A DNA stretch of 64,000 nt from an uncultured cyanobacterium (GCA_963718615.1 OY970368.1:5664001-5728000); one strand, 5' to 3'. Numbered from the stretch's first letter, positions 1-64,000 are shown. Notes: a model not told the origin generated them from the letters alone. A program made the numbers and translations.

Positions 1-564
1 GTGCGTCTAGAGCCCTATGAAGCCGTTGCAGATACTGAAGTTTGTGCTAATGCCTTTGATGCAAGGCTCTTTAAGCAGCTAGGATCCAATATTCAGATGA
101 TACTAGCGAAACTAACCGGTTGCCATAATGCCTTTTATCGAGGCCAGTTTTATCGAGGACATGTCAAGTCGAAAGTCTGGGTTAGAACTCAGGCAATGAT
201 CAAACATATGAATGCGCATTTACCTGAAGCACTACCTGGCTATCACTTAAAACTCATTCACTCAAAGCAAATTCAGCTTTTGCATTATGATGCAATTGGC
301 CTAGAGACTTGGAAAGAGAAGTGGATACAGAGGGTGGATGGTAGTATTACTCTTGATGTTAGAAATAATCGTAACCAGCAGCTCCTGGATTTTCGTAAAG
401 TCTATGAACAAGGAGAAGAAAGCTTGATATCTTGGTATAGAAGATTGTATGTTTTGCCAGAACGTGAGCAGTGGATCTTGCAAAAACTTCATTTACTTAC
501 TTGTATAAAAATTGATAATAAAGAGTTTGATCTTACTCAGTATTTTCCCCAAAAGTATCTATGA
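1..564 (+). CDS. 5'-truncated protein, probable glycosyltransferase C-terminal part
   Basis: Open from window edge; 'GHVKSKVWVR...LLHYDAIG..WKEKW' resembles GT2/GT92-like C-termini; stop overlaps next start (ATGA). Confidence 0.45.
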   Translation: MRLEPYEAVADTEVCANAFDARLFKQLGSNIQMILAKLTGCHNAFYRGQFYRGHVKSKVWVRTQAMIKHMNAHLPEALPGYHLKLIHSKQIQLLHYDAIGLETWKEKWIQRVDGSITLDVRNNRNQQLLDFRKVYEQGEESLISWYRRLYVLPEREQWILQKLHLLTCIKIDNKEFDLTQYFPQKYL

Positions 565-1208
565 TTTCTTACGATTATCAATGTATTTTTATTCATATTC
601 CAAAGAATGGTGGTAGCAGTATTGAAGATATGCTCTGGCCTACATCTTTAGAACGAACAGAGAAGACGCTCTGGATGGGGTTGATTGATCGCTATAGAAA
701 TAAGTATCAAACCGGAGGATTACAGCATCTTTTAGCGAATCAAATTCGACAAGAAGTAGGGCAAGAAAATTTCGATCGCTTTTTTAAATTTTCGCTTGTA
801 AGGAATCCGTGGGATAAAGCAGTTTCTCAATATGCTTATATGAAGAGAAGACCAGATCTGAGAAAGTGGGTAGGTATGAGACGATGGACTTCCTTCAAAC
901 AGTATCTAGAGCTCATTCAATCTCGAAAACATGTGCAGTGGGAGGAGCAATATCGATTTCTATTTGATGATGATGGTAATCAGCTTGTAGATTTTATTGG
1001 TAGATTTGAAGATTTTGACGCTGAAGTTGAGAGGATTCTTAAGAAAATTGTCGAAAAAACTGGTCGATTAGAGCTAGCTCATCTTCAGGTTCCTCATGCT
1101 AATAAATCCCTCCGTGCCGCCTATCAAACCTACTACGACTCAGAATCTCAGGCTATGGTTCGAGCAATCTATCAACGTGATATCGAGCTTTTTAACTATA
1201 GATTTTGA
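561..1208 (+). CDS. Sulfotransferase family 2 protein
   Basis: 5'-PSB-like motif FIHIPKNGGSSI; 3'-PB-like FKFSLVRNPWDKAVSQY; VDFIGRFE; C-terminal DIELFNYRF. Confidence 0.9.
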   Translation: MISYDYQCIFIHIPKNGGSSIEDMLWPTSLERTEKTLWMGLIDRYRNKYQTGGLQHLLANQIRQEVGQENFDRFFKFSLVRNPWDKAVSQYAYMKRRPDLRKWVGMRRWTSFKQYLELIQSRKHVQWEEQYRFLFDDDGNQLVDFIGRFEDFDAEVERILKKIVEKTGRLELAHLQVPHANKSLRAAYQTYYDSESQAMVRAIYQRDIELFNYRF

Positions 1209-1541
1209 ACCATAGCTTTTGAATTAAAAAGCGTAATCTCATGGGCCAACTGCCGCACCTCCGCCGCAAACCCCTCATCCTCATCCATCACCGCATCCAG
1301 ATTCTTGCTAATCATCTCCAGCGCCGCCGCATCACCGCCTTCCGCTTGCATCAGCGCCTCATTCACTTTGGGCGATCGACCCCACAGTCCGCTCCCGAAT
1401 CTTCTGCCACAGCGTCTCGATGCCCTTAACCCCTGCCTCCGTAAACTTCTTGGCCAGATCCGTCCCGCCCGCCTCTGCAAACTTCTGAAACGCTAACTGG
1501 GCGATCGCCCCAGCCGTCATCGCCGTTACAGGATCCGTCAT
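1196..1541 (-). pseudogene. Frameshifted small cyanobacterial protein (MTDPVT..AGAIA.LAFQKF type)
   Basis: ORF 1541-1359 (..WQKIRER) continues in another frame as LWGRSPKVNEAL..NLDAVMDEDEGFAAEVRQLAHEI; one extra base near 1388 joins them. Confidence 0.7.
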
Positions 1542-1674
1542 GTCGCTCTGGGAGAAGAAACACGTCCCTTCCCTTATATCCTCGATTTCTCAAAATGCGT
1601 CAAATTCCAACAATTTTTTCGGCATCGCGGATTGGTAGCATAGTAATAGATAGCGTTTAGCGCGATCGCCCACC

Positions 1675-2247
1675 ATGATCACCAACAAAAGCCACACTTA
1701 CTTCACCCCCGAAGAGTACCTCGAAATCGAGCGCATCAGCCCGATCAAACACGAATATCTACAAGGTCAAATCGTGGCCATGGCTGGGGCTAGCAAAGCC
1801 CATGTCATCATCACCGGCAATCTTTCAGCCCTTCTGGTCAATCATCTACGGGGAACCGGCTGTATTCCCTACAGCACTGACATGAAAGTGCGAATCCCCG
1901 AGCTGAATCTGTTTTATTATCCTGACCTAGCCGTTAGCTGTGATCAGCGCGATCGCAGCTCTAGCGACGACTTCATCCTTCATCCCAAACTGATGATTGA
2001 GGTTTTATCGGACTCTACCGAAGCCTTCGATCGGGGTGATAAATTCGCAGATTACAAAACAATTCCAGAACTAGAAGAATATCTACTGATTCATCAGCAT
2101 CAAGTCCTCGTTGAGCGATTTCATCGCAAGACAAACAACCTTTGGACTCCTCATATTTATCGGGCTGGAGATTTCGTAGAGTTGGTTAGTATTGGCTTGA
2201 ATCTTGCGATCGCCTCGCTCTACGAAACCCTCGATCAACTTTCATAA
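1675..2247 (+). CDS. Uma2 family endonuclease-fold protein
   Basis: TPEEYLEIE, KHEYLQGQIVAMAGAS, YYPDLAVSC, IEVLSDSTEAFDRGDKFADY. Confidence 0.93.
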   Translation: MITNKSHTYFTPEEYLEIERISPIKHEYLQGQIVAMAGASKAHVIITGNLSALLVNHLRGTGCIPYSTDMKVRIPELNLFYYPDLAVSCDQRDRSSSDDFILHPKLMIEVLSDSTEAFDRGDKFADYKTIPELEEYLLIHQHQVLVERFHRKTNNLWTPHIYRAGDFVELVSIGLNLAIASLYETLDQLS

Positions 2248-2283
2248 CGCTCAAATCAGACACTTCTAATTCCCCATCCTCGC

Positions 2284-3150
2284 TCAAAGCGATCGCGCCT
2301 CCCGTCCGCCAAATTTGAGTAAGAGGGCGATCGCCAAACTCACCGCCCCAATCAACAACACACTCAAACTAGACCCCAACCCCCAGTTGCGCGTTGCACC
2401 CAAAAACTGTTGATACACCAACCGAGAGACCGTCATACTGGAAGAACCGCCCAAGAGGTCCGGGACCACAAAGTCACCGAGGGCAGAGATAAACACCAGC
2501 AAACTTCCCGCCGCGATCCCAGGCAAAGTTTGGGGAATTGTCACCCAGATAAACGTTTGCATCGGCCTTGCCCCCAAATCCGCTGAAGCTTCCAGCAATC
2601 GCCGATCCAACTTCTCCAGGGAAGCATAGAGAATCAGCACCATATAGGGCAAAAAGCTATAGGTCATGCCGATGTAAACCGCGAAGGATTGATTGAGCCA
2701 ATTTTGGGTGGGCCAGTGGAGTGCGGCCAACAGGCTATTGAGCACCCCAGAAGCGCGCAAAATTGTGATCCAGGCATAGGCCCGCAACAGCGACGACGTC
2801 CAGAGCGGTAGCACAAAGCCCAACAGCAGTAAACTACGCCAGCGTTGCGGAGCCAACAGTGCAATCCAATAGGCCACGGGAAATCCGAGCAAGAGGCAGC
2901 ACAGGGTGGTGCCGAGGGCATAGGAGAGCGATCGCCCGATCACCCCTAAATACAGCGGATCGAGCAGCGTCAGATAATTTCCCCAGCCATAGCTGCCCGG
3001 AGCCTGCCCCAGGCGAAATCCCGGAATCAGGCTCAGTTCTAACAGCAGTAGTGTTGGCAACAATAAGAGTAGCCCCAGCCAGAGTCCCGCAGGCCCTAAC
3101 AGGATCAACGGCTGAATCCAAGGGCGAATTTTGGCAAACAGGCGAACCAT
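2284..3150 (-). CDS. potB: Spermidine/putrescine ABC transporter permease PotB
   Basis: Multiple TM segments; EAA loop LLEASADLGARP; PLWTSSLLRAYAW; follows PotD. Confidence 0.88.
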   Translation of the reverse strand: MVRLFAKIRPWIQPLILLGPAGLWLGLLLLLPTLLLLELSLIPGFRLGQAPGSYGWGNYLTLLDPLYLGVIGRSLSYALGTTLCCLLLGFPVAYWIALLAPQRWRSLLLLGFVLPLWTSSLLRAYAWITILRASGVLNSLLAALHWPTQNWLNQSFAVYIGMTYSFLPYMVLILYASLEKLDRRLLEASADLGARPMQTFIWVTIPQTLPGIAAGSLLVFISALGDFVVPDLLGGSSSMTVSRLVYQQFLGATRNWGLGSSLSVLLIGAVSLAIALLLKFGGREARSL

Positions 3151-3166
3151 GGCAGAACCTCACGCC

Positions 3167-4321
3167 TCAAGCGCTGGTGAGTTGAGTCCAATATTGATCG
3201 TAGGTTGCAGTGATCGCCTCCGGCAGCGGCGCAATCCCTTCGCATTTAGCCAAAATCGCCTCCGGCGGAAACAGGGTCCGGTTTTGCTTGAGTTCTGTAG
3301 GCAACTGCTCAAACGTCTTTTGATTGGGCGTGGCAAAGCGCAAGCGCTGCACCAAATCCACCGCCGTTGCGGGATCGAGGAAAAAGTTGAGCCAAGCATA
3401 GGCCGCATCCACATTGGGCGCAGACTTGGGAATGGCGATCGTATCGGTCCAGAGCGAAGAGCCGGTTTCGGGCACCACATACATCAAATTGGATTGTTCC
3501 GCCATCAACACCTGGGCATCAGAAGAATAGGCCATGGAAATCAAAATATCGCCACTGGCGAGTTGATCTTCCCAGCCGTTGGTCATGAAATTGGCGATCG
3601 CCCCCTTAAACCCCACCAGTTTTTCATAGGCCATTTTCACCTTGGCCGGGTCCTCGGCATTGAGCGAATCTCCCTGGGACTTGAGGACCGATCCCAACAC
3701 CTCTCGCACATCGTTAAGCAGCGTTACTTTGCGCTCTAGCTTGGCCTGATTGCGCCAGAGATCATCCCAACTTTTAATTTCAAACCCTAATCGTTCCGGA
3801 TCGTAGATGAATCCGGTCGTGCCCCAGGTCGCAGGAATACTATGGGCGTTCTGGGGATCATAGATGGGGTTTTGCCATTGGGACATGAGATTTTTTACCC
3901 CCTGAAGCCGCGATGCCTCCAGGGGCATCAGCAGATCCAGCTCCACCATCTGGGTCACCATGTAGTCTGAGGGAAACAGAATGCTGTAGTTTTGGCCTCC
4001 CCCAGCCTGCATTTTGGCGAGCATGGTTTCGTTGGAATCATAGATATCGACCCCCGCTTGGATGCCGGTCCTTTCGCCAAAGGTCTGCAGCAATTGCTTG
4101 TCGCTATAGTTGGCCCAGCTGTAGACCGAGAGGGCGTTCGGGTCCGTATCAGCGACATTGTCACCAGCGGCAGGTCCTTGGCTAATTTGGCGCGCACAGT
4201 TGGAGAGGAGTACACCGGAAAACGCCGCCGCCGAAGTTTGTAAAAAACGCCGTCGCGTTGCTGACAAGGGACGAGATTGGGGGTTGGGCCGCATCATACA
4301 CAAGTTCCTCCACACCATCAT
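3167..4321 (-). CDS. potD: Spermidine/putrescine ABC transporter substrate-binding protein (Tat lipoprotein)
   Basis: TRRRFLQ twin-arginine motif and LSNC lipobox; YSWANY, YDSNETMLAK, SDYMV, WGTTG, WTDTIAIPK. Confidence 0.9.
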   Translation of the reverse strand: MMVWRNLCMMRPNPQSRPLSATRRRFLQTSAAAFSGVLLSNCARQISQGPAAGDNVADTDPNALSVYSWANYSDKQLLQTFGERTGIQAGVDIYDSNETMLAKMQAGGGQNYSILFPSDYMVTQMVELDLLMPLEASRLQGVKNLMSQWQNPIYDPQNAHSIPATWGTTGFIYDPERLGFEIKSWDDLWRNQAKLERKVTLLNDVREVLGSVLKSQGDSLNAEDPAKVKMAYEKLVGFKGAIANFMTNGWEDQLASGDILISMAYSSDAQVLMAEQSNLMYVVPETGSSLWTDTIAIPKSAPNVDAAYAWLNFFLDPATAVDLVQRLRFATPNQKTFEQLPTELKQNRTLFPPEAILAKCEGIAPLPEAITATYDQYWTQLTSA

Positions 4322-4394
4322 TCACAGCATCATTATTGTTTGTAGGATAGCTTAGTTGTGCAAACTGTCCAGCCTAAGCGGTTGTTCTCGTAAT

Positions 4395-5864
4395 CTACTG
4401 AAGTGGAGCCAAAAGCCGACAAACCTGCACTGCAAGCTTAAAACTAAATCGGCGTTTTTCGTAATCCGCGAAGTCAACCGCTTGGGCCACGCTCAAATCA
4501 TCCTCAAACATAGCTGCAACATCCTGTACAAATTCCAGGCTTGTGACAAAGGTCATGACCTCGAAGTTGAGTCGAAATGAACGATTGTCTAGATTAACGG
4601 TGCCGACACCTGCGATCGCCCTCCCCTCTGCTTGGGGGTCTAGACCATCCACTAAAATCACCTTTTGGTGCATAAAGCCCGGCTGATATCGGTAGAGTTT
4701 AATTCCCGCAGAAGCCAGTTCATCATAATAGGAAAATGAACTCAAATAGACCATCCAATGATCGGCCCGAGCCGGTAAGATAATCCGCACATCCACACCT
4801 TTTAAGGCTGCCGTTTGTAGTGCATTAAGCGTTGGCTCGTCGGGAACAAAATAGGGACTTGCAATCCAAATTCGCTGTTGTGCCCCATGGATCAAACTAG
4901 CAAACCAGTAGGTGCAGTCGTCCAACGGCTCGACCGGCCCCGTCGGAAACACCAAGGCCGTTTGGTTTTGATGGGTGCTTGGCGTCACGCGCCATTGGGC
5001 CTCCGGTAGCTCTTCCCGCGCCCAGTACCAATCCTTTAAAAAGGCAATTTGTAATCCCTGCACTGTAGGGCCTTCGACCCGCACATGGGTATCCCGCCAA
5101 GGGCCAAACTTGGGATCTTTCCCCAAATATTCATCGCCAATATTAAGACCTCCCACAAAGCCTACGGTGCCATCCACAATCAAAATTTTGCGGTGATTTC
5201 TAAAATTAATTTGAAATCGACCTCGCCAACCCTTGGTGCTGCGAAAGACAGCCACCTGCACCCCATTCACCCGCAAGGCTCGAATATAGTCCGGGGATAA
5301 TCCATGGGTCCCAATGGCATCGTAGAGCAGATGGATCCGAACCCCGGCCCGCGCTCGCTCAATCAGGGCTTGCTGAAAGCGAGTGCCAATCTCATCGCCA
5401 TGGAGGATATAGGTTTGCAAAAAAACATAGTCCTGGGCCTGGGCGATCGCCGCCAACATCGCCCCAAACGTCGCTTCTCCATTACACAAAAGCTGAACCG
5501 AATTGCCAGAGGTAAAGGCAATATCCGTCAGTTCTGCCGCTAAGCATTGGAGCGATCGCAAGGGCGGCGGCAGCGGACGCACAAAGTCCATCAGTTCTTG
5601 ATAGGCTTCCTGGGTTAGCTCCCGGTGCTGGTGGTAGACCGTCCGAAAGGCCTCCGAATATCCGCGAAACTCAGACCGGCCCAGCACCCAATAGAGGGGC
5701 AATCCAATCCAGGGAAACATGATCAGCGAGAGGCTCCAGGCGATCGCCCCCTGGGACGATCGCACGGTCATCACCGCATGGGCCGCATTCCACAGGCCCA
5801 GACTATGAACCCCGATCACCACGCCACTGGCCACGAGGCTCAGCCAAGCCCAAACCTGTTCCAT
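4395..5864 (-). CDS. cls: Cardiolipin synthase (ClsA-type, PLD family)
   Basis: N-terminal TM hairpin; two HKD motifs RNHRKILIVDG and MHQKVILVDG; WRDTH; SPYFVPD; NLDNRSFRLNFE. Confidence 0.9.
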   Translation of the reverse strand: MEQVWAWLSLVASGVVIGVHSLGLWNAAHAVMTVRSSQGAIAWSLSLIMFPWIGLPLYWVLGRSEFRGYSEAFRTVYHQHRELTQEAYQELMDFVRPLPPPLRSLQCLAAELTDIAFTSGNSVQLLCNGEATFGAMLAAIAQAQDYVFLQTYILHGDEIGTRFQQALIERARAGVRIHLLYDAIGTHGLSPDYIRALRVNGVQVAVFRSTKGWRGRFQINFRNHRKILIVDGTVGFVGGLNIGDEYLGKDPKFGPWRDTHVRVEGPTVQGLQIAFLKDWYWAREELPEAQWRVTPSTHQNQTALVFPTGPVEPLDDCTYWFASLIHGAQQRIWIASPYFVPDEPTLNALQTAALKGVDVRIILPARADHWMVYLSSFSYYDELASAGIKLYRYQPGFMHQKVILVDGLDPQAEGRAIAGVGTVNLDNRSFRLNFEVMTFVTSLEFVQDVAAMFEDDLSVAQAVDFADYEKRRFSFKLAVQVCRLLAPLQ

Positions 5865-5869
5865 TGTGT

Positions 5870-6727
5870 TTACTCCAGTCTAAACGTCACCACCATGGGT
5901 TTATGATCTGAAACCTCTACATGACCCAGGACCCTAGTTTGCTCAGGGCAGAGGGTGAGTCCTCGATAAAACACATGGTCCAAGGGATTCGACCACAAAA
6001 AACGCTTGAGCTGACTGTCCTGGTGGGGCGAGAAGATCACGGGTTGGAGCGCTAAGCGTTGCCGCAATTGGGTTAGCATCTCCATGCGCTTGGTTCGCCA
6101 GGTGTTGAAATCTCCCGCCAGAATTAAGGGGCCGGAGTGGTGGGCGATCGCCGCTTCAATCTGCTCCAGTTGTGCCAAAAACCGATGGGAGCGCACAAAG
6201 TTGATGCCATGGACATTGATTGCCAACAGCGTCCCAGCGGATTGGGCCAAGGGATACTCGCTAATGAGCGCGACTTTAGGGGTTTGCAGCAGCAGCTCCC
6301 CCTGGTCAGTGTGCAGCGTGGCATGGCGCAGATGGGCCGTTTCAGAGGCCGTCAACACCCCAAAGACATGGCCGCTGGCCGCATGCACGAGATTGGGTGC
6401 AAAATGCCAACCCAGCCGATGTGCTAGGGTTTCTAGATCCCGATCAAAATTGGGCCAAAACAACGGTTCGGGACGCTCAAAATCTAGCCGAGCTTCCTGC
6501 AAAAACAGCAGATTGGGCTGGTAGGTTCGCAGAATGGCGGCAAAGGTTCGCTGCCAATCCAGTTGATGGTTGTTTTTGGCAATATTCCAGTTGAGCAAAC
6601 AGAGGCGATCGCCCCATTGAGACAGCGGTTGCAACGGCGCATGTTCAATCACCTCCGCCACCGCTGGCTTCAAACCCGCAGCAGTCTGCAACCTTTCCGT
6701 CAGCCGAGACCCCACCATCGGCCTCAA
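5870..6727 (-). CDS. Endonuclease/exonuclease/phosphatase family protein
   Basis: LNWNIAK, LQEA, INVHGINF, LAGDFNTW, LDHVFYRG, SDHKP. Confidence 0.9.
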   Translation of the reverse strand: MRPMVGSRLTERLQTAAGLKPAVAEVIEHAPLQPLSQWGDRLCLLNWNIAKNNHQLDWQRTFAAILRTYQPNLLFLQEARLDFERPEPLFWPNFDRDLETLAHRLGWHFAPNLVHAASGHVFGVLTASETAHLRHATLHTDQGELLLQTPKVALISEYPLAQSAGTLLAINVHGINFVRSHRFLAQLEQIEAAIAHHSGPLILAGDFNTWRTKRMEMLTQLRQRLALQPVIFSPHQDSQLKRFLWSNPLDHVFYRGLTLCPEQTRVLGHVEVSDHKPMVVTFRLE

Positions 6728-7773
6728 TACACCTGCTTGGCTGCGCCCAAAACGGTCTCTGGGACGGTCACCCCCATTTTCGCCGCCGAGGTTTTATTCA
6801 CCGCCAGTTCTAGCGTTGTGGGATAGACCACAGGCAACTCAGCCGGGTTATTGCCCTTAAGCACCTGGTCCACCAGTTTTGCTGTTTCGCGACCTACGCC
6901 GTTGTAGTCAAAACTGAGGCTGGCGATCGCCCCCCGCTTGACCGAATCATTATCCCCCGCATAGACCGGCAGTTGGTTTTCCATCCCCACTTGCAGCACC
7001 GCTTCGAGGGCCGAAGCGATGGTATTATCCGTCGGCACATAAATCGCATCCACCTTGCCCACCAGACTTTCCGCTGCCGCTGAGACCCCGGCGGTGTTGG
7101 TGGCAGTTGCTTCCACAAGTGTCATATTTAATTTGGGGGCTTCAGTTTTGAGCAATTGTACGAGACTCACGGAGTTAGCTTCTCCGGCGTTGTAGAGGAT
7201 GCCCAGGGTTTTGACCTGGGGCGTAATTTGCTGGATCAGTTCTAGATGTTTGGCGATCGGCGTCAGATCGCTCACGCCGGTCACATTACCCCCCGGTGCT
7301 TCAGCGGCAGCCACCAGCTTGGCCCCAACGGGGTCCGTCACCGCAGAAAAGACGATGGGAATGTCCTGGGTCGCAGAGGCCGCCGCTTGGGCAGAGGGGG
7401 TCGAAATCGCCACAATCACCTTGGGGTTTTCGCCAACAAACTTCTTGGCAATCTGCGCGGCAGTGGAGGGATTCCCCTGGGCGCTTTCCCAGTCCCACGT
7501 GAGGTTTTTGCCTTCGGTATAGCCGAGAGTTTCCAGCTCCGCCTTGAGCCCATCCCGCACCGCATCGAGAGAGGGGTGTTCGACGATTTGGGTCACGGCA
7601 ACGGTTGGGGTTGCAGCCTGATTATCCCCTGAAGTGCCAGTCGCAGAACTAGAAGAGGGGGGTTGCGATGCACAGCCTACCGTGAGCAGTAGCCCCAAAC
7701 TCGCGGAGGCTAGACTTGGCGTAAAACCCAATAGACGCCCTAGGGAAGAGGACAAGGCAGATTTCAGTACCAT
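6724..7773 (-). CDS. ABC transporter substrate-binding lipoprotein (ABC_sub_bind/TrpX-like)
   Basis: LTVGC lipobox; QIVEHPSLDAVRDG, SAQGN, ISTPSAQA, FSAVTDPVGAKLV, NVTGVSD, PTDNT. Confidence 0.88.
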   Translation of the reverse strand: MVLKSALSSSLGRLLGFTPSLASASLGLLLTVGCASQPPSSSSATGTSGDNQAATPTVAVTQIVEHPSLDAVRDGLKAELETLGYTEGKNLTWDWESAQGNPSTAAQIAKKFVGENPKVIVAISTPSAQAAASATQDIPIVFSAVTDPVGAKLVAAAEAPGGNVTGVSDLTPIAKHLELIQQITPQVKTLGILYNAGEANSVSLVQLLKTEAPKLNMTLVEATATNTAGVSAAAESLVGKVDAIYVPTDNTIASALEAVLQVGMENQLPVYAGDNDSVKRGAIASLSFDYNGVGRETAKLVDQVLKGNNPAELPVVYPTTLELAVNKTSAAKMGVTVPETVLGAAKQVY

Positions 7774-7810
7774 GGTTTAGGCCAGAAACGGAGAGAGGAG
7801 CAGCAAACAG

Positions 7811-7850
7811 ATCGGACTTCTTCCAATCTATCGGACTTCTTCCGATCTAT
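7811..7850. repeat. 19-bp tandem repeat x2 (ATCGGACTTCTTCCRATCT)
   Basis: Read directly upstream of the substrate-binding protein gene. Confidence 0.85.
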
Positions 7851-8000
7851 AGCAGATTTTCTCCTTTCTCTTCAGGCTAGCGATCGCCCTTCTGGCCCAA
7901 TCCGACCTTGCGCTGAGTCGAGAAACAGATTTAGGGGGAAGAACCCTAGGAGCCTAATCGGGGAACCTACTAGGAGCACGGGCTCCCACCTGCAATCGGC

Positions 8001-8693
8001 CTAGCGCCGCGACATCGACATCACTAGCCGCAAGATGTACCAAAACAACAGCGCCACGGATGCAAACAGCTCCAACGACGCCGCTACATGGTGCCGGGTG
8101 GAATAGTGATGCATAACCTTGGACGTGTCATAGAGGATGGCACAGGAGGCAAACCCAACCATCACCGCTGAAAACAGTAGCCCAAGGGTAAAGCCAAAGA
8201 GGGCGCTACAAATAATCAAGCCCAAGGCGACAAAACCACCGATGCGGAGAAATCCGCCGAGAAATGAAAAATCTCGTTTGGTGGTGAAGGCGATCGCCGT
8301 CAATCCCGCAAACATCAATCCCGTTAAAATGCCCGCCGTCGGAATCACCGTGGCATCCGAAAAAACGGCTGCAATATAAATCAGCGGCGCAAAAATCAGC
8401 GCTTGGCCCACGATGTACAAACCCAAGCCTAAGTACTGCAAATTTTCGTTATCCGCTTTTGCCGCTAGACCTCGGGAGAACCAGCCCAAAAGCGAAAAGC
8501 CGCCCAAAATCAGCAACCAGCTAAAGCGGCTGCCAGACACCAGTTGAGCCATCGCCCCGGCAATCCCGGTCTGGATAAAGATATATTCCAGCAAACCAAA
8601 AGCAGCAACCGCTCCAGCCAAATGGGTATAGGTTTTGCGAATAAATTCGGCACGCTCGTCAGGCCGCGCCTGCGCTACGGATAACATGGGCAT
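8001..8693 (-). CDS. Bax inhibitor-1/YccA family membrane protein
   Basis: About 7 TM segments; FIRKTYTHL, TKRDFSFLG, ILYDTS, ASLELFASVALLFWYILR. Confidence 0.88.
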   Translation of the reverse strand: MPMLSVAQARPDERAEFIRKTYTHLAGAVAAFGLLEYIFIQTGIAGAMAQLVSGSRFSWLLILGGFSLLGWFSRGLAAKADNENLQYLGLGLYIVGQALIFAPLIYIAAVFSDATVIPTAGILTGLMFAGLTAIAFTTKRDFSFLGGFLRIGGFVALGLIICSALFGFTLGLLFSAVMVGFASCAILYDTSKVMHHYSTRHHVAASLELFASVALLFWYILRLVMSMSRR

Positions 8694-8803
8694 CAGGTTT
8701 TTCTCTCCGTTGGGTCTTCAACAGTCTTAGGCCGATTAATCGCCAGCTTACCCAAGATTCTCTAGGATGGCTCGGGATGACCGGAAAGAATTCACAAGCT
8801 CCA

Positions 8804-10420
8804 TTACTCTTCTTCGCTGAGATCATCGTCGAGGTCGTCAGCCTCCAGATCAGATGCATCTCCATCAAACATAGATGCCTCGTCAAATAAAGCGTCTAGC
8901 TCTTCCTGGGCACGGGAAAGCTCATGGCTCGACAGGCGTTCCCTCGCCGCATTGCTAACGGCCAAGGTTTGTTGCTGGCCTTCACCCTTTTCCGTAGCGG
9001 TGACCGTGAGAATACCGTTGAGATCAAAATCAAAGTGGACTTCAACTTGTAAATCTCCCGCCGGTTTCTGGGGTAAATCTTCGACCTTAAAAGAACCGAG
9101 GGGGACGTTTTCGCGGGCGATCGCATTCTCCCCCTGATAAATTCGAATCTCCACCGTATCTTGGTTATCCACCATCGTTGAATAAACCTCAGATCGGGAG
9201 GTCGGAATCACGCTATTGCGCGGAATAATCGTACTGAAATAATCCGGAATGAATCCCATAGGCGTGTCGATCGCCGCCGAAATCCCGAGGGAATGGGGCA
9301 CCACATCCACCAGAATCGCATCCACCTCAGCACCGGTCAGCACACCGGCTTGCAAGGCCGCCCCCATCGCGACACAGAGATCTGGCTGAATCGTATCCAG
9401 CGGTGCTTGGCCCAAATGATGCTCCACCATTTTGTGCACCAAGGGAATTCGGGTAGAGCCTCCCACTAAAATAATGCGATCGAGGTCTGTTGGCTTCAGG
9501 TTCGCATCTTCGAGGGCTCGGTCGATCGCCTCTAGGGTTTCCTGCAGCAGCGGTTCAATTAATTTCTCAAATTGCTCCCGCGCCAACTCCAGTTCTAAAT
9601 GCAACGCTTTTTTACCCTTGCGGCTGAGAAAGGGAACGCGAACCGTTGTAAAGGCATTAGTACTGAGCTCTAGCTTGGCCTGTTCAGCGGCCTGGGTCAG
9701 TCGGGCCAAAGTAAGGGCATCTTCGGGCACTTCGGCCCCCTGAATCTCGTGAAATTGTTCGGCAAAATACAGCCGCAGCCGCTGGTCAAAATCGTCACCC
9801 CCGAGGCGATTATTACCATGGCTCGCCAGGACCTCTGTGACCTCGCCCGTAATTTCGACAATGGACACATCAAAGGTTCCCCCGCCTAGGTCATAGACCA
9901 AAACCTGTTCGGTTTCTTCGGTGCGGAGATCGTAGGTCAAGGCCGCAGCGGTAGGTTCATTGAGAATTTGTAGAACTTCCAGCCCCGCAATTTCACCAGC
10001 TTCCTTGGTCGCCTGACGTTGGGCATCGGTGAAGTAGGCCGGGACCGTAATCACGGCTTGGCTGACGGGTTCGCCGAGGGCCGTCTCCGCTCGCTGTTTG
10101 AGGGTGCGCAAAATCATCGCCGAGATTTCCTGGGGACGGTAGGCGCGATTGGTTTCGGTTTCAGCCTCAGGAAGCTGAAAAACGGTTGTGTGGTCGGTGC
10201 CCATGTGTCGCTTAATCGAACGGACCGTGCGTTCTGGGGCCGCAGCGTATTGACGCAGGGCTTCACGACCCACGATGAGCTTGCCGTCTGGACTAAATCC
10301 CACGCAGGAGGGCAGCATCAGGTCGCCAATTTCATCGGGGAGAACGTAGGGCTGACCGTCTTTGAGAAGAGCAACTTCTGAGTTCGTGGTTCCGAGGTCG
10401 ATACCGATGGCTTGGGACAT
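8804..10420 (-). CDS. Hsp70-family protein (non-canonical DnaK paralogue, lid truncated)
   Basis: [45 protein letters not shown]; SBD-beta present; only 538 aa with acidic tail. Confidence 0.95.
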
Positions 10421-10446
10421 GGCTGGAGTTGGGAGAGGGAGATACG

Positions 10447-10488
10447 AAAATACTAAAGCTACGGAAATACTAAAGCTACGGAAATACG
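10447..10488. repeat. 17-bp tandem repeat (AAATACTAAAGCTACGG, about 2.4 copies)
   Basis: Fills most of the grpE-hsp70 intergenic space. Confidence 0.85.
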
Positions 10489-10495
10489 AAGAGCT

Positions 10496-11122
10496 TTACT
10501 TGCTAGAAACAATGACTTGGGCTTCCCGGAGGATTTGGTTGCCTTGCTGATAACCGCGCACAATTTCTTCAAGCACAGTATTTTCGGGCAGGTCAGGCTT
10601 GGATTCGCGGCCAATGGCAAACATGCTTTTGGGGTCGAAGGGCTCGCCGAGGGCAGGAATGGGGGTAATTTGCTGTTGGCGGAGGGCATCGAGGAGCGAT
10701 CGCTGGATCAATTCAGCCCCCTCTCGTCCACTGGCAATGATCTCGGCAAGACTCTCGGATTCTGCCTGGGGGTCTATGGCTTGGTCTATAGCCTGGTCTA
10801 TGGCCTGTTTCTCCTCGCTCTCCGGGGATGAATCTTGAGGTGCTCCCACAATTCCTAGGGCTTGGGCGATCCAATCGAGAACGGTTTTGGCAGTTTGCTG
10901 GAAAGGATTGAGGGGGGTGGGTGATGGGGGAAGGGGAGGCGGGGGTTGGAGGGGCTCGGCTTCGGCGTCTTGCCAGTGGGCGCAGGCTTGATCGACGGCA
11001 TCCAGGACGGTGAGCAGATCTTGCAGGAGGCGATCGTGCTGTTTTTTGAGCTGGCTGTATTGTGGACTCGACGGAATGCCAGGGGAATTGCTCTCACTGG
11101 ATAGGGCTGGGGACATACTCAC
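10496..11122 (-). CDS. grpE: GrpE-like nucleotide exchange factor
   Basis: LLQDLLTVLDAVDQA; GEPFDPKSMFAI; TVLEEIVRGYQQGNQILREAQVIVS (GrpE C-terminal beta domain). Confidence 0.88.
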   Translation of the reverse strand: MSMSPALSSESNSPGIPSSPQYSQLKKQHDRLLQDLLTVLDAVDQACAHWQDAEAEPLQPPPPLPPSPTPLNPFQQTAKTVLDWIAQALGIVGAPQDSSPESEEKQAIDQAIDQAIDPQAESESLAEIIASGREGAELIQRSLLDALRQQQITPIPALGEPFDPKSMFAIGRESKPDLPENTVLEEIVRGYQQGNQILREAQVIVSSK

Positions 11123-11164
11123 AACTCTCAGAACAAATGCTAAACAGTAAAGACTAAAAAAATG

Positions 11165-11458
11165 CTAGAAACTTAGACGAATCAGGTCTTCAAGGCTCTG
11201 ATCGGCTTGGTCTATGATGTGCTGTTGCAGGGATTTGAGCAATTCGGGGTCTAGTTCGGGCTTCAGCGGGCGCGGCGCTAAAAAATCTTCGTATTGGCCT
11301 TGCTCCTGTTTGCGGAGGGTTTCGTAGGCGGCGCGCACGGCTTTGAACTCTTGGGGGTGGGAATGGGCCGGGAATTCTTTGAGCTTGGCGCGGTAGGCCG
11401 CTTTGATTTCTTCGAGTGTTGCAGTTGGGTCAAGACCAAGCGTTTCGTGGGGAGTCAT
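11165..11458 (-). CDS. Small J-domain protein lacking canonical HPD
   Basis: PHETLGL..TATLEEIKAAYRAKLKEFP...EFKAVRAAYETLR J-domain pattern. Confidence 0.85.
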   Translation of the reverse strand: MTPHETLGLDPTATLEEIKAAYRAKLKEFPAHSHPQEFKAVRAAYETLRKQEQGQYEDFLAPRPLKPELDPELLKSLQQHIIDQADQSLEDLIRLSF

Positions 11459-11470
11459 AGGGGCTCAGAG

Positions 11471-11511
11471 AGTTGGCAATTAAGAGTTGGCAATTAAAGG
11501 GTTGGCAATTT
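11471..11511. repeat. About 14-bp tandem repeat x3 (core GTTGGCAATT)
   Basis: agttggcaattaag agttggcaattaaa gggttggcaattt between the TPR and J genes. Confidence 0.8.
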
Positions 11512-14035
11512 AGCGTTTTTTGCGTTTATTCTTCGCCGAACGTCGAGCGCGAGGGGGAGGGCCAAAGAAGTTGAAGGGTAGATCATCCTCTTCATCCTCG
11601 TCATCCCCAAACAAAGCGGCGAATCCGGGAGGCATGTCTGCTTCATTCAGAAATTGTTGTTTGAGAAGTGGCAGCATCTGATCCAATTCCCGTTGAGAAA
11701 CATTGGGTAGCATATTACGGATCATGGCTTCCAACATGCGATCGAGACTCCTCGGATCAAAGGGGTTCAGTTGGCTAAAGTCTGGCATGAGAGCCGCTGT
11801 CTGCTGGTTTTCTGCAAACGCGTGCTCTTCGCGGAAGGCTTGGAGGGCTGCGGCATCCTGAAGGCGGCGAGCAATCTCAAAGCCCTGCTCTTTATAGGAC
11901 TCGTAGGCATCGCTGTGGAGCTTATAGGTGGTGGCTTTGGCCAAGAGCAGCATGGGATTTTGGGGCTCCTTGGCAAGGGCTTCATCCAGGAAAGGCATCA
12001 GGGCATTGGTTTGGGCAAACCAGCGGGCGTGCAGTTGAACCTGCGCTAGGGTGTTACCAGGGGTAGCCGCCCGTTTGAGTAAGCGGCTAATGCCGGGGCG
12101 AATTTGGGTTGGAGTTGTATTTTTAACCGCCAAGAGCGAGAGGTAGATTGATAGGGCTTCGGGCTGTTCACCTTCTAGGGCGAGGAGCTGGTCGAGATAT
12201 TGCTTGAGTAAGCCATCGCGACCCTTTTGACGTTTGCTAAAGAGCATGAGACAGAGGGCGATCGCCTGCAAAACCAAAGGCTGCTCTGGCGTTGCCCCCA
12301 CCTGAGCCAAATGCTTGTCCCAAAGCGCTGCGACCTGTTCTAAATCCACGTCCACCTTGCCGCTCTTACTGGGACGCCCGACCACCGCATCCACAAATAA
12401 GCGTTCTGCAACCTGGGCTGGATGCTTGGGATGATCGCCCCCATCCACTAATCCTTCAAAAATTGGATAGTTTTGGGTCGCTAAGGCTTCAATCCAGCGA
12501 TCGATCTCAACTTCCGAGTCTACGTCTAAATCTCCAAAGCGCTTGCCAAACCGCCGCCGAGCCTCCTTGTGGGCGGCTTTATCGCCTTTCTGTTCCAAGA
12601 GTTCTAGCAAAACACCGTAGCCCTCAGCATAGGTGCTGCCGCCTGCTAGTCCGGCGGTGAGAGAGGCGATCGCCTTCTCGTTTTGATCCTGCAAATAGGC
12701 CCGCAGCCCCTGCCGCACCTTGAGCTCGGGGTGATTGGGATCAAGCCGTTCCGCCTTGCTGAGTTCTTGGTTGATCGCCGCAGGGGGATTGCGCAGGCTG
12801 ATATAAAGATCGGCAGTACGGCAATGTAAACCGACCCGCGCTTGAATTCTCCGCTGCTCCGGCCAATCCTGGGGATGCTTAGGCGCTTCCTGGTCTAACC
12901 ACTGGGCGAGGCGCTTGAGGGTGGCAAGGGCAGTCTCATCATCGTCGTCGAGGGTTGCCGCATGGAAAAGGTTGACGTTCAGTGATACATCCAGCGGGGT
13001 TTCCTGGGCCATCTCCCGCCAAAATTCAATGGCGCAATCCGGGCGATCGTCATCCAGGGCCTGTTCGCCAGCTCGAAGGAACAGGGGGCGCACGAGGGAT
13101 TTGATCTCGGGATAGGTTTCCGGGTCCGGTTTAGCTTCTAAAAACAAATGGGCCGCGTCATGAGCGTTACCTGACTCTAGAACCTTCACAAAGTCGAGCA
13201 AGGCCAGGGGTAAAGACTGGTTTTGCTTGTTCTGCTCACCGAGATCAAACCAGAAGCCCGCCTTTTCATGACGATGCACTCGATTATTAAGCTGAAGCCA
13301 GGATAGAAGGGGATGATTCTCCAGCGTGGGTTGGTCTAGGGGGCGAGACGAGTGCTCCTTGGCTAGCGATCGCATCAATTCCCAAGCGGTATACCACTCG
13401 CCTTGCAACTGCTGTGCATAAACCTGCCAAGCTTTACTGAGATCTCCAGGGGTTGCCGGATCCTTGACCTTGCGAAAATGCGTCAAAGCTTCGGCGGGTT
13501 TTCGGGCTTGAAGCGCTAAAATGCCGCGAACCCAGTGCAGCTGAGTCGCATAAAACCGTTTGGATTGCTCTGCCATTAGCGTCTGCACCGTTTGTCCCTC
13601 GCCCAGGATCAGTAAAAGCTTGAGGTAGCAGCCCGCGTGAGTTTTGGGTAGCGTTTGGTCTTCAAAGGCAGCTTGAATGAAGGCTAAGGCTTCCCTGGGG
13701 CGATCCTGTTCCAGCAGACTTTTGGCTACCCAATAGTGAGCAGTCCCGCTGTAGGATTGGGCTTCGGCTTCTAGCCTCAACGCTTGACGGGCATGGATTT
13801 CGGCCTGCTGCGCTTGACCTTGTCGCAGCGCCTGTTGGGTTTGGGCAAGCAAAAGCTCAACTGCCGTCACACCAAAATCTAGTTCGGGATGGGTCTTTTG
13901 GGTTTTGTTGAGTAGCTCGATCGCTTGCAGATAGTTCTGGTCCTTCAGCAATTGCCGAAACTTTTCCTCAGGAGAGAGTTGGGTTGCCCGTCCCACGGTC
14001 TTAAAAAAACTAAAGCCTTTCTTCCGCTTGCCCAC
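11510..14035 (-). CDS. Large TPR/alpha-solenoid protein
   Basis: 841 aa, Ala/Leu-rich helical repeats (AHYWVAKSLLEQDRPREAL, KAERLDPNHPEL); co-oriented with J/GrpE/Hsp70. Confidence 0.8.
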   Translation of the reverse strand: MGKRKKGFSFFKTVGRATQLSPEEKFRQLLKDQNYLQAIELLNKTQKTHPELDFGVTAVELLLAQTQQALRQGQAQQAEIHARQALRLEAEAQSYSGTAHYWVAKSLLEQDRPREALAFIQAAFEDQTLPKTHAGCYLKLLLILGEGQTVQTLMAEQSKRFYATQLHWVRGILALQARKPAEALTHFRKVKDPATPGDLSKAWQVYAQQLQGEWYTAWELMRSLAKEHSSRPLDQPTLENHPLLSWLQLNNRVHRHEKAGFWFDLGEQNKQNQSLPLALLDFVKVLESGNAHDAAHLFLEAKPDPETYPEIKSLVRPLFLRAGEQALDDDRPDCAIEFWREMAQETPLDVSLNVNLFHAATLDDDDETALATLKRLAQWLDQEAPKHPQDWPEQRRIQARVGLHCRTADLYISLRNPPAAINQELSKAERLDPNHPELKVRQGLRAYLQDQNEKAIASLTAGLAGGSTYAEGYGVLLELLEQKGDKAAHKEARRRFGKRFGDLDVDSEVEIDRWIEALATQNYPIFEGLVDGGDHPKHPAQVAERLFVDAVVGRPSKSGKVDVDLEQVAALWDKHLAQVGATPEQPLVLQAIALCLMLFSKRQKGRDGLLKQYLDQLLALEGEQPEALSIYLSLLAVKNTTPTQIRPGISRLLKRAATPGNTLAQVQLHARWFAQTNALMPFLDEALAKEPQNPMLLLAKATTYKLHSDAYESYKEQGFEIARRLQDAAALQAFREEHAFAENQQTAALMPDFSQLNPFDPRSLDRMLEAMIRNMLPNVSQRELDQMLPLLKQQFLNEADMPPGFAALFGDDEDEEDDLPFNFFGPPPRARRSAKNKRKKR

Positions 14036-14143
14036 AGTGCCTCCCCCATTGAGTTAACGCTAGATCCACTTTATCAAGTTCCGAGAAGCCAGCGCTCCAC
14101 CCGTAATAAACTGCGAGGGGTCGGATTATGTCTTTTTTTCTGC

Positions 14144-14737
14144 ATGATGCAACAACGTCTTTTCGTAATTCTGATTCTCTTTCTACCGGCCTTGGGGGCG
14201 ATCGCCGGACAATCTGTTGCAACTCACTCAATGGCAACAGAGTCCATGCCTACGGGGACAGCTTACCTTGCGATCGCTCTCATCCTCCTAGGTCTTGACC
14301 AAGCCCGCATGGCGATCGTCGATTTACAGCAAATTGATCAGGTTCAACACATCCCAGACTTCACCGCAGATCCAAGCTTGCAGCGGTTTCGCTGGGTCAC
14401 ATTGAGTACCATCGGGATTGAGCTAGCAGGGTTTTATGGGGCGATAGGGGAGTTGGGGTGGGGGGCGATTGTGATCTTGCTGAGCCAACTTTGGTTTCAT
14501 GGTTTGGCGGGGATTCAGCTGCGACCGGGGGAGGAGAGGGCGATCGTTCCCTTTGGTCTGCGTCCCCGCTTGCCTGTGCTGATTGCCGATGGGGTAGGCA
14601 TTGGTCTGATTATCCTGTGGATGCAGAACATTGCACCGCTGGCGATGGCGTTGGGGCTGTTGGGGATGGTGTTAGCCTATGGTTTGGTGAAAATGGCCCA
14701 ATCGGCATCTTTCATGCTCGCACTCGTACGTAAATAA
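14144..14737 (+). CDS. Hypothetical membrane protein
   Basis: About 6 hydrophobic segments; ATG at 14144 chosen to avoid overlapping the divergent TPR gene. Confidence 0.7.
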   Translation: MMQQRLFVILILFLPALGAIAGQSVATHSMATESMPTGTAYLAIALILLGLDQARMAIVDLQQIDQVQHIPDFTADPSLQRFRWVTLSTIGIELAGFYGAIGELGWGAIVILLSQLWFHGLAGIQLRPGEERAIVPFGLRPRLPVLIADGVGIGLIILWMQNIAPLAMALGLLGMVLAYGLVKMAQSASFMLALVRK

Positions 14738-15025
14738 TCCCCGCCCAATCATTTTTGATCCTGTGATCGAGCAACCTCATTTGCATGCATGCTTATCTCA
14801 GTAGTTGGAGGGAGCTAGTCAGTTTCTCTCTTGTCAATTTTTTATGATCGGTTACCATAGGCAGACTAACCAGCGAGCAATAAACCGGCAACATTGAGCA
14901 ACAAAAGAGCGTTAGGGGCTGACGACGAGGTATATTCTAGGCATGATGCTATGTTTGCCGAAATAATGGCTTTGGTGTTGGGTGCGATCGCCTGCCTCGT
15001 GTAAACTCTGTCGCATGTTTTTTCT

Positions 15026-16636
15026 GTGATGAATAGTCTTTATAGTCGCTTCAAGCGTTGTGGCCCCAAACTTTGCTGGGCTCTTCCCGCGATCGCCCTC
15101 GGCTTTTTGGGAAGCCGTGCCCAGGCTGCTGATTTTGCCTTAAATACCGACGACCCGGTGCTCCTGTGGAATAACGCTACGCTCCATGCGATTAGCCTTA
15201 CCAGCCCTGGACCCACCCCGGGTTCCCGTGCTCTAGGTATCGTGGCGACGAGTATGTACGATGCCTGGGCTGCCTATGACGAGAGGGCGATTGGTACCCT
15301 CCTTGGCGACTCGCTCCAGGTCTCTACGAACCAGATTAACGGAGCCAATAAACAGGAAGCCATTAGCTATGCGGCCTATCGGGCTTTGACAGATCTGTTT
15401 CCCAACCAAGCTGGGTTGTTTGACCAACTCATGGGAGATTTGGGCTATGACCCTCAGTTTACGGGCACAGACCCGACCTCTGCGGCGGGTATCGGCAACT
15501 ATGTGAGCCAGCAGTTGCTTAACGTGCGACATAACGATGGCTCGAATCAACTGAATGGCTATATCGATACCAGTGGCTATCAACCGGTCAATACTTGGAA
15601 CCAAGTCCAAGACCCCAACGCTTGGCAGCCACTGAGCGTGAATCAAGGACAGACGGTACAGCAGTTTTTGACGCCCCATTGGGGAGAGGTAACACCCTTT
15701 GCTCTAGAATCCGGCGATCAGTTTTTACCGCCTCCGCCGGAGCCATTTCTCGATGCTCAAGGCGCTTTGAACCCAGCCTATATAGCCCAGGCGTTGCAAG
15801 TGCTGGAATATAGCGCTGAGCTCACAGACCGGGAAAAAGTCATCGCGGAATACTGGGCCGATGGTCCGGACTCGGTTTTGCCACCGGGCCATTGGCAGTT
15901 GTTTGGGCAATATATTTCGATGCGAGACCAACTGTCGTTGGATGATAATGTTCAGCTTTTCTTTGCCCTGGGCAATGCGGTGTTTGATTCCGGAATTGCT
16001 GCCTGGGATGCCAAGGTGGTCTACGACTATGTGCGACCGATTACGGCGATTCGCTACTTGGCTGAAAATAATTTGCTCCCTCTGGATCATCCCGATGTGC
16101 GGTTGAATGCAGCAGGTCAAACGGAAATTTACGCCTGGGCAGGACCTGACCAAGGGTCCCAGTGGATTTTGGGCAGCGATTGGTTGCCCTACCAAAACAT
16201 CACGTTTGTTACGCCGCCCTTTGCAGAGTATGTGTCGGGACACAGTACTTACAGCGCAGCGGGGGCGGAAATTTTGCGGCGCTTCACCGGCAGCGATGCC
16301 TTTGGTCTTTGCCACACCGAAGCGGCAAATAGTTCAACCTTTGAAGCCCACACCCCCGACGAGCCGGTTGATTTGTGCTGGGATACGTTCACGGCAGCGG
16401 CAGATGAGGCAGGTATTTCGCGGCTCTATGGCGGGATCCATTTTGCCGACGGGGATTTGAACGGTCGTGCCCTGGGTCGTCAGGTGGGAGCGGCGGTGTG
16501 GGAAAAAACTCAGTTTTATATCCAGGGTGGACAGACGACGAAGGTTCCGGAACCGGCTACGATTTTGGGGATGGTGGTGATCGCTTGGGGGATGACGATG
16601 ACCCGCCGCAAGCCCCGTATCCCTCTGACTGATTGA
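15026..16636 (+). CDS. Vanadium-dependent haloperoxidase/PAP2-superfamily protein with PEP-CTERM anchor
   Basis: Signal peptide ending AQA; WDAKVVYDYVRP, PPFAEYVSGHS, SRLYGGIHF vanadate motifs; C-terminal VPEP + TM + RRK. Confidence 0.88.
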   Translation: MMNSLYSRFKRCGPKLCWALPAIALGFLGSRAQAADFALNTDDPVLLWNNATLHAISLTSPGPTPGSRALGIVATSMYDAWAAYDERAIGTLLGDSLQVSTNQINGANKQEAISYAAYRALTDLFPNQAGLFDQLMGDLGYDPQFTGTDPTSAAGIGNYVSQQLLNVRHNDGSNQLNGYIDTSGYQPVNTWNQVQDPNAWQPLSVNQGQTVQQFLTPHWGEVTPFALESGDQFLPPPPEPFLDAQGALNPAYIAQALQVLEYSAELTDREKVIAEYWADGPDSVLPPGHWQLFGQYISMRDQLSLDDNVQLFFALGNAVFDSGIAAWDAKVVYDYVRPITAIRYLAENNLLPLDHPDVRLNAAGQTEIYAWAGPDQGSQWILGSDWLPYQNITFVTPPFAEYVSGHSTYSAAGAEILRRFTGSDAFGLCHTEAANSSTFEAHTPDEPVDLCWDTFTAAADEAGISRLYGGIHFADGDLNGRALGRQVGAAVWEKTQFYIQGGQTTKVPEPATILGMVVIAWGMTMTRRKPRIPLTD

Positions 16637-16669
16637 TCTGCTGAACTATGAACTGTGATCTGAACCCTC

Positions 16670-17338
16670 ATGTTTGAGTCAGAAATGCTTGATCTAGAAC
16701 TGTTTGAGTCAGAAATTTTACTCCATCGCGTGTTTTGTGATGGGTTACCGGCGATCGCCCCCGCCGCCTATCTATTTGGCCAAACCCCAGACAACGAGGA
16801 ATCGGTTTTCGGGAAAGCTGAGGAGCTGATCCAAGACCATCGTGTTGAGCGAATTCTGATTCCAGGTACAGGTCCCATGAGCGGTTATCCCGGCATGGCG
16901 GTTTGGCAAGCCCGTTTGGGCCAACGGATTTCGCCCCGCCAAATTGAGCCGGTGCCCACGCCTCCGACGGATATGCTCAACACATTGAATGAGGCGGAAG
17001 CCGTGGTTCGCCATGCCAAAGCCCAGGGGTATGAATCGCTGTTGGTGGTTGCTGCACCGTTTCACCAGCAGCGAGCTTTGATGACGACGGTGAGTGTGGT
17101 CTTAAAAGAACATCCAACCTTACGGGTTTATAGTGCGCCTGGTCATCCTTTGGATTGGCAAGAAACGGTTGTTCATTCCCAGGGAACGGTGCAGGCAACG
17201 CGATTGGATTTGATCGCGGGAGAGTTGGAACGGATTGAGAAGTATGGAAGAAAGGGGGATTTGTTGGGGCGATCGCAAGTCTTGCAGTATTTGCAGGAAC
17301 GCGATCGCCCATCTCGCTCTATTCCCCATCTAGGCTAA
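16670..17338 (+). CDS. YdcF/DUF218-like protein
   Basis: NTLNEAEAVV..., LLVVAAPFHQQRAL pattern typical of DUF218. Confidence 0.7.
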   Translation: MFESEMLDLELFESEILLHRVFCDGLPAIAPAAYLFGQTPDNEESVFGKAEELIQDHRVERILIPGTGPMSGYPGMAVWQARLGQRISPRQIEPVPTPPTDMLNTLNEAEAVVRHAKAQGYESLLVVAAPFHQQRALMTTVSVVLKEHPTLRVYSAPGHPLDWQETVVHSQGTVQATRLDLIAGELERIEKYGRKGDLLGRSQVLQYLQERDRPSRSIPHLG

Positions 17339-18436
17339 AACCTTAACCCCAGGCTTCGCATATCCCCAGCGATTAATGGTAAATTTCCAATTGTCATAAA
17401 TTCGTTCAATCATCTCCGGCGTTGCGGTGTAGTGATTGGGACGATAGCTAGCCTGCTGTTCAATATAATTCTGAAAGATAGGAGCGGCTTGATCAAAACC
17501 AGGGAGTTCAAGCTGGCGATAAAGACGTGCAACTTCATCAAAGGGGCGATCCACCAAGTCTTCGTAGCGGATTTCAACGAGATTTCCCTGGGGAACGAGA
17601 TCGCGGTGAACGAAGAAACTTTCCATCAGATAGCGATAGAGCGCAAAAATATCATCCTCTAGTTGCTGATCCTCAAAATGATTGAATGCAAACTTAGACG
17701 TCTTTCTATACAAATTCCGAGTTGAGAAAAAGACATCGTAGGGATTCCGATAAATGTGGATAAATTTAGCATTGGGAAACATAGAAATTAGCTCAGAAAT
17801 TCTTGCAGTATTCGGAGGATTTTTGAGCAATAGCTGTTTTCTTCCTGTGTCTAGATAGGCTCGCTTAATGATCTTTAAATAATCTGCTTTCCAAGCTTGC
17901 TTTTCTTCCAGATTGAGGTTTTCGAGACAAGTGCCCTGATCAAAAATTTCTCGCAGCCTTTTAGGAAAATAAAGACAATGATAAAATGAATGGTTGGAAA
18001 TGCCTGCCAACGGAAAATCCTCTTCCTGGGGCGCATCCTGGGAAAACGCGACGTTATCTTGGGGACGGGTTTTAGGAAGACTTTTTTCCAGCAAGATTCG
18101 CATGAGTGGGCGCTCTGCTGCATAGATTTCCGGCGCGATCGACTGCAATAAAGACACAGAGCCAAAGTTTGGATCTTGACTCATCAAATTATGGAGATAG
18201 GTCGTTCCGCTGCGCCAGTGACCAATAATAAAAACGGGAGGCTGATGAATCTGAATAGAACGCAGCTTGCGGTTTAGACTTCTGCGTTCTAGCAACCGAA
18301 TAGGAGATGAGGCTAAACTCAATCCCAACGTCAAGGCTGCCATGGGCAACTTGTGACGATCGACCCCATATTTCAGAAATAGCTGAATTAAATTTGAAGA
18401 GGAAGTTGTGGATAAGGGGTGTATTGTGAGTGGCAT
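17330..18436 (-). CDS. Sulfotransferase (Sulfotransfer_3-like)
   Basis: PVFIIGHWRSGTTYLHNL; LKNPPNTARI; FIHIYRNPYDV; EIRYEDLV. Confidence 0.9.
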   Translation of the reverse strand: MPLTIHPLSTTSSSNLIQLFLKYGVDRHKLPMAALTLGLSLASSPIRLLERRSLNRKLRSIQIHQPPVFIIGHWRSGTTYLHNLMSQDPNFGSVSLLQSIAPEIYAAERPLMRILLEKSLPKTRPQDNVAFSQDAPQEEDFPLAGISNHSFYHCLYFPKRLREIFDQGTCLENLNLEEKQAWKADYLKIIKRAYLDTGRKQLLLKNPPNTARISELISMFPNAKFIHIYRNPYDVFFSTRNLYRKTSKFAFNHFEDQQLEDDIFALYRYLMESFFVHRDLVPQGNLVEIRYEDLVDRPFDEVARLYRQLELPGFDQAAPIFQNYIEQQASYRPNHYTATPEMIERIYDNWKFTINRWGYAKPGVKVLA

Positions 18437-18880
18437 GGTAGATCCGACTGAAACAGATGGAAGAAAACTAAAATCCTGAACTCAGATGTAACCCCAAAGA
18501 GGGAGATATCAAGACTGTGAAACCCAACAGAACTCGCAGAATTTTGAGCTGTTTTACTCGCATATGCTTATACACACAATGCACAGCAAGACAATGATTT
18601 GCGTGTCACAAAGCGGTGGCAATTTGGAAGAAAACTAAAGACGCAGGACCGTTAAGGTGCTCATATCGTTTGCTTCCAAAGAGACACGGTCTGCTATTCG
18701 CGAATGTATCCCAATTTCCGTTGCTCTTTTATTGGTGATTACCTGTCGTCAATTATCAATTTTTACTGTCAATGCTTACTGCCAATCTTTAACAGGGGAA
18801 TCAACTCTAACGCGCTAAGTCGATGGTCACACTAGGATACTTAGATTATCAAAAAACAATCGCATTCTCGGTATAGACCG

Positions 18881-19084
18881 TCACATTTCTTCTAGTTGTT
18901 TTCCTAAGCGTTTCGCCGCCGCTCGTCGTCGCCGACAGCGTACCGAGCAGTATTTGACCTCGTCCCAGCAGTCCGCCCATTGTTTACGCCACTCAAACGG
19001 GCGATCGCACACCAAGCAGACTTTGGATGGCAGATTCGACTTCGTGAACTTTGGCGCTTGGGTTTGTTGCTTTTTCCGGGCCAT
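18881..19084 (-). CDS. DUF2256 domain protein
   Basis: [35 protein letters not shown]. Confidence 0.9.
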
Positions 19085-19210
19085 GATGCCTTTTAGTCAT
19101 TGCGAGTCAGTCAATGCGAGCTCAACCTGCATCTACTGTAATTTAGACAACGAGCGTCCTCGATCTACCATAGGAGATAATAAAAGCCGTCCACCGCGTC
19201 CTCCTCCGTC

Positions 19211-19993
19211 ATGTTGTCAAACGTCAAATCGTTTTTCGCGAAACTTCGGACCTTGGTACTCTGGGGCTGTTTGGTCCTACTGCTCTCTGGCTGCGTCAAG
19301 TATGATGTCGGGGTTACGTTTGACAGCCAGCATTCCGGTGAGATTGTGCAGACTGTGCGATTGGGCGATCGCCTCTCCGCCCTCAACGATGCCAGCGCCC
19401 AGCAGTGGGTTGACCGCCTCGAAGCGCGGGCCAGAAAACTCAAGGGGAATGCCAAGCGCCTTTCCCAACAGGAGCTCCAGGTCACGATCCCCTTCACGAC
19501 AGGCAAGGACTTCGAGCAAAAATTCAATCAGTTTTTCCGGGGCATGGGCAAGCAGGCCCAAGCCATGCCCGATGTGAATGCGGCGATTCAGCTCAAGCAA
19601 GCCAACTTCCTCTTGGCGGTGCGCAACCATCTGCGCCTTGATGTTGATCTGCGATCCCTAGGCATCATTTCCGATGACGAGGCCGTGGTGGTCAATCCGG
19701 GATCCCTGCTCGATTTGGAATTTCGACTCAATGGCGTGGCTCCCTCGGCAGCAGCCCCAGGATCCCAGGGTGTGGTTGGTCAGCCAGTGCCCGGTGGCAT
19801 GGTTTGGCGGCTTCAGCCCGGTCAGGTCAATCACATTGAAACGACGTTTTGGATGGTGAGCGGGCTCGGGATTAGTACCGTCTTGCTGATGGGGGCGATC
19901 GCCACCGCCCTTTACTACAAACAAACCCAAAAGCCATCCCGCTCTAGCCCCGTTCCCAACCTCGCTTCCCCCCGCCAGTCATCCCAACCCTAA
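19211..19993 (+). CDS. DUF3153-like lipoprotein
   Basis: LLSGCVKYDVGV lipobox; DLRSLG; WRLQPGQVNHIE; C-terminal TM. Confidence 0.8.
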   Translation: MLSNVKSFFAKLRTLVLWGCLVLLLSGCVKYDVGVTFDSQHSGEIVQTVRLGDRLSALNDASAQQWVDRLEARARKLKGNAKRLSQQELQVTIPFTTGKDFEQKFNQFFRGMGKQAQAMPDVNAAIQLKQANFLLAVRNHLRLDVDLRSLGIISDDEAVVVNPGSLLDLEFRLNGVAPSAAAPGSQGVVGQPVPGGMVWRLQPGQVNHIETTFWMVSGLGISTVLLMGAIATALYYKQTQKPSRSSPVPNLASPRQSSQP

Positions 19994-20014
19994 GGAACCT
20001 TTGTCTGGCCCTGC

Positions 20015-20821
20015 ATGAGTCTTTCTCAGCCTCCTTCAAAACCCCCGCGTAAATCGACGGCTTCCTGGGGACAATCCCAGCTTCCGCGTCCCCTCACCGC
20101 TCTGTTGCTCATGGGTCAGGTGCTGTTACGGCTCTTGCAAGGCCGCTTTCACCGCCGCAACTTGATGGAACATCTCGCCATGGTGGGACCGGGTTCGCTC
20201 AAGGCGGTTCTGCTGGTCAGTCTGTTTTCCGGCATGATCTTTACAGTCCAGACCGCTCGGGAGCTGACTCGCTATGGTGCATTGGAAGCCCTCGGTGGCG
20301 CATTTGCCCTGGCGTTTTGTCGAGAACTGGCTCCAGTCCTCACCGCTGGGGTGGTGGCGGGGCAGGTGGGCTCTGCCTTTGCGGCGGAGTTGGGCACCAT
20401 GCGCGTCACGGAGCAGATTGATGCCCTACAGATGATGCGGACGGATCCCGTGGACTATTTAGTAACCCCTCGGGTCGTGGCCACGGTGCTAATGTTGCCG
20501 ATTTTGACGGTGTTTGCGATCGTGATCGGGATTGGGGGGGGAGCGGCGATCGCCCTGCATTTCTACGAACAGCCCCCCGACATCTTCTTAAACTCGGTCC
20601 GCAACTTCCTCACCTTGCAAGACCTCGCCGCCGTCCTGATCAAGGCCATGCTCTTTGCCTTGATCATTGCCAGCCTCGGCTGTAGCTGGGGCCTCACCAC
20701 CACCGGCGGAGCCAAGGGCGTAGGCCAATCCGCCACCGCCGCCGTCGTCACCATTTGGATTGGGATTTTCATGGCAGACTTTCTGATGTCTCTGCTGTTG
20801 TTTGGCACCGTTGCCGTCTAG
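20015..20821 (+). CDS. mlaE: MlaE family lipid ABC transporter permease
   Basis: RELAPVLTA, GSAFAAELGTMRVTEQIDAL, GGAKGVGQSATAAVV. Confidence 0.92.
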   Translation: MSLSQPPSKPPRKSTASWGQSQLPRPLTALLLMGQVLLRLLQGRFHRRNLMEHLAMVGPGSLKAVLLVSLFSGMIFTVQTARELTRYGALEALGGAFALAFCRELAPVLTAGVVAGQVGSAFAAELGTMRVTEQIDALQMMRTDPVDYLVTPRVVATVLMLPILTVFAIVIGIGGGAAIALHFYEQPPDIFLNSVRNFLTLQDLAAVLIKAMLFALIIASLGCSWGLTTTGGAKGVGQSATAAVVTIWIGIFMADFLMSLLLFGTVAV

Positions 20822-21093
20822 TGCTGCTACGAAGAGCCCATCAAGGTCTGGGGCAAACCGAGGTAAAAAGCCGAGATTGGAACCCAGAAATGGGCATCCT
20901 GAGGATAATGGAGCTATCCGGTGTTTGGCTGAATTTGCTCCGTGAGCTGTGCCGTAGACGTCTATACTTTGGTGGCGTTCCAAAGCATCTTGAGACTGAG
21001 GTTAACCCCGCTTGGGGCACAGCTATTTGACATCCTTAGCATGGGGAGCGTAGCATTGCCGCCAATTCCCTTCCCCAACGTTCAGAGCACGAC

Positions 21094-21465
21094 ATGGCCA
21101 TCGATACTCAGAAGCTGAGCAGCGTTCTTCAAAACTTCGTCACCTCCACCCACGATATCCAGGGAGCCGCCCTCGTCACGCCAGACGGCTTGCCCTTGGC
21201 CTCTACCCTCCCTGCGGGCATGGATGAGGAACGAGTTGCTGCCATGTCAGCCGCGATGTTATCCCTGGCAGAACGCATCGGTATGGAGCTTTCTCGGGGT
21301 CAAATTGATCGCATCTACGTCGAAGGAGATCAAGGTTACGGGGTGCTGACCAGTTGTGGAGAAGACGCGGTATTTCTGGTCCTGGCCAGTCAGGCCGCAA
21401 AACAGGGACTGCTCATGCTTGAAATCAAGCGAGCTGTGGCGGAACTCAAGCTGGCGCTGATGTAG
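21094..21465 (+). CDS. Roadblock/LC7 domain protein (MglB-like)
   Basis: GAALVTPDGLPLAS, ERVAAMSAAMLSL. Confidence 0.92.
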   Translation: MAIDTQKLSSVLQNFVTSTHDIQGAALVTPDGLPLASTLPAGMDEERVAAMSAAMLSLAERIGMELSRGQIDRIYVEGDQGYGVLTSCGEDAVFLVLASQAAKQGLLMLEIKRAVAELKLALM

Positions 21466-21506
21466 GGCAGCACGGCGATTAATGGAACGAGGGAATAGGG
21501 CTTTTC

Positions 21507-22046
21507 ATGGAAATTATGCGTCTGGTGGTGACCGGAACCGTGGGGGCTGGGAAAACCACCTTCATTCGAACCATCAGTGAAATTGAGGTGGTGGACACGG
21601 ATCGAACGGCAACAGATGATACCGCGTTGATGAAGCGTACGACGACGGTGGCGTTTGATTTTGGGCGACTACAATTTGCACCAGATATGGCGCTGCATCT
21701 CTATGGAACCCCAGGGCAATCGCGCTTTGACTTTATGTGGGATATCTTGATTCGCAAGGCCCATGCCTACATTTTGCTGGTAGCGGCCCATCGTCCCCAG
21801 GATTTTCGCTATGCGCGGCGAATTCTTAGCTTTATGCGCCAGCGTGCCCAGATTCCGATGATTATTGGCATGACCCATGTGGACTGTGAGGGAGCCTGGG
21901 CTCCGGAGAATGTGGCCTTAGCGCTGGGGTATCTAGATTCCGAGCATCAGCCGCCGATTGTGATTATTAATGCCAATGAAAAGGGTTCCGTGGCCCAGGC
22001 GATCATCGCGCTGGTCCAGCATTTGATGCAGGGTTGCTTGGTTTAA
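21507..22046 (+). CDS. Small GTPase (MglA/ATP_bind_1 family)
   Basis: GTVGAGKTT, TTTVAFDFG, LYGTPGQSRFDFMW. Confidence 0.92.
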   Translation: MEIMRLVVTGTVGAGKTTFIRTISEIEVVDTDRTATDDTALMKRTTTVAFDFGRLQFAPDMALHLYGTPGQSRFDFMWDILIRKAHAYILLVAAHRPQDFRYARRILSFMRQRAQIPMIIGMTHVDCEGAWAPENVALALGYLDSEHQPPIVIINANEKGSVAQAIIALVQHLMQGCLV

Positions 22047-22217
22047 GACGGTCTAAGGACGGTTTAGTGCGGTGGCAATGGGGCGATCGCCATCTAGCAA
22101 ATTAGGTTCTCTCCCCCGACATTTTCTAGCTCCCCACGCTACCGCCTGCCGAGGTGGGTTTGCTATCTTGGCCTTGGGAACTTCGGCGATCGCCCAAGCC
22201 CGCAACAGGACTCTAGC

Positions 22218-23087
22218 TTGAAGTCGAGGATTGACATGGCTATTACAGGGCAGTTAGCGGAATTCTCGCTACCTGAACTCTTCCAGTTCCTAGAGCAGGG
22301 TAAGAAGACAGGACGCCTTGCCATCGAAACATCAATGGATCCCTCAGCGGATGCCTCGGCCAAACAGTTTTCGGCCAAACAGTTTTATGTCTGGTTTCGC
22401 CAGGGCCGTATTGTGGCGGCCTCTAGCCGTGCCGATGGCCATGGGCTGTTGCTGCTGATGCACCGCCAGGGCTGGCTCAAGGGAATCAGTAGCCAGGAGG
22501 CTAAGCAATTTCAAGCGCTGGTTGTCCCAATTGGCGTCTATCTCAAAATTCGCAACGTGCTCAGTCCCGAACAGCTCAAGCTGTTGTTTTACCACCAGGT
22601 GATGCGCCAGGTTTGCGCCCTATTTGAGCTGCGAGAAGGTCGGTTTGAGTTTGAGAGCAAAGCCGACATGCCCATGCAGGAAATGACCGGGCAAATGATG
22701 CAGCCCACGGAGGTGACCCTGGGTGCCCTGCGGGTGCTGAAGGATTGGCGGGCCTTGGCGGAGAAGCTACCCGAAGCGGAAGCCAGCCTAGAAAGCGTTC
22801 TAGAGGGACAGCCTCAACTGCGCCTTAACCGGGCAGAATGGCAGATCTGGGAATTCGCCAATGGCACCATTTCCCTGCGCAACATTGCTGAGCAACTGCG
22901 CATGCCCCTAGAGGAAGTGCGTCAGGTTGCCTTTCGGCTGATTGTCGTGGGCTTGGCGGAAGAAATTCCGGCCCTGGCTGGAGCGGGACAGCTGGGGGGA
23001 GAGCTGAGCAGAGCAGGCTCCGAAGCGGATGATTTGAGCCCAACGTTCCTCCAGAGCCTGGTGGAATTTCTGAAAGGGAATGCCTAA
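22218..23087 (+). CDS. DUF4388/PATAN domain protein
   Basis: ITGQLAEFSLPELFQFLEQGKKTGRL, WFRQGRIVAAS, GRFEF; likely start at ATG 22236. Confidence 0.88.
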   Translation: MKSRIDMAITGQLAEFSLPELFQFLEQGKKTGRLAIETSMDPSADASAKQFSAKQFYVWFRQGRIVAASSRADGHGLLLLMHRQGWLKGISSQEAKQFQALVVPIGVYLKIRNVLSPEQLKLLFYHQVMRQVCALFELREGRFEFESKADMPMQEMTGQMMQPTEVTLGALRVLKDWRALAEKLPEAEASLESVLEGQPQLRLNRAEWQIWEFANGTISLRNIAEQLRMPLEEVRQVAFRLIVVGLAEEIPALAGAGQLGGELSRAGSEADDLSPTFLQSLVEFLKGNA

Positions 23088-23108
23088 GGCGAAATCCCGA
23101 AGCCTTCT

Positions 23109-24152
23109 TTAAGGGTTCTTTTTCTTTTTGGGCTGCTTTGATTTGAGGCGATTTTGCAAGGGTTTGACACGACGGCCTTTGAAGGGGGCGATCGCCTCCG
23201 TTGCAGCCTGCACCACATCCATATCAGCATCCCGCAACCCCTGCCGCAAAAAGGGCAAAGCTTTAACTGAGCGCAACTGGCCAAGCGCCTCGATCGCCTG
23301 ACGACGCACTGCCGGGTCAGGATCTCGAGCAAATTGCCCCAAGGGCTTGAGCAGCCTGCGGGTCTCTAGGGGCGAACTGTTGCGCGCAGCATCTTTCATC
23401 GCTAAGACGCTATTGAGCCGCGTGGCAGCGCTGAATTCGGCAGGAGAGGGGACGAGGCGATCGTCCGGTGCAATCGGCGCAGCAGCGATGGGTGTTTCTG
23501 GCTCACTGGGATTGATGAATTCCGGTTCGATCTCATGATCGATATTTTCGGGTTCGGGTAGTTCGGGTTCTGCTAATTCAGCCCCTACCAGTTCCGGTTC
23601 TACCAGTTCCGGTTCTACCAGTTCTGGTTCGGGTAGTTCTTCTGCTTCCGCATCCTCCTCAACTGCCTTTGGAGTCGTTTGACCAGACTCCCCAGGCGGC
23701 CCAGCCGCTTCCCCAGCCGCTTCAGCCTCTCCCCAAGGATCCGCCACATAGCCCACGGGCGGCGCTACTGGGATCGGTTCTGGGGGTGGCGCTGTCACGA
23801 TTGCTTCCGTCAGTGGAATCGCCGCCGCTGGGGCCCCCGAGCGCTGGGAGGCTGACGCATCTTTCGCCAAAGAAATTTTCGCCTTTGCCTCGGCCAACTG
23901 ACTCTTCAAATCCCCAATTTCGGTCACCGAAGCAGACCGCTGGTTTTTGAGATGGGCTAAATCTGCAGTGAGTTTAGACTGCTGACGCTGAATTTCATCC
24001 TGCACCCGATTTTGAAACGCTTGTTCCATATCAGCCAGTTGACGTTCTAACCCATCTGCCCGCCGAGCTTCCTCCTTGAGGCGATTCATCAAGCCCCAGT
24101 AGGCTCCACCCGCCCCCAAAAGAACACCAAGAAGAATGCCAACGAACAACAT
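23109..24152 (-). CDS. Membrane-anchored coiled-coil protein with acidic linker and C-terminal HEAT repeats
   Basis: N-terminal TM, coiled coil, ELVEP repeats, DPDPAVRRQAIEALG / LRQGLRDADMDVVQAA. Confidence 0.8.
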   Translation of the reverse strand: MLFVGILLGVLLGAGGAYWGLMNRLKEEARRADGLERQLADMEQAFQNRVQDEIQRQQSKLTADLAHLKNQRSASVTEIGDLKSQLAEAKAKISLAKDASASQRSGAPAAAIPLTEAIVTAPPPEPIPVAPPVGYVADPWGEAEAAGEAAGPPGESGQTTPKAVEEDAEAEELPEPELVEPELVEPELVGAELAEPELPEPENIDHEIEPEFINPSEPETPIAAAPIAPDDRLVPSPAEFSAATRLNSVLAMKDAARNSSPLETRRLLKPLGQFARDPDPAVRRQAIEALGQLRSVKALPFLRQGLRDADMDVVQAATEAIAPFKGRRVKPLQNRLKSKQPKKKKNP

Positions 24153-24333
24153 GAATGAACTCCTGCAAGCTGAAGGGCCGGATATTGCTGATCCTAGCAA
24201 TGGCTGTGTAATTTGTTGCCGCAGACCAGCCGAAAAAGAAACCCCGCAGCATAGACGCTACAGGGTTTAGATAAAAAGCAATAGATATGACCCCCAAGGG
24301 AAAGGTCATGGCCTGCTTAGAACGGATGGATGA

Positions 24334-24819
24334 CTAGGAGGACCAGACACCACTGGCGAGGCTCTGCAAAGGAGCCAAATGAGGCGTTTGACAGAGGAAG
24401 TAAGCAAAGAATGCACCACCGCAAGCGCCTAGTAGGAAGCCACTTGCAAATTCACTCCAGCCTTCGCGATCCAACGCAGGAGGTTCCGGCGTCGTCACGG
24501 TTGCCGTGGGCTTCGCATCGGTAACCGCTGCATAGAGCGACAGCGCAACGGTCAGAATCATGACAAAGCCAATCGTGGAGAGCAACCCAGCGGTTGCCGC
24601 CACATCCGAAGCCCGCAGGGGACCCAGGAGTGCCAACGGACCATAGAGGAAATAGCCATGGGCCATTCCGACTTCAAGACCGCGACGGTTGGGCGATAAG
24701 CCCTTCCGGTAGGCAGGCAAGTTTCTGATGAAAGCTTTTGAAAAACCGGATGAATTAAGGGGGGTTGCTAGATTTCCAACCTGTGGATCTCCAGCATGTG
24801 TCACTGCATCGTATGACAT
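24334..24819 (-). CDS. psaL: Photosystem I subunit XI
   Basis: DPQVGNLATP, NLPAYRKGLS..RRGLEVGMAHGYFLYGP..LGPLR, GWSEFASGF. Confidence 0.96.
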   Translation of the reverse strand: MSYDAVTHAGDPQVGNLATPLNSSGFSKAFIRNLPAYRKGLSPNRRGLEVGMAHGYFLYGPLALLGPLRASDVAATAGLLSTIGFVMILTVALSLYAAVTDAKPTATVTTPEPPALDREGWSEFASGFLLGACGGAFFAYFLCQTPHLAPLQSLASGVWSS

Positions 24820-25004
24820 GCGCTAATGACCTCTTGTCAAATTTTAAGAAAAACCCTAAATGCTAGGTTAGGGGAACGTGATTTGTTTATTCATGCATTG
24901 TTAAGAATCTTTATACCCTTGGGTTTCGCGAGGTCTTCGCAGTAGGATTTTGTGTAATCGGCTTTTAAATCGGCTTTGTCGTTTTATAGGAAAACTGGAA
25001 AATT

Positions 25005-25106
25005 ATGACCGCATCCTTCCTACCCGCAATTTTCGTACCCCTGACTGCGATCTCCGCTTTCGTTGCCATGGGTCTGTTCTTCCTCTATGTCGAAGTTGAC
25101 GCCTAA
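25005..25106 (+). CDS. psaI: Photosystem I subunit VIII (33 aa; not in ORF track)
   Basis: Translated by hand: MTASFLPAIFVPLTAISAFVAMGLFFLYVEVDA*; divergent from psaL. Confidence 0.9.
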   Translation: MTASFLPAIFVPLTAISAFVAMGLFFLYVEVDA

Positions 25107-25176
25107 GGGTTGAGACGGCTCGTCTCTCTTAGACTGCATCAAAATCAGTTTTTGATTCCAAATTTTTGTTAATGCG

Positions 25177-25230
25177 AAGAGTTTAGGACAAGACGATTCG
25201 ATTCGAAGTCATTGTTCTAAACTCTTTTTT
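25177..25230 (+). terminator. Probable intrinsic terminator after psaI
   Basis: AAGAGTTTAGGACAA...TTGTTCTAAACTCTT stem followed by a T run. Confidence 0.7.
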
Positions 25231-25243
25231 ATCTGTTGGTTCG

Positions 25244-25633
25244 ATGGGTAAATCAAAGCAAGGCAAGGGCAAAGCCCAAGCGAATCAAGGCAATCCTGCG
25301 CCTAAGGCTTCTGGGAGCGATCGCACGGTCTACCGAGAATTTGGTAGCTCAAATGCTGCCTTCGAGCGGCCCACCCAGGAGCTCAAGCCCCAGGAGCATG
25401 ACCTCCGGGTTCAGCTTTCTCGCAAGGGACGCGGCGGCAAAACAGTCACCCTGGTTACGGGATTCCAGCTCAAACCCGAGACCTTGAAAACGCTACTCAA
25501 AACCCTTAAGGCCCAATGTGGTACTGGCGGCACTGCCAAAGAAAACACCCTGGAAATCCAGGGTGACCATCGAGAGAAATTGTTACAGGCGCTTATTGGG
25601 CTGGGGTATCGTGCCAAGCTGAGTGGCGGTTAA
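25244..25633 (+). CDS. yciH: Translation initiation factor SUI1/YciH
   Basis: RKGRGGKTVTLV, LKAQCGTGGT, LEIQGDHR, AKLSGG. Confidence 0.92.
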   Translation: MGKSKQGKGKAQANQGNPAPKASGSDRTVYREFGSSNAAFERPTQELKPQEHDLRVQLSRKGRGGKTVTLVTGFQLKPETLKTLLKTLKAQCGTGGTAKENTLEIQGDHREKLLQALIGLGYRAKLSGG

Positions 25634-27362
25634 CTTGTTTCATCCAGTCACGACCGAGCAGGACCGTGATATCGGAGTTGATATCGCCTAGGCTATCAAC
25701 TATGACCTCACCCAATCCTAGGCTGCGCTGGACTTCCTTCGCCGCTTCTAGATCACCCCGACGGGCCACAATTCGCGTCACCGGCAGCGTTTCTGACCAA
25801 TCCTCCTGAGCAAAGACATAGCCATATCCGGCTTGAGTAAGCTGATCCAAGGCTCCATTGAGCGCAAGTTCTTCCCCAGTGCTGTTCTGAACAGCAATGC
25901 GGAGGGTGGGGTTAGTCTTTGCTTCGGCGTGGTTAGCCCCGAGGACCTGGGCTCCACTGAGATTGCCATTGAGGTTGTCATTGAGGTGGCCATAGAGTCC
26001 TAGGGTCCGACCGGTACGGTTGGTCTCTGGATTGGCGGTATAGGTTGCCCCGCTGGACTCGCTGCCATATTCACCCTCTAGACGTTCTGCTGGATCCCCA
26101 TTGCCCAATTCGTCCAATTGCCCCCATGCGCCAGGGTCGGATGGTCGTGCCAGACCTTGAACATCAAAATATTGAGACACCATCGGGTCTAGCTGCTCAT
26201 AGTTAGGTAGCCAGTAACTGGCGCGATACTGCTCTGGGTCACTAAACGACCCTGGCACCATCAGCATTTGCACATCGCTGCGCTGGCTGCGTCCGGCAAA
26301 GTTGACTAGGGCAAAGAGTTCTTCAACGGAGAGATTGGTGTCGAGGTGCGATCGCACAATATTCAAAACCTTCGGCAGCTTGGTCATCGCCGCTGGCGTT
26401 AGGGCCTGCTCAATAAAAGCCCGCATCAGCATCTGCTGTCGCTGGACCCGGCCAATATCTCCCCGGTCATCGTAGCGGAAGCGCAAAAACTGCAGCACCT
26501 GGTCACCATTGAGACGCTGCTTGCCCTCTTTAAGGTTGATATACAGGTGTTGGCTATCGTCTTGGTACTTCATATCCTTGGGGACATAGATTTCGACCCC
26601 GCCCATAGCGTCAATCATCTTTTCGATCGCTTGGACATTGACTCGAATATAGCGATCGATCCCCACCCCATTGAGCAAATCACTCACAGACTGGGCCGCT
26701 AGGGCAGGACCCCCCTCCGCATTGGCTTCATTAATCTTGACCTGGCCCAAACCGGGCACATTCGTCAATGTATCGCGCGGGATCGACAACAGCGTTAGCT
26801 TTTGCCGTTTGGGATCAAAGCGAATCAGCAACATCGTATCGCTCAGCCCCTCAAAGGAATTGAGCAGAGCATGGTAGCCCAGAATTTCCGACTGAGCTGC
26901 TTCGGTGTCAACATCTGACGTTAACACCTTGGTCCCCAGCACTAAGATATTGACCGGACGATTGAGTTTCGGAAGACTTAGGTTGGTGCCGGAGGCGATC
27001 GAGCCATCCCCGTTGCGGTTGAAAATTGCGGCTTCTGCTGGGCTGAGCTTGCTTTGCAATAGAGGTGTACTCGATAGCGAGACCGCCAAGAGCGCCCCCG
27101 CCGTCGCGGAGACCATGGAGGCAGCCGTCAGCGATAGTGCAATGAGAGCCCAGGGAACCTTTTTCGGCTTGCGGCCTCCCCGCTGCGGTGGAACAGGACG
27201 GCCCCGCGAGGGCGGTGGAGACGCTTTCGCTATGGGGCGAGGGCTATGGCTAGAGCCAGCAGGACGAGGCACAGGTCGGGAAGGCCGCTGGCCCCGAACG
27301 GGCACGGCACCAGACGTTGGACGACGTCCAGCATTATTGGACGCAGGTACAGATTTCCTCAC
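25593..27362 (-). CDS. LCP (LytR-CpsA-Psr) family protein with LytR C-terminal domain
   Basis: NILVLG, SDTMLL, LSIPRDT, KINEA, LRFRYD..GDIGRVQRQQ. Confidence 0.92.
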   Translation of the reverse strand: MRKSVPASNNAGRRPTSGAVPVRGQRPSRPVPRPAGSSHSPRPIAKASPPPSRGRPVPPQRGGRKPKKVPWALIALSLTAASMVSATAGALLAVSLSSTPLLQSKLSPAEAAIFNRNGDGSIASGTNLSLPKLNRPVNILVLGTKVLTSDVDTEAAQSEILGYHALLNSFEGLSDTMLLIRFDPKRQKLTLLSIPRDTLTNVPGLGQVKINEANAEGGPALAAQSVSDLLNGVGIDRYIRVNVQAIEKMIDAMGGVEIYVPKDMKYQDDSQHLYINLKEGKQRLNGDQVLQFLRFRYDDRGDIGRVQRQQMLMRAFIEQALTPAAMTKLPKVLNIVRSHLDTNLSVEELFALVNFAGRSQRSDVQMLMVPGSFSDPEQYRASYWLPNYEQLDPMVSQYFDVQGLARPSDPGAWGQLDELGNGDPAERLEGEYGSESSGATYTANPETNRTGRTLGLYGHLNDNLNGNLSGAQVLGANHAEAKTNPTLRIAVQNSTGEELALNGALDQLTQAGYGYVFAQEDWSETLPVTRIVARRGDLEAAKEVQRSLGLGEVIVDSLGDINSDITVLLGRDWMKQVNRHSAWHDTPAQ

Positions 27363-27383
27363 ACCTTTTCTCTCGAACGAAAT

Positions 27384-27800
27384 TTAAGGCAATCGCTCCC
27401 CGATGGCGCTCATGCCGGGTAACCACAACCGCTTCCGTCGCCAGAGCTGCACCATCAGCCACAGACTCGTAAGGAAGTAGCTGGAGGTTAACATGCTACT
27501 GAAGACTAACGCCATGAGTGGCGGCGTTTCCGACAAAGAACTGCCTATCCCACAGAGCGACACTGTCAAAACCCACGCGAGGGCTAGCACAACCGCTAGG
27601 CGGCTGACTTGCTGTTCCCGTCGATCTTCTACCTTGCGGTATAAACTCAGCAAAGCAGGCACAAACCCGACCACTGGAATCAGGTACAAAAACAGGCGGA
27701 GCCGCCGGAGATCGTCACGTTCCAGATCATCTGAGGCTTGATCTGCTGCTGGGACAGAGGAATCCTCTGGGGAGATATTAGAGGATACATCAGGGGGCAT
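27384..27800 (-). CDS. Conserved hypothetical membrane protein
   Basis: Three TM segments; co-oriented with the LCP gene. Confidence 0.65.
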   Translation of the reverse strand: MPPDVSSNISPEDSSVPAADQASDDLERDDLRRLRLFLYLIPVVGFVPALLSLYRKVEDRREQQVSRLAVVLALAWVLTVSLCGIGSSLSETPPLMALVFSSMLTSSYFLTSLWLMVQLWRRKRLWLPGMSAIGERLP

Positions 27801-27944
27801 TTGAAGTTAAGCGCTGGTGTTGACCGTTGGCCTAGCTTATAAACTAAATCACCCCTCACTGTCGAGTTGCCTATTGGTTTATTCAACGTGGGGGAGTCTA
27901 ACCCCTAGCTTTTTTGAAGAATTTGATTCAGTAATTTTTGGCAA

Positions 27945-28967
27945 TTACCTTGTGCTTAGCAATACTTGATCTAGATTCAGTGGAGCGATAGACCGGCAGG
28001 GGGCGGACGAAGCAGACGACGCGGACAGTAGGTCCGTTGCTAAGCCTTCTGAGGAGGGGGATTCGAGGCCAATCCGAGTGCTATTGCGATAGTGCCGGAG
28101 CAGGGTCTTGACTTCTCTGTGCTGCCGAATTGTTTGCAGGAGACTATCGGAGCGAAACCGATGGAGAGCCCGCTGGGGATGAATCTCGAAGGCTCGTGCT
28201 AGAGCGGTTAGAGCCAAGGGCAGATCGTCTTGGAGCAGATAACAGCGGGCTAATCCCCACTCCGCATCAAAATTATCCAGACGGTAGTGTAAGGAGGCTT
28301 GGTAGCTGGCGATCGCCTCATCGTACCGCTCCAGCTTCTGCATCAGACCCCCCCGATAGTTCCAGGCGTAATAGCAGCTTTTTTTGACCGCAAGGGTGGT
28401 TTCGATGCTGGCGAGAGCCTCGGCGTACTGATGCCGTTCGGCTAGTGCTGTCGCCCGGTGGTACCAGGCTTGGTATTTTTCGGGTTTGAACTGGATTGCT
28501 TGGTCAAAACTCTCGATCGCTTCTCGATAGCGGTTGAGGGAAATCAGGACTTTGCCTCGGTTGTACCAAGCGCGATAATCCTTGGGTGCAAATCGCAGGG
28601 CTTGATCAAAACAATAGAGGGCGCTGGCAAATTCCTGGAGCTGCCCCAAAACAATCCCTCGACCCAACCAAGCGGGTGCATATTTCGGGCAGAGGGTAAT
28701 GGCCTCAGAGAAGCTGATGCCCGCTTCCGCATAACGGCCTAACTTTTCTAAGGTGTAGCCGCGATCGCTCCAGGCCACGTAATTTTTATCGTCATCCGCT
28801 AAAGAGCGGTCATAGCGGAGCAGAGCCCCTTCATGCATCCCCAAGCTGCTAAAGGTCTGACCACTACGGTGATGCGTCGTCGCTGCCGTACGGTCGTGAG
28901 AGGCGGCTGAGGAAGCCGTAAAGGAATCGGTGCCGGTGGTATTGAAGGATGAGTTCCGAAGATGCAC
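27945..28967 (-). CDS. TPR repeat protein
   Basis: Repeated AWxxRG..L..L.RY.EA..S(F/Y)..A motifs. Confidence 0.9.
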   Translation of the reverse strand: MHLRNSSFNTTGTDSFTASSAASHDRTAATTHHRSGQTFSSLGMHEGALLRYDRSLADDDKNYVAWSDRGYTLEKLGRYAEAGISFSEAITLCPKYAPAWLGRGIVLGQLQEFASALYCFDQALRFAPKDYRAWYNRGKVLISLNRYREAIESFDQAIQFKPEKYQAWYHRATALAERHQYAEALASIETTLAVKKSCYYAWNYRGGLMQKLERYDEAIASYQASLHYRLDNFDAEWGLARCYLLQDDLPLALTALARAFEIHPQRALHRFRSDSLLQTIRQHREVKTLLRHYRNSTRIGLESPSSEGLATDLLSASSASSAPCRSIAPLNLDQVLLSTR

Positions 28968-29123
28968 GGTTCTGAGTCGATAGAACGTTTCCGAGACCTA
29001 ACTGGATTATAGGAATCTGACTTTGGGAATGCGGTTCTTTCAGCCCGAAGGGAGTCAATTTTCTTACAATCTTCAAAGTACGTGGTGTTTTGTGCGCTTC
29101 TGTTCAAGTTTTCTCTTGTGAGT

Positions 29124-30197
29124 CTAAATTAGGCGCTTGGCCCAGGCGATCGCTTCTACCATGCTGGTTTCAGCCGCTTTGCCTTGGCCCGCGATATCAA
29201 AGGCGGTGCCATGGTCCGGCGAGGTGCGCAGGAAGGGTAAGCCAATCGTCGTATTGACAGCCCGGTCAAAGGCCATCAACTTCACAGGGATCAGCCCTTG
29301 ATCGTGATAAAGCGCTAAATAGGCATCGTAGGGCTGGCTAAGAACTTTGACGGAATCGCTCGGTAACTTGCCATACCAAGCTTGACCGGGTGCTACCCAG
29401 AGGCTGTCCGGCGGAATGGGGCCATCGATCCAGGCCTGGGGAAACTGCTGGCGAGCTTGCTCTAGCCAAGGAATCAGCCAGTCCTGTTCTTCTGAGCCGA
29501 GCTGTCCCTGTTCGCCACTGTGGGGATTGAGACCGGCGATCGCCACCCGAGGCCGCTCCAACCCACAACGGTCCTGCAAAAACCGCAGGAGAAGGCTAAG
29601 TTTCTGGGTCATCAGCTCCGGCGTCAGGGCTTGGGGCACCTGGCTCAGGGGAATGTGGGTGGTGGCGAGGAGCGTACGCAGGGTCCATTGGGTGTGGGGC
29701 GATCGCCCGAGAAAAATCATGCCGTAGTCCCTAGATCCGGTTCGCTCGGCTAAAAGCTCTGTCTGCCCTGGATAAAGATGACCGGCAGCTTTCCAGGCGG
29801 ATTTAGCGATGGGGGCCGTGACCACGGCATCGGCTTGGTTCCCGAGGGCCAGATCTATCGCGCGATTCAAGGTTGTAAAACTAAGGGCTCCGCTGGTGGC
29901 GGAGGGGTGACCCGGTGTGATGGGGTGGGGAAGCGGGATATCAATGAGCGAAAAAGCGTCCGGTGGGGCAGCGATCTGGCCGAGCTGGGTCAGGGTTTGG
30001 TAGGTCTGTTCCAAAAGAGTCTTGCTGCCGACTAGGGTAATCTCGCAATCCGCCACGACTTTAGGATGGGCCAGGGCTTTGAGGATGACTTCTGGCCCGA
30101 TGCCTGCGGGGTCGCCGAGGGCGATCGCCAATCGGGGTTTTTGAGCGGGGCGAGCGGTTTCAGAGGCACAGGCTGAAACGGAAGGGGTTGATATCAT
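29124..30197 (-). CDS. pdxA: 4-hydroxythreonine-4-phosphate dehydrogenase
   Basis: [48 protein letters not shown]. Confidence 0.96.
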
Positions 30198-30261
30198 GGG
30201 TCAATGGGAAGAAATGAGACCTGACGCATGGGTCCAATAAAGGTGCAGAGGTCATGATTGT

Positions 30262-31044
30262 ATGGGGCGTTATTTCAAGGTCCTCTATCGGTTTTGGACA
30301 GCGGCGATCGCTGCCGAGATGGAGTATCGCATCAATTTTTTGTTGGCGACGGTAGGCAGCATCGGCAATTTTGTCGGCAGTTTATTCAGCCTGTTTCTGT
30401 TCTATCGCACGGGCTACGAATTTCCCGGCTGGAGTTGGAATGAAGCCCTGATCGTTTTGGGCTTATTTACATTGCTCCAGGGCTTTTCCGCGACGTTCTT
30501 GGCTCCCAACCTCAATCGCATCGTCAAGCATGTGGAGCAGGGCACCCTCGATTTTGTCTTGCTCAAGCCCATTAGCTCGCAGTTTTGGCTTTCGACCCGG
30601 ACACTGTCCTTGTGGGGGCTCCCGGATTTGCTCTTTGGCGTGGTTCTGATTGGCTACGCGGGCCAAAAAATTGCCCTGGCCCCTGGGGCCTATGGCTCGG
30701 GCCTACTGCCGCTGGTGCTGAGTTTTGTGATTCTCTATAGTCTCTGGTTTATGTTGGGCGCGACCAGCATTTGGTTCGTCAAGGTCTACAACGTCACGGA
30801 GGTGCTGCGCGGTCTGGTCGAAGCGGGCCGATTTCCCATCGTGGCCTATCCAGCGGCCTATCGATTTTTCTTTACGTTTGTGGTGCCGATCGCCTTTCTG
30901 ACGACGGTTCCGGCTGAAACGATGCTGGGTCAAGTGACAACGGGATGGCTGGTGGCTTCGGTGGGGCTGGCAGTGGGGCTATTGATTGCGGCTAACGGGT
31001 TTTGGCGATTTGCCCTGCGGTTTTATACCAGCGCTTCTAGTTAG
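30262..31044 (+). CDS. ABC-2 type permease (DUF990/ABC2_membrane_6-like)
   Basis: EMEYRINF, GTLDFVLLKP, FTFVVPIAFLTTVPA, ALRFYTSASS. Confidence 0.85.
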   Translation: MGRYFKVLYRFWTAAIAAEMEYRINFLLATVGSIGNFVGSLFSLFLFYRTGYEFPGWSWNEALIVLGLFTLLQGFSATFLAPNLNRIVKHVEQGTLDFVLLKPISSQFWLSTRTLSLWGLPDLLFGVVLIGYAGQKIALAPGAYGSGLLPLVLSFVILYSLWFMLGATSIWFVKVYNVTEVLRGLVEAGRFPIVAYPAAYRFFFTFVVPIAFLTTVPAETMLGQVTTGWLVASVGLAVGLLIAANGFWRFALRFYTSASS

Positions 31045-31054
31045 GCTTGAGTTT

Positions 31055-31942
31055 TTAGGTTTTCGTGGAGCCAGATTCCTGTCGCAGATTTTGCACCTCG
31101 GCCAGGGTTAGTCCTGTGGTTTGGCTGATCGCTTCATCTCCCAGTAATTGCAGGAGTTCCCGTGCGATGCGGAGTTTGGCGTTGCGATCGCCCTGTTCAA
31201 GCCCCTGCTCAAGCCCCTCCTGTAGGCCCTGTCGTAAAGCCAAGCGAATGGCATTGCGTTGGTCGTGGATAAAGATTTCCTGATGTTCTAAGTCTTCTAA
31301 TTCGTCGGGTTCTAGATTGGCGATGTTGGCGATTTCAAAGGCTTGGCGGATGGCTGGGATTTGGGCGATCGCCCCCGGAACCTCTTGGAGCTGTTTGGCG
31401 TTTTTCAAAAAGAATAGCCATTGCTCCATCAAGGTCGAGCGTGCATCTAAGGATTGGTTAAATTTGGGTAATTCGATAAAGACCAATTCCAAATCGTAGG
31501 TGGGATAGTCGATGAGAAACTCTTTTTCTTTGAGCACAAAGCAAGAGCGATAGTCCTCCAGTGCTTCAAACATCACAAAGTCTGTGATCGTGAGGGCGAT
31601 GACTGGATTGAGCAGCGTATAGTCGTTACCTACAGAAAGCTGGGTTGAATAGGCTTTGGCAGCGTTGTAGAGAATTCGTTTTTCAAAACCTTCGATGTTG
31701 AGCACTTGCATTTCGATGATGACGCTGGTGCCATCGGCGAGTTTGGCTTTGACATCGAGATAGGTGTCTTTCATACCCCGAATGCGGGGGGCTTGGTAGG
31801 GGTTAAGGATGTCAAGAGATTGGATGGTGGGCTGGCCGTCGTAGAGGAGGCCGTTGAGAAAGCTGATGAGGATTTCGTGGCTTTGGTCGGAGCCAAAGAT
31901 TTTTTTGAAGGCGAAGTCGGTTTTGGGGTTGATGAAGCGCAT
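31055..31942 (-). CDS. Rpn family recombination-promoting nuclease (PD-(D/E)XK)
   Basis: INPKTDFAFKKIFG, DVKAKL..IEMQV, ELVFIELPKF, GLEQGLEQG repeat, SQTTGL. Confidence 0.93.
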   Translation of the reverse strand: MRFINPKTDFAFKKIFGSDQSHEILISFLNGLLYDGQPTIQSLDILNPYQAPRIRGMKDTYLDVKAKLADGTSVIIEMQVLNIEGFEKRILYNAAKAYSTQLSVGNDYTLLNPVIALTITDFVMFEALEDYRSCFVLKEKEFLIDYPTYDLELVFIELPKFNQSLDARSTLMEQWLFFLKNAKQLQEVPGAIAQIPAIRQAFEIANIANLEPDELEDLEHQEIFIHDQRNAIRLALRQGLQEGLEQGLEQGDRNAKLRIARELLQLLGDEAISQTTGLTLAEVQNLRQESGSTKT

Positions 31943-32051
31943 GGGACTTCTGGAGCCAGGGGATGAGGTTCATGGCTCTAGGGTTATTTTAACGTGGGGC
32001 TGGGCACTCAGCCAAACCCCTAGTGTTTTGACACTACTGAAAGTCTAGGCC

Positions 32052-33914
32052 CTAAAACGGCGTGTAATCCACCGAGAAATAAATCCCGTTTTCCTGCCAA
32101 TTGTCCTTGTCCGTATTCAAATCATTCAGCGGAAAACCCCAGTCCACCCGCGCGGTGAAATTATTCCCTTGCCGCCACAGTAAACCCAACCCCGTACCAA
32201 TCAGCGTATTCTTTTCCGGCTGAGGGTTTTCGTTATTCCAGCCTCGGCCCATGTCAATAAACGGCGTCACCTGGAGCACACCATTGATGCTGGGAATCCG
32301 GGCGATCGGCAATCGCACCTCTGTCGAGAACGTAAATCCATTGTCCGTCAGTAAAGCATCCTGGCGATAGCCGCGCACCGTTGCCTGACCCCCAAAGCCA
32401 AATTGTTCCAGCGGCAACAACACCCGATCGGCTAACTGAATATCCCCCCGCACCAAGAGGATTTGATCCGGTCCAAGCAGCCGCAGCCATTGCCCCTGTC
32501 CCCGCCAGGAAAAATATTCGCTATCGGGTCCCGTTTCATTCTTTGTTGCTTCAAACCAGTGGGTGCCGAGATTGAACTGGGAGCGGGCCGCGAGGACCTG
32601 TTGACTGGAGCGATCGCTCCATTCCTGGAAAAACCGCAGCGAAGACACCTTCGTTTCCCCTTGGTCACTGGCTCCCGGTGACAGCGGGAATGGGCCAATA
32701 TTTTGAAACCCCAGTTCCGTCTGGCTTTCCTGGCGAGAAAAGGTTAGACCCAGGGCAATATCCCGGCTGGCCGTCTGCTCCACCGGTTGCCGAAACGTCA
32801 GTTCGTAATATTTAGAGTTGGCCCGAATATCCAGCACCGAGAAGGGGTCTTCGATGACATTGCTACGGGTTCGGCCATAGGCAAACCGCACCGTGCCGTT
32901 GTAGGGATTGACTGGAACCGTATAGTTTACATCCAAACTATTACTGCCATCGGTGTTGCTATAGGCCAGGGAAAGACCATCGCCGATGCCAATGACGTTG
33001 GCGTGATCGAGCTGGATTTTGCGACGGAAGGTGCCGACACTGGGCGATCGCCCATTATCCAAAGACAGCGTCGTCTTAAAGGGATCGGCCTCCGTAATCG
33101 TCACCTCCAACAAACTGCTACCGGGCTTAATCCCCGCCTGGAGATCCGCTGAAATCGAACCAATCAGGGGATCCAATTGCAAAAGCTTTAGCCCTTCAAG
33201 CAATTGCTCCACATTCAGTGGCTTTGACCCGGCCACCGCCAGCCGACTGCTGACATAGCTCCGCTTGAGATGATTCGCCCCGTTAACATTGATACCCTCT
33301 AGTTGCCCTTCCAGCACCTGAATCGTGACAATGCCTTCCGTCAACGTTTGCGGTGGAATAAACGCCCCTGACGTCACGTAACCTTGGTCTACATAAAATT
33401 TCGTCACCGCCGACCGAGCCTGGAGCAACTGGCTAAAGGTGACCTCACCGATGTAGGGCGCTGTGACCGCAGCCAATTCTTCCGGGCTAAAAACTGTACT
33501 ACCTTTAACTTGATAACTTGTGACTTGAATTTTTGCTTCCGTGCTGCCTGTATCGTCGTTAGGCAGATTGGGTGAGCCGGTCGAGGGGAGTAAATCTTCC
33601 GCAGGGGGCAATTCTGGCAGCGGTTCTTCCGGCAGCGGCTCTTCCGGAATTGAATCGCGGGGTGTACTGGGCGCGAAGCTGGGTTGTTTTTGGTTTTCTG
33701 GCAATGTACCTGGAGGCTGTACTCCGGGTGACCCTTGAGCCACGATCAGAGACCCTAGCCAATTGCCTGAAAGCCGTGATGAGGCCTCTTCAATTCCCAA
33801 ATCACTTTCTAGAGGGGGGAGGAACTCATCGCCTTGGGATCGAGCGGGTGTGGCAACCGTGCTCAACAGCGCCAGGGCAATAAAGGATTGAGCCGCAATC
33901 GGGAAGTAACGCAT
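32052..33914 (-). CDS. ShlB/FhaC/HecB (TpsB) two-partner secretion outer-membrane protein
   Basis: Signal peptide; POTRA YVDQGYVTSGA; GGQATVRGYRQD; C-terminal Phe. Confidence 0.92.
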   Translation of the reverse strand: MRYFPIAAQSFIALALLSTVATPARSQGDEFLPPLESDLGIEEASSRLSGNWLGSLIVAQGSPGVQPPGTLPENQKQPSFAPSTPRDSIPEEPLPEEPLPELPPAEDLLPSTGSPNLPNDDTGSTEAKIQVTSYQVKGSTVFSPEELAAVTAPYIGEVTFSQLLQARSAVTKFYVDQGYVTSGAFIPPQTLTEGIVTIQVLEGQLEGINVNGANHLKRSYVSSRLAVAGSKPLNVEQLLEGLKLLQLDPLIGSISADLQAGIKPGSSLLEVTITEADPFKTTLSLDNGRSPSVGTFRRKIQLDHANVIGIGDGLSLAYSNTDGSNSLDVNYTVPVNPYNGTVRFAYGRTRSNVIEDPFSVLDIRANSKYYELTFRQPVEQTASRDIALGLTFSRQESQTELGFQNIGPFPLSPGASDQGETKVSSLRFFQEWSDRSSQQVLAARSQFNLGTHWFEATKNETGPDSEYFSWRGQGQWLRLLGPDQILLVRGDIQLADRVLLPLEQFGFGGQATVRGYRQDALLTDNGFTFSTEVRLPIARIPSINGVLQVTPFIDMGRGWNNENPQPEKNTLIGTGLGLLWRQGNNFTARVDWGFPLNDLNTDKDNWQENGIYFSVDYTPF

Positions 33915-34125
33915 CGCAGATGGTCAGGGGCTAAGGGTTAGATTGTGATTCTAGGCCCAAGAAACGAGCCTTCCGTATTCTCTGTGTCGATAGACGTATC
34001 GATAGGCACTCATCATAGAATACCCATCTTGCAAAGAATAATGGTAAGGCTGGGCGATCGCAATCAAGCTCCCGCCATTATTTGACCGACTGTCAATTGA
34101 CCCAAGGGATGATCCTGGGCAACCC

Positions 34126-35196
34126 CTAGGGAAAAAAGCGGTTCATGGCGTTCTGGATCCGCTCAAATTTGAGGATGGGAGCGAATCGCTGCGGTGCAAT
34201 GGCATACAGGGGGCTCAGGGCATGGCCCAAAAACAAAAAAGTCTGAAACCTCGCGATGGGGGCTAGCGATTCCGCTCCTTGATGCTGTTGCTGTTTTAGA
34301 GCCTGAACCAAGCGGCGCAGGCCACCCCCAAATGTTTTTAGCCCAATCCAGGGTTTGTGGATAGATTTGGCTTGGATCCAGCGCATTTTGCAAGTGGAGA
34401 GACCAATACCGTAGGCCAGTTTGAGCAAATATTCCAGTTCTAAGCGCTGGCGAGGGATCCAATGCCGTAAACGCATGGCGGGGTTATAGCCGATGGCCCA
34501 GCCCCGCTGATCCAAATACAGCAAAGCCGCATAGTCCTCGCCACAGGTCATCAGGCCATCAACCCGTCCGACCAATCCTAAATCCTCGGGCACACAGTCG
34601 AGCCAGCGCTGGCGATGAACCACTAAACCGGCCCCAGGGGGTAACCGCAATTGTGCTGGAACAAAGGGGCGAAGATTGTCTCCGTGGTCGCGAATGGCCA
34701 GAAAGGGTTCGATCGCCCGAAATTCCTTCGGAGGGGAAATTTCATAGGCTGCCTCAATACACCCACTAAATGCGCCCCAGTCGGGATGGGCTTGGGCAAA
34801 GTCATGGGCCATGGCTACCCAGTTGGGCTCTAGCCAGTTGTCATCATCCACGAAGGCCACCCATTCCCCTTGGGCTTGGGCGATCGCCTGCTGTCGGGCA
34901 AACGCCAATCCCTGGCGAGGCTCAAAACAATAGCGCAGCGACACCTGGGATAAGCATCCCGTCGACGGCCAATCCTGCTGCCACTGTTCCACCATTGCGC
35001 GGGTCTGGTCTTGGCTATTATTATCAACCACCAAAATTTCCCAACGAATCTCCTGGATGTCGTCCTGGGCTTGCAAATGGGCGAGGACTTGAGGGAGGCG
35101 ATCGCCCCCATTAAACGTGGGAATGGCCAAGGTCAAATGCAGCGGAGCCGAGTCCACGGCTTGAGGCATAGACTCGACGGGCAAGGTAAGGGTCAT
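34126..35196 (-). CDS. GT2 glycosyltransferase, HpsE-like
   Basis: AIPTFNG, WEILVVDNNSQD, FVDDDN, PPGAGL, GED. Confidence 0.85.
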   Translation of the reverse strand: MTLTLPVESMPQAVDSAPLHLTLAIPTFNGGDRLPQVLAHLQAQDDIQEIRWEILVVDNNSQDQTRAMVEQWQQDWPSTGCLSQVSLRYCFEPRQGLAFARQQAIAQAQGEWVAFVDDDNWLEPNWVAMAHDFAQAHPDWGAFSGCIEAAYEISPPKEFRAIEPFLAIRDHGDNLRPFVPAQLRLPPGAGLVVHRQRWLDCVPEDLGLVGRVDGLMTCGEDYAALLYLDQRGWAIGYNPAMRLRHWIPRQRLELEYLLKLAYGIGLSTCKMRWIQAKSIHKPWIGLKTFGGGLRRLVQALKQQQHQGAESLAPIARFQTFLFLGHALSPLYAIAPQRFAPILKFERIQNAMNRFFP

Positions 35197-35214
35197 GGTC
35201 CAAACGGGAGACGA

Positions 35215-36333
35215 TTAGAGGATAAACGCGGATTCGGAGACGGAAAGGGATTCAGTGCCCTCGGCAGATGCTTCGCTCAATGGATGGGTCGCTGAACGAG
35301 TAGCTGAATTGGCAGATGGATTGGCAGATGATTGGGGAGCCCGCACCGGTTTCACCCAGCTTTGTTTGAACACATAGAAAGGACTACGCAAGGAAGCCAA
35401 ACCCAGGGTCAATTGGCAACGGGCCACCAGATTCTGCCGTAACTGAAAGCCATGGGTCAGCCCCAAAACGCAGACCTTGCGCAGATCATTGAGGAGATAC
35501 AGCCAAAAAGCCAGGGGACGCAGCCAGACCGGCAAACTCTGCATGCGGGTGACATGACGGCTCAAGCCAATGCCGCGAAAAAAGGGAATTAAATACTCAG
35601 GCTCAAGACGCCATCGGGGAATTTTGTGCCATACCCGCATTTGGGGGTTGTACCAAATCTCCCAGCCCGCCCGCTGGATATAGGTCAGTGCCTCTGTGTC
35701 TTCGCCTGTGACCATGCTTTGAATGGTTCGTCCGCCAAGCAAGCAGTCCTGGGGAATGTAAAACTCCCAAGCGGTGCGCCTCACCACCAAACCTGCGGAG
35801 GGAGGTAAGACTTTTTTCAAGGATTGATATTGCAAGGGCTGATCGCCCCGCTGGACGATCGCCAAAAACGGCAAGATCGGTGCTAACTCGGGCGCAGGTT
35901 CTACTTCAAACTCGCCCTGAATACAGCTACCAAAGGCACCCGCCCGAGGATGGGCTTGAGCAAAGGCATGGGCTGCGATAACCCAGTCCTGGGCGGGCAA
36001 GTTATCGTCATCTAAAAAACCAATCAAATCGGACTGGGCGTTTGCGACCCCGGTCTTCCGGGCATAGGCCGCGCCCTGACGACGATCAAACAGATATCGC
36101 AAGGGCAATCCGTTGGACCACGCTGCCTGATAGGACTTCACAACATCCACCGTATGGTCGGTACTGTTGTTATCCACCACAAGAACCTCCCAGCGCAGGA
36201 GCGGTTGACCTTGGCTCTCGGCTTGTTGCTGACCATAGTGCCAGCAGTCATCTAGGCGATCGAGTACCTCTGGCAAACGCGCTGCACCATTGTAGGTACA
36301 TATCACAATCGACAGGTCAAAAGGCTGGGCCAT
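35215..36333 (-). CDS. GT2 glycosyltransferase, HpsE-like (tandem paralogue)
   Basis: VICTYNG, WEVLVVDNNSTD, FLDDDNLP, PPSAGL, GEDTE. Confidence 0.87.
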   Translation of the reverse strand: MAQPFDLSIVICTYNGAARLPEVLDRLDDCWHYGQQQAESQGQPLLRWEVLVVDNNSTDHTVDVVKSYQAAWSNGLPLRYLFDRRQGAAYARKTGVANAQSDLIGFLDDDNLPAQDWVIAAHAFAQAHPRAGAFGSCIQGEFEVEPAPELAPILPFLAIVQRGDQPLQYQSLKKVLPPSAGLVVRRTAWEFYIPQDCLLGGRTIQSMVTGEDTEALTYIQRAGWEIWYNPQMRVWHKIPRWRLEPEYLIPFFRGIGLSRHVTRMQSLPVWLRPLAFWLYLLNDLRKVCVLGLTHGFQLRQNLVARCQLTLGLASLRSPFYVFKQSWVKPVRAPQSSANPSANSATRSATHPLSEASAEGTESLSVSESAFIL

Positions 36334-36462
36334 GGCAATACGTGAAACGCGGCAGGGACTCAGACCATTGAGTCTTAATATCTATGATGGCCGAGTTATG
36401 GGCGATCGCCGCCGGTAAATGTCGCCATTTTTAGCCTTTTGCTCCCGCTGAGTTGGTTACTT

Positions 36463-36687
36463 TTACGGCGTTTGTTGAAGATCCGGTTTTTCTTCAGGCA
36501 AGATTGCTCCTGCCACCGGGCAAACCTGCAAACAAATTCCGCAATCGATACAAGTCGAAAAATCGATCCAGTACCAATCTGTCCCTTTACTATTTTTTCC
36601 AGGACCTTCGTGAATACAAGCCACGGGACAAGCGTCCACGCAGTCCGCGACGCCTTCACAAACGTTCGTCACAATCGTATGGGCCAC
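36463..36687 (-). CDS. Bacterial-type ferredoxin ([3Fe-4S]/[4Fe-4S])
   Basis: CEGVADCVDACPVAC and CIDCGICLQVCP. Confidence 0.93.
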   Translation of the reverse strand: MAHTIVTNVCEGVADCVDACPVACIHEGPGKNSKGTDWYWIDFSTCIDCGICLQVCPVAGAILPEEKPDLQQTP

Positions 36688-36699
36688 AACAATTCTCTC

Positions 36700-37962
36700 C
36701 TAATCTGCAAAGGTTTCTAAATCGGGCAATTGGCCGGCCCGGATCCAGGCGATGTGATGAATGTGGCGAGACTGGGCATAGCGACGCACGCCCTCAGAAT
36801 CCACTGAGTCTTCCAAATACAGCTCCACCCGAACCAGTTCCGGCGCAGTTTTCAGCGTATTGGCATACTGGATTGCCGCACCATAGGCCGCTGGTTCTAG
36901 GGGGACCACAAGCCAGTCAGGGGTCGCCGCTGCATTGGGCAACAAACCTGAGGCTTGTAGTGCCTGCTGTAAGTTTTCGATTTCTAAACAAAAGCCAATC
37001 CCTGGCGCGTTCAAACCCCGAGGGTCATACAGACTCAGCAACTGATCGTACCGCCCCCCTTGGCCGACTCGCCAAGTCCCAGAAGGGGTCCGGCAAACGG
37101 CTTCAAAGACAATCCCGGTGTAGTAATCAAAGGTTTGAATCAGGCTCAGATCTAAGATCAGCTCCGGGGACTGAGGTGGAGGGGACACTCCCTTAGGGGA
37201 TGGGCTCGCAAAGCTATCCTGAAGCAACTGAGTGAGGGTCGAGAGCCGCTCCACAATATTCTTTTGGGCAGAGGTCAAGGGCAACTGCCCCAGGCGCTGA
37301 AGGACGGTTTTAGGCTCTCCTCGCAAATCGAGTAGGGTTAGGGCGATCGCCCGCAATTCTGGGGAAAGGTCGAGGGATTCTAGGGTGATGCGATCGAGAT
37401 GGGCGATCGCCCGCAAAACCTGGGGCCGCAGTTTCTCTGGAAAAGGCTCCAGCAAAGAACGGGTTAACCCTGCCTCACCCAACAAGATTGAGCAAATTGA
37501 ACCGCTCCCTCCTACCGTAGGCTGAGATAACCCCAGCCGTTCCAAACAATCCCGTAACAGCAAAATCGCCTCGGCATCGGCCAGCATTGTCCCAGCCCCG
37601 AGCAGTTCAACCCCAGCCTGATAAATTTCCTGTTGATGCGCCTTGCGAAAAACATTCGCCAGATAAAACAGTCGCAACGGCCTGGGGGCCAAGGCCAATC
37701 GGGTGACCGCAGCCCGAGCAATGGACGCCGTCAGCTCCGGTCGCAGGCCGAGTTCACCATTCTCCGCTTGAACCTGTAAAACTGTAGAGCGATCGATCGC
37801 GCCGCCCGCCATCAGGGTATCCAAGCGCTCTAGGGTTGAGGTAATCAGTTGATGATAGCCCCAACGCTGGAACACCTCCTGTAGACAAGTTTCGAGCCAA
37901 CGTTGCTGAGTAACTTCTAAAGGTAATAAATCACGCGCCCCTGGGGGTGGCTGATAAACCAT
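36700..37962 (-). CDS. hisZ: ATP phosphoribosyltransferase regulatory subunit
   Basis: PPGARDLLP, LRPELTASIAR, YQAGVELLG, YYTGIVFE, GGRYDQLL. Confidence 0.92.
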   Translation of the reverse strand: MVYQPPPGARDLLPLEVTQQRWLETCLQEVFQRWGYHQLITSTLERLDTLMAGGAIDRSTVLQVQAENGELGLRPELTASIARAAVTRLALAPRPLRLFYLANVFRKAHQQEIYQAGVELLGAGTMLADAEAILLLRDCLERLGLSQPTVGGSGSICSILLGEAGLTRSLLEPFPEKLRPQVLRAIAHLDRITLESLDLSPELRAIALTLLDLRGEPKTVLQRLGQLPLTSAQKNIVERLSTLTQLLQDSFASPSPKGVSPPPQSPELILDLSLIQTFDYYTGIVFEAVCRTPSGTWRVGQGGRYDQLLSLYDPRGLNAPGIGFCLEIENLQQALQASGLLPNAAATPDWLVVPLEPAAYGAAIQYANTLKTAPELVRVELYLEDSVDSEGVRRYAQSRHIHHIAWIRAGQLPDLETFAD

Positions 37963-37964
37963 GA

Positions 37965-38996
37965 CTACTTTTTCTTACCGCCAAATAAACCACCAAACAG
38001 GCCTCCTTTCTTCGCTGTGTTCTCCTTCTGGCCTGCCGCGTTAGCATTGGCGGACGATGGGGGTTGGGAAGTCGAGGCACTGGAACCGGAAGAACCTCCA
38101 TCAATTTTATGCCCCAGCTTCTCCAAGTGACGCTTTGCTTCTAAGCCTCGGGGATCTTCAGGATTCAGCTCAAGGGCGCGCTTAATGGAAACCTTCGCCA
38201 TGGTGGCTTGTTTTTGGTGAAGATAGACAATGCCCATGAGGCTATGGCACCGGCTATCCTTCGGATCGGCCCGTAAGCCATCGCGTAACTCCAGGATCGC
38301 CTGGGAATAGGCCCGCTTACGCACATATTCTTCCGCACGACGCAAATAGCCATCGGCCAAGGAAATCCGCTGGGCCTGGGTTTGGAGAACCGTTACAGGA
38401 CTTGCCCCAGTGGGTTCCGTCATGGGCCTGCCAGCGGTAGGGGTAGGCCGAGCCCCCCCCATAGGGTTCGCTGGAGTAGATGGAGCCGTCGTCGGCTTGG
38501 CAGCAGGCATGGGATTGCCCCCTTTCCGCATCATATAGACCAAATTGAGCTCGCTCAGCTTACCGATAACCGCTCCGAGGGTATCTAGGTTGTCATACTG
38601 GCTTGCACCCAGTGCATTGACGAGCTGCTGATATTCGTGGTCAATATTACTGGTCTTGGCTAGTTTCTGGGCTTCTTCCGAAAACTGACTGATACCAACC
38701 TTTTGCTGAACCGCCTGTTGTCCTTTTAGGCGCACTAAGACCTGATATTCCTTGCGATTTTTCTCCTGAAATATCATTTCGTAAGCTGGATTCACCCATT
38801 TAGAGAGGATCTGCGTCGCTAGCTGCTTGTGGGAATCGCTTTGATTTGCCAAACTGTCGGGGTGCAGTTTTCGAGCAATTTTGAGATAGCGCTTGCGAAC
38901 CGCCTGTGCCTCAGCATTCACTGGAACCCCCAGCACAGCATGGTGGTCAATGAAGTTATCGAGGGTGAATAGACCCGTTGTAATCTCGAAAGACAT
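37965..38996 (-). CDS. J-domain protein with C-terminal TPR
   Basis: Canonical KLHPD; TPR near C-terminus; GGLFGGLFGGKKK tail. Confidence 0.88.
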   Translation of the reverse strand: MSFEITTGLFTLDNFIDHHAVLGVPVNAEAQAVRKRYLKIARKLHPDSLANQSDSHKQLATQILSKWVNPAYEMIFQEKNRKEYQVLVRLKGQQAVQQKVGISQFSEEAQKLAKTSNIDHEYQQLVNALGASQYDNLDTLGAVIGKLSELNLVYMMRKGGNPMPAAKPTTAPSTPANPMGGARPTPTAGRPMTEPTGASPVTVLQTQAQRISLADGYLRRAEEYVRKRAYSQAILELRDGLRADPKDSRCHSLMGIVYLHQKQATMAKVSIKRALELNPEDPRGLEAKRHLEKLGHKIDGGSSGSSASTSQPPSSANANAAGQKENTAKKGGLFGGLFGGKKK

Positions 38997-39210
38997 TGCT
39001 TGCCCTTGCTAAGTCTGGGATGAATCGGATTAGCCCTAAGATTGAAACCCTGATGGCTCAGTACAGTCAGTACAGATCAATAACAAATCAGTAAAGGTGA
39101 GAGAACTTCGGCAAGAGAGACCGGTCGCTTAGCTGTGTCTAATGGCTGGCGCAAACGCTCTGAGTTGCCCTAAAACCTCAAAGGAGGATTCAAAGTCCTT
39201 GGTTGTAGGC

Positions 39211-39257
39211 CCCTAGTCTTAGAAACCTAGTTTTAGATACCTAGTCTTAGATACCTA
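39211..39257. repeat. 14-bp tandem repeat, about 3 copies (CCTAGTYTTAGAWA)
   Basis: cctagtcttagaaa cctagttttagata cctagtcttagata in intergenic DNA. Confidence 0.8.
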
Positions 39258-39381
39258 AGAGCTTAACGCTTAATATTTTGTCACTTCAATAGGGCTGTCA
39301 TGAATGTATGTGATGAATTGTAGAAGATGATCTGCCTCGATGGAGGTGTCAAAGCCCTCACCCCCCTTGCTATAAGGATCT

Positions 39382-40215
39382 CTAGGGCAAACGATACTGA
39401 TCCGGATTTCCTAGGGAACGAGTGTTTTCTAGGACGGTACTCAGGGCTGGATGAAGGATGCCATTGGTTGCCAGAATTCTGCCGGAGGCTAGGTCAAACG
39501 GGGCTCCATCATAGGCAGTCACCCGTCCTCCCGCCTCTTCAACTAGCACGACCCCTGCGGCCAAATCCCAGGGCGACAATCCCCGCTCCCAATATCCATC
39601 TAAGCGACCACAGGCCACAAAGGCTAGATCGAGGGCTGCGGAACCGCCCCGACGGACCCCTTGGGTGAGGTGGGTGAGGCGACAAAATTCGGCGTAGTTG
39701 TTGTCATCGCGATCGCGTCGGTCATAGGCAAATCCCGTGACTAAAAGGCTTTTATCTAAGGTTTCTGTGGTGGAAACCTGAATCGGTTGACGGTTGCGCC
39801 TTGCCCCTAGGCCGGTTGCGGCTTGGTAAAGCTCATTGAGATAGGGGGCAAAAATCGCCCCTACCGCTGGTTTTCCTTCGATCAAGAGGCCGACCGAGAC
39901 GGCGTAGAAGGGATATTGATGGGCATAGTTGGTGGTGCCATCTAAGGGGTCAATCGCCCAGAGATACTGGCTTTCGCGACCGGCGATCGAGCCTGATTCT
40001 TCTGCCAAAATGGGATGGTCTGGCACATGGCGCGCTAGCACCTTGAGGACAGCGGCTTCGGCGGCCCGATCGGCATTGGTGACGAGATCGCCCGATCGCC
40101 CTTTTTCTTCAATGGTTTCCAGATTGCCCCAAAACTGCTGGAGGACAGCCCCGGCTGACAGGGCTGCCTCTGTGGCGATATCTAAAAATATTTGCAGTTG
40201 TTGGGGATGAGTCAT
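39382..40215 (-). CDS. suhB: Inositol monophosphatase
   Basis: DLVTNAD, LAEESG, WAIDPLDGTTNYAH, GSAALDL, PWDLAAG. Confidence 0.92.
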   Translation of the reverse strand: MTHPQQLQIFLDIATEAALSAGAVLQQFWGNLETIEEKGRSGDLVTNADRAAEAAVLKVLARHVPDHPILAEESGSIAGRESQYLWAIDPLDGTTNYAHQYPFYAVSVGLLIEGKPAVGAIFAPYLNELYQAATGLGARRNRQPIQVSTTETLDKSLLVTGFAYDRRDRDDNNYAEFCRLTHLTQGVRRGGSAALDLAFVACGRLDGYWERGLSPWDLAAGVVLVEEAGGRVTAYDGAPFDLASGRILATNGILHPALSTVLENTRSLGNPDQYRLP

Positions 40216-40279
40216 AGGCCCAGATTTTACAGTACCCGCTCCCGGTGTTTTGCCAGCCACATTGCTGAATTGCAAGTCC

Positions 40280-40858
40280 CTAGAGGGTCTCACGAAATTC
40301 CGTGGGGGTTTGGCGCAGGGGATTGGCGGGATTCCAGATGCCCAAACCGCTGAGCCGAGCGGTTTCTTGGGCGCGCTTCAGCCGTTCGTCATAGCGAATA
40401 TTGGGCAAACGCGGAGCGGCCAGGGCGTAGCCCTGCGCCACTAAGGCTTGATTCAGCAAGCGATCGCCCTGCCACACATAGGCCAGCAGACGCTTGTAAC
40501 TGTCCTGCGGCTGCAAATCAAACTCTAGCTGGATTTGTCCCTCATCGACCAGGGCCTGCAATCGGTTTAGGGCCTCTTCTCCCCAGGGTTTTTGCTTGGG
40601 ATTAGGGGCATCAATACCCAACAGGCGCACGGACTGCTGACTAACCGGATCAAGGGTGGGAATGGTAACGCTGAGGGTATGGCCACTCATAACCCGTTGC
40701 ACGGTGGCATTCACCCGCTGAACGGGAGGTTGGGAGGGGCCGCAGCTACTCAAAAGCATGACCAGCAGTGGCATCAGGCCCCAGTGCAGCAGCCATCGAC
40801 TTGACCCTTGTCTGGCCCATCGACTCAGCCCTTGTCCGGTTCCCTGGCCCCTACTCAT
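40280..40858 (-). CDS. Thermonuclease (SNase) family lipoprotein
   Basis: LLSSC lipobox; VRLLGIDAP, QDSYKRLLAYVW, LVAQGYA, GLGIW. Confidence 0.88.
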   Translation of the reverse strand: MSRGQGTGQGLSRWARQGSSRWLLHWGLMPLLVMLLSSCGPSQPPVQRVNATVQRVMSGHTLSVTIPTLDPVSQQSVRLLGIDAPNPKQKPWGEEALNRLQALVDEGQIQLEFDLQPQDSYKRLLAYVWQGDRLLNQALVAQGYALAAPRLPNIRYDERLKRAQETARLSGLGIWNPANPLRQTPTEFRETL

Positions 40859-41219
40859 CGTCCAAGGGGAGCCCCATCCGCACCTTGCCGCGACCAAAGT
40901 AGCGCCCGAACTGGAGTTCATAGACTTCGTCTTCATCCTGGGTTTCCACCTCTAGGTCCGAGCGGGGATAGCTGACGCAGAGCAACGCATAGCCCTGGCG
41001 ACGCAGATGGGGTGATAGGCCCATGGCTTCGGGCTGGTAGATTTCGCCGGTTTTGATCCGAACTGCGCAGGTGGTGCAGGCTCCATTGCGGCAAGAGAAG
41101 GGTAAATCGATGCCTTGGCTCTCGGCACTGTGGAGGATGTAGCGATCTTCCGGTACTCGGACGACGTAGTCTACGCCCCGTTGGCGATCGCGAATGCGAA
41201 CCGTATGAACTGGAGTCAT
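40851..41219 (-). CDS. [2Fe-2S] ferredoxin with C-terminal extension (Fed2/FdC2-like)
   Basis: LPFSCRNGACTTC, LLCVSYP; tail EDEVYELQFGRYFGRGKV..GLPLDDE. Confidence 0.9.
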   Translation of the reverse strand: MTPVHTVRIRDRQRGVDYVVRVPEDRYILHSAESQGIDLPFSCRNGACTTCAVRIKTGEIYQPEAMGLSPHLRRQGYALLCVSYPRSDLEVETQDEDEVYELQFGRYFGRGKVRMGLPLDDE

Positions 41220-41269
41220 AACAAGCAATCTTAAAATAACGGCTAAAAACAAGTCCTAAAAAATAGGGC

Positions 41270-42136
41270 TTAAAACAACCTTAGCTGGTTAGGCGCTGCG
41301 GCGAGCTGATTCCAGGGAAGCGGGGGAACTTCGATCCCCTGGTGTTGGCCTTGCGCTGCGAGCAATGCCTGAAACTGACGGGCGGTGCTGGGCGATCGCG
41401 CCTCCACCGGGCAATGGACAAAAAAATAAACCCTGGTCCCTTGCTTGAGCCAGCGGGCCACCCGCTGCGCCCACTCGAAGGCATAGGCCGAGTTCCGCTC
41501 CGCTTCCGGATGGGTAATCCAGCGGACCAATGTCCAATCCGTTGTCAGTTGGGGCTGCAGGGGCAAGTTTGGCTTTTTGCGCTGGGATGTGGCCTGGGGA
41601 TCGTCGGGACCGTCATAAAGGGCGCGGGTATCGAGCAAAACGCGAGCCATGCCGTGGGTGTTTAGCAGTGTCTGGAGCCATTGCTGGGGTTGGGGCTTGA
41701 ACCAGTCGGGATGACGCACTTCCACCGCCAGGGCCACCACTGGCGGCCAGCCTGCGAGAAACTGGCTGAGATCCTCCCGTTGATCGGGACCATACCAGGG
41801 CGGAAGCTGCATGAATACCGGTCCTAGCCGAGGTCCCAGGGGCTGCATCAGCGTCAGAAACCCGAGGGCCGCTGGTAGCGCCGGAGCCAAGAGTCCGCCA
41901 TGGCTAATCTCGCGCGGCAGCTTGAGGCAAAACTGAAACGTTTCCGGGGTTGCCGCTGCCCAACGCTGCACCATGGCCGCTCCCGGCACGGAATAAAACG
42001 TGGTATTGCCTTCTACCGCCGTGAGGCGATCGCCATAGAGCCGCAGAAAATCGCTCGATCGGCTACCCGTGGGATAAAAATCGCCCACCCAGGGCCGATA
42101 GGCCCAAACCGCACAACCCAGAAAGAACCCAGACAT
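41270..42136 (-). CDS. DUF72 family protein
   Basis: GCAVWAY..W, VEGNTTFY, FCLKLP, QLPP, AVEVRHPDW. Confidence 0.92.
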   Translation of the reverse strand: MSGFFLGCAVWAYRPWVGDFYPTGSRSSDFLRLYGDRLTAVEGNTTFYSVPGAAMVQRWAAATPETFQFCLKLPREISHGGLLAPALPAALGFLTLMQPLGPRLGPVFMQLPPWYGPDQREDLSQFLAGWPPVVALAVEVRHPDWFKPQPQQWLQTLLNTHGMARVLLDTRALYDGPDDPQATSQRKKPNLPLQPQLTTDWTLVRWITHPEAERNSAYAFEWAQRVARWLKQGTRVYFFVHCPVEARSPSTARQFQALLAAQGQHQGIEVPPLPWNQLAAAPNQLRLF

Positions 42137-42141
42137 CACCC

Positions 42142-42390
42142 CTAGCTTCCCTTGCCGGGCGGTTCCGAGCGGAAGTAATCGGCGCTCCCCACCTGACCAA
42201 TGGCCTCGCGATCGCGGTTGATACATTCGGGTTTATTGACAAATTGGCAAACCCGAGCCCAGAGTTTGGCTCGGGTCCCAGCGGGTCCCATGGAGAAGAT
42301 GACGCGATCGCCACCGATCATGGGAATAATTTTGACCCCGCAGAGCGGGCAGACTTGTTCAGATGGTTCAGGGGACATTGGTTCAGACAT
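42142..42390 (-). CDS. Small conserved hypothetical protein
   Basis: CPLCGV..., FSMGPAGTRAKLWARVCQF..CIN; co-oriented with neighbours. Confidence 0.7.
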   Translation of the reverse strand: MSEPMSPEPSEQVCPLCGVKIIPMIGGDRVIFSMGPAGTRAKLWARVCQFVNKPECINRDREAIGQVGSADYFRSEPPGKGS

Positions 42391-42447
42391 CAGCTTTTGA
42401 ATCTCCTTATGAATCTTCAGAGGTTGACGAAATCACGACTCAATCCC

Positions 42448-44265
42448 TCACCGTTTGAGGCGATCGAGATTGAGCACCGTAACACCCAGCGTCACCAGCA
42501 GCACCCCAATCCCCTGGGGCAGCGACAACGACTCAATCGAAAAAATCACGCCACCCAAGGCCACGAGCAGCGGAGCCCAACCATTAATCACGGTGGTCCA
42601 AGCGGGTCCTAGGCGCATTAAGCTGGCTGCGTTAAAGAAATACCCCAGAAACACCGTCGCACTCAAAACCAGACAGGCTAAAACATAGCCAATATCATGG
42701 CGCGGGGTAACCTGCCGCAAAAAGAACAGGGCAGGCATGGAAAACAGCCAGGCGAGGCCAAACTGGAGCACTGTCAGGGTTAGCAGATTCAGCCGTCGGG
42801 TATGGAGGCGGCTAAACAAAACGTACAGACTGAAACACAGGGCACTGATAATGCCGGGGTTAATGCCATTACTGCTGCCGCTTTGGGCCAGCAGGACCAA
42901 TCCGCCTAGACCAATGGGAAGCAGTGCCCAGAGGCTGGAGCGCGTGAGCGATCGCCCAAACAAACTCCAGCCAAAGACCTGCACCGCCGCCGGATAGACA
43001 AACAGCAATCCCACCGCCACGCTGGCCGAGGAGTTGGCGATCGCTCCATAGAGCAAAAACTGAGAGAAAAACAACAACAGGCTGCTAAAAACGAGGGACA
43101 CCAAAGGACGGCGATCGCGACTGCGGAACAACTCCTGGATTTCTTCAAGCAGCGGCGGATAAAGACCGTGGCCAATCACCAGCATGAACGGCAACACCAT
43201 CAGCATCCGAACCCAGAACGTTAACAAGGCACTGGCCCATGTGGGATCCATCAACCCCTGTTCTGCAAATTTGAGCCAGGGCACCCCATGGAAAATCACC
43301 TGAACCGTGCAATATTGCAGCGCCAGCATACAGAGCGAGCAGGCCGCGCTGACGTAGGCCGATAGCTGGGAGGGATGGGGACGGGGCAATTGAGCCATGC
43401 GAGGCGGCACTGCCACCGCCTCGGGTAAGGCAGAAGCCGTTGAAGTCGCTTCGGGTTCGGGCTCCGAAGGCTCGAAGGCGCTGGGGAGGTCAGGGGTCTC
43501 GAACGGGTCGGGAATTTCGAAGGACTGGGGGGAAGTGGGGGAGGGAGGCGTCGGGGTGACGGGGGCAGTGGGTGGGGGGGTGAGGGGAGGGCCTGGGTGG
43601 GGTGGGCCTGGATTGGAGGGCTTTCCAAAAACAATGTCTGCGGGAAAATCATTGATGGCCAGCGTCTCCGCTGGAGCCATTTCAGGGGTTTCTTCTGGAG
43701 GACCTTCAGGGGTCTCTTCCCCAACACCTAACTCCGCCACCAAACCACGACCGGACTGTGCTCCCAGAATGCTGGCGATGGAGCTGAGGCCCGAGACGTT
43801 GCTAGTCTCAGGTGCCCCTTCAAATCCCCCATCCCACCCTTGTCGCTGGGATTGCAGCAGTTGTATCCGCTGGACGAGGGTTTCCAGCAGGACCTCGCCT
43901 TGATGTTCGAGGGCTTGCATGCGCAAGAGTTGCTGGCTGAGGTCGCTTTGGTGGCGGCTGAGGTCCTGTTGGAGGGTGGCGATCGCCGTTTTCAAAAGGC
44001 TCTCAAAGCGTTCAACCTCAGCCTGGGCAGGCGCTCTTTGATCTCGCTGGAGCTGTTCAAGCTGGTTCAATTGGGTTTGAAGCTGGTCGCGATCGCCCCT
44101 AAGCTGCTGGATCTCCGTCTGGAGCTGGAGTTTTTGCGATCGCAGCGCCGTAATTTCCCCTCGCAGATCCGTTAGTACATATTCCTTTAACCCTCCCAAT
44201 TCCTGATTGAGGGTTTGCAGCAAGGTTTCCGTCAACTTCCAATTGGGATCCGCCGGAGCAGTCAT
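42448..44265 (-). CDS. SepJ/FraG-like protein (coiled coil + Pro-rich linker + DMT/EamA permease)
   Basis: Gln/Leu coiled coil (aa ~10-140), Pro/Ser/Glu-rich linker, about 10-TM C-terminal permease. Confidence 0.75.
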   Translation of the reverse strand: MTAPADPNWKLTETLLQTLNQELGGLKEYVLTDLRGEITALRSQKLQLQTEIQQLRGDRDQLQTQLNQLEQLQRDQRAPAQAEVERFESLLKTAIATLQQDLSRHQSDLSQQLLRMQALEHQGEVLLETLVQRIQLLQSQRQGWDGGFEGAPETSNVSGLSSIASILGAQSGRGLVAELGVGEETPEGPPEETPEMAPAETLAINDFPADIVFGKPSNPGPPHPGPPLTPPPTAPVTPTPPSPTSPQSFEIPDPFETPDLPSAFEPSEPEPEATSTASALPEAVAVPPRMAQLPRPHPSQLSAYVSAACSLCMLALQYCTVQVIFHGVPWLKFAEQGLMDPTWASALLTFWVRMLMVLPFMLVIGHGLYPPLLEEIQELFRSRDRRPLVSLVFSSLLLFFSQFLLYGAIANSSASVAVGLLFVYPAAVQVFGWSLFGRSLTRSSLWALLPIGLGGLVLLAQSGSSNGINPGIISALCFSLYVLFSRLHTRRLNLLTLTVLQFGLAWLFSMPALFFLRQVTPRHDIGYVLACLVLSATVFLGYFFNAASLMRLGPAWTTVINGWAPLLVALGGVIFSIESLSLPQGIGVLLVTLGVTVLNLDRLKR

Positions 44266-44277
44266 TAGCTCAGGCTC

Positions 44278-45234
44278 CTAGAGTGAGGTGCTCGGCTGGG
44301 AATTGAGCGACACACTATCGGGCAGGGTGTGGCGCTGAGGTAGACCATTCCCATTGCTAGGGACCTGTGACAAGCTAGGCAGATGGTGCATCCGCACGAG
44401 CTGCGTCAACGTCTTTTTCATCTGGGTACGCGGCACGATCAGGTCCACAAAGCCATGCTGGAGCAAATATTCTGCTGTTTGGAAATCGTCCGGCAGTTTC
44501 TCCCGCAGCGTCTGCTCAATCACCCGCCGCCCCGCAAAGGCAATCATCGCCTTGGGCTCCGCCACGATCAGATCTCCGAGCATGGCAAAGCTCGCCGTTA
44601 CCCCGCCCGTGGTGGGGTGGGTCAACACAGGAATATAGAGTAGCCTTGCCTCTCGGTGTCGTTCCAAGGCTCCCGAGATTTTGGCCATTTGCATGAGGCT
44701 GAGCATGCCTTCCTGCATCCGGGCTCCCCCCGACGCACAAACCACAATCACGGGCAATTGCTCGGCGGTGGCTTGTTCAATCAAGCGGGTGAGTTTTTCG
44801 CCAACCACGGAGCCCATGCTGCCCCCCATAAAGCGAAAGTCCATCACCGCCAGGGCAACGGGTTCACCGTCCATTTGGCCCAGCCCCGTTTGGATGGAAT
44901 CGGTAAGTCCTGTTTTGGATTGGGTATCACGGAGGCGATCGGCGTAGGCTTTGCGATCACGAAACTCCAGCGGATCCACCGGCTTCACCTGGGCATTGAT
45001 CGCCCCCCAGGTGCCCGCATCAATCAGTTGCTCAATCCGCTCGTCGCTAAAAATACGGATGTGGTGGCTGCATTCCAAGCAAACCATCTGATTAGCGCGC
45101 AAATCCTTGGTATAGGTCAGCACCCCACAGGCTTCGCATTTGGTCCATAATCCATCGGAGATATCTCGTTCCGGTTGGACTTGTTGGGTGGGTTCTGCCT
45201 TGCGGCGATTTGCGAACCAATCTAATAGAGACAT
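44278..45234 (-). CDS. accD: Acetyl-CoA carboxylase carboxyltransferase beta subunit
   Basis: [45 protein letters not shown]. Confidence 0.97.
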
Positions 45235-45402
45235 TGCAACGCCTCCCTGGCCTGCGTTTAGGAAGTAAAGAATAAGGGGTCCTAGGGGATTGACCCTAAA
45301 CCCGAATTCATCCTACCAGTTTGGCGGAAGGGGCTTGAGGTTCAGTCGCGCTTGTCCTCTAAAACTTCTTGTTTACGTTCGTCTTAAAAAATTTTCAAAA
45401 CC

Positions 45403-46251
45403 TCAACCTGGGGAAGCGCTGGGAAAGAAAAAACTGAGATAAAGCTGGATCAAACTCGGTCCCCACAGCGCGCTCACCGTAGCACCCAGAGCCAAAAAGG
45501 GACCAAAAGGGATTTGCTGTTTGCGATGGAGCAGGCCCAAGGCCATGCCACCAATACCCACCAGAGAACCGGCTAAACAAGCCAGAAATCCACCCAGAAG
45601 CAATAGTTTCCAACCCAGCCAAGCCCCCATCATCGCCGCCAACTTGGCATCTCCACCGCCCATGGCCGTTTGCCCCAAGGCTGCGGAGCCAAACCAATTA
45701 ATCAAGGTCAAGAGCCAAATTCCGAGCACCGCTGCTCCGATCCCCCGCATTAGCCCTAAGGCCCAATTTCCCTGCAACGCGCCCAACCCAGTCTGAAAAA
45801 TCAATCCCAAAACTAAACCGGATTGGGTCAAGGAATTGGGAAGGGTCAAGGTGTCGAGGTCAATCAAGGAGAGCGCCAGCAGCCAGCTAACCAGCAGCCA
45901 GTAGCCCAGTGTCATCCAGGAAAAACCCGTAACCGCAAACACTAAAACGAACAGCAAGCCCGTGCTCAGCTCTACCAGGGGATAGCGAATCGAAATTGAG
46001 GCGCGACAATGGGCACAACGTCCTTTAAGTCGCAACCAGCCTAAAACTGGAATGTTTTCAGTGGGACCAAGCCGATGCTCGCAACGGGGACAGCGAGAGG
46101 GGGGATGGATGAGGGAAAGTCCCTCGGGCAGTCGATAGACAACTACATTGAGAAAGCTGCCGATGGCTGCACCCAATATCAATACAAGCAGCAAGGGGAG
46201 AGAGGCGATCGCCCGATACCCCCAAATTTGCACCAGAGTGATCAAATCCAT
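45403..46251 (-). CDS. pilD: Type IV prepilin peptidase
   Basis: GSFLNVVVYRLP, SRCPRC, GRCAHC, IDLD, MGGGDAKL, IPFGPFLA. Confidence 0.94.
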   Translation of the reverse strand: MDLITLVQIWGYRAIASLPLLLVLILGAAIGSFLNVVVYRLPEGLSLIHPPSRCPRCEHRLGPTENIPVLGWLRLKGRCAHCRASISIRYPLVELSTGLLFVLVFAVTGFSWMTLGYWLLVSWLLALSLIDLDTLTLPNSLTQSGLVLGLIFQTGLGALQGNWALGLMRGIGAAVLGIWLLTLINWFGSAALGQTAMGGGDAKLAAMMGAWLGWKLLLLGGFLACLAGSLVGIGGMALGLLHRKQQIPFGPFLALGATVSALWGPSLIQLYLSFFFPSASPG

Positions 46252-46298
46252 GAGCCTTGGTCCTTCACTGCTTGACCCATCAGCGTTTTCGTCAGAGT

Positions 46299-46577
46299 TT
46301 AGTACAGCTCAGACTGAATTTGCTCAAACGGAATAAAGCATTCTTGGGGCAACAAAATCGGCTTGCGACCAAAGATCAGCTTGCCGCGATGGTTATAACG
46401 ATTCAAGGCGACCCCCATGGGACGCTGAGTTACGTCGGGATGAGCCTCATAGAAGGAGCGATAAATCTGTCTCGCGGCTCGCAGAAGGGCAGGGTCCAAA
46501 AGATTGGGAACTCCTCTGTAGCTGGCGGCTGACTGCTCGAAGTTTTCCATGGTCAGGGGCGGTGCTGCGTATACCAC
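46299..46577 (-). CDS. Conserved cyanobacterial hypothetical protein
   Basis: AARQIYRSF..RPMGVAL...GKLIF..KPILLPQECF. Confidence 0.7.
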   Translation of the reverse strand: MVYAAPPLTMENFEQSAASYRGVPNLLDPALLRAARQIYRSFYEAHPDVTQRPMGVALNRYNHRGKLIFGRKPILLPQECFIPFEQIQSELY

Positions 46578-47055
46578 GAATTTAAACCCTCGTCCTGTAA
46601 TTCGCCTTAAACCGGAAATCTCAGCCCTAGAGCCCTAGGGCATATCCCGGTTGTGAACGATAGCCTATCATTTCCTCCTAGAAAGGTAATACTCGGTAAT
46701 CACTGACTTCTAGAACCCTTAATTTCCAAGAGTTTGAAGAGAATTCAGGGATCTTGCGATGGCCCCTACCCCTGCAAGGGGGTGGCAGGTCATTTTTGCC
46801 GATGGTCATCCCCCCACAATTGAGGGGTGGATATGCCAATTCTTAGGTTGATTTGATTATAGTACTTACGCATTAATTTTATCCAGACTCCAGACTCAAA
46901 CCCGGTTGGCGGCTCTAGGTCTTACCCTACCGGATCGAGAGGGAGGGTCTGAGAAATGGCCTAGTTTATTCTACGGAGATATTAAAATTTTGATTTTTCC
47001 GGTAGAAATTTCCGGACAAGCCATGGGCATGATCGGGTCGAGAACCGCTGGATGG

Positions 47056-47085
47056 GTCGGGACAAGAGATTGTCTTGCCCCAACG
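47056..47085. repeat. REP-like hairpin downstream of leuB
   Basis: GTCGGGACAAGAGATTGTCTTGCCCCAAC imperfect palindrome. Confidence 0.5.
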
Positions 47086-47099
47086 CGAAATGGCCTTTC

Positions 47100-48185
47100 C
47101 TAGTTTTTCAAAGCTGCTAACAGAGCTTCGCCCATGGCCTTGCAGCCCACGGACTGCATGCCTTCTGACATCAGATCGCCTGTGCGGTAGCCTGCGTCTA
47201 GAACTTGCATGACCGCCTGTTCAATTTGGGTCGCCGCTGCCGGTTGATTGAGGCCATAGCGCAGCATCATGGCAGTGCTGAGCACCTGGGCTAGGGGGTT
47301 GGCTTTGTCCTGTCCGGCAATGTCGGGGGCGGAGCCATGGACCGGCTCAAATAGGCCAGGACCGTTGGAACCAAGGCTGGCGGAGGGCAACATGCCGATG
47401 CTGCCGGTGAGCATGGCGGCGATATCCGAGAGAATGTCGCCAAACAAATTGCCGGTGACGATGGTGTCGAATTGTTTGGGGGCGCGGACGAGCTGCATGG
47501 CGGCATTATCAACGTAGAGGTGGCTGAGTTCCACGTCGGGGTATTCGGGGGCGAGGGCGGTGATGCGATCGCGCCACAACTGCGACACTTCCAGCACATT
47601 AGCCTTATCGACGGAACACAGTTTTTTGCCCCGCTTCTGAGCGGTCTCAAAGGCCACGCGACCAATGCGATCGATTTCCGAGACCTTATAGGCCATCGTA
47701 TTCACCCCGCGCTGCTCCCCAGATTCCGTCGCAAACACGCCCTTGGGTTCCCCAAAGTAAATGCCGCCGGTCAGCTCCCGTACCACCATCAGATCTACGC
47801 CTTCCACCACGTCGCGCTTGAGACTAGAGGCATCGACAAGCTGGGGTAAAATCGTTGCAGGGCGCAGATTCGCAAAGAGTTCGAGGCCCGCCCGTAGGCC
47901 CAAGAGGCCGGTCTCGGGGCGTTGGCTACGGGGCAAGTTATCCCACTTGTATCCGCCGATGGCTGCCAGCAACACCGCGTCACTGGCACGGCAGGTCGAG
48001 AGCGTTTCCTCCGGCAAGGGTGACCCTGTGGCATCGATCGCCGCCCCGCCCAACAGCGCCTCGGTAAATTCAAAGGCGAGGTCATGCTGTTGACCCACGA
48101 GGTTCAGGACATCAACAGCCACGGCCATAATTTCGGGGCCAATGCCGTCGCCGGGGAGGAGGGTAATGCGATAGGTCTGGGACAT
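47100..48185 (-). CDS. leuB: 3-isopropylmalate dehydrogenase
   Basis: [48 protein letters not shown]. Confidence 0.97.
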
Positions 48186-48282
48186 GGTTTGTTTTTGCGT
48201 AAATCAGGCATTGACCAGGATACGCAGAAACGTGGTTCAAGGAAATGGCGCGGATAGAGCCCAATCCTCCTGTCGGAGGAAT

Positions 48283-48855
48283 CTAAGCCTGGAGCGGCAG
48301 CATTGCTTCAACGTTGAACTCGCAGTCAGGAAAGGCGAGCGGTGCGAGGGCTTCGAGCGGTTCCAAAATCAAATGTTGCTGATAACTCTGCTCCGTGGGT
48401 TGACGAAAAACGTGGAGCTGACGCTGGTTCACATCCAGCACCCAGTAATCGGCAATGCCGGAGCGGGCATAGGCCAGTGCTTTCTCGCCAGTGTCGTATT
48501 TAAAGGTTCGATCTGACACTTCCACCAACAAAAATACATCCTCCGGTCGAGGATGATGCTCAATATAATCCAGAGGGTCGGGTACGACGACGGCAATGTC
48601 TGGCTCGGGTTCCGAGTAATCGTTGAGCTGCACTGGGTCTTGGATCCTGACTTGTGCGCGATCGCCACCAAGACGCTGGTCAAAGAGGCGGCGGGTTCTT
48701 TGGGTTCCAGCGCTATGAGCGGTTCCTTTTGCTGCCATGCGTCGCAGTTGTCCATCTAACAGTTCGATCCGTTCATCGGGCTGAAAAATTCCGGCCTCCG
48801 CCATGCGGTGGTAGTCATCAACGCTCAGGGGACGCAGGGCAACGGTGGCGACCAT
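48283..48855 (-). CDS. Uma2 family endonuclease-fold protein
   Basis: SVDDYHRMAEAG, RIELLDG, SEPEPDIAVV, VEVSD, YARSGIADYWVLD. Confidence 0.93.
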   Translation of the reverse strand: MVATVALRPLSVDDYHRMAEAGIFQPDERIELLDGQLRRMAAKGTAHSAGTQRTRRLFDQRLGGDRAQVRIQDPVQLNDYSEPEPDIAVVVPDPLDYIEHHPRPEDVFLLVEVSDRTFKYDTGEKALAYARSGIADYWVLDVNQRQLHVFRQPTEQSYQQHLILEPLEALAPLAFPDCEFNVEAMLPLQA

Positions 48856-48957
48856 AGCAATTTGGGGTTCAAGAATTTTTGTCGAAGGTTGGACGATGGG
48901 GGTCTGGGTTCAGTTTAGCGCTTTGCCTCTGGCCTCATCCAGATTGGATAGAAAATC

Positions 48958-48980
48958 GGGGTTTAGCATTGCTAAACCCC
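48958..48980. repeat. Perfect palindrome GGGGTTTAGCA-T-TGCTAAACCCC (REP-like, possible petL terminator)
   Basis: 11-bp arms, about 40 nt downstream of the petL stop. Confidence 0.7.
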
Positions 48981-49017
48981 TTGTCGGTGGCGATCGCCCC
49001 AGATCCAAGCCTGCTGC

Positions 49018-49110
49018 CTAGATCAGCTTTACCGCCCGCAAACCAAACAACAGACCCACTGCTGTCGTAAATGCTGCACCCAAAACCACAAAATATAGAA
49101 CAACGCCCAT
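49018..49110 (-). CDS. petL: Cytochrome b6f subunit PetL (30 aa; not in ORF track)
   Basis: Translated by hand: MGVVLYFVVLGAAFTTAVGLLFGLRAVKLI*; single TM with the typical ..KLI C-terminus. Confidence 0.85.
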   Translation of the reverse strand: MGVVLYFVVLGAAFTTAVGLLFGLRAVKLI

Positions 49111-49390
49111 GGTGTTTTCCTTAGCTGTTTTAAAGTTGCTGCATCTATTGAAGCATAATAGCGGTGCCGCCTAGAAGGTCCCCCATCGGAGTGGATCCCT
49201 TAAAAAATCATAAAAGCTTCCGCTATTGAGTTGCTGCAACATCTTCTTGGCCCAGTTATGGAACAGTGGCCCATGGAGGAACTCGCCTGAGAAGAGCGGT
49301 TTACACTGGGTGCCTGCGGCGATGGGCTAGCATGGGATTTATAAATCTCGGACCCGGTGATGGTTGCTGAGTTTGCTGGATATCTAGACT

Positions 49391-49861
49391 TTGACTTTGT
49401 TGGTGGCGATCGCCGTTATGAGGAGGGGCGATCGCTTTATAATTCTACAGCCTGTGATTGGGCTGTTGAGGCGTTTGGCTTTGGGGGAGAGGCCGGAACA
49501 TGTGCTGTTGGCGGGGCGTCCGGGTTCGGGGAAGTCTACGACGTTGCAACGATTGTTGTTGGAGTTGGTGGAGGCTGCGCGGGCGGATGAGTCGCAGCCG
49601 ATTCCGGTTTTGGTGCAGTTGAAGGGGAGTTCTCCCATTCTGGAAGCGATCGCCAATGAGCTTGAAAAAGGCGACCTTGAATTCGATCCGAAAGAAATCA
49701 AGCGCTTATTGCGTCATAAACGGCTAATCCTGCTGCTGGATGGTGTTAATGAAATTCCAAATGATCTGCTAAGGAGGGGACTACAAGAATTCAGAAACCA
49801 CTATTCTGATATTTCGATAATTCATCAACTAAATTTCTCACTCTTTCCACTACAACTATGA
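49391..49861 (+). pseudogene. NACHT NTPase fragment
   Basis: Walker A GRPGSGKST, IPVLVQL and Walker B LILLLDGVNE, but only about 150 aa with both ends missing. Confidence 0.75.
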
Positions 49862-50237
49862 AAGCGATCGAAACCACCGCCACCCTCACCGAAACCGGAC
49901 AGCTCACCCTTGACCAACCCCTGACCCTGCCTCAACACAGCCGCGTCCGCATCATCGTCCTCATCCCTGAAGACGAACCGCAACCATTAGAAAATAGCAA
50001 GGGCGAACTCGAAGAAGACCCCAACAGCACCCCCCCACCGAAGACATAATCAAAGGCATCCAACAAGGCTTCCAGGAAGCACTCAGCGGTCAAACGATTT
50101 CCCTGTCAGAACTTTGGGAGGGCATTGATGCAGAAAGTGTTTATTCCAAATCCGATCGCGCAGATGTCAGCAACAAAGTCATTAAAGATGCGATCGCCCA
50201 ATACGAACGTCAGCAACAAACCGACAATGAACCATGA
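49858..50237 (+). pseudogene. RelN-like antitoxin, frameshifted in a C7 tract and fused to unrelated 3' sequence
   Basis: MKAIETTATLTETGQLTLDQPL..RVRIIVL then, in another frame, EDIIKGIQQGFQEALSGQTISLSELWEGIDAE. Confidence 0.7.
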
Positions 50238-50662
50238 GCAATAGCCCCCACAACTCGCCCGCTTTCAACATTGGTTCCGTTGGAACACTCAACACCGGCA
50301 ATGTCACCATTCACGGCGATCAAGTTGGCATTCAGCACAACCACACAACCAGTCCTGAAATAGACGCAGCACTGAAACAGCTTCAGACCTATCTAAACTC
50401 ACTCCAAACGCAACATCCCGAGCCCTCAAGCGAGACCGAAGCCTTAGCCATCATCGATGCGGAGTTCACAGAAATCCAACGTCAGCCCGACCATAGACTG
50501 GCCACGCTTCGCCAACAACTTACTAATCCAGAAGGCCACTTCCAAGCCACCAAAGCAACCCTTGCTGAAATCGCCAAGCACTATCTCGAAGAAAGCGTTT
50601 GGTCCAAAGCCATTCTCACCTACATCGACAAACTCAGTGAAACCCCAGACCAAGGAGAATAG
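50234..50662 (+). CDS. Hypothetical protein
   Basis: 142-aa ORF; FNIGSVGTLNTGNVTIHGDQVG low-complexity start followed by a helical domain. Confidence 0.65.
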   Translation: MSNSPHNSPAFNIGSVGTLNTGNVTIHGDQVGIQHNHTTSPEIDAALKQLQTYLNSLQTQHPEPSSETEALAIIDAEFTEIQRQPDHRLATLRQQLTNPEGHFQATKATLAEIAKHYLEESVWSKAILTYIDKLSETPDQGE

Positions 50663-50665
50663 ACC

Positions 50666-50790
50666 ATGCTAGCCACCCCCTATCCTCCCCTCGAAACCCC
50701 AGCCCACCAACCTGCCCACCTCAAACGCCTCCCCCGCATCCGCGTTGCCCAAATAGCTATGGACTACCTCACCCACGGTTCCCCCGTCTC
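50666..50790 (+). pseudogene. DUF433-like antitoxin N-terminal remnant
   Basis: PAHLKRLPRIRVAQIAMDYLTHG, then loses resemblance. Confidence 0.55.
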
Positions 50791-50909
50791 GATTCCTCAC
50801 TCGTATGCGGGCCGAGGGGAGACTCTGAACCATGGCCGTTGCATTGTATATGGATGTCCATATTCCCCAATCTATTACCTTACAGCTCCGTCCTTTCAAG
50901 TGAGGCCCA

Positions 50910-51047
50910 TCCCAGGACATAATCCGCCCCAGCGCCACAAATCCAGATAAGATCCAGAGGCAATTGCCCGACGTTCAGCGCCCTTTTCCATGAAATCGAC
51001 GATCGCCCAGCTCAGGGACCGCTTCGAAACCGCCCTGGTCACCGCCT
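50910..51047 (+). repeat. Duplicate of the argS upstream region and first ~19 codons (direct repeat of 51764-51901)
   Basis: 138 nt with 4 mismatches by manual alignment; contains ATG AAA TCG ACG ATC GCC at 50990. Confidence 0.95.
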
Positions 51048-51053
51048 GTGGGG

Positions 51054-51437
51054 TCAGCGAGCTACGGTGAATTGCCGTAACCATTCCACCAGAGCATCAC
51101 GGCCAGTTTCTCCTGCCGCGATCGCCAAAACAATCCTCTCCTGTTCATCCACAGCAGCACGAATCTCTCTCCCATTCAGAATTAGAAAGACCTCCATCGC
51201 CGCATGACCCGTTCGTTTGTTCCCGTCTACAAAGGGATGATTCATAATGATAGAGAATCCCAGAGCAGCCAACTTCTCAATGAGACTTGGGTAGAGATCT
51301 ACTCCTCCAAAAGCCATTTGGGGCTGAGCGATCGCCGACTCCAGAAGACCCAAATCACAGACCCCAGAAGCTCCACCCGATTGTTCAAGAATCCTGTGAT
51401 GGAGTTGTAGCACCTCCACCAACGTCAGGTAACGCAT
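51054..51437 (-). CDS. doc: Doc/Fic family toxin (death-on-curing)
   Basis: Fic motif [12 protein letters not shown]; [12 protein letters not shown]. Confidence 0.92.
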
Positions 51438-51634
51438 TAGGCTAAGCGCTGATACAGCTCAGTATTCTTGTTTAAGACGTAATTAGTCGCATCCTGAAAA
51501 TCAGCTTGTTGCGCGCTGAGCCAGCTTTCTAAACTGGAACGCAAAAGTATATCTAAAGGAATATTTTGAGACTTCGCCAAATCCTGCAAGGCTTGTAGCC
51601 TCTCTTCTGAAAGTTCGATCGTGACAGACGCCAT
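51437..51634 (-). CDS. Antitoxin partner of Doc
   Basis: Small RHH-like ORF ending [14 protein letters not shown]; overlaps the toxin start. Confidence 0.85.
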
Positions 51635-51843
51635 CGCAGTAACCTTCTTAGTGCCTTTCTGCCCAAATTTTAGCATCAGCACTTGCTTAGCCTATGCGCT
51701 GGATTCGCAAAGTGCTTGACCCAAGCGCCCTTCAAGAAGCCAATGCCTGTAATAACCCTCTAGTCCCAGGACATAATCCGGCCCAGCGCCACAAATCCAG
51801 ATAAGATCCAGAGGCAATTGCCCGACGTTCAGCGCCCTTTTCC

Positions 51844-53598
51844 ATGAAATCGACGATCGCCCAGCTCAAGGACCGCTTCGAGACCGCCCTCGTCACCGCC
51901 TTTGGCCCAGACCTCGCCGGGACGGATCCGATTTTGGTCCCGGCTAGTAACCCGAAATTTGGGGACTTTCAGGCCAATGTTGCCATGTCCTTGGCCAAAC
52001 CACTCAAGGATAAGCCGAGGGCGATCGCCGAGAAGATTGTCGAGAATCTGGATGTGAGCGCGCTGTGCGAGGAGCCCGCGATCGCCGGACCCGGTTTCAT
52101 CAACCTCAAACTCAAGCCCGCCTACATCAACGAACAGCTCAAGGCGATTCAAAGGAGCCATCGTCTCGGCATTGAACCCGCTCAAAATCCCCAGAAAATC
52201 ATCGTCGATTTTTCCAGCCCCAACATCGCCAAGGAAATGCACGTGGGCCATTTGCGATCGACCATCATTGGAGACTCGATCGCCTGTGTTCTAGAATTCC
52301 AAGGCCACGACGTCCTACGACTGAACCATGTGGGGGATTGGGGAACACAGTTTGGTATGTTGATTACACATCTCAAGGATGCCTGCCCAGAAGCCTTGGC
52401 CGACGCGGAATCGGTTAATATTGGTGACTTGGTGGCGTTTTATAAACAAGCCAAACAGCGGTTTGACGAAGACGAAGACTTTAAGGAAACCTCGCGGCAG
52501 GCCGTGGTGGGGTTGCAGTCCGGCGATGCGGATTCGCTTAAGGCTTGGCAGGTGCTGTGCCAACAGTCGCGTAGGGCCTTTCAGGAAATTTACGATCGCC
52601 TCAATATCCGTCTAGAAGAACGGGGTGAATCGTTTTATAACCCCTATTTAGCCGATGTGATTGCAGGTTTGAAAGAGGCCCAACTGCTGGAAACCGATGA
52701 TGGGGCCGAGGTGGTGTTTCTGGAGGGATTTACGAATAAGGAGGGCGATCGCCAGCCGCTGATCGTCCAAAAATCTAACGGCGGTTTCAACTACGCCACC
52801 ACGGACCTCGCCTCCATCCGCTACCGCACCACCCAGGACGGAGCCCAGCGTATTATCTACGTCACCGACGCCGGACAGGCCAACCACTTTGCTCAGGTGT
52901 TCCAGGTGGCAAACCGGGCCGGGTGGGTGCCGGAGGGTGTGAGTTTGGAGCATGTGCCCTTTGGTGTGGTTCAGGGGGAGGATGGCAAGAAGTTTAAGAC
53001 GCGATCGGGCGAGACGATCCGACTGAAGGATTTGCTGGATGAGGCAGTTGTGCGCGCAAGAAAAGACGTGGAGCAGCGCATTGCGGACGACAATCGGGGT
53101 GAAAGCGAGGACTTCATCGAGAATGTTGCGCAGAAGGTGGGTCTCGGTGCCGTCAAATACGCCGACCTGAGCCAAAATCGCACCAGCAACTACATCTTCA
53201 GCTTTGATAAAATGCTGGCGCTCCAGGGCAATACGGCTCCCTACATGCTTTATGCTTACGCACGGGTCAAGAGCATCAGCCGCAAGGGCGAGGTGGATTT
53301 TGCAACGATCGATCCCTCTGCCATCACGGTGGAAACTCCCGAAGAGCTGGCTCTGGCGAAGCATATCCTGCAACTGGATGAAGTTTTGGATGCCGTCGAG
53401 GCGGATCTGCTGCCGAATCGGCTCTGCCAGTATTTGTTTGAGCTGAGCCAAAAGTTCAATCAGTTTTATGAGCAGTGTTCGGTGCTGCAAGCGGAGGAAC
53501 CCCAGCGGACTTCGCGGTTGGTGCTGTGTGATTTGACGGCGCGATCGCTCCAGCTTGGTCTGTCGTTGTTGGGGATTGAGGTGTTGGAGCGGATGTAG
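51844..53598 (+). CDS. argS: Arginine--tRNA ligase
   Basis: [60 protein letters not shown]. Confidence 0.98.
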
Positions 53599-53642
53599 GC
53601 TATGAATGAGCCGAGCCACTTCCCTAACGCGAGGTCCGCCCT

Positions 53643-54257
53643 ATGACTCAGCTACAAGTTAGTCCTTCTGTCAACGAATGGCTCCAGCAGGAACCTGAGT
53701 TTGTGGCGCAATGGCTTCGAGAAGTGGAGAATGGTGGAATTGAGATCCAGGAGGATTTCAATTGGCATGGCTTAGCCCAAGGATCTGCATCACTGGCTCA
53801 AAAGTTTGCTCTAGAGAGAGAGCGTCAGCGGTCTTTACAGTGGGCAGGAGTGGCGATCGCACTCTATGAGCAGCTCATCCCAAAAACACCTGTTCTACAC
53901 CGGAATTCCTTAGACTGTGATTCCTTCGCCCAATCAGCGATGAACCTCAGGGTTAATATGATGCGGGCTTGGGGAGCTTGCCCTGAGCATTTGGTTCTAG
54001 ATCCTAAAATTGTCACAGACTGGTTCTTTCAGCAGTTCAGCCAATCGGCTGAAGAGATTAAGCGAGAAGCAGAGCCCTGGCAAAGACCCGGTATTTTTCA
54101 AGATCGGCAGTACATCGCGAACCATCTTGAAACCCTCAAACATCTGCGCCGTCTCAAAAATTATCTTAATGTAATTGAACCGCTGCTGGGACTCAATAAC
54201 TGGCAGCCCCCAGAAGAATTGGAAGCTTGGCTCTCTCTAAAACCGCTGCTGCCATAA
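53643..54257 (+). CDS. Hypothetical protein (cassette 1 after argS)
   Basis: 204-aa ATG ORF lying between argS and tail copy 1. Confidence 0.75.
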   Translation: MTQLQVSPSVNEWLQQEPEFVAQWLREVENGGIEIQEDFNWHGLAQGSASLAQKFALERERQRSLQWAGVAIALYEQLIPKTPVLHRNSLDCDSFAQSAMNLRVNMMRAWGACPEHLVLDPKIVTDWFFQQFSQSAEEIKREAEPWQRPGIFQDRQYIANHLETLKHLRRLKNYLNVIEPLLGLNNWQPPEELEAWLSLKPLLP

Positions 54258-54298
54258 ACAGATGACTGCACGGTGGGCTCTGCCAAACTCCGGAGAAC

Positions 54299-54351
54299 CG
54301 CTCCATCTCGGCCTATCGTTGCTGGGCATTGAGGTGCTGGAGCGCATGGAG
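54299..54351 (+). repeat. argS 3'-end copy 1
   Basis: Encodes [16 protein letters not shown]; 9 differences in 53 nt from argS 53546-53598, 7 of them synonymous. Confidence 0.92.
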
Positions 54352-54395
54352 GGCTTTTACAATGGTCGGTAAGCTTGAAATTCTTCGCTAATCCC

Positions 54396-54647
54396 ATGAA
54401 TCTACAACTCTCAATTCCAGATTCAGTCATTGCTGCCCTACGTGTTCCCGAACCTCGGGTGCAGCAGATACTTCTGATTGAGCTGGCGATCGCCCTCTAC
54501 CAACAGGAGATTCTCTCTTTCGGCAAAGCCCGAGAACTTGCACAGCTTGATAAATACGAGTTTGGGCAACTCCTAGGACAGCGACAGATCGAGCGCCACT
54601 ACACCATGCTGGAACTAGAGGATGATCTTGCCTATGCCGGTTGTTAG
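54396..54647 (+). CDS. UPF0175 family antitoxin
   Basis: ELAIALYQQEILSFGKARELA, FGQLLGQRQI..HY...LEDDL. Confidence 0.9.
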   Translation: MNLQLSIPDSVIAALRVPEPRVQQILLIELAIALYQQEILSFGKARELAQLDKYEFGQLLGQRQIERHYTMLELEDDLAYAGC

Positions 54648-55134
54648 CAATACATCACCCATTTTGAACCTGGCGATTGTGGGACAGCTCGGCCTCCTTA
54701 AGATGCAGTTCAGCCAAATTTTGGTGCCTTTGGAGGTTGTTGCCGAGCTGAAACCTGACGAACAGCGCCCTGGATCGGTAGCAATTCAACAAGCCTTGGA
54801 CTCAGGCTGGATTCAGTCTCAACCGCTCAGTCCCCAATCACTTCCCAGCTTTACGCTTCTCCGGCAGCACCTAGATCTGGGAGAATCAGCTGCGATCGCC
54901 CTAGCGTTAGAAATCCAGGCCAAGATGATACTGCTAGATGAGCGGGAGGGTCGCAAAACGGCAAAATCTTTAGGGCTGAACATAACTGGACTTCTAGGTG
55001 TGTTGCTTAAAGCCAGAGCAACCGGAACAATACCCGCCTTAAAACCCATCGTCGATGACCTTATGAGTCTTGCAGGCTTTCGGATTTCCCCAGCTTTGCT
55101 TGAACGAATCCTAGAGAATGATATGGGGCCATAG
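54634..55134 (+). CDS. DUF3368 PIN-domain toxin
   Basis: VVSNTSPILNL, LDLGESAAIALA, LLDEREGR, GFRISP. Confidence 0.9.
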   Translation: MPVVSNTSPILNLAIVGQLGLLKMQFSQILVPLEVVAELKPDEQRPGSVAIQQALDSGWIQSQPLSPQSLPSFTLLRQHLDLGESAAIALALEIQAKMILLDEREGRKTAKSLGLNITGLLGVLLKARATGTIPALKPIVDDLMSLAGFRISPALLERILENDMGP

Positions 55135-55140
55135 TTTAAG

Positions 55141-55201
55141 GGCGCGATCGCGACCGCTCGGTTTGTCGTTGTTGGGGATTGAGGTGTGGGAGCGGATGTA
55201 G
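55141..55201 (+). repeat. argS 3'-end copy 2
   Basis: 6 differences in 61 nt from 53538-53598; retains ATGTAG; begins at a HIP1 site. Confidence 0.95.
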
Positions 55202-55265
55202 ATTTTCTAAAATGGTCAAGATAGACCATCCAGGTCTTCGCCTACAAGCCAGTGAGGTTTGCCCC

Positions 55266-55577
55266 ATGACGACCGCCGCAACGCTTCCCGCTCCCATTAA
55301 TATCGGTAGCCTCATTGTTTCCACGCCAGAGGTCGTGGGGGGTAGACCCCGGATTGCGGGTACGCGAGTTTCAGTTCAAAGAATCGTGGGCTGGCATAAG
55401 CAAGGGCTCAGTGCGGAAGAAATCCTAGGGCGTTTTGGCCACCTGACCCTAGCTCAGATCTATGCAGCCCTGACTTACTATCACGCCAATAAGGCTGAGA
55501 TTGAACAGTACTTAGCTGAAGAGGCAGAGGCTTGTGAAGCGCTTCAAGCTCCTGATCACTCTGGGCATGCTGCATGA
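55266..55577 (+). CDS. DUF433 family antitoxin
   Basis: VVGGRPRIAGTRVSV, LTLAQIYAALTYYHANKAEIE. Confidence 0.92.
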   Translation: MTTAATLPAPINIGSLIVSTPEVVGGRPRIAGTRVSVQRIVGWHKQGLSAEEILGRFGHLTLAQIYAALTYYHANKAEIEQYLAEEAEACEALQAPDHSGHAA

Positions 55578-55618
55578 GTTCAATCAGGCTCTATCTAGAC
55601 GAAGACGCGATGATTTAG
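55574..55618 (+). pseudogene. DUF5615/PIN-like toxin truncated after 14 codons
   Basis: ATGA overlap with DUF433; MSSIRLYLDEDAMI* matches the typical RLYLDED start. Confidence 0.7.
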
Positions 55619-55930
55619 TGAATATCGCAGGCTTTTGTATTTTTCCAGACCTATGCGATCGCATAATCGAGACCAAGACAAGGATGAGTATGGCCGCAGA
55701 AGCTTTGTATAAATTGAGATCAAAAATATAAGTGCAGGAATTTCAATCGTTAGAGCAACATTTTTATAATAAGGTCTATCGATCTCATGTGAAGATGTTC
55801 TAGCCTGATACGTTGAGCGAAAAAATCTACGTATTTTCCGGGAACTCTAAAAATTCTTTGTATATATGTAAGATACATTGTTAGCTAAGCCACATGAATT
55901 GATCAAAATTTTCTACTACTTGCTAGCCAG

Positions 55931-56037
55931 TTATAGCAATCCGGTTTGAGCGAGCATACGTATGCTGGTGCTCAAGGATTCATCCAGTCTGGACTTGCCT
56001 CTGAATGATTCTCAGAAATCAGTCTGGATTGCTGTAA
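55931..56037. mobile_element. MITE-like element with TATAGCAATCC-type terminal inverted repeats
   Basis: Left TTATAGCAATCCGGTTTGA; right end reverse-complements to TTACAGCAATCCAGACTGA; no ORF. Confidence 0.65.
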
Positions 56038-56075
56038 CTCATATTTTGTAATAGTAGCTGCTTAGATCCAAGATT

Positions 56076-56732
56076 ATGAATACAGTAGATTCTCAAGTTG
56101 TATATCAAGAGCTAACAAGGATTGCTGGCTATCCTCCTCAAGGAAAGTTCCCTGGAAATTTATCTTTCGATTCAGCAGTAAAATATCTATCCTCAAGACT
56201 GACTAATGAAGAGAAAATAATCGCTCTTACTACAGTTCGATATAAAGGAATTAATTCTTTTCTCGTGATTACACAAAGGCAAGTGATTTGCTTTTCAGAA
56301 AAAGAAACTCTTTTCACAGAAGGAGTAAAAAATATTTCTAAGGTGCTAACAGGAGAAAATGGTCTGATTTTCAAGAGATTGCATGATTTGCATAGCTTCT
56401 ACTTCATCAATTTACATAGTGGCAGCAAATTCATTTCTTCTCTAAAGGTACTTTCGCTAATAATTGAGGAGAAAGGCAAGATCAAGAAAGATGGCCATGA
56501 AGTCAAGTTAGAATTGTTTGCATACTCGTTTTTTGTTTTTTTGGCATTTGTTTTTGGGTCATGTACATATCGTGTTTTCTGAAGTGACAGTCATTCAGGT
56601 GCTGGCTCTGTTCGGGAATGTGACGAGCAGGCTGTTCTCAGTCAAATTGAGAATGAAATTGGACCAACTGTTGATAATCAGGAAGAAATTGATTACGCTG
56701 CACGAAAATTAAAAGCGGCTTGTCGATATTAG
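56076..56732 (+). pseudogene. AT-rich membrane protein (PH-domain-like N-terminus) interrupted by an in-frame TGA
   Basis: 168-aa ORF stops at 56580-56582 just after a TM segment; the same frame stays open 49 more codons to TAG at 56730. Confidence 0.55.
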
Positions 56733-56805
56733 AACTCTTGCACGGATCCCATTTTTGATCTGAGACCCTCATGGTTGCGTTACTCTCTGGTTCATGCAGG
56801 AGCTA
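56730..56805. mobile_element. Degenerate MITE-like element with TAGAcCTCTTGCA-type ends
   Basis: TAGAACTCTTGCACGGATC ... GGTTCATGCAGGAGCTA imperfect inverted ends. Confidence 0.45.
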
Positions 56806-56921
56806 TTGGGATTTACTCAAGGGGACTACATATGCAAGGCGACTGTGCTGCACCACTCAACAGCCTCGCCTTTAACCTCACCCTTATCCAAATTCTCGCT
56901 ACCGGACACACCGACTAACCC
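56805..56921 (+). pseudogene. Decayed partial copy of the 58927-59334 gene
   Basis: Aligns to 58937-59052 (GCAAGG..ACTCAACAGCCTC..TTCTCGC.ACCGGACACACCGAC); contains an indel and a stop. Confidence 0.85.
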
Positions 56922-56948
56922 TTTTCCGTCCATAGTGGGCACCATGGA

Positions 56949-57057
56949 CGGAGGAAAACTCTAGCGGACCTTATGGTTGGTGCTGTGTGATTTGACAGCG
57001 CGACCGCGACCGCTCGGCCTCTCATTGTTGGGAATTGAGGTGCTGGAACGGATATAA
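56949..57057 (+). repeat. argS 3'-end copy 3 (longest, about 36 codons)
   Basis: [11 protein letters not shown]...[14 protein letters not shown]; many synonymous changes relative to 53492-53598. Confidence 0.93.
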
Positions 57058-57342
57058 GCATGTTGCTCATGTCCAGCAGTAAAGTTATTTAAACTACGGC
57101 TGGAGCAAAGCACACGAATTTCGTTAGTATGTCTAGTATTAAAGCACTGGAGCTGATTGACTGACAAAAGTTTGCGTAAATGTTGCTCAAAGTCTCTTAT
57201 AGCAAGGGTTTGAGGCGATCTAGAGGGTATTCTGGCTTTGTTTCGCCTGAATCCTTTGACTGGCAAGCATTTCAGGGATTAGTGATCCATGTTTTGTCAG
57301 TCAATCAGGCACTGGAGTATTACTCGTGAGAACGAAAAACTG

Positions 57343-58800
57343 ATGATGCCCAATGAAAGAGAGTTACTTTTGCAAGAGCAGGTAACTCTCTACAACAACA
57401 TTGCAAAGTTTGGTGATGCTGAAGGCAGATTGCTCGCAGAGTTGCAGATCTTTCCATCCCCTAGGATTCGTTGGTCGTTTGAGCAGTTAGGTGTACATGA
57501 AGCTTGGCTACCCAGGTCAGGAGACTGTTCGGCACCTCAAATTACTGGTCACTTTTTTACCATTGAGAAACCGAAGATAACACAGTATCGTTCAAACATT
57601 GTTGGACCAGCGGAAATCAGAGCAGGAGATACAGCGAGAGCCATTTATGGAGACTTTGATGCCCCCGGCCACTTTTTCAAGTTCTACTTTCCTAATTTCC
57701 GCTGTTTGCAGAAGGCCTTTGGGAAACCAATTTGGAACAAACAGATCGATCCCAGCAGGGGAAATGATCAAGAAGTAGGTATGCAAGAGCACGGACGTTA
57801 CATAGAAGCATCGCTAGACGAAAATTGGAGTATCAAGCTTTTCTCTAGCAAAGATGCTAACAAATGGCTAAATTCAGAAGAAGCCAACATTGGAACACTT
57901 CTAACGACTGAAGGCAGCTTCTATCAAACACATTTCAAGGACATTCCTAAAAATTCACCATCTCCATTACAAGCTTTATCTCTGCGGCAAGTCACTGTAG
58001 TACTGGAGGATTTGGGAAGCTTTATGGCTTTTCCCAATGGCGGATACTTGGGTCCCATATACATAGAAAGTTGGCAGTATTTAGAGGACACTGATAGCTC
58101 CATAGCGGCCGTAGCAAGCCAATATCTGAACACAACGCTAGATAATCTCTCGATTTCTTGGGTCGCAGATGGTATCAAATTACAGCCTTATTTAGAATGT
58201 TTTCCCACGTTCAAAGTAATGCTAAATCAGTCATCTCATGATGGCACTTCGTGGAAAGATACATACCGTTTTGTTTTAGCTCAATATTTTCAGGCAACTA
58301 GTCCAAAATTCCGAGGTTGGCAGGTTCGGGCAAGCAGTATCGGTTCAGCGTTAGAACGTCTATCCGACATGATTTTGGTACAAGATGAGTCTCATGATGA
58401 AAGGAAAGAAAAATGTAATCTACTGTTTGAGCGCGGAAAGGATAAACAAGCAAGACGTGAATGGAATATTGGCAAAGGAGAGGGACAAGAAGATACCAAT
58501 CCAACCAGCAAGCGTTTATGTCTCATGCTTGAGCGCATAGGCTTGACGAAAGAACATGGGTTCTCACAGGACTTAGAGGATACATCAAAATTCTTGACAG
58601 TTAGGAACGAGGCTGTACATCCGAGAGCTATAGGGATAGACGTTAAGGAACGTGACCGTCTCATCTGGAGGGCTGTTCAGTGGGTCGAGGAGGTTCTCCT
58701 GTGGAGATTAGGGTATGAAGGGCAATATTGCGATCGCCTGACTGGTGACTATTTCAATACACCTCGATACGATCTCAATACTCGAAATCCTGACTGGTAG
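57343..58800 (+). CDS. Hypothetical protein with C-terminal HEPN-like motif (ApeA-like architecture)
   Basis: RNEAVH (RxxxxH) at 58603-58620; upstream SALERL helix; LLWRLGYEGQY tail. Confidence 0.6.
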   Translation: MMPNERELLLQEQVTLYNNIAKFGDAEGRLLAELQIFPSPRIRWSFEQLGVHEAWLPRSGDCSAPQITGHFFTIEKPKITQYRSNIVGPAEIRAGDTARAIYGDFDAPGHFFKFYFPNFRCLQKAFGKPIWNKQIDPSRGNDQEVGMQEHGRYIEASLDENWSIKLFSSKDANKWLNSEEANIGTLLTTEGSFYQTHFKDIPKNSPSPLQALSLRQVTVVLEDLGSFMAFPNGGYLGPIYIESWQYLEDTDSSIAAVASQYLNTTLDNLSISWVADGIKLQPYLECFPTFKVMLNQSSHDGTSWKDTYRFVLAQYFQATSPKFRGWQVRASSIGSALERLSDMILVQDESHDERKEKCNLLFERGKDKQARREWNIGKGEGQEDTNPTSKRLCLMLERIGLTKEHGFSQDLEDTSKFLTVRNEAVHPRAIGIDVKERDRLIWRAVQWVEEVLLWRLGYEGQYCDRLTGDYFNTPRYDLNTRNPDW

Positions 58801-58926
58801 ATTGTTTAGCCGCAAATCTCTGATCAACATTCATCCCAGTGCTAACAACCGATCAACGATGATTCAAGACCCCGAACTGCGCGAGCAAGTTGGAAAAATA
58901 GCCCATAAACTGTTGGGAGGTGTGGA

Positions 58927-59334
58927 ATGGGAATAAATTGGGATCGACTCAAAGCACTTCATTTGCAAGGTGACAGGGCCAGTCAACTCAACAGCCTCTA
59001 TTTCAACCTTGCCCGTCTCCAAGTTCTCGCCACCGGACACACCGACGAACCCGTCGCCCTTCACCTCATCCGCGAGAGCCAGTGCTTTATCGAATGGATT
59101 GTCCCAACCCTCGATCTGGAGACAGACGATATCAGCGTTGCCACGTCACTGGTTGATCTTCAGCGCCAACTCAGCCGATGGAAACTGGAGTGGGGGAAGT
59201 GCTGGAGCGAAAAAGAGGCACGGGAGAATCTGGTGACCCAGGCTGCACAATGGTGCGATTTCCTCGGCAGCTTGCATTGCGATCGCCCCCAGAAACCCTC
59301 AATGTCCAGCCCAGAACTGTACCAACAGGTCTAG
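58927..59334 (+). CDS. Conserved cyanobacterial hypothetical protein
   Basis: NLARLQ..HLIRESQCFIEW..LVDLQRQLSRWK; preceded by an overlapping 3' gene remnant (..DPELREQVGKIAHKLLG). Confidence 0.7.
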   Translation: MGINWDRLKALHLQGDRASQLNSLYFNLARLQVLATGHTDEPVALHLIRESQCFIEWIVPTLDLETDDISVATSLVDLQRQLSRWKLEWGKCWSEKEARENLVTQAAQWCDFLGSLHCDRPQKPSMSSPELYQQV

Positions 59335-59377
59335 CAAAGTCGCCCTGCTATGATCGAGGAAGTTCAGAGGACCCCCC

Positions 59378-59986
59378 ATGGCGACATCAGCGCTCACCCA
59401 TCCTCAGCAAGACTGGCCCATCGTGCTTCAGCTCCAACCCGCGTTGAGCCTTGATGACGACCAGTTTTTTGACTTTTGCCAGCTTAACCAAGATTGGCGA
59501 TTTGAGCGTACCGCTGCGGGAGAGCTGATGATTATGTCACCAACCGGCTCAGAAACAGGCGGTTATAACTTTGACTTGACCGTAGAGTTGGGAATCTGGA
59601 CCAGGCGTGACGGCAGTGGCAAAGGGTTTGATTCGAGCACAGGCTTCACATTGCCCAACGGTGCCATTCGTTCCCCTGATGCCGCTTGGATTCGGCAAGA
59701 GCGCTGGGAAGCCATTCCCCCAGAACAACGACGCAAATTTGCGCCCATTTGCCCAGACTTTGTTGTAGAACTGCGATCGGAGTCTGATGCATTAGAGCCC
59801 TTGCAGGCCAAGATGGAGGAATACTTGGATAACGGAGCCCAGCTAGGGTGGTTGCTCGATCGTCAGCACCGCCGTGTCTATGTTTATCGACCAGGGCATG
59901 AGGTGGAATGCTTAGACAACCCAGCCTCGGTGAATGGAGAGTCGGTTTTACCCGGTTTTGTGTTGAGCCTGAGCTTGGTTTGGTGA
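59378..59986 (+). CDS. Uma2 family endonuclease-fold protein
   Basis: FERTAAGELMIMSPTG, FDSSTGFTLPNGAIRSPDAAW, CPDFVVELRS, KMEEYLDNGAQLGWL. Confidence 0.94.
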   Translation: MATSALTHPQQDWPIVLQLQPALSLDDDQFFDFCQLNQDWRFERTAAGELMIMSPTGSETGGYNFDLTVELGIWTRRDGSGKGFDSSTGFTLPNGAIRSPDAAWIRQERWEAIPPEQRRKFAPICPDFVVELRSESDALEPLQAKMEEYLDNGAQLGWLLDRQHRRVYVYRPGHEVECLDNPASVNGESVLPGFVLSLSLVW

Positions 59987-60135
59987 AGCGGGAAACAGGG
60001 TAGACAGACGAAACTCTCCAGGTTTGAGGGTTTTGAGCTGGCTGTAGTGCATGGCGATCGCAAGGTCACTTTCTTACTCTTCAAACCCAATCTCTCTCTC
60101 TCCGGCTATTCGTGCAAGAGGTCTAATTATTCAAG

Positions 60136-62829
60136 TTATAGCCAATTCCCCACCAAAACATAGGGTGCCCAGTAGGCCGGATCCCGCAGTTCAGGGTCAT
60201 TCAACAAAGATAATTGAGCCTGACGCAGGGCTTGGGCCTTGGTTGAGGTCTCCGTGCCGTTCACCTTGGCAATTTGCTGATAAAACTCGCCCATGAGCAA
60301 GGCCGTGGACCAATCATCCACCTGCCAGAGAGAGGCCAACGTACTCCGCGCTCCAGCCTTGACTGCAACCCCTGCCAGTCCTAGGGCAGCCCGATCATCC
60401 CCCGCAGCGGTTTGGCAAGCACTTAAAATCAGTAACTCAATCGCTTGTCGAGTGGATTGGGAGCGATCGCGCAATAAATTATCCAACTCCGTCACGCGAA
60501 TGGGTCCATCCGCCGCTAACACAAAAGTCTCTTCCGCCTTAGAGCTAAACTGCCCATGGGTTGCTAGATGCACAATATTAAAGCCTTCTCCCTGGATCTT
60601 GGTCTCCAGACTCTGACTGGTAAATTCTTGGTTGAGCAACTGCTGGTTGGTCACGCCTGCATCAACAATGCGCTGAAACTCGGTTGCAATGTTGGGTAAG
60701 GGCGGAAACTGAGCAAAGTCAGCGGGAGGGTTGATCAAACCAGCGGCTAAAACATTGAGACGCTCCTGGGCGATCGCCTTAGGTTCCAACAGTTGTAGAC
60801 CCAAGCTGACGCCGATGGCGTACTTTTCCACGACATACTGTTCTCCATCGTACAAGACCCCCATGGGTACGTTCCGAAAAGCACCATCCAACACAAAAAC
60901 TAATGTATCGACCTCTGAGGCTTGTAAGTTTTTCTCAATGGGCGCGAGCAACCATTCGTAAATGAGTTTCGAGCGCTGCTTCACTTGGAACGTCTTCGAC
61001 GCCAAGGGCAGATCTTCCCGCAGCGCCCGCAGCAGGGATTCAACCGTTGGGCGCGATTCAAAGATGGTATGGTGTGCCAACGGTTGCTCAGGGATTTTGA
61101 CAATCACTTCTAAGCGGTCTTCCAAAATGATCGGATACACAATTGCCGTAGTGGGGTTATCCTGGTCAACCACTTTATCCAGCAAAACCGCTTTACCATC
61201 TAAGCAAGCTTCTCGAAAAAAATTGTCCAATTCCGCGACCTGCAAGGCTTCAATCCGGGCTCTGGCTTTTTCAAGATTCTGAGCTGCATTAGCTCCATCG
61301 CTTTCTTGTACCAACAACCCCACGGACTGTCGATAGACCGGCTCGACACTTTCCTTAAAGGAAAACTGAATATCACGGTTAACGGCGACTAAATCGCTGC
61401 GGAGACGATTGAGATCATCAATGGCATCATCGTAGGCAGAGACCGCTGCGGCGGGTTGCTCAGTTCGGGCGAGCAACCGACCCAACTGCCAGTTCCAGCG
61501 ATAGCTAATATCCGGTGCATCAAGGGTTTGGGCATTTCTGAGCGCTTGCTGGGTGAGGTCGATGGCATCGCGCTCCTGTCGAGTTTGCTCATAGAAGTGG
61601 CCGAGGGTCCCGAGGGCGTAGGACTGGGAACGGCGATCGCCAATCTGGCTAGCTAGGGTAACGGTCTGGCGCAGCAATGCTTCCAAGGGAGCTGCATAGG
61701 CATCTAGAAAGGTGGGGCGATCGCCTTGACCTCCGACGTTAGCATCCAAAACCGCCTGGGCAAGGTGGATACGGCCATACAAACCCGTTTGGCTTTCGGG
61801 CAACTGCGACCCCTGGGGAATTAATTCGCCCAGCAACGATTGGGCTGCATCCCACCGCTGATCCGCCATCAAAAGGCTGAGTTGACTAATTTGGGCATTG
61901 AGCCGCACGACCAGATCCGGTGTCGTCTGAGCGGCGGTTTGATAATACTGTAGCGCCTCTTGGGTTTTGAAGGCGGCCCGAGCCGTATTGGCCAGACTAA
62001 AGGTAGCGGCGCTGGTGAGGCGAGCATCATTGAGTTGATTAGAAATTTCCAGGCTTTGTAGCTGCAACTGCTGAGCTTGTTCTAGATCGCCAGACAACCG
62101 CAACGCATCTCCCAAAAGGCGCAGTTGTATGGCCTGATTGACGCTGGGTTGTCCTGAAGCTTCAGCAGATAAGCGGGGCTGGATGTCTTGGAGGAGGTTG
62201 CGGGCGCGGCGATAAAACCCCAGGACGCGCAGGGCTTGTGCTTGATTGATGCGGCTCTGGAGCAGGGCAGGCGTATTTTGGGTCGCTTGATACAGGGTCT
62301 CCGTTTGTTGCCAGGTTTTTAACGCGGCTTCGGCCTGACCAAGGCTGAGTTGCAGGCTACCGTGAATATCCAGAATCTGCGCCTGGGTTGTGGGGTCAAC
62401 TTTAGCTTGCTGGAGACGAATGAGACTTTGCTCAATGGCCTGGGTCGCTTCCGGCCATTGGTTGAGCTGTTGGTGAGTGAGGGAGAGGTTGCTGAGGGCG
62501 ATCGCCTCGGCTAGGGTTTCTCCGCTTTGCTGATAGGCTTGGATGGCTTGTTTGAGGGGGGCGATCGCCTGTTCATATTGTCCTTGCTCGTAGAGGTGCT
62601 GTCCCTGCTGAAAGGCATCGGCAGGGGTTTGAGACTGTTGGACAATGGCGGCGGCAGGGAGCGGCGTGCGGGTGGCTTGGGCAGGAAGCTGGGTGGCACA
62701 GAGCAAGGTGCTGAGGCTGAGGGCGGCGAGGGCAAGGCGGCGCTTTCGTTGAGACGATTTCCGGCTCTGCTGTAGCCAGGATAGCCACTGTTTCAATAGC
62801 CATTGTTTCAGGGGCTGAAACCGCCACAT
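60136..62829 (-). CDS. TPR + CHAT (caspase/HetF-like) domain protein
   Basis: Signal-like N-terminus and TPRs; CHAT dyad VHLATHGQFS and LILSACQTA; YWAPYVLVGNWL. Confidence 0.93.
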   Translation of the reverse strand: MWRFQPLKQWLLKQWLSWLQQSRKSSQRKRRLALAALSLSTLLCATQLPAQATRTPLPAAAIVQQSQTPADAFQQGQHLYEQGQYEQAIAPLKQAIQAYQQSGETLAEAIALSNLSLTHQQLNQWPEATQAIEQSLIRLQQAKVDPTTQAQILDIHGSLQLSLGQAEAALKTWQQTETLYQATQNTPALLQSRINQAQALRVLGFYRRARNLLQDIQPRLSAEASGQPSVNQAIQLRLLGDALRLSGDLEQAQQLQLQSLEISNQLNDARLTSAATFSLANTARAAFKTQEALQYYQTAAQTTPDLVVRLNAQISQLSLLMADQRWDAAQSLLGELIPQGSQLPESQTGLYGRIHLAQAVLDANVGGQGDRPTFLDAYAAPLEALLRQTVTLASQIGDRRSQSYALGTLGHFYEQTRQERDAIDLTQQALRNAQTLDAPDISYRWNWQLGRLLARTEQPAAAVSAYDDAIDDLNRLRSDLVAVNRDIQFSFKESVEPVYRQSVGLLVQESDGANAAQNLEKARARIEALQVAELDNFFREACLDGKAVLLDKVVDQDNPTTAIVYPIILEDRLEVIVKIPEQPLAHHTIFESRPTVESLLRALREDLPLASKTFQVKQRSKLIYEWLLAPIEKNLQASEVDTLVFVLDGAFRNVPMGVLYDGEQYVVEKYAIGVSLGLQLLEPKAIAQERLNVLAAGLINPPADFAQFPPLPNIATEFQRIVDAGVTNQQLLNQEFTSQSLETKIQGEGFNIVHLATHGQFSSKAEETFVLAADGPIRVTELDNLLRDRSQSTRQAIELLILSACQTAAGDDRAALGLAGVAVKAGARSTLASLWQVDDWSTALLMGEFYQQIAKVNGTETSTKAQALRQAQLSLLNDPELRDPAYWAPYVLVGNWL

Positions 62830-62991
62830 AGGAAACTCCCGCGTTGAAGGTTAAATCTATCTCTGTTCTCAACCATACTACGGGGCGTCGGTCTTACTGG
62901 GATCTGTACTTTACAGTTTGTGCAGATTTTTCGTCTTAAAATCTTTGGAAGACCGCTAGAATTACGAGGCTTGAGCGTCTAGTGGGGCTGG

Positions 62992-64000
62992 ATGATGAGG
63001 CTACAGAATATCTTGGGGGTGGGGTTCGGTTGGGTGGCGTTGTGGGCGGGGCCGGGGCTAGCACAGCAAATTATCCCAGATGCGACTTTGGGGGCAGAGT
63101 CATCGCGATTTACAGCTGATTTTCAGGGATTGGTGGGGGTTGATGGGATTGAGGGGGGAGCACGGCGGGGCAATAATCTGTTTCATAGTTTTGAGGAGTT
63201 TGGGATTGTAGAGGGACGATCGGGCTATTTCGTTGTGGATGACTTGGCAGTTCAGAATATTTTGGCGCGGGTAACGGGGACAAAGGGATCAGAAATTTTA
63301 GGAACTTTGGGAACGCGAGCTTTGATCAATGATGCGTTCTTGTTTTCGCCTGCAAATTTGTTTTTGATTAATCCGAATGGGATTATTTTTGGGCCGAATG
63401 CGAGATTGGATGTAGGCACATCATTCGCGGCGACGACGGCGAGTGGGGTGCGGTTTGGGGAGCAGGGGGTGTTTAGTGCAGAGCAGGGGAATGCGCCGCC
63501 GTTGCTGACGGTGCAGCCGGATGCGTTTTTGTTTACGCGGTTGGCTCCGGCGGGGATTGAAATGCGGGCGAATGCTCCTAGCCCATTGGGGGGTAATGGT
63601 TTTCGGGTCAATGATGGCCAGCGGTTGTTGCTGTTGGGTGGGGATGTGGGGGTGGATGGGGGTGGGGTGTTTGCGTTGGGGGGACGGGTGGATGTGGGGG
63701 CGGTGGCGGAGCCGGGGACGGTGCGGCTGCAAGGGGATGGGAGTTTGGAGTTTGCGGATGGGTTGGTGCGGGGGACGGTGCGGTTTGAGCAGGGGGCGGT
63801 GGTGCAGGTGGATGGTATTGGCGGTGGGGATATTGGGGTGACGGCGGGGGAGATTGAGGTGAGTGGGGGGAGCTTGTTGCGGGGGGGAATTTTTCCGGGG
63901 TTTGGGACGCGGGATAGTCGGGCGGGGACGGTGCGGCTGGAGGCGACGGGAACGGTGACGGTGGCAGGGGCGGGTAGACGGGTGGCGAATGTTGTGGGGA
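62992..64000 (+). CDS. Filamentous haemagglutinin N-terminal domain protein (TpsA), 3'-truncated by window (not in ORF track)
   Basis: Translated by hand: signal peptide..AQQIIPDATLG, IEGGARRGNNLFHSFEEF, NILARVTG, ANLFLINPNGIIFGPNARLDVG; open to window end. Confidence 0.93.
   Translation, partial: MMRLQNILGVGFGWVALWAGPGLAQQIIPDATLGAESSRFTADFQGLVGVDGIEGGARRGNNLFHSFEEFGIVEGRSGYFVVDDLAVQNILARVTGTKGSEILGTLGTRALINDAFLFSPANLFLINPNGIIFGPNARLDVGTSFAATTASGVRFGEQGVFSAEQGNAPPLLTVQPDAFLFTRLAPAGIEMRANAPSPLGGNGFRVNDGQRLLLLGGDVGVDGGGVFALGGRVDVGAVAEPGTVRLQGDGSLEFADGLVRGTVRFEQGAVVQVDGIGGGDIGVTAGEIEVSGGSLLRGGIFPGFGTRDSRAGTVRLEATGTVTVAGAGRRVANVVG

Follow-up and report, generated by a model that had tools for sequence, protein, structure and literature searches.

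The question raised by this locus is how a housekeeping gene comes to be followed by several copies of its own 3' end, with unrelated small genes lying between them. It arises in an uncultured cyanobacterium, in a window of 64,000 nt (the whole stretch of DNA that was analysed; GCA_963718615.1 OY970368.1:5664001-5728000) taken from a complete genome of 6.1 Mb, at a gene that we call argS, apparently for arginyl-tRNA synthetase, on the basis of an earlier label and its conservation pattern. An earlier note on this DNA had read the locus as an array of cassettes that entered by recombination into the end of argS and were laid down in chronological order, much as in an integron. The displaced gene ends and the inserted DNA in that reading are retained here, but its argS-specific, integron-like and strictly chronological parts are not: the array is a case of 3'-end displacement, or insertion with long target duplication, and not an integron-like system.

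Displaced ends of argS and the DNA between them

Repeat search and alignment confirm a direct family of four copies in a single register, consisting of the present argS end and three downstream tails (Table 1), and the stop-codon position is the end point of all three tails, as had been described. The tails start at -53, -63 and -109 relative to the argS stop. When the argS end was searched against the 6.1-Mb genome by BLAST, tails 2 and 3 were the only significant matches (next best E 0.04); tail 1, which is weaker at the DNA level (44 of 54 nt match), is absent from the BLAST matches and was detected by repeat search, and it also matches the argS ends of four of six relatives and encodes a 14-residue stretch as in argS, with Glu in place of the stop. 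The tails are defective through a lost stop, a frameshift or internal stop, or the missing upstream gene, and argS itself is full-length, with full-length ArgS matches in family relatives at 86-93% amino-acid identity. The evidence supports the view that each tail is a displaced copy of the argS end and that the DNA lying between the tails was inserted.

Pairwise identity among the argS end and the three tails is 74-89%, approximately the distance between genera. The divergence first claimed for tail 1, 9 of 53 nt with seven changes synonymous, becomes 10 of 54 nt on recounting against argS (seven synonymous codons, two non-synonymous codons and the stop), and the roughly 10 synonymous changes claimed for tail 3 correspond to 10 synonymous codons over 99 nt, accompanied by eight non-synonymous ones; tail 2 has two synonymous and four non-synonymous codons in 63 nt, with no synonymous excess. 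Over the last 45 nt, synonymous and non-synonymous codons number seven and one in tail 1 (P 0.001 against neutral decay), eight and one in tail 3 (P 0.0003 against neutral decay) and two and one in tail 2. The excess in tails 1 and 3 bears out the proposal that these two are once-functional argS alleles, which is what they look like from their sequences. Two non-synonymous changes, L>R and Q>P, are common to tails 2 and 3 and occur in none of the seven functional genes, so that either a tail underwent gene conversion or an insertion went into a tail that was already dead. Strict chronological order is made doubtful by this sharing. A truncated 5' fragment of a second copy of the 135-aa gene directly precedes tail 3, which may thus have entered from the right side.

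Table 1. Features of the argS locus, numbered from the first nucleotide of the window
Feature	Position	Strand	Basis or remark
argS 5' region, displaced copy (~80 nt upstream + first 62 nt of argS)	50910-51051	+	142 nt, 96% identical to 51764-51905
Doc (Fic/Doc family) toxin gene	51054-51437	-	Pfam PF02661, E 2.6e-20
Putative Phd/CopG-like antitoxin gene	51437-51682	-	Weak sub-cut-off Pfam matches (DUF6290, CopG_antitoxin)
argS 5' region, functional copy, second arm of duplication	51764-51905	+	Repeat search
argS (arginyl-tRNA synthetase)	51844-53598	+	584 aa, full-length intact ORF
argS 3' end, present-day, reference copy for repeat	53492-53600	+	Repeat search, alignment, genome BLAST
Cargo A: 204-aa orphan ORF	53643-54257	+	No Pfam, NCBIfam or PADLOC match
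Tail 1, displaced argS end	54299-54351	+	Stop codon changed to GAG (Glu); repeat search
Cargo B: UPF0175, antitoxin-type gene	54375-54647	+	Pfam PF03683, E 8e-24
Cargo B: DUF3368, PIN-like toxin-type gene	54622-55134	+	Pfam PF11848, E 4e-13
Tail 2, displaced argS end	55139-55201	+	88% identical to argS, E 1.3e-17
Cargo C: DUF433 gene	55266-55577	+	Pfam PF04255, E 3e-21
Cargo C: stub like C-terminal coding part of DUF3368 gene	55608-55648	+	73% identical to 55053-55093
Cargo C: AT-rich segment	55580-56582	+	34-38% GC vs genome 52%
Cargo C: 168-aa ORF inside AT-rich segment	56076-56582		No family match (Pfam, NCBIfam, PADLOC)
Truncated 5' fragment, second copy of 135-aa gene	56806-56932	+	~76-78% identical to 58937-59063
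Tail 3, displaced argS end (last ~109 nt, 2-nt indel)	56949-57059	+	80% identical to argS, E 1.1e-21
Cargo D: 503-aa ApeA-like HEPN protein gene	57289-58800	+	Homologue labels
135-aa gene	58927-59334	+	ORF; no Pfam, NCBIfam or PADLOC match
Uma2-family gene	59378-59986	+	Pfam PF05685, E 9e-44

The UPF0175, DUF3368, DUF433 and Uma2 assignments made from the sequence were borne out by Pfam, and the DUF3368 stop codon lies 5 nt upstream of tail 2. The ORF first called HEPN-like gave no direct match in Pfam, NCBIfam or PADLOC scans and belongs to a family labelled ApeA-like HEPN (75 homologues; precomputed labels PF27216/PF26308; UniRef name 'Apea-like HEPN domain-containing protein'). For the 204-aa ORF only two homologues (82% identity) were found among 5.8 billion proteins and no relative in the genome contigs searched, and neither those contigs nor the protein collection yielded a donor genome with argS adjoining it. 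The MITEs that had been placed in cargo C did not hold up, as 55580-56075 is without a second genome copy and contains only one weak 21-nt inverted pair. Movement of the cargo by intragenomic transposition was rejected, the cargo being single-copy except for one IS within a urease-side insert.

A second duplication lies at the 5' end of argS, where homology to relatives, in which this region is single-copy, begins at 51775-51785. A gap of 3 nt separates the Doc stop codon from the point where the displaced 5' copy ends, and the gene next to Doc may be a Phd/CopG-like antitoxin, as its position upstream of Doc suggests. Contigs from two public sequencing runs (X3 and X4) match from 50914-50917 onwards and span the junction with the Doc gene.

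Empty sites, strain variation and the same scar at other genes

Tails were found at none of 93 other argS loci, including those of six close relatives, in all six of which the argS 3' and 5' ends are single-copy. The comparison set comprised 40 relatives from outside the genus, and the best identity in an ArgS metagenome scan was 74%. One relative (G002) has a Uma2 orthologue (80% amino-acid identity) ~85 nt past argS, and the Uma2 gene is probably the ancestral right-hand neighbour of argS.

Variation among strains can be read from the four public runs X1-X4, which exist as contigs only, so that the covered parts alone are informative; stretches without cover, among them 56766-57079 for X1 and cargo C for X3, carry no information, and contig joints at which one side has fewer than 30 letters (X2, 53552>57448; X4, 53217>55163) were left out. 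Contigs of X1 and X3 join 53598 to 54391 via 43 other letters, and so place the UPF0175/DUF3368 module directly after argS, without the 204-aa ORF or tail 1. Comparison of cassette content among strains, which the earlier note had proposed, thus shows the argS-proximal module missing precisely between repeats. The X1 contig also carries the tail 2 junction (54940-55300) and cargo C at ~99% identity. Since only three of the 10 tail 1 variants are found in the X1 argS end, X1 is not the pre-insertion allele, and X1 and X3 may instead lack the module through deletion by repeat recombination. A sliding-window identity scan of argS against the six relatives, an uninformative comparison, found no recombination breakpoint.

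A genome-wide scan for genes followed by copies of their own ends, likewise proposed earlier, revealed the same scar at at least 11 other genes, namely those for CobN/ChlH, MscS, NB-ARC, HsdM, nSTAND-WD40 (two tails), VanY, GDSL lipase, urease alpha, sigma-70 and two others. The modules at these genes include ParE, HepT/MNT, MazF, PIN, BrnT and XisH/XisI, and the gene-end direct repeats are 53-223 nt long, local only, and placed around single-copy cargo (one IS excepted). For chlH and ureC, single copies stand at the matching sites in relatives. Orientation is strongly biased: under identical filters the genome has 335 direct local repeats vs 9 inverted, and at gene ends 32 vs 0. Unique local direct repeats form 75 clusters, and nine of the 25 PIN genes lie between such repeats, in 2.6% of the genome (P 8e-9). 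The same screen over 1.1 Mb of other organisms' loci gave three matches: L084, which is a genuine case, a pair of paralogues, and a match of 41 nt. The claim that both ends of argS act as landing pads therefore holds for the 5' duplication itself (142 nt, 96%) and fails for argS as a dedicated pad, the same scar flanking small modules at so many unrelated genes.

Routes of entry

With a probability that we put at about 0.68, the tails were left behind by additive recombination without an integrase, which would have been either of the Campbell type or one-sided homologous combined with illegitimate. Variable accessory DNA would occupy the slot that separates argS from the Uma2 gene, and the incoming DNA would derive from diverged relatives and bear argS with a different downstream module; homologous recombination inside argS would serve as the anchor, and the other end would be joined illegitimately within the resident argS 3' end. 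An equivalent route would be the integration, by a single crossover, of a circle bearing an argS-end fragment and cargo, and either route would leave argS intact and ending in the incoming 3' end, with the cargo next and the former 3' end beyond it as a dead tail. At the 5' end of argS, the Doc/Phd-like module would have arrived by the same process, and an event anchored on the right-hand side probably brought tail 3 and the ApeA-like gene beside the duplicated 5' fragment of the 135-aa gene. Blocks once formed could spread via ordinary homologous recombination and be lost through recombination between the repeats, and toxin-antitoxin cargo may be over-represented because addiction selects against block loss. 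We infer the recombination route, be it transformation or a circle, from its product only, and with it the stabilising role of the toxin-antitoxin pairs. The genome encodes ComEC and DprA, the presence of which hints at DNA uptake.

Unlikely, in our estimate, is a true long target duplication, in which an unknown process, for example widely staggered breaks with repair synthesis, would insert discrete cassettes and copy 50-220 nt of target, after which both copies would diverge in place; a nuclease of the host or of the cargo, such as the abundant Uma2 family, might set it off. Such a process would suit the several nearly identical repeats (157 nt at 99.4%, 142 nt at 96% and 133 nt at 95%), the compact cargo, with the inner junction 3-9 nt from a toxin stop codon in five of 15 cassettes, and the one VapBC-like pair with a full copy of a 97-nt spacer on either side, and it has a counterpart in a class known for restriction-modification genes, the mechanism of which is left open in the available part of the source (PMC2853133). 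Uma2 genes, of which there are ~94-95 copies in the genome, lie within 1.5 kb at four of 11 scar loci (0.85 expected; P 0.007), and 11 of 94 are inside repeat-bounded intervals; this enrichment may, however, simply mark variable slots. In-place decay does not predict the synonymous excess in the last 45 nt of tails 1 and 3, and the wide range of repeat lengths and the agreement of the outer repeat limits with the limit of homology to relatives also speak against duplication of the target. Several observations run counter to additive recombination: the toxin-stop junctions are tighter than random joining suggests, the nearly identical repeats fit true target duplication equally well, and tail 2 lacks a synonymous excess. 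The changes shared by tails 2 and 3, the variants of the X1 argS end, and the searches that found neither a donor genome nor a breakpoint in argS also count against it.

It is quite improbable that a recombinase encoded elsewhere integrated the modules in trans and site-specifically, using the 3' end of argS as attB, in the manner of tandem tRNA-gene islands or of SCC at rlmH without its own recombinase. Direct repeats ending at the gene's 3' end and a tandem array would be in keeping with it, and the genome has four tyrosine-recombinase loci that could act in trans. These are the only ones (PF00589), all are more than 1.8 Mb off, and there is none in the window. Genome-wide, no serine recombinase (PF00239) scored above cut-off, Pfam on cargo and neighbour genes found no recombinase or other mobile element within ~12 kb of the argS locus, and a multi-copy search found no such segment in the window, all in agreement with the earlier remark that no recombinase or transposase is visible. 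The tails begin at three positions rather than one, the repeats of the 12 loci are unrelated and have no shared core, and the cargo bears no att-like motif. The tails are in-frame copies of argS codons, without a hairpin signal, and attC-like folding was rejected (z -0.3, -0.7 and -1.2 vs shuffled sequence). The comparison with an integron array fails on the same grounds, namely the core, the start points, the fold and the recurrence of the scar at unrelated genes. Two further candidates were set aside: HIP1 (GCGATCGC) as a junction motif, which occurs in four of 12 repeats and at 1.44 per kb genome-wide, with no clear enrichment, and a diversity-generating retroelement, for which A stands in the tail at only one of the 10 tail 1 differences and no cargo matched a reverse transcriptase family.

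Very improbable is the idea that the modules are what decay has left of larger islands, each with an integrase, which used an argS attachment site and have since lost their integrases and most genes, for although cargo C does show decay (AT-rich DNA together with truncated pieces of a toxin-like gene and of another gene), independent integrase loss would be needed from every module here and at the at least 11 other loci with intact toxin-antitoxin pairs kept, the modules are tightly bounded (0.7-2.3 kb), and X1 and X3 show clean presence/absence of a single 0.8-kb module.

Relation to known systems

The type of scar seen at argS is already known, and the locus belongs with 3'-end displacement or long target duplication. 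With integrons it shares an array that grows in tandem from the promoter-proximal side by small cassettes, most of them single operons, and toxin-antitoxin cassettes are common in chromosomal integrons. In contrast to integrons, there is no intI, attI or attC at the argS array, and its 'sites' are coding-sequence copies that differ by locus.

Insertion with long target duplication of restriction-modification genes was reportedly described by Nobusato et al. in 2000. In the available part of a later paper (Furuta, Abe and Kobayashi 2010, PMC2853133), which leaves the mechanism open, the cases come mostly from naturally competent species and once from the cyanobacterium Microcystis; as at argS, they are small addictive units with no mobility gene, bounded by direct repeats that are long (>30 bp), variable and specific to the locus, and of which a relative's empty site has a single copy. 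The argS locus differs in its toxin-antitoxin/defence cargo (toxin-antitoxin has no occurrence in that part of the paper), in having three stacked tails at one essential gene together with a 5' duplication, and in that two of its tails appear to be diverged functional alleles and not copies of the resident target.

Similar layouts are found where C-terminal ends are exchanged. According to the accessible text of Jackson et al. 2009 (PMC2935791), Rhs loci likewise consist of an intact gene followed by strings of dissociated 3' fragments, with direct repeats of varying length and differing cargo, and their C-terminal displacement is explained by homologous recombination of a circular intermediate; there a new toxin domain arrives as the tip, with its immunity gene as cargo, whereas at argS the incoming end is the equivalent end of a housekeeping gene and the cargo is unrelated. 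In T6SS effector-immunity arrays of Vibrio cholerae, as covered by the available part of Kirchberger et al. 2017 (PMC5361080), successive insertions beside a conserved anchor also push the old module downstream, homology-facilitated illegitimate recombination (HFIR) is proposed, and the arrays are likened to integrons, no integrase having been found; genes and organisms are different, and selection is thought to keep the immunity genes, whereas retention of the argS cargo would probably be due to addiction. In an E. coli conjugation assay, single crossovers of circles gave 109-950-bp duplications flanking the inserted DNA, the product being, in the portion of the source available, a laboratory plasmid construct, unlike the natural cassettes at argS (PMC3240628).

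A non-exhaustive literature search found no description of toxin-antitoxin modules flanked by duplicated housekeeping-gene ends. The movement of chromosomal toxin-antitoxin modules and small defence modules that have no mobility gene is poorly understood, and here a single complete genome offers ~12 curated gene-end cases, the 75 repeat clusters, a triple array and presence/absence polymorphism; with so many scars in one genome and polymorphism among strains, it becomes testable which route recombination took and whether addiction has a stabilising role. It is something of a long shot that toxin-antitoxin and small defence modules in this cyanobacterium form an integrase-free class of mobile cassettes, in which a host-gene end would act as a portable homology arm for RecA-only entry into genomes with the conserved host gene, addiction would protect the duplication, and the abundant Uma2 nuclease family might make the breaks from which insertion starts. 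For annotators, short in-frame gene-end copies downstream of housekeeping genes are to be taken as recombination scars, not as att sites or small genes. A distant metagenome contig carries MNT/HepT flanked by ~215-nt copies of the argS 5' end.

Displaced argS ends and the cargo between them

Downstream of argS, in the complete, single-contig 6.1-Mb genome that contains the window, repeat search and alignment confirm the three direct copies of the argS 3' end (tails 1-3) described in the earlier note, all in one common register with argS and each terminating at the position of its stop codon. In a genome-wide BLAST search with the argS end, tail 2 (E 1.3e-17) and tail 3 (E 1.1e-21) were the sole significant matches, the next having an E value of 0.04. 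Tail 1, identical to argS at 44 of 54 nt, is absent from that match list and was recovered by the repeat search of the window; it is matched by the argS ends of four of six relatives and still encodes a 14-residue stretch of argS. At the other end of the gene, a 5' repeat encloses the gene for Doc together with a small, putative antitoxin gene. Further small genes lie upstream of the displaced 5' copy, in a slot where a RelN-type antitoxin-like ORF (NCBIfam E 3e-16, below cut-off) overlaps a 156-aa ORF.

A 204-aa orphan ORF with only two homologues anywhere lies between argS and tail 1, and a UPF0175/DUF3368 pair identified with Pfam is the cargo between tails 1 and 2. Cargo C, between tails 2 and 3, consists of a DUF433 gene, a stub similar to the C-terminal end of DUF3368, an AT-rich stretch and a truncated second copy of a 135-aa gene, of which a 5' fragment is left; tail 3 is followed by a 503-aa protein (family label ApeA-like HEPN), the 135-aa gene itself and a Uma2 gene. 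The elements of cargo C previously taken for MITEs have no other copy in the genome, and their reading as MITEs is not supported. Its AT-rich stretch (GC content 34-38%, versus 52% genome-wide), which includes a 168-aa ORF without a family match, looks foreign in origin.

The proposal that the tails are once-functional argS ends of other alleles is supported for two of the three, tails 1 and 3, when their codon changes are compared with simulated neutral change. Over the last 45 nt, synonymous codon changes outnumber non-synonymous ones by 7 to 1 in tail 1 (P 0.001) and by 8 to 1 in tail 3 (P 0.0003); tail 2, with 2 and 1, shows no significant excess. The synonymous excess is weaker over full tail lengths, with 7 synonymous and 3 non-synonymous codons in tail 1 (P 0.015), 10 and 8 over 99 nt of tail 3 (P 0.017), and 2 and 4 in tail 2. 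Pairwise identity among the argS end and the three tails is 74-89%, about the same distance as between the genera compared.

A simple chronological stack of tails, as first envisaged, is made doubtful by the variant GCGACCGCTCGG common to tails 2 and 3, whose two changes (L>R, Q>P) occur in none of seven functional genes (argS here and in six relatives). To judge from the sequences, the common variant would point either to gene conversion or to an insertion that went into a tail already displaced. Tail 3 also follows, at a distance of about 20 nt, the duplicated 5' piece of the 135-aa gene. This layout mirrors the argS 5' scar and suggests a joint entry of tail 3 and the ApeA-like gene, anchored on the right-hand genes.

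Coordinates of features at argS (window positions) and of gene-end scars elsewhere (G000:C1, this genome's contig; L045 and L051, loci within it; L084, a metagenome contig)
Feature	Position	Content or cargo	Repeat
argS	51844-53598	ORF	
Tail 1	54299-54351	direct copy of argS 3' end	
Tail 2	55139-55201	direct copy of argS 3' end	
Tail 3	56949-57059	direct copy of argS 3' end	
5' duplication	50910-51051 and 51764-51905	argS upstream region and first 62 nt of argS	142 nt, 96% identity
Common variant, tails 2 and 3	55150-55165 and 57006-57021	GCGACCGCTCGG	
AT-rich stretch	55580-56582	inside cargo C	
Upstream slot	49391-50662	small genes	
RelN-type antitoxin-like ORF	49858-50049		
Junctions near toxin stop (examples)	51051/51054 and 55134/55139		
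Uma2-family matches	1708-2208, 48283-48855, 59378-59986		
CobN/ChlH 3'		ParE and partner	157 nt, 99.4%
MscS 3'		HSDR_N-like	133 nt
NB-ARC/TPR 3'		XisH/XisI	133 nt, 95%
HsdM 3'		HepT/MNT	130 nt
nSTAND-WD40 3' (1481-aa gene)	G000:C1:3506725-3509581 (L051 3025-5881)	MazF pair, then PIN pair	about 220 nt, two tails
VanY 3'		RTX protein	140 nt
274-aa gene and PurU-like gene, convergent	G000:C1:344396-345732 (L045 2996-4332)	DUF4058	78 nt
350-aa gene 3'		DUF5615, PIN, IS copies	107 nt
GDSL lipase 5'		BrnT	87 nt
Urease alpha 5'		Tox-PL-2 and an IS	80 nt, 96%
Sigma-70 5'		233-aa gene without known function	about 61-70 nt
Spacer of two convergent genes	G000:C1:4215631-4216606	PIN/antitoxin pair	97 nt
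argS 5', metagenome	L084:8112-9446	MNT and HepT-like_2	about 215 nt

Inserted DNA and its variation among strains

None of six close relatives has an argS tail, and a survey of 93 argS loci drawn from metagenomes and relatives likewise found none. One relative (G002) has a Uma2 orthologue (80% amino-acid identity) about 85 nt past argS and another (G004) retains a Uma2 fragment 2.2 kb downstream of argS; what separates argS from Uma2 here is inserted DNA.

Contigs from public sequencing runs show that the array also varies among strains. In runs X1 and X3, position 53598 is joined to 54391 with 43 other letters in between; both the 204-aa ORF and tail 1 are therefore absent there, and argS runs directly into the UPF0175/DUF3368 pair. 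At about 99-100% identity, the X1 contigs cover the junction at tail 2 (54940-55300), cargo C and portions of the ApeA-like gene; identity to the window is only 92% in the 3' part of argS and 94% at the start of the UPF0175/DUF3368 pair. These junctions and identities indicate that the argS-proximal module is polymorphic, with the repeats as the limits of the polymorphism, and the contrast within X1 indicates that the block around this module has a recombination history unlike that of the DNA further right. The X1 argS end carries 3 of the 10 tail 1 variants, so X1 is not a pre-insertion allele, and the module may have been lost from X1 and X3 by recombination between repeats rather than never gained. 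At the 5' scar, contigs of X3 and of a further run, X4, contain the junction of the displaced 5' copy with Doc; their likeness to the window breaks off precisely where that copy has its outer limit (50914-50917), and the DNA to the left differs.

Gene-end scars across the genome

A genome screen for local direct repeats (40-400 nt, identity at least 75%, spacing 300-10000 nt) yielded 335 direct pairs, 129 of which are locus-unique, in 78 clusters, and 32 of the 121 unique pairs with copies at least 250 nt apart contain the end of an outward-running gene. Inverted local repeats passing the same filters numbered 9 against 335 in total, 2 against 129 when unique, and 0 against 32 at gene ends. 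The same scar is found at 11 loci besides argS, chosen by eye as a curated list rather than a count, and argS can no longer be regarded as a special landing pad. The nSTAND-WD40 locus, where the gene's 3' end is present three times, is a second multi-tail array; the repeat at the 274-aa and PurU-like genes includes the 3' ends of both convergent genes, so that each copy completes one live gene. The chlH (three loci) and ureC (two to three loci) ends are single-copy in relatives, and the cargo at the scar loci is single-copy genome-wide with the exception of one IS.

Genes in repeat-bounded intervals are small (median 122 aa versus 278), and unique local direct repeats bracket 9 of the 25 PIN genes, in intervals that make up 2.6% of the genome (P 8e-9). 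One PIN/antitoxin pair lies between two copies of a seemingly entire spacer of two convergent genes, one copy beginning 5 nt past one stop codon and the other ending 7 nt before the second gene. The same screen, applied to argS loci of other organisms (1.1 Mb in all), recovered a metagenome contig (ArgS 64% identical) in which toxin-antitoxin (TA)-type cargo lies within direct repeats including the argS 5' end, a second, independent argS scar of this kind.

Possible routes of insertion and known parallels

The structure of the argS locus is the product expected of additive recombination, a reading to which we give roughly two chances in three. In homology-facilitated illegitimate recombination (HFIR), a donor fragment would anchor by homology in a conserved gene and its far end would join illegitimately inside the resident gene end; alternatively, a circle bearing a gene-end fragment and cargo would integrate through one crossover. 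Either route would account for an arbitrary inner repeat boundary, an outer boundary at the limit of homology between lineages, and an upstream copy that is a foreign yet functional allele, and the two are indistinguishable from the product. Circles and single crossovers are proposed in the literature for Rhs tips (PMC2935791) and HFIR for T6SS arrays (PMC5361080), and in an experiment circles that integrated by a single crossover left duplications of 109-950 bp (PMC3240628). The presence of ComEC and DprA hints faintly at DNA uptake by this organism. The over-representation of TA cargo would be best explained by addiction, which may counter-select loss through the repeats.

A more specific process has room beside additive recombination, since two regularities are unaccounted for. 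The inner junction, between cargo and displaced copy, lies 3-9 nt beyond the toxin stop codon in 5 of 15 cassettes (Doc, DUF3368, HepT, MazF, PIN). Uma2 genes (PF05685; 95 matches in the genome) lie within 1.5 kb of 4 of the 11 gene-end scars, against 0.85 expected (P 0.007), and 11 of 94 are inside repeat-bounded intervals (2.6% of the genome).

No dedicated insertion machinery is visible, in agreement with the earlier note, which saw no recombinase or transposase in the window: the four tyrosine-recombinase loci of the genome each lie more than 1.8 Mb away, a genome-wide search gave no serine recombinase above cut-off, and the window holds no multi-copy segment. Genes within about 12 kb are ordinary (an isopropylmalate-type dehydrogenase, a prepilin peptidase, an acetyl-CoA carboxylase subunit, CHAT-TPR and TPS-domain proteins). 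No common core was found among the repeats of the 12 loci; HIP1 is present in the repeats of four, but it is frequent throughout the genome. The tails fold no better than shuffled sequence. On the features tested, the array is neither a site-specific island nor an integron, and its description as integron-like is abandoned. A DGR is ruled out by the mismatch spectrum.

The nearest described classes are the 'insertion with long target duplication' of restriction-modification units (PMC2853133) and the C-terminal, or sequential, displacement at Rhs and T6SS loci. The four defining features listed for them are each found here, namely a single-copy empty site, long, variable and locus-specific repeats, no mobility gene and an intact neighbouring gene. 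A non-exhaustive full-text search, covering parts of the sources, returned no description of a TA link with such scars. Particular to this locus is the combination of a triple array and a 5' scar, at the gene for an essential aminoacyl-tRNA synthetase, and the link between gene-end scars and TA modules is unusually dense across one genome.
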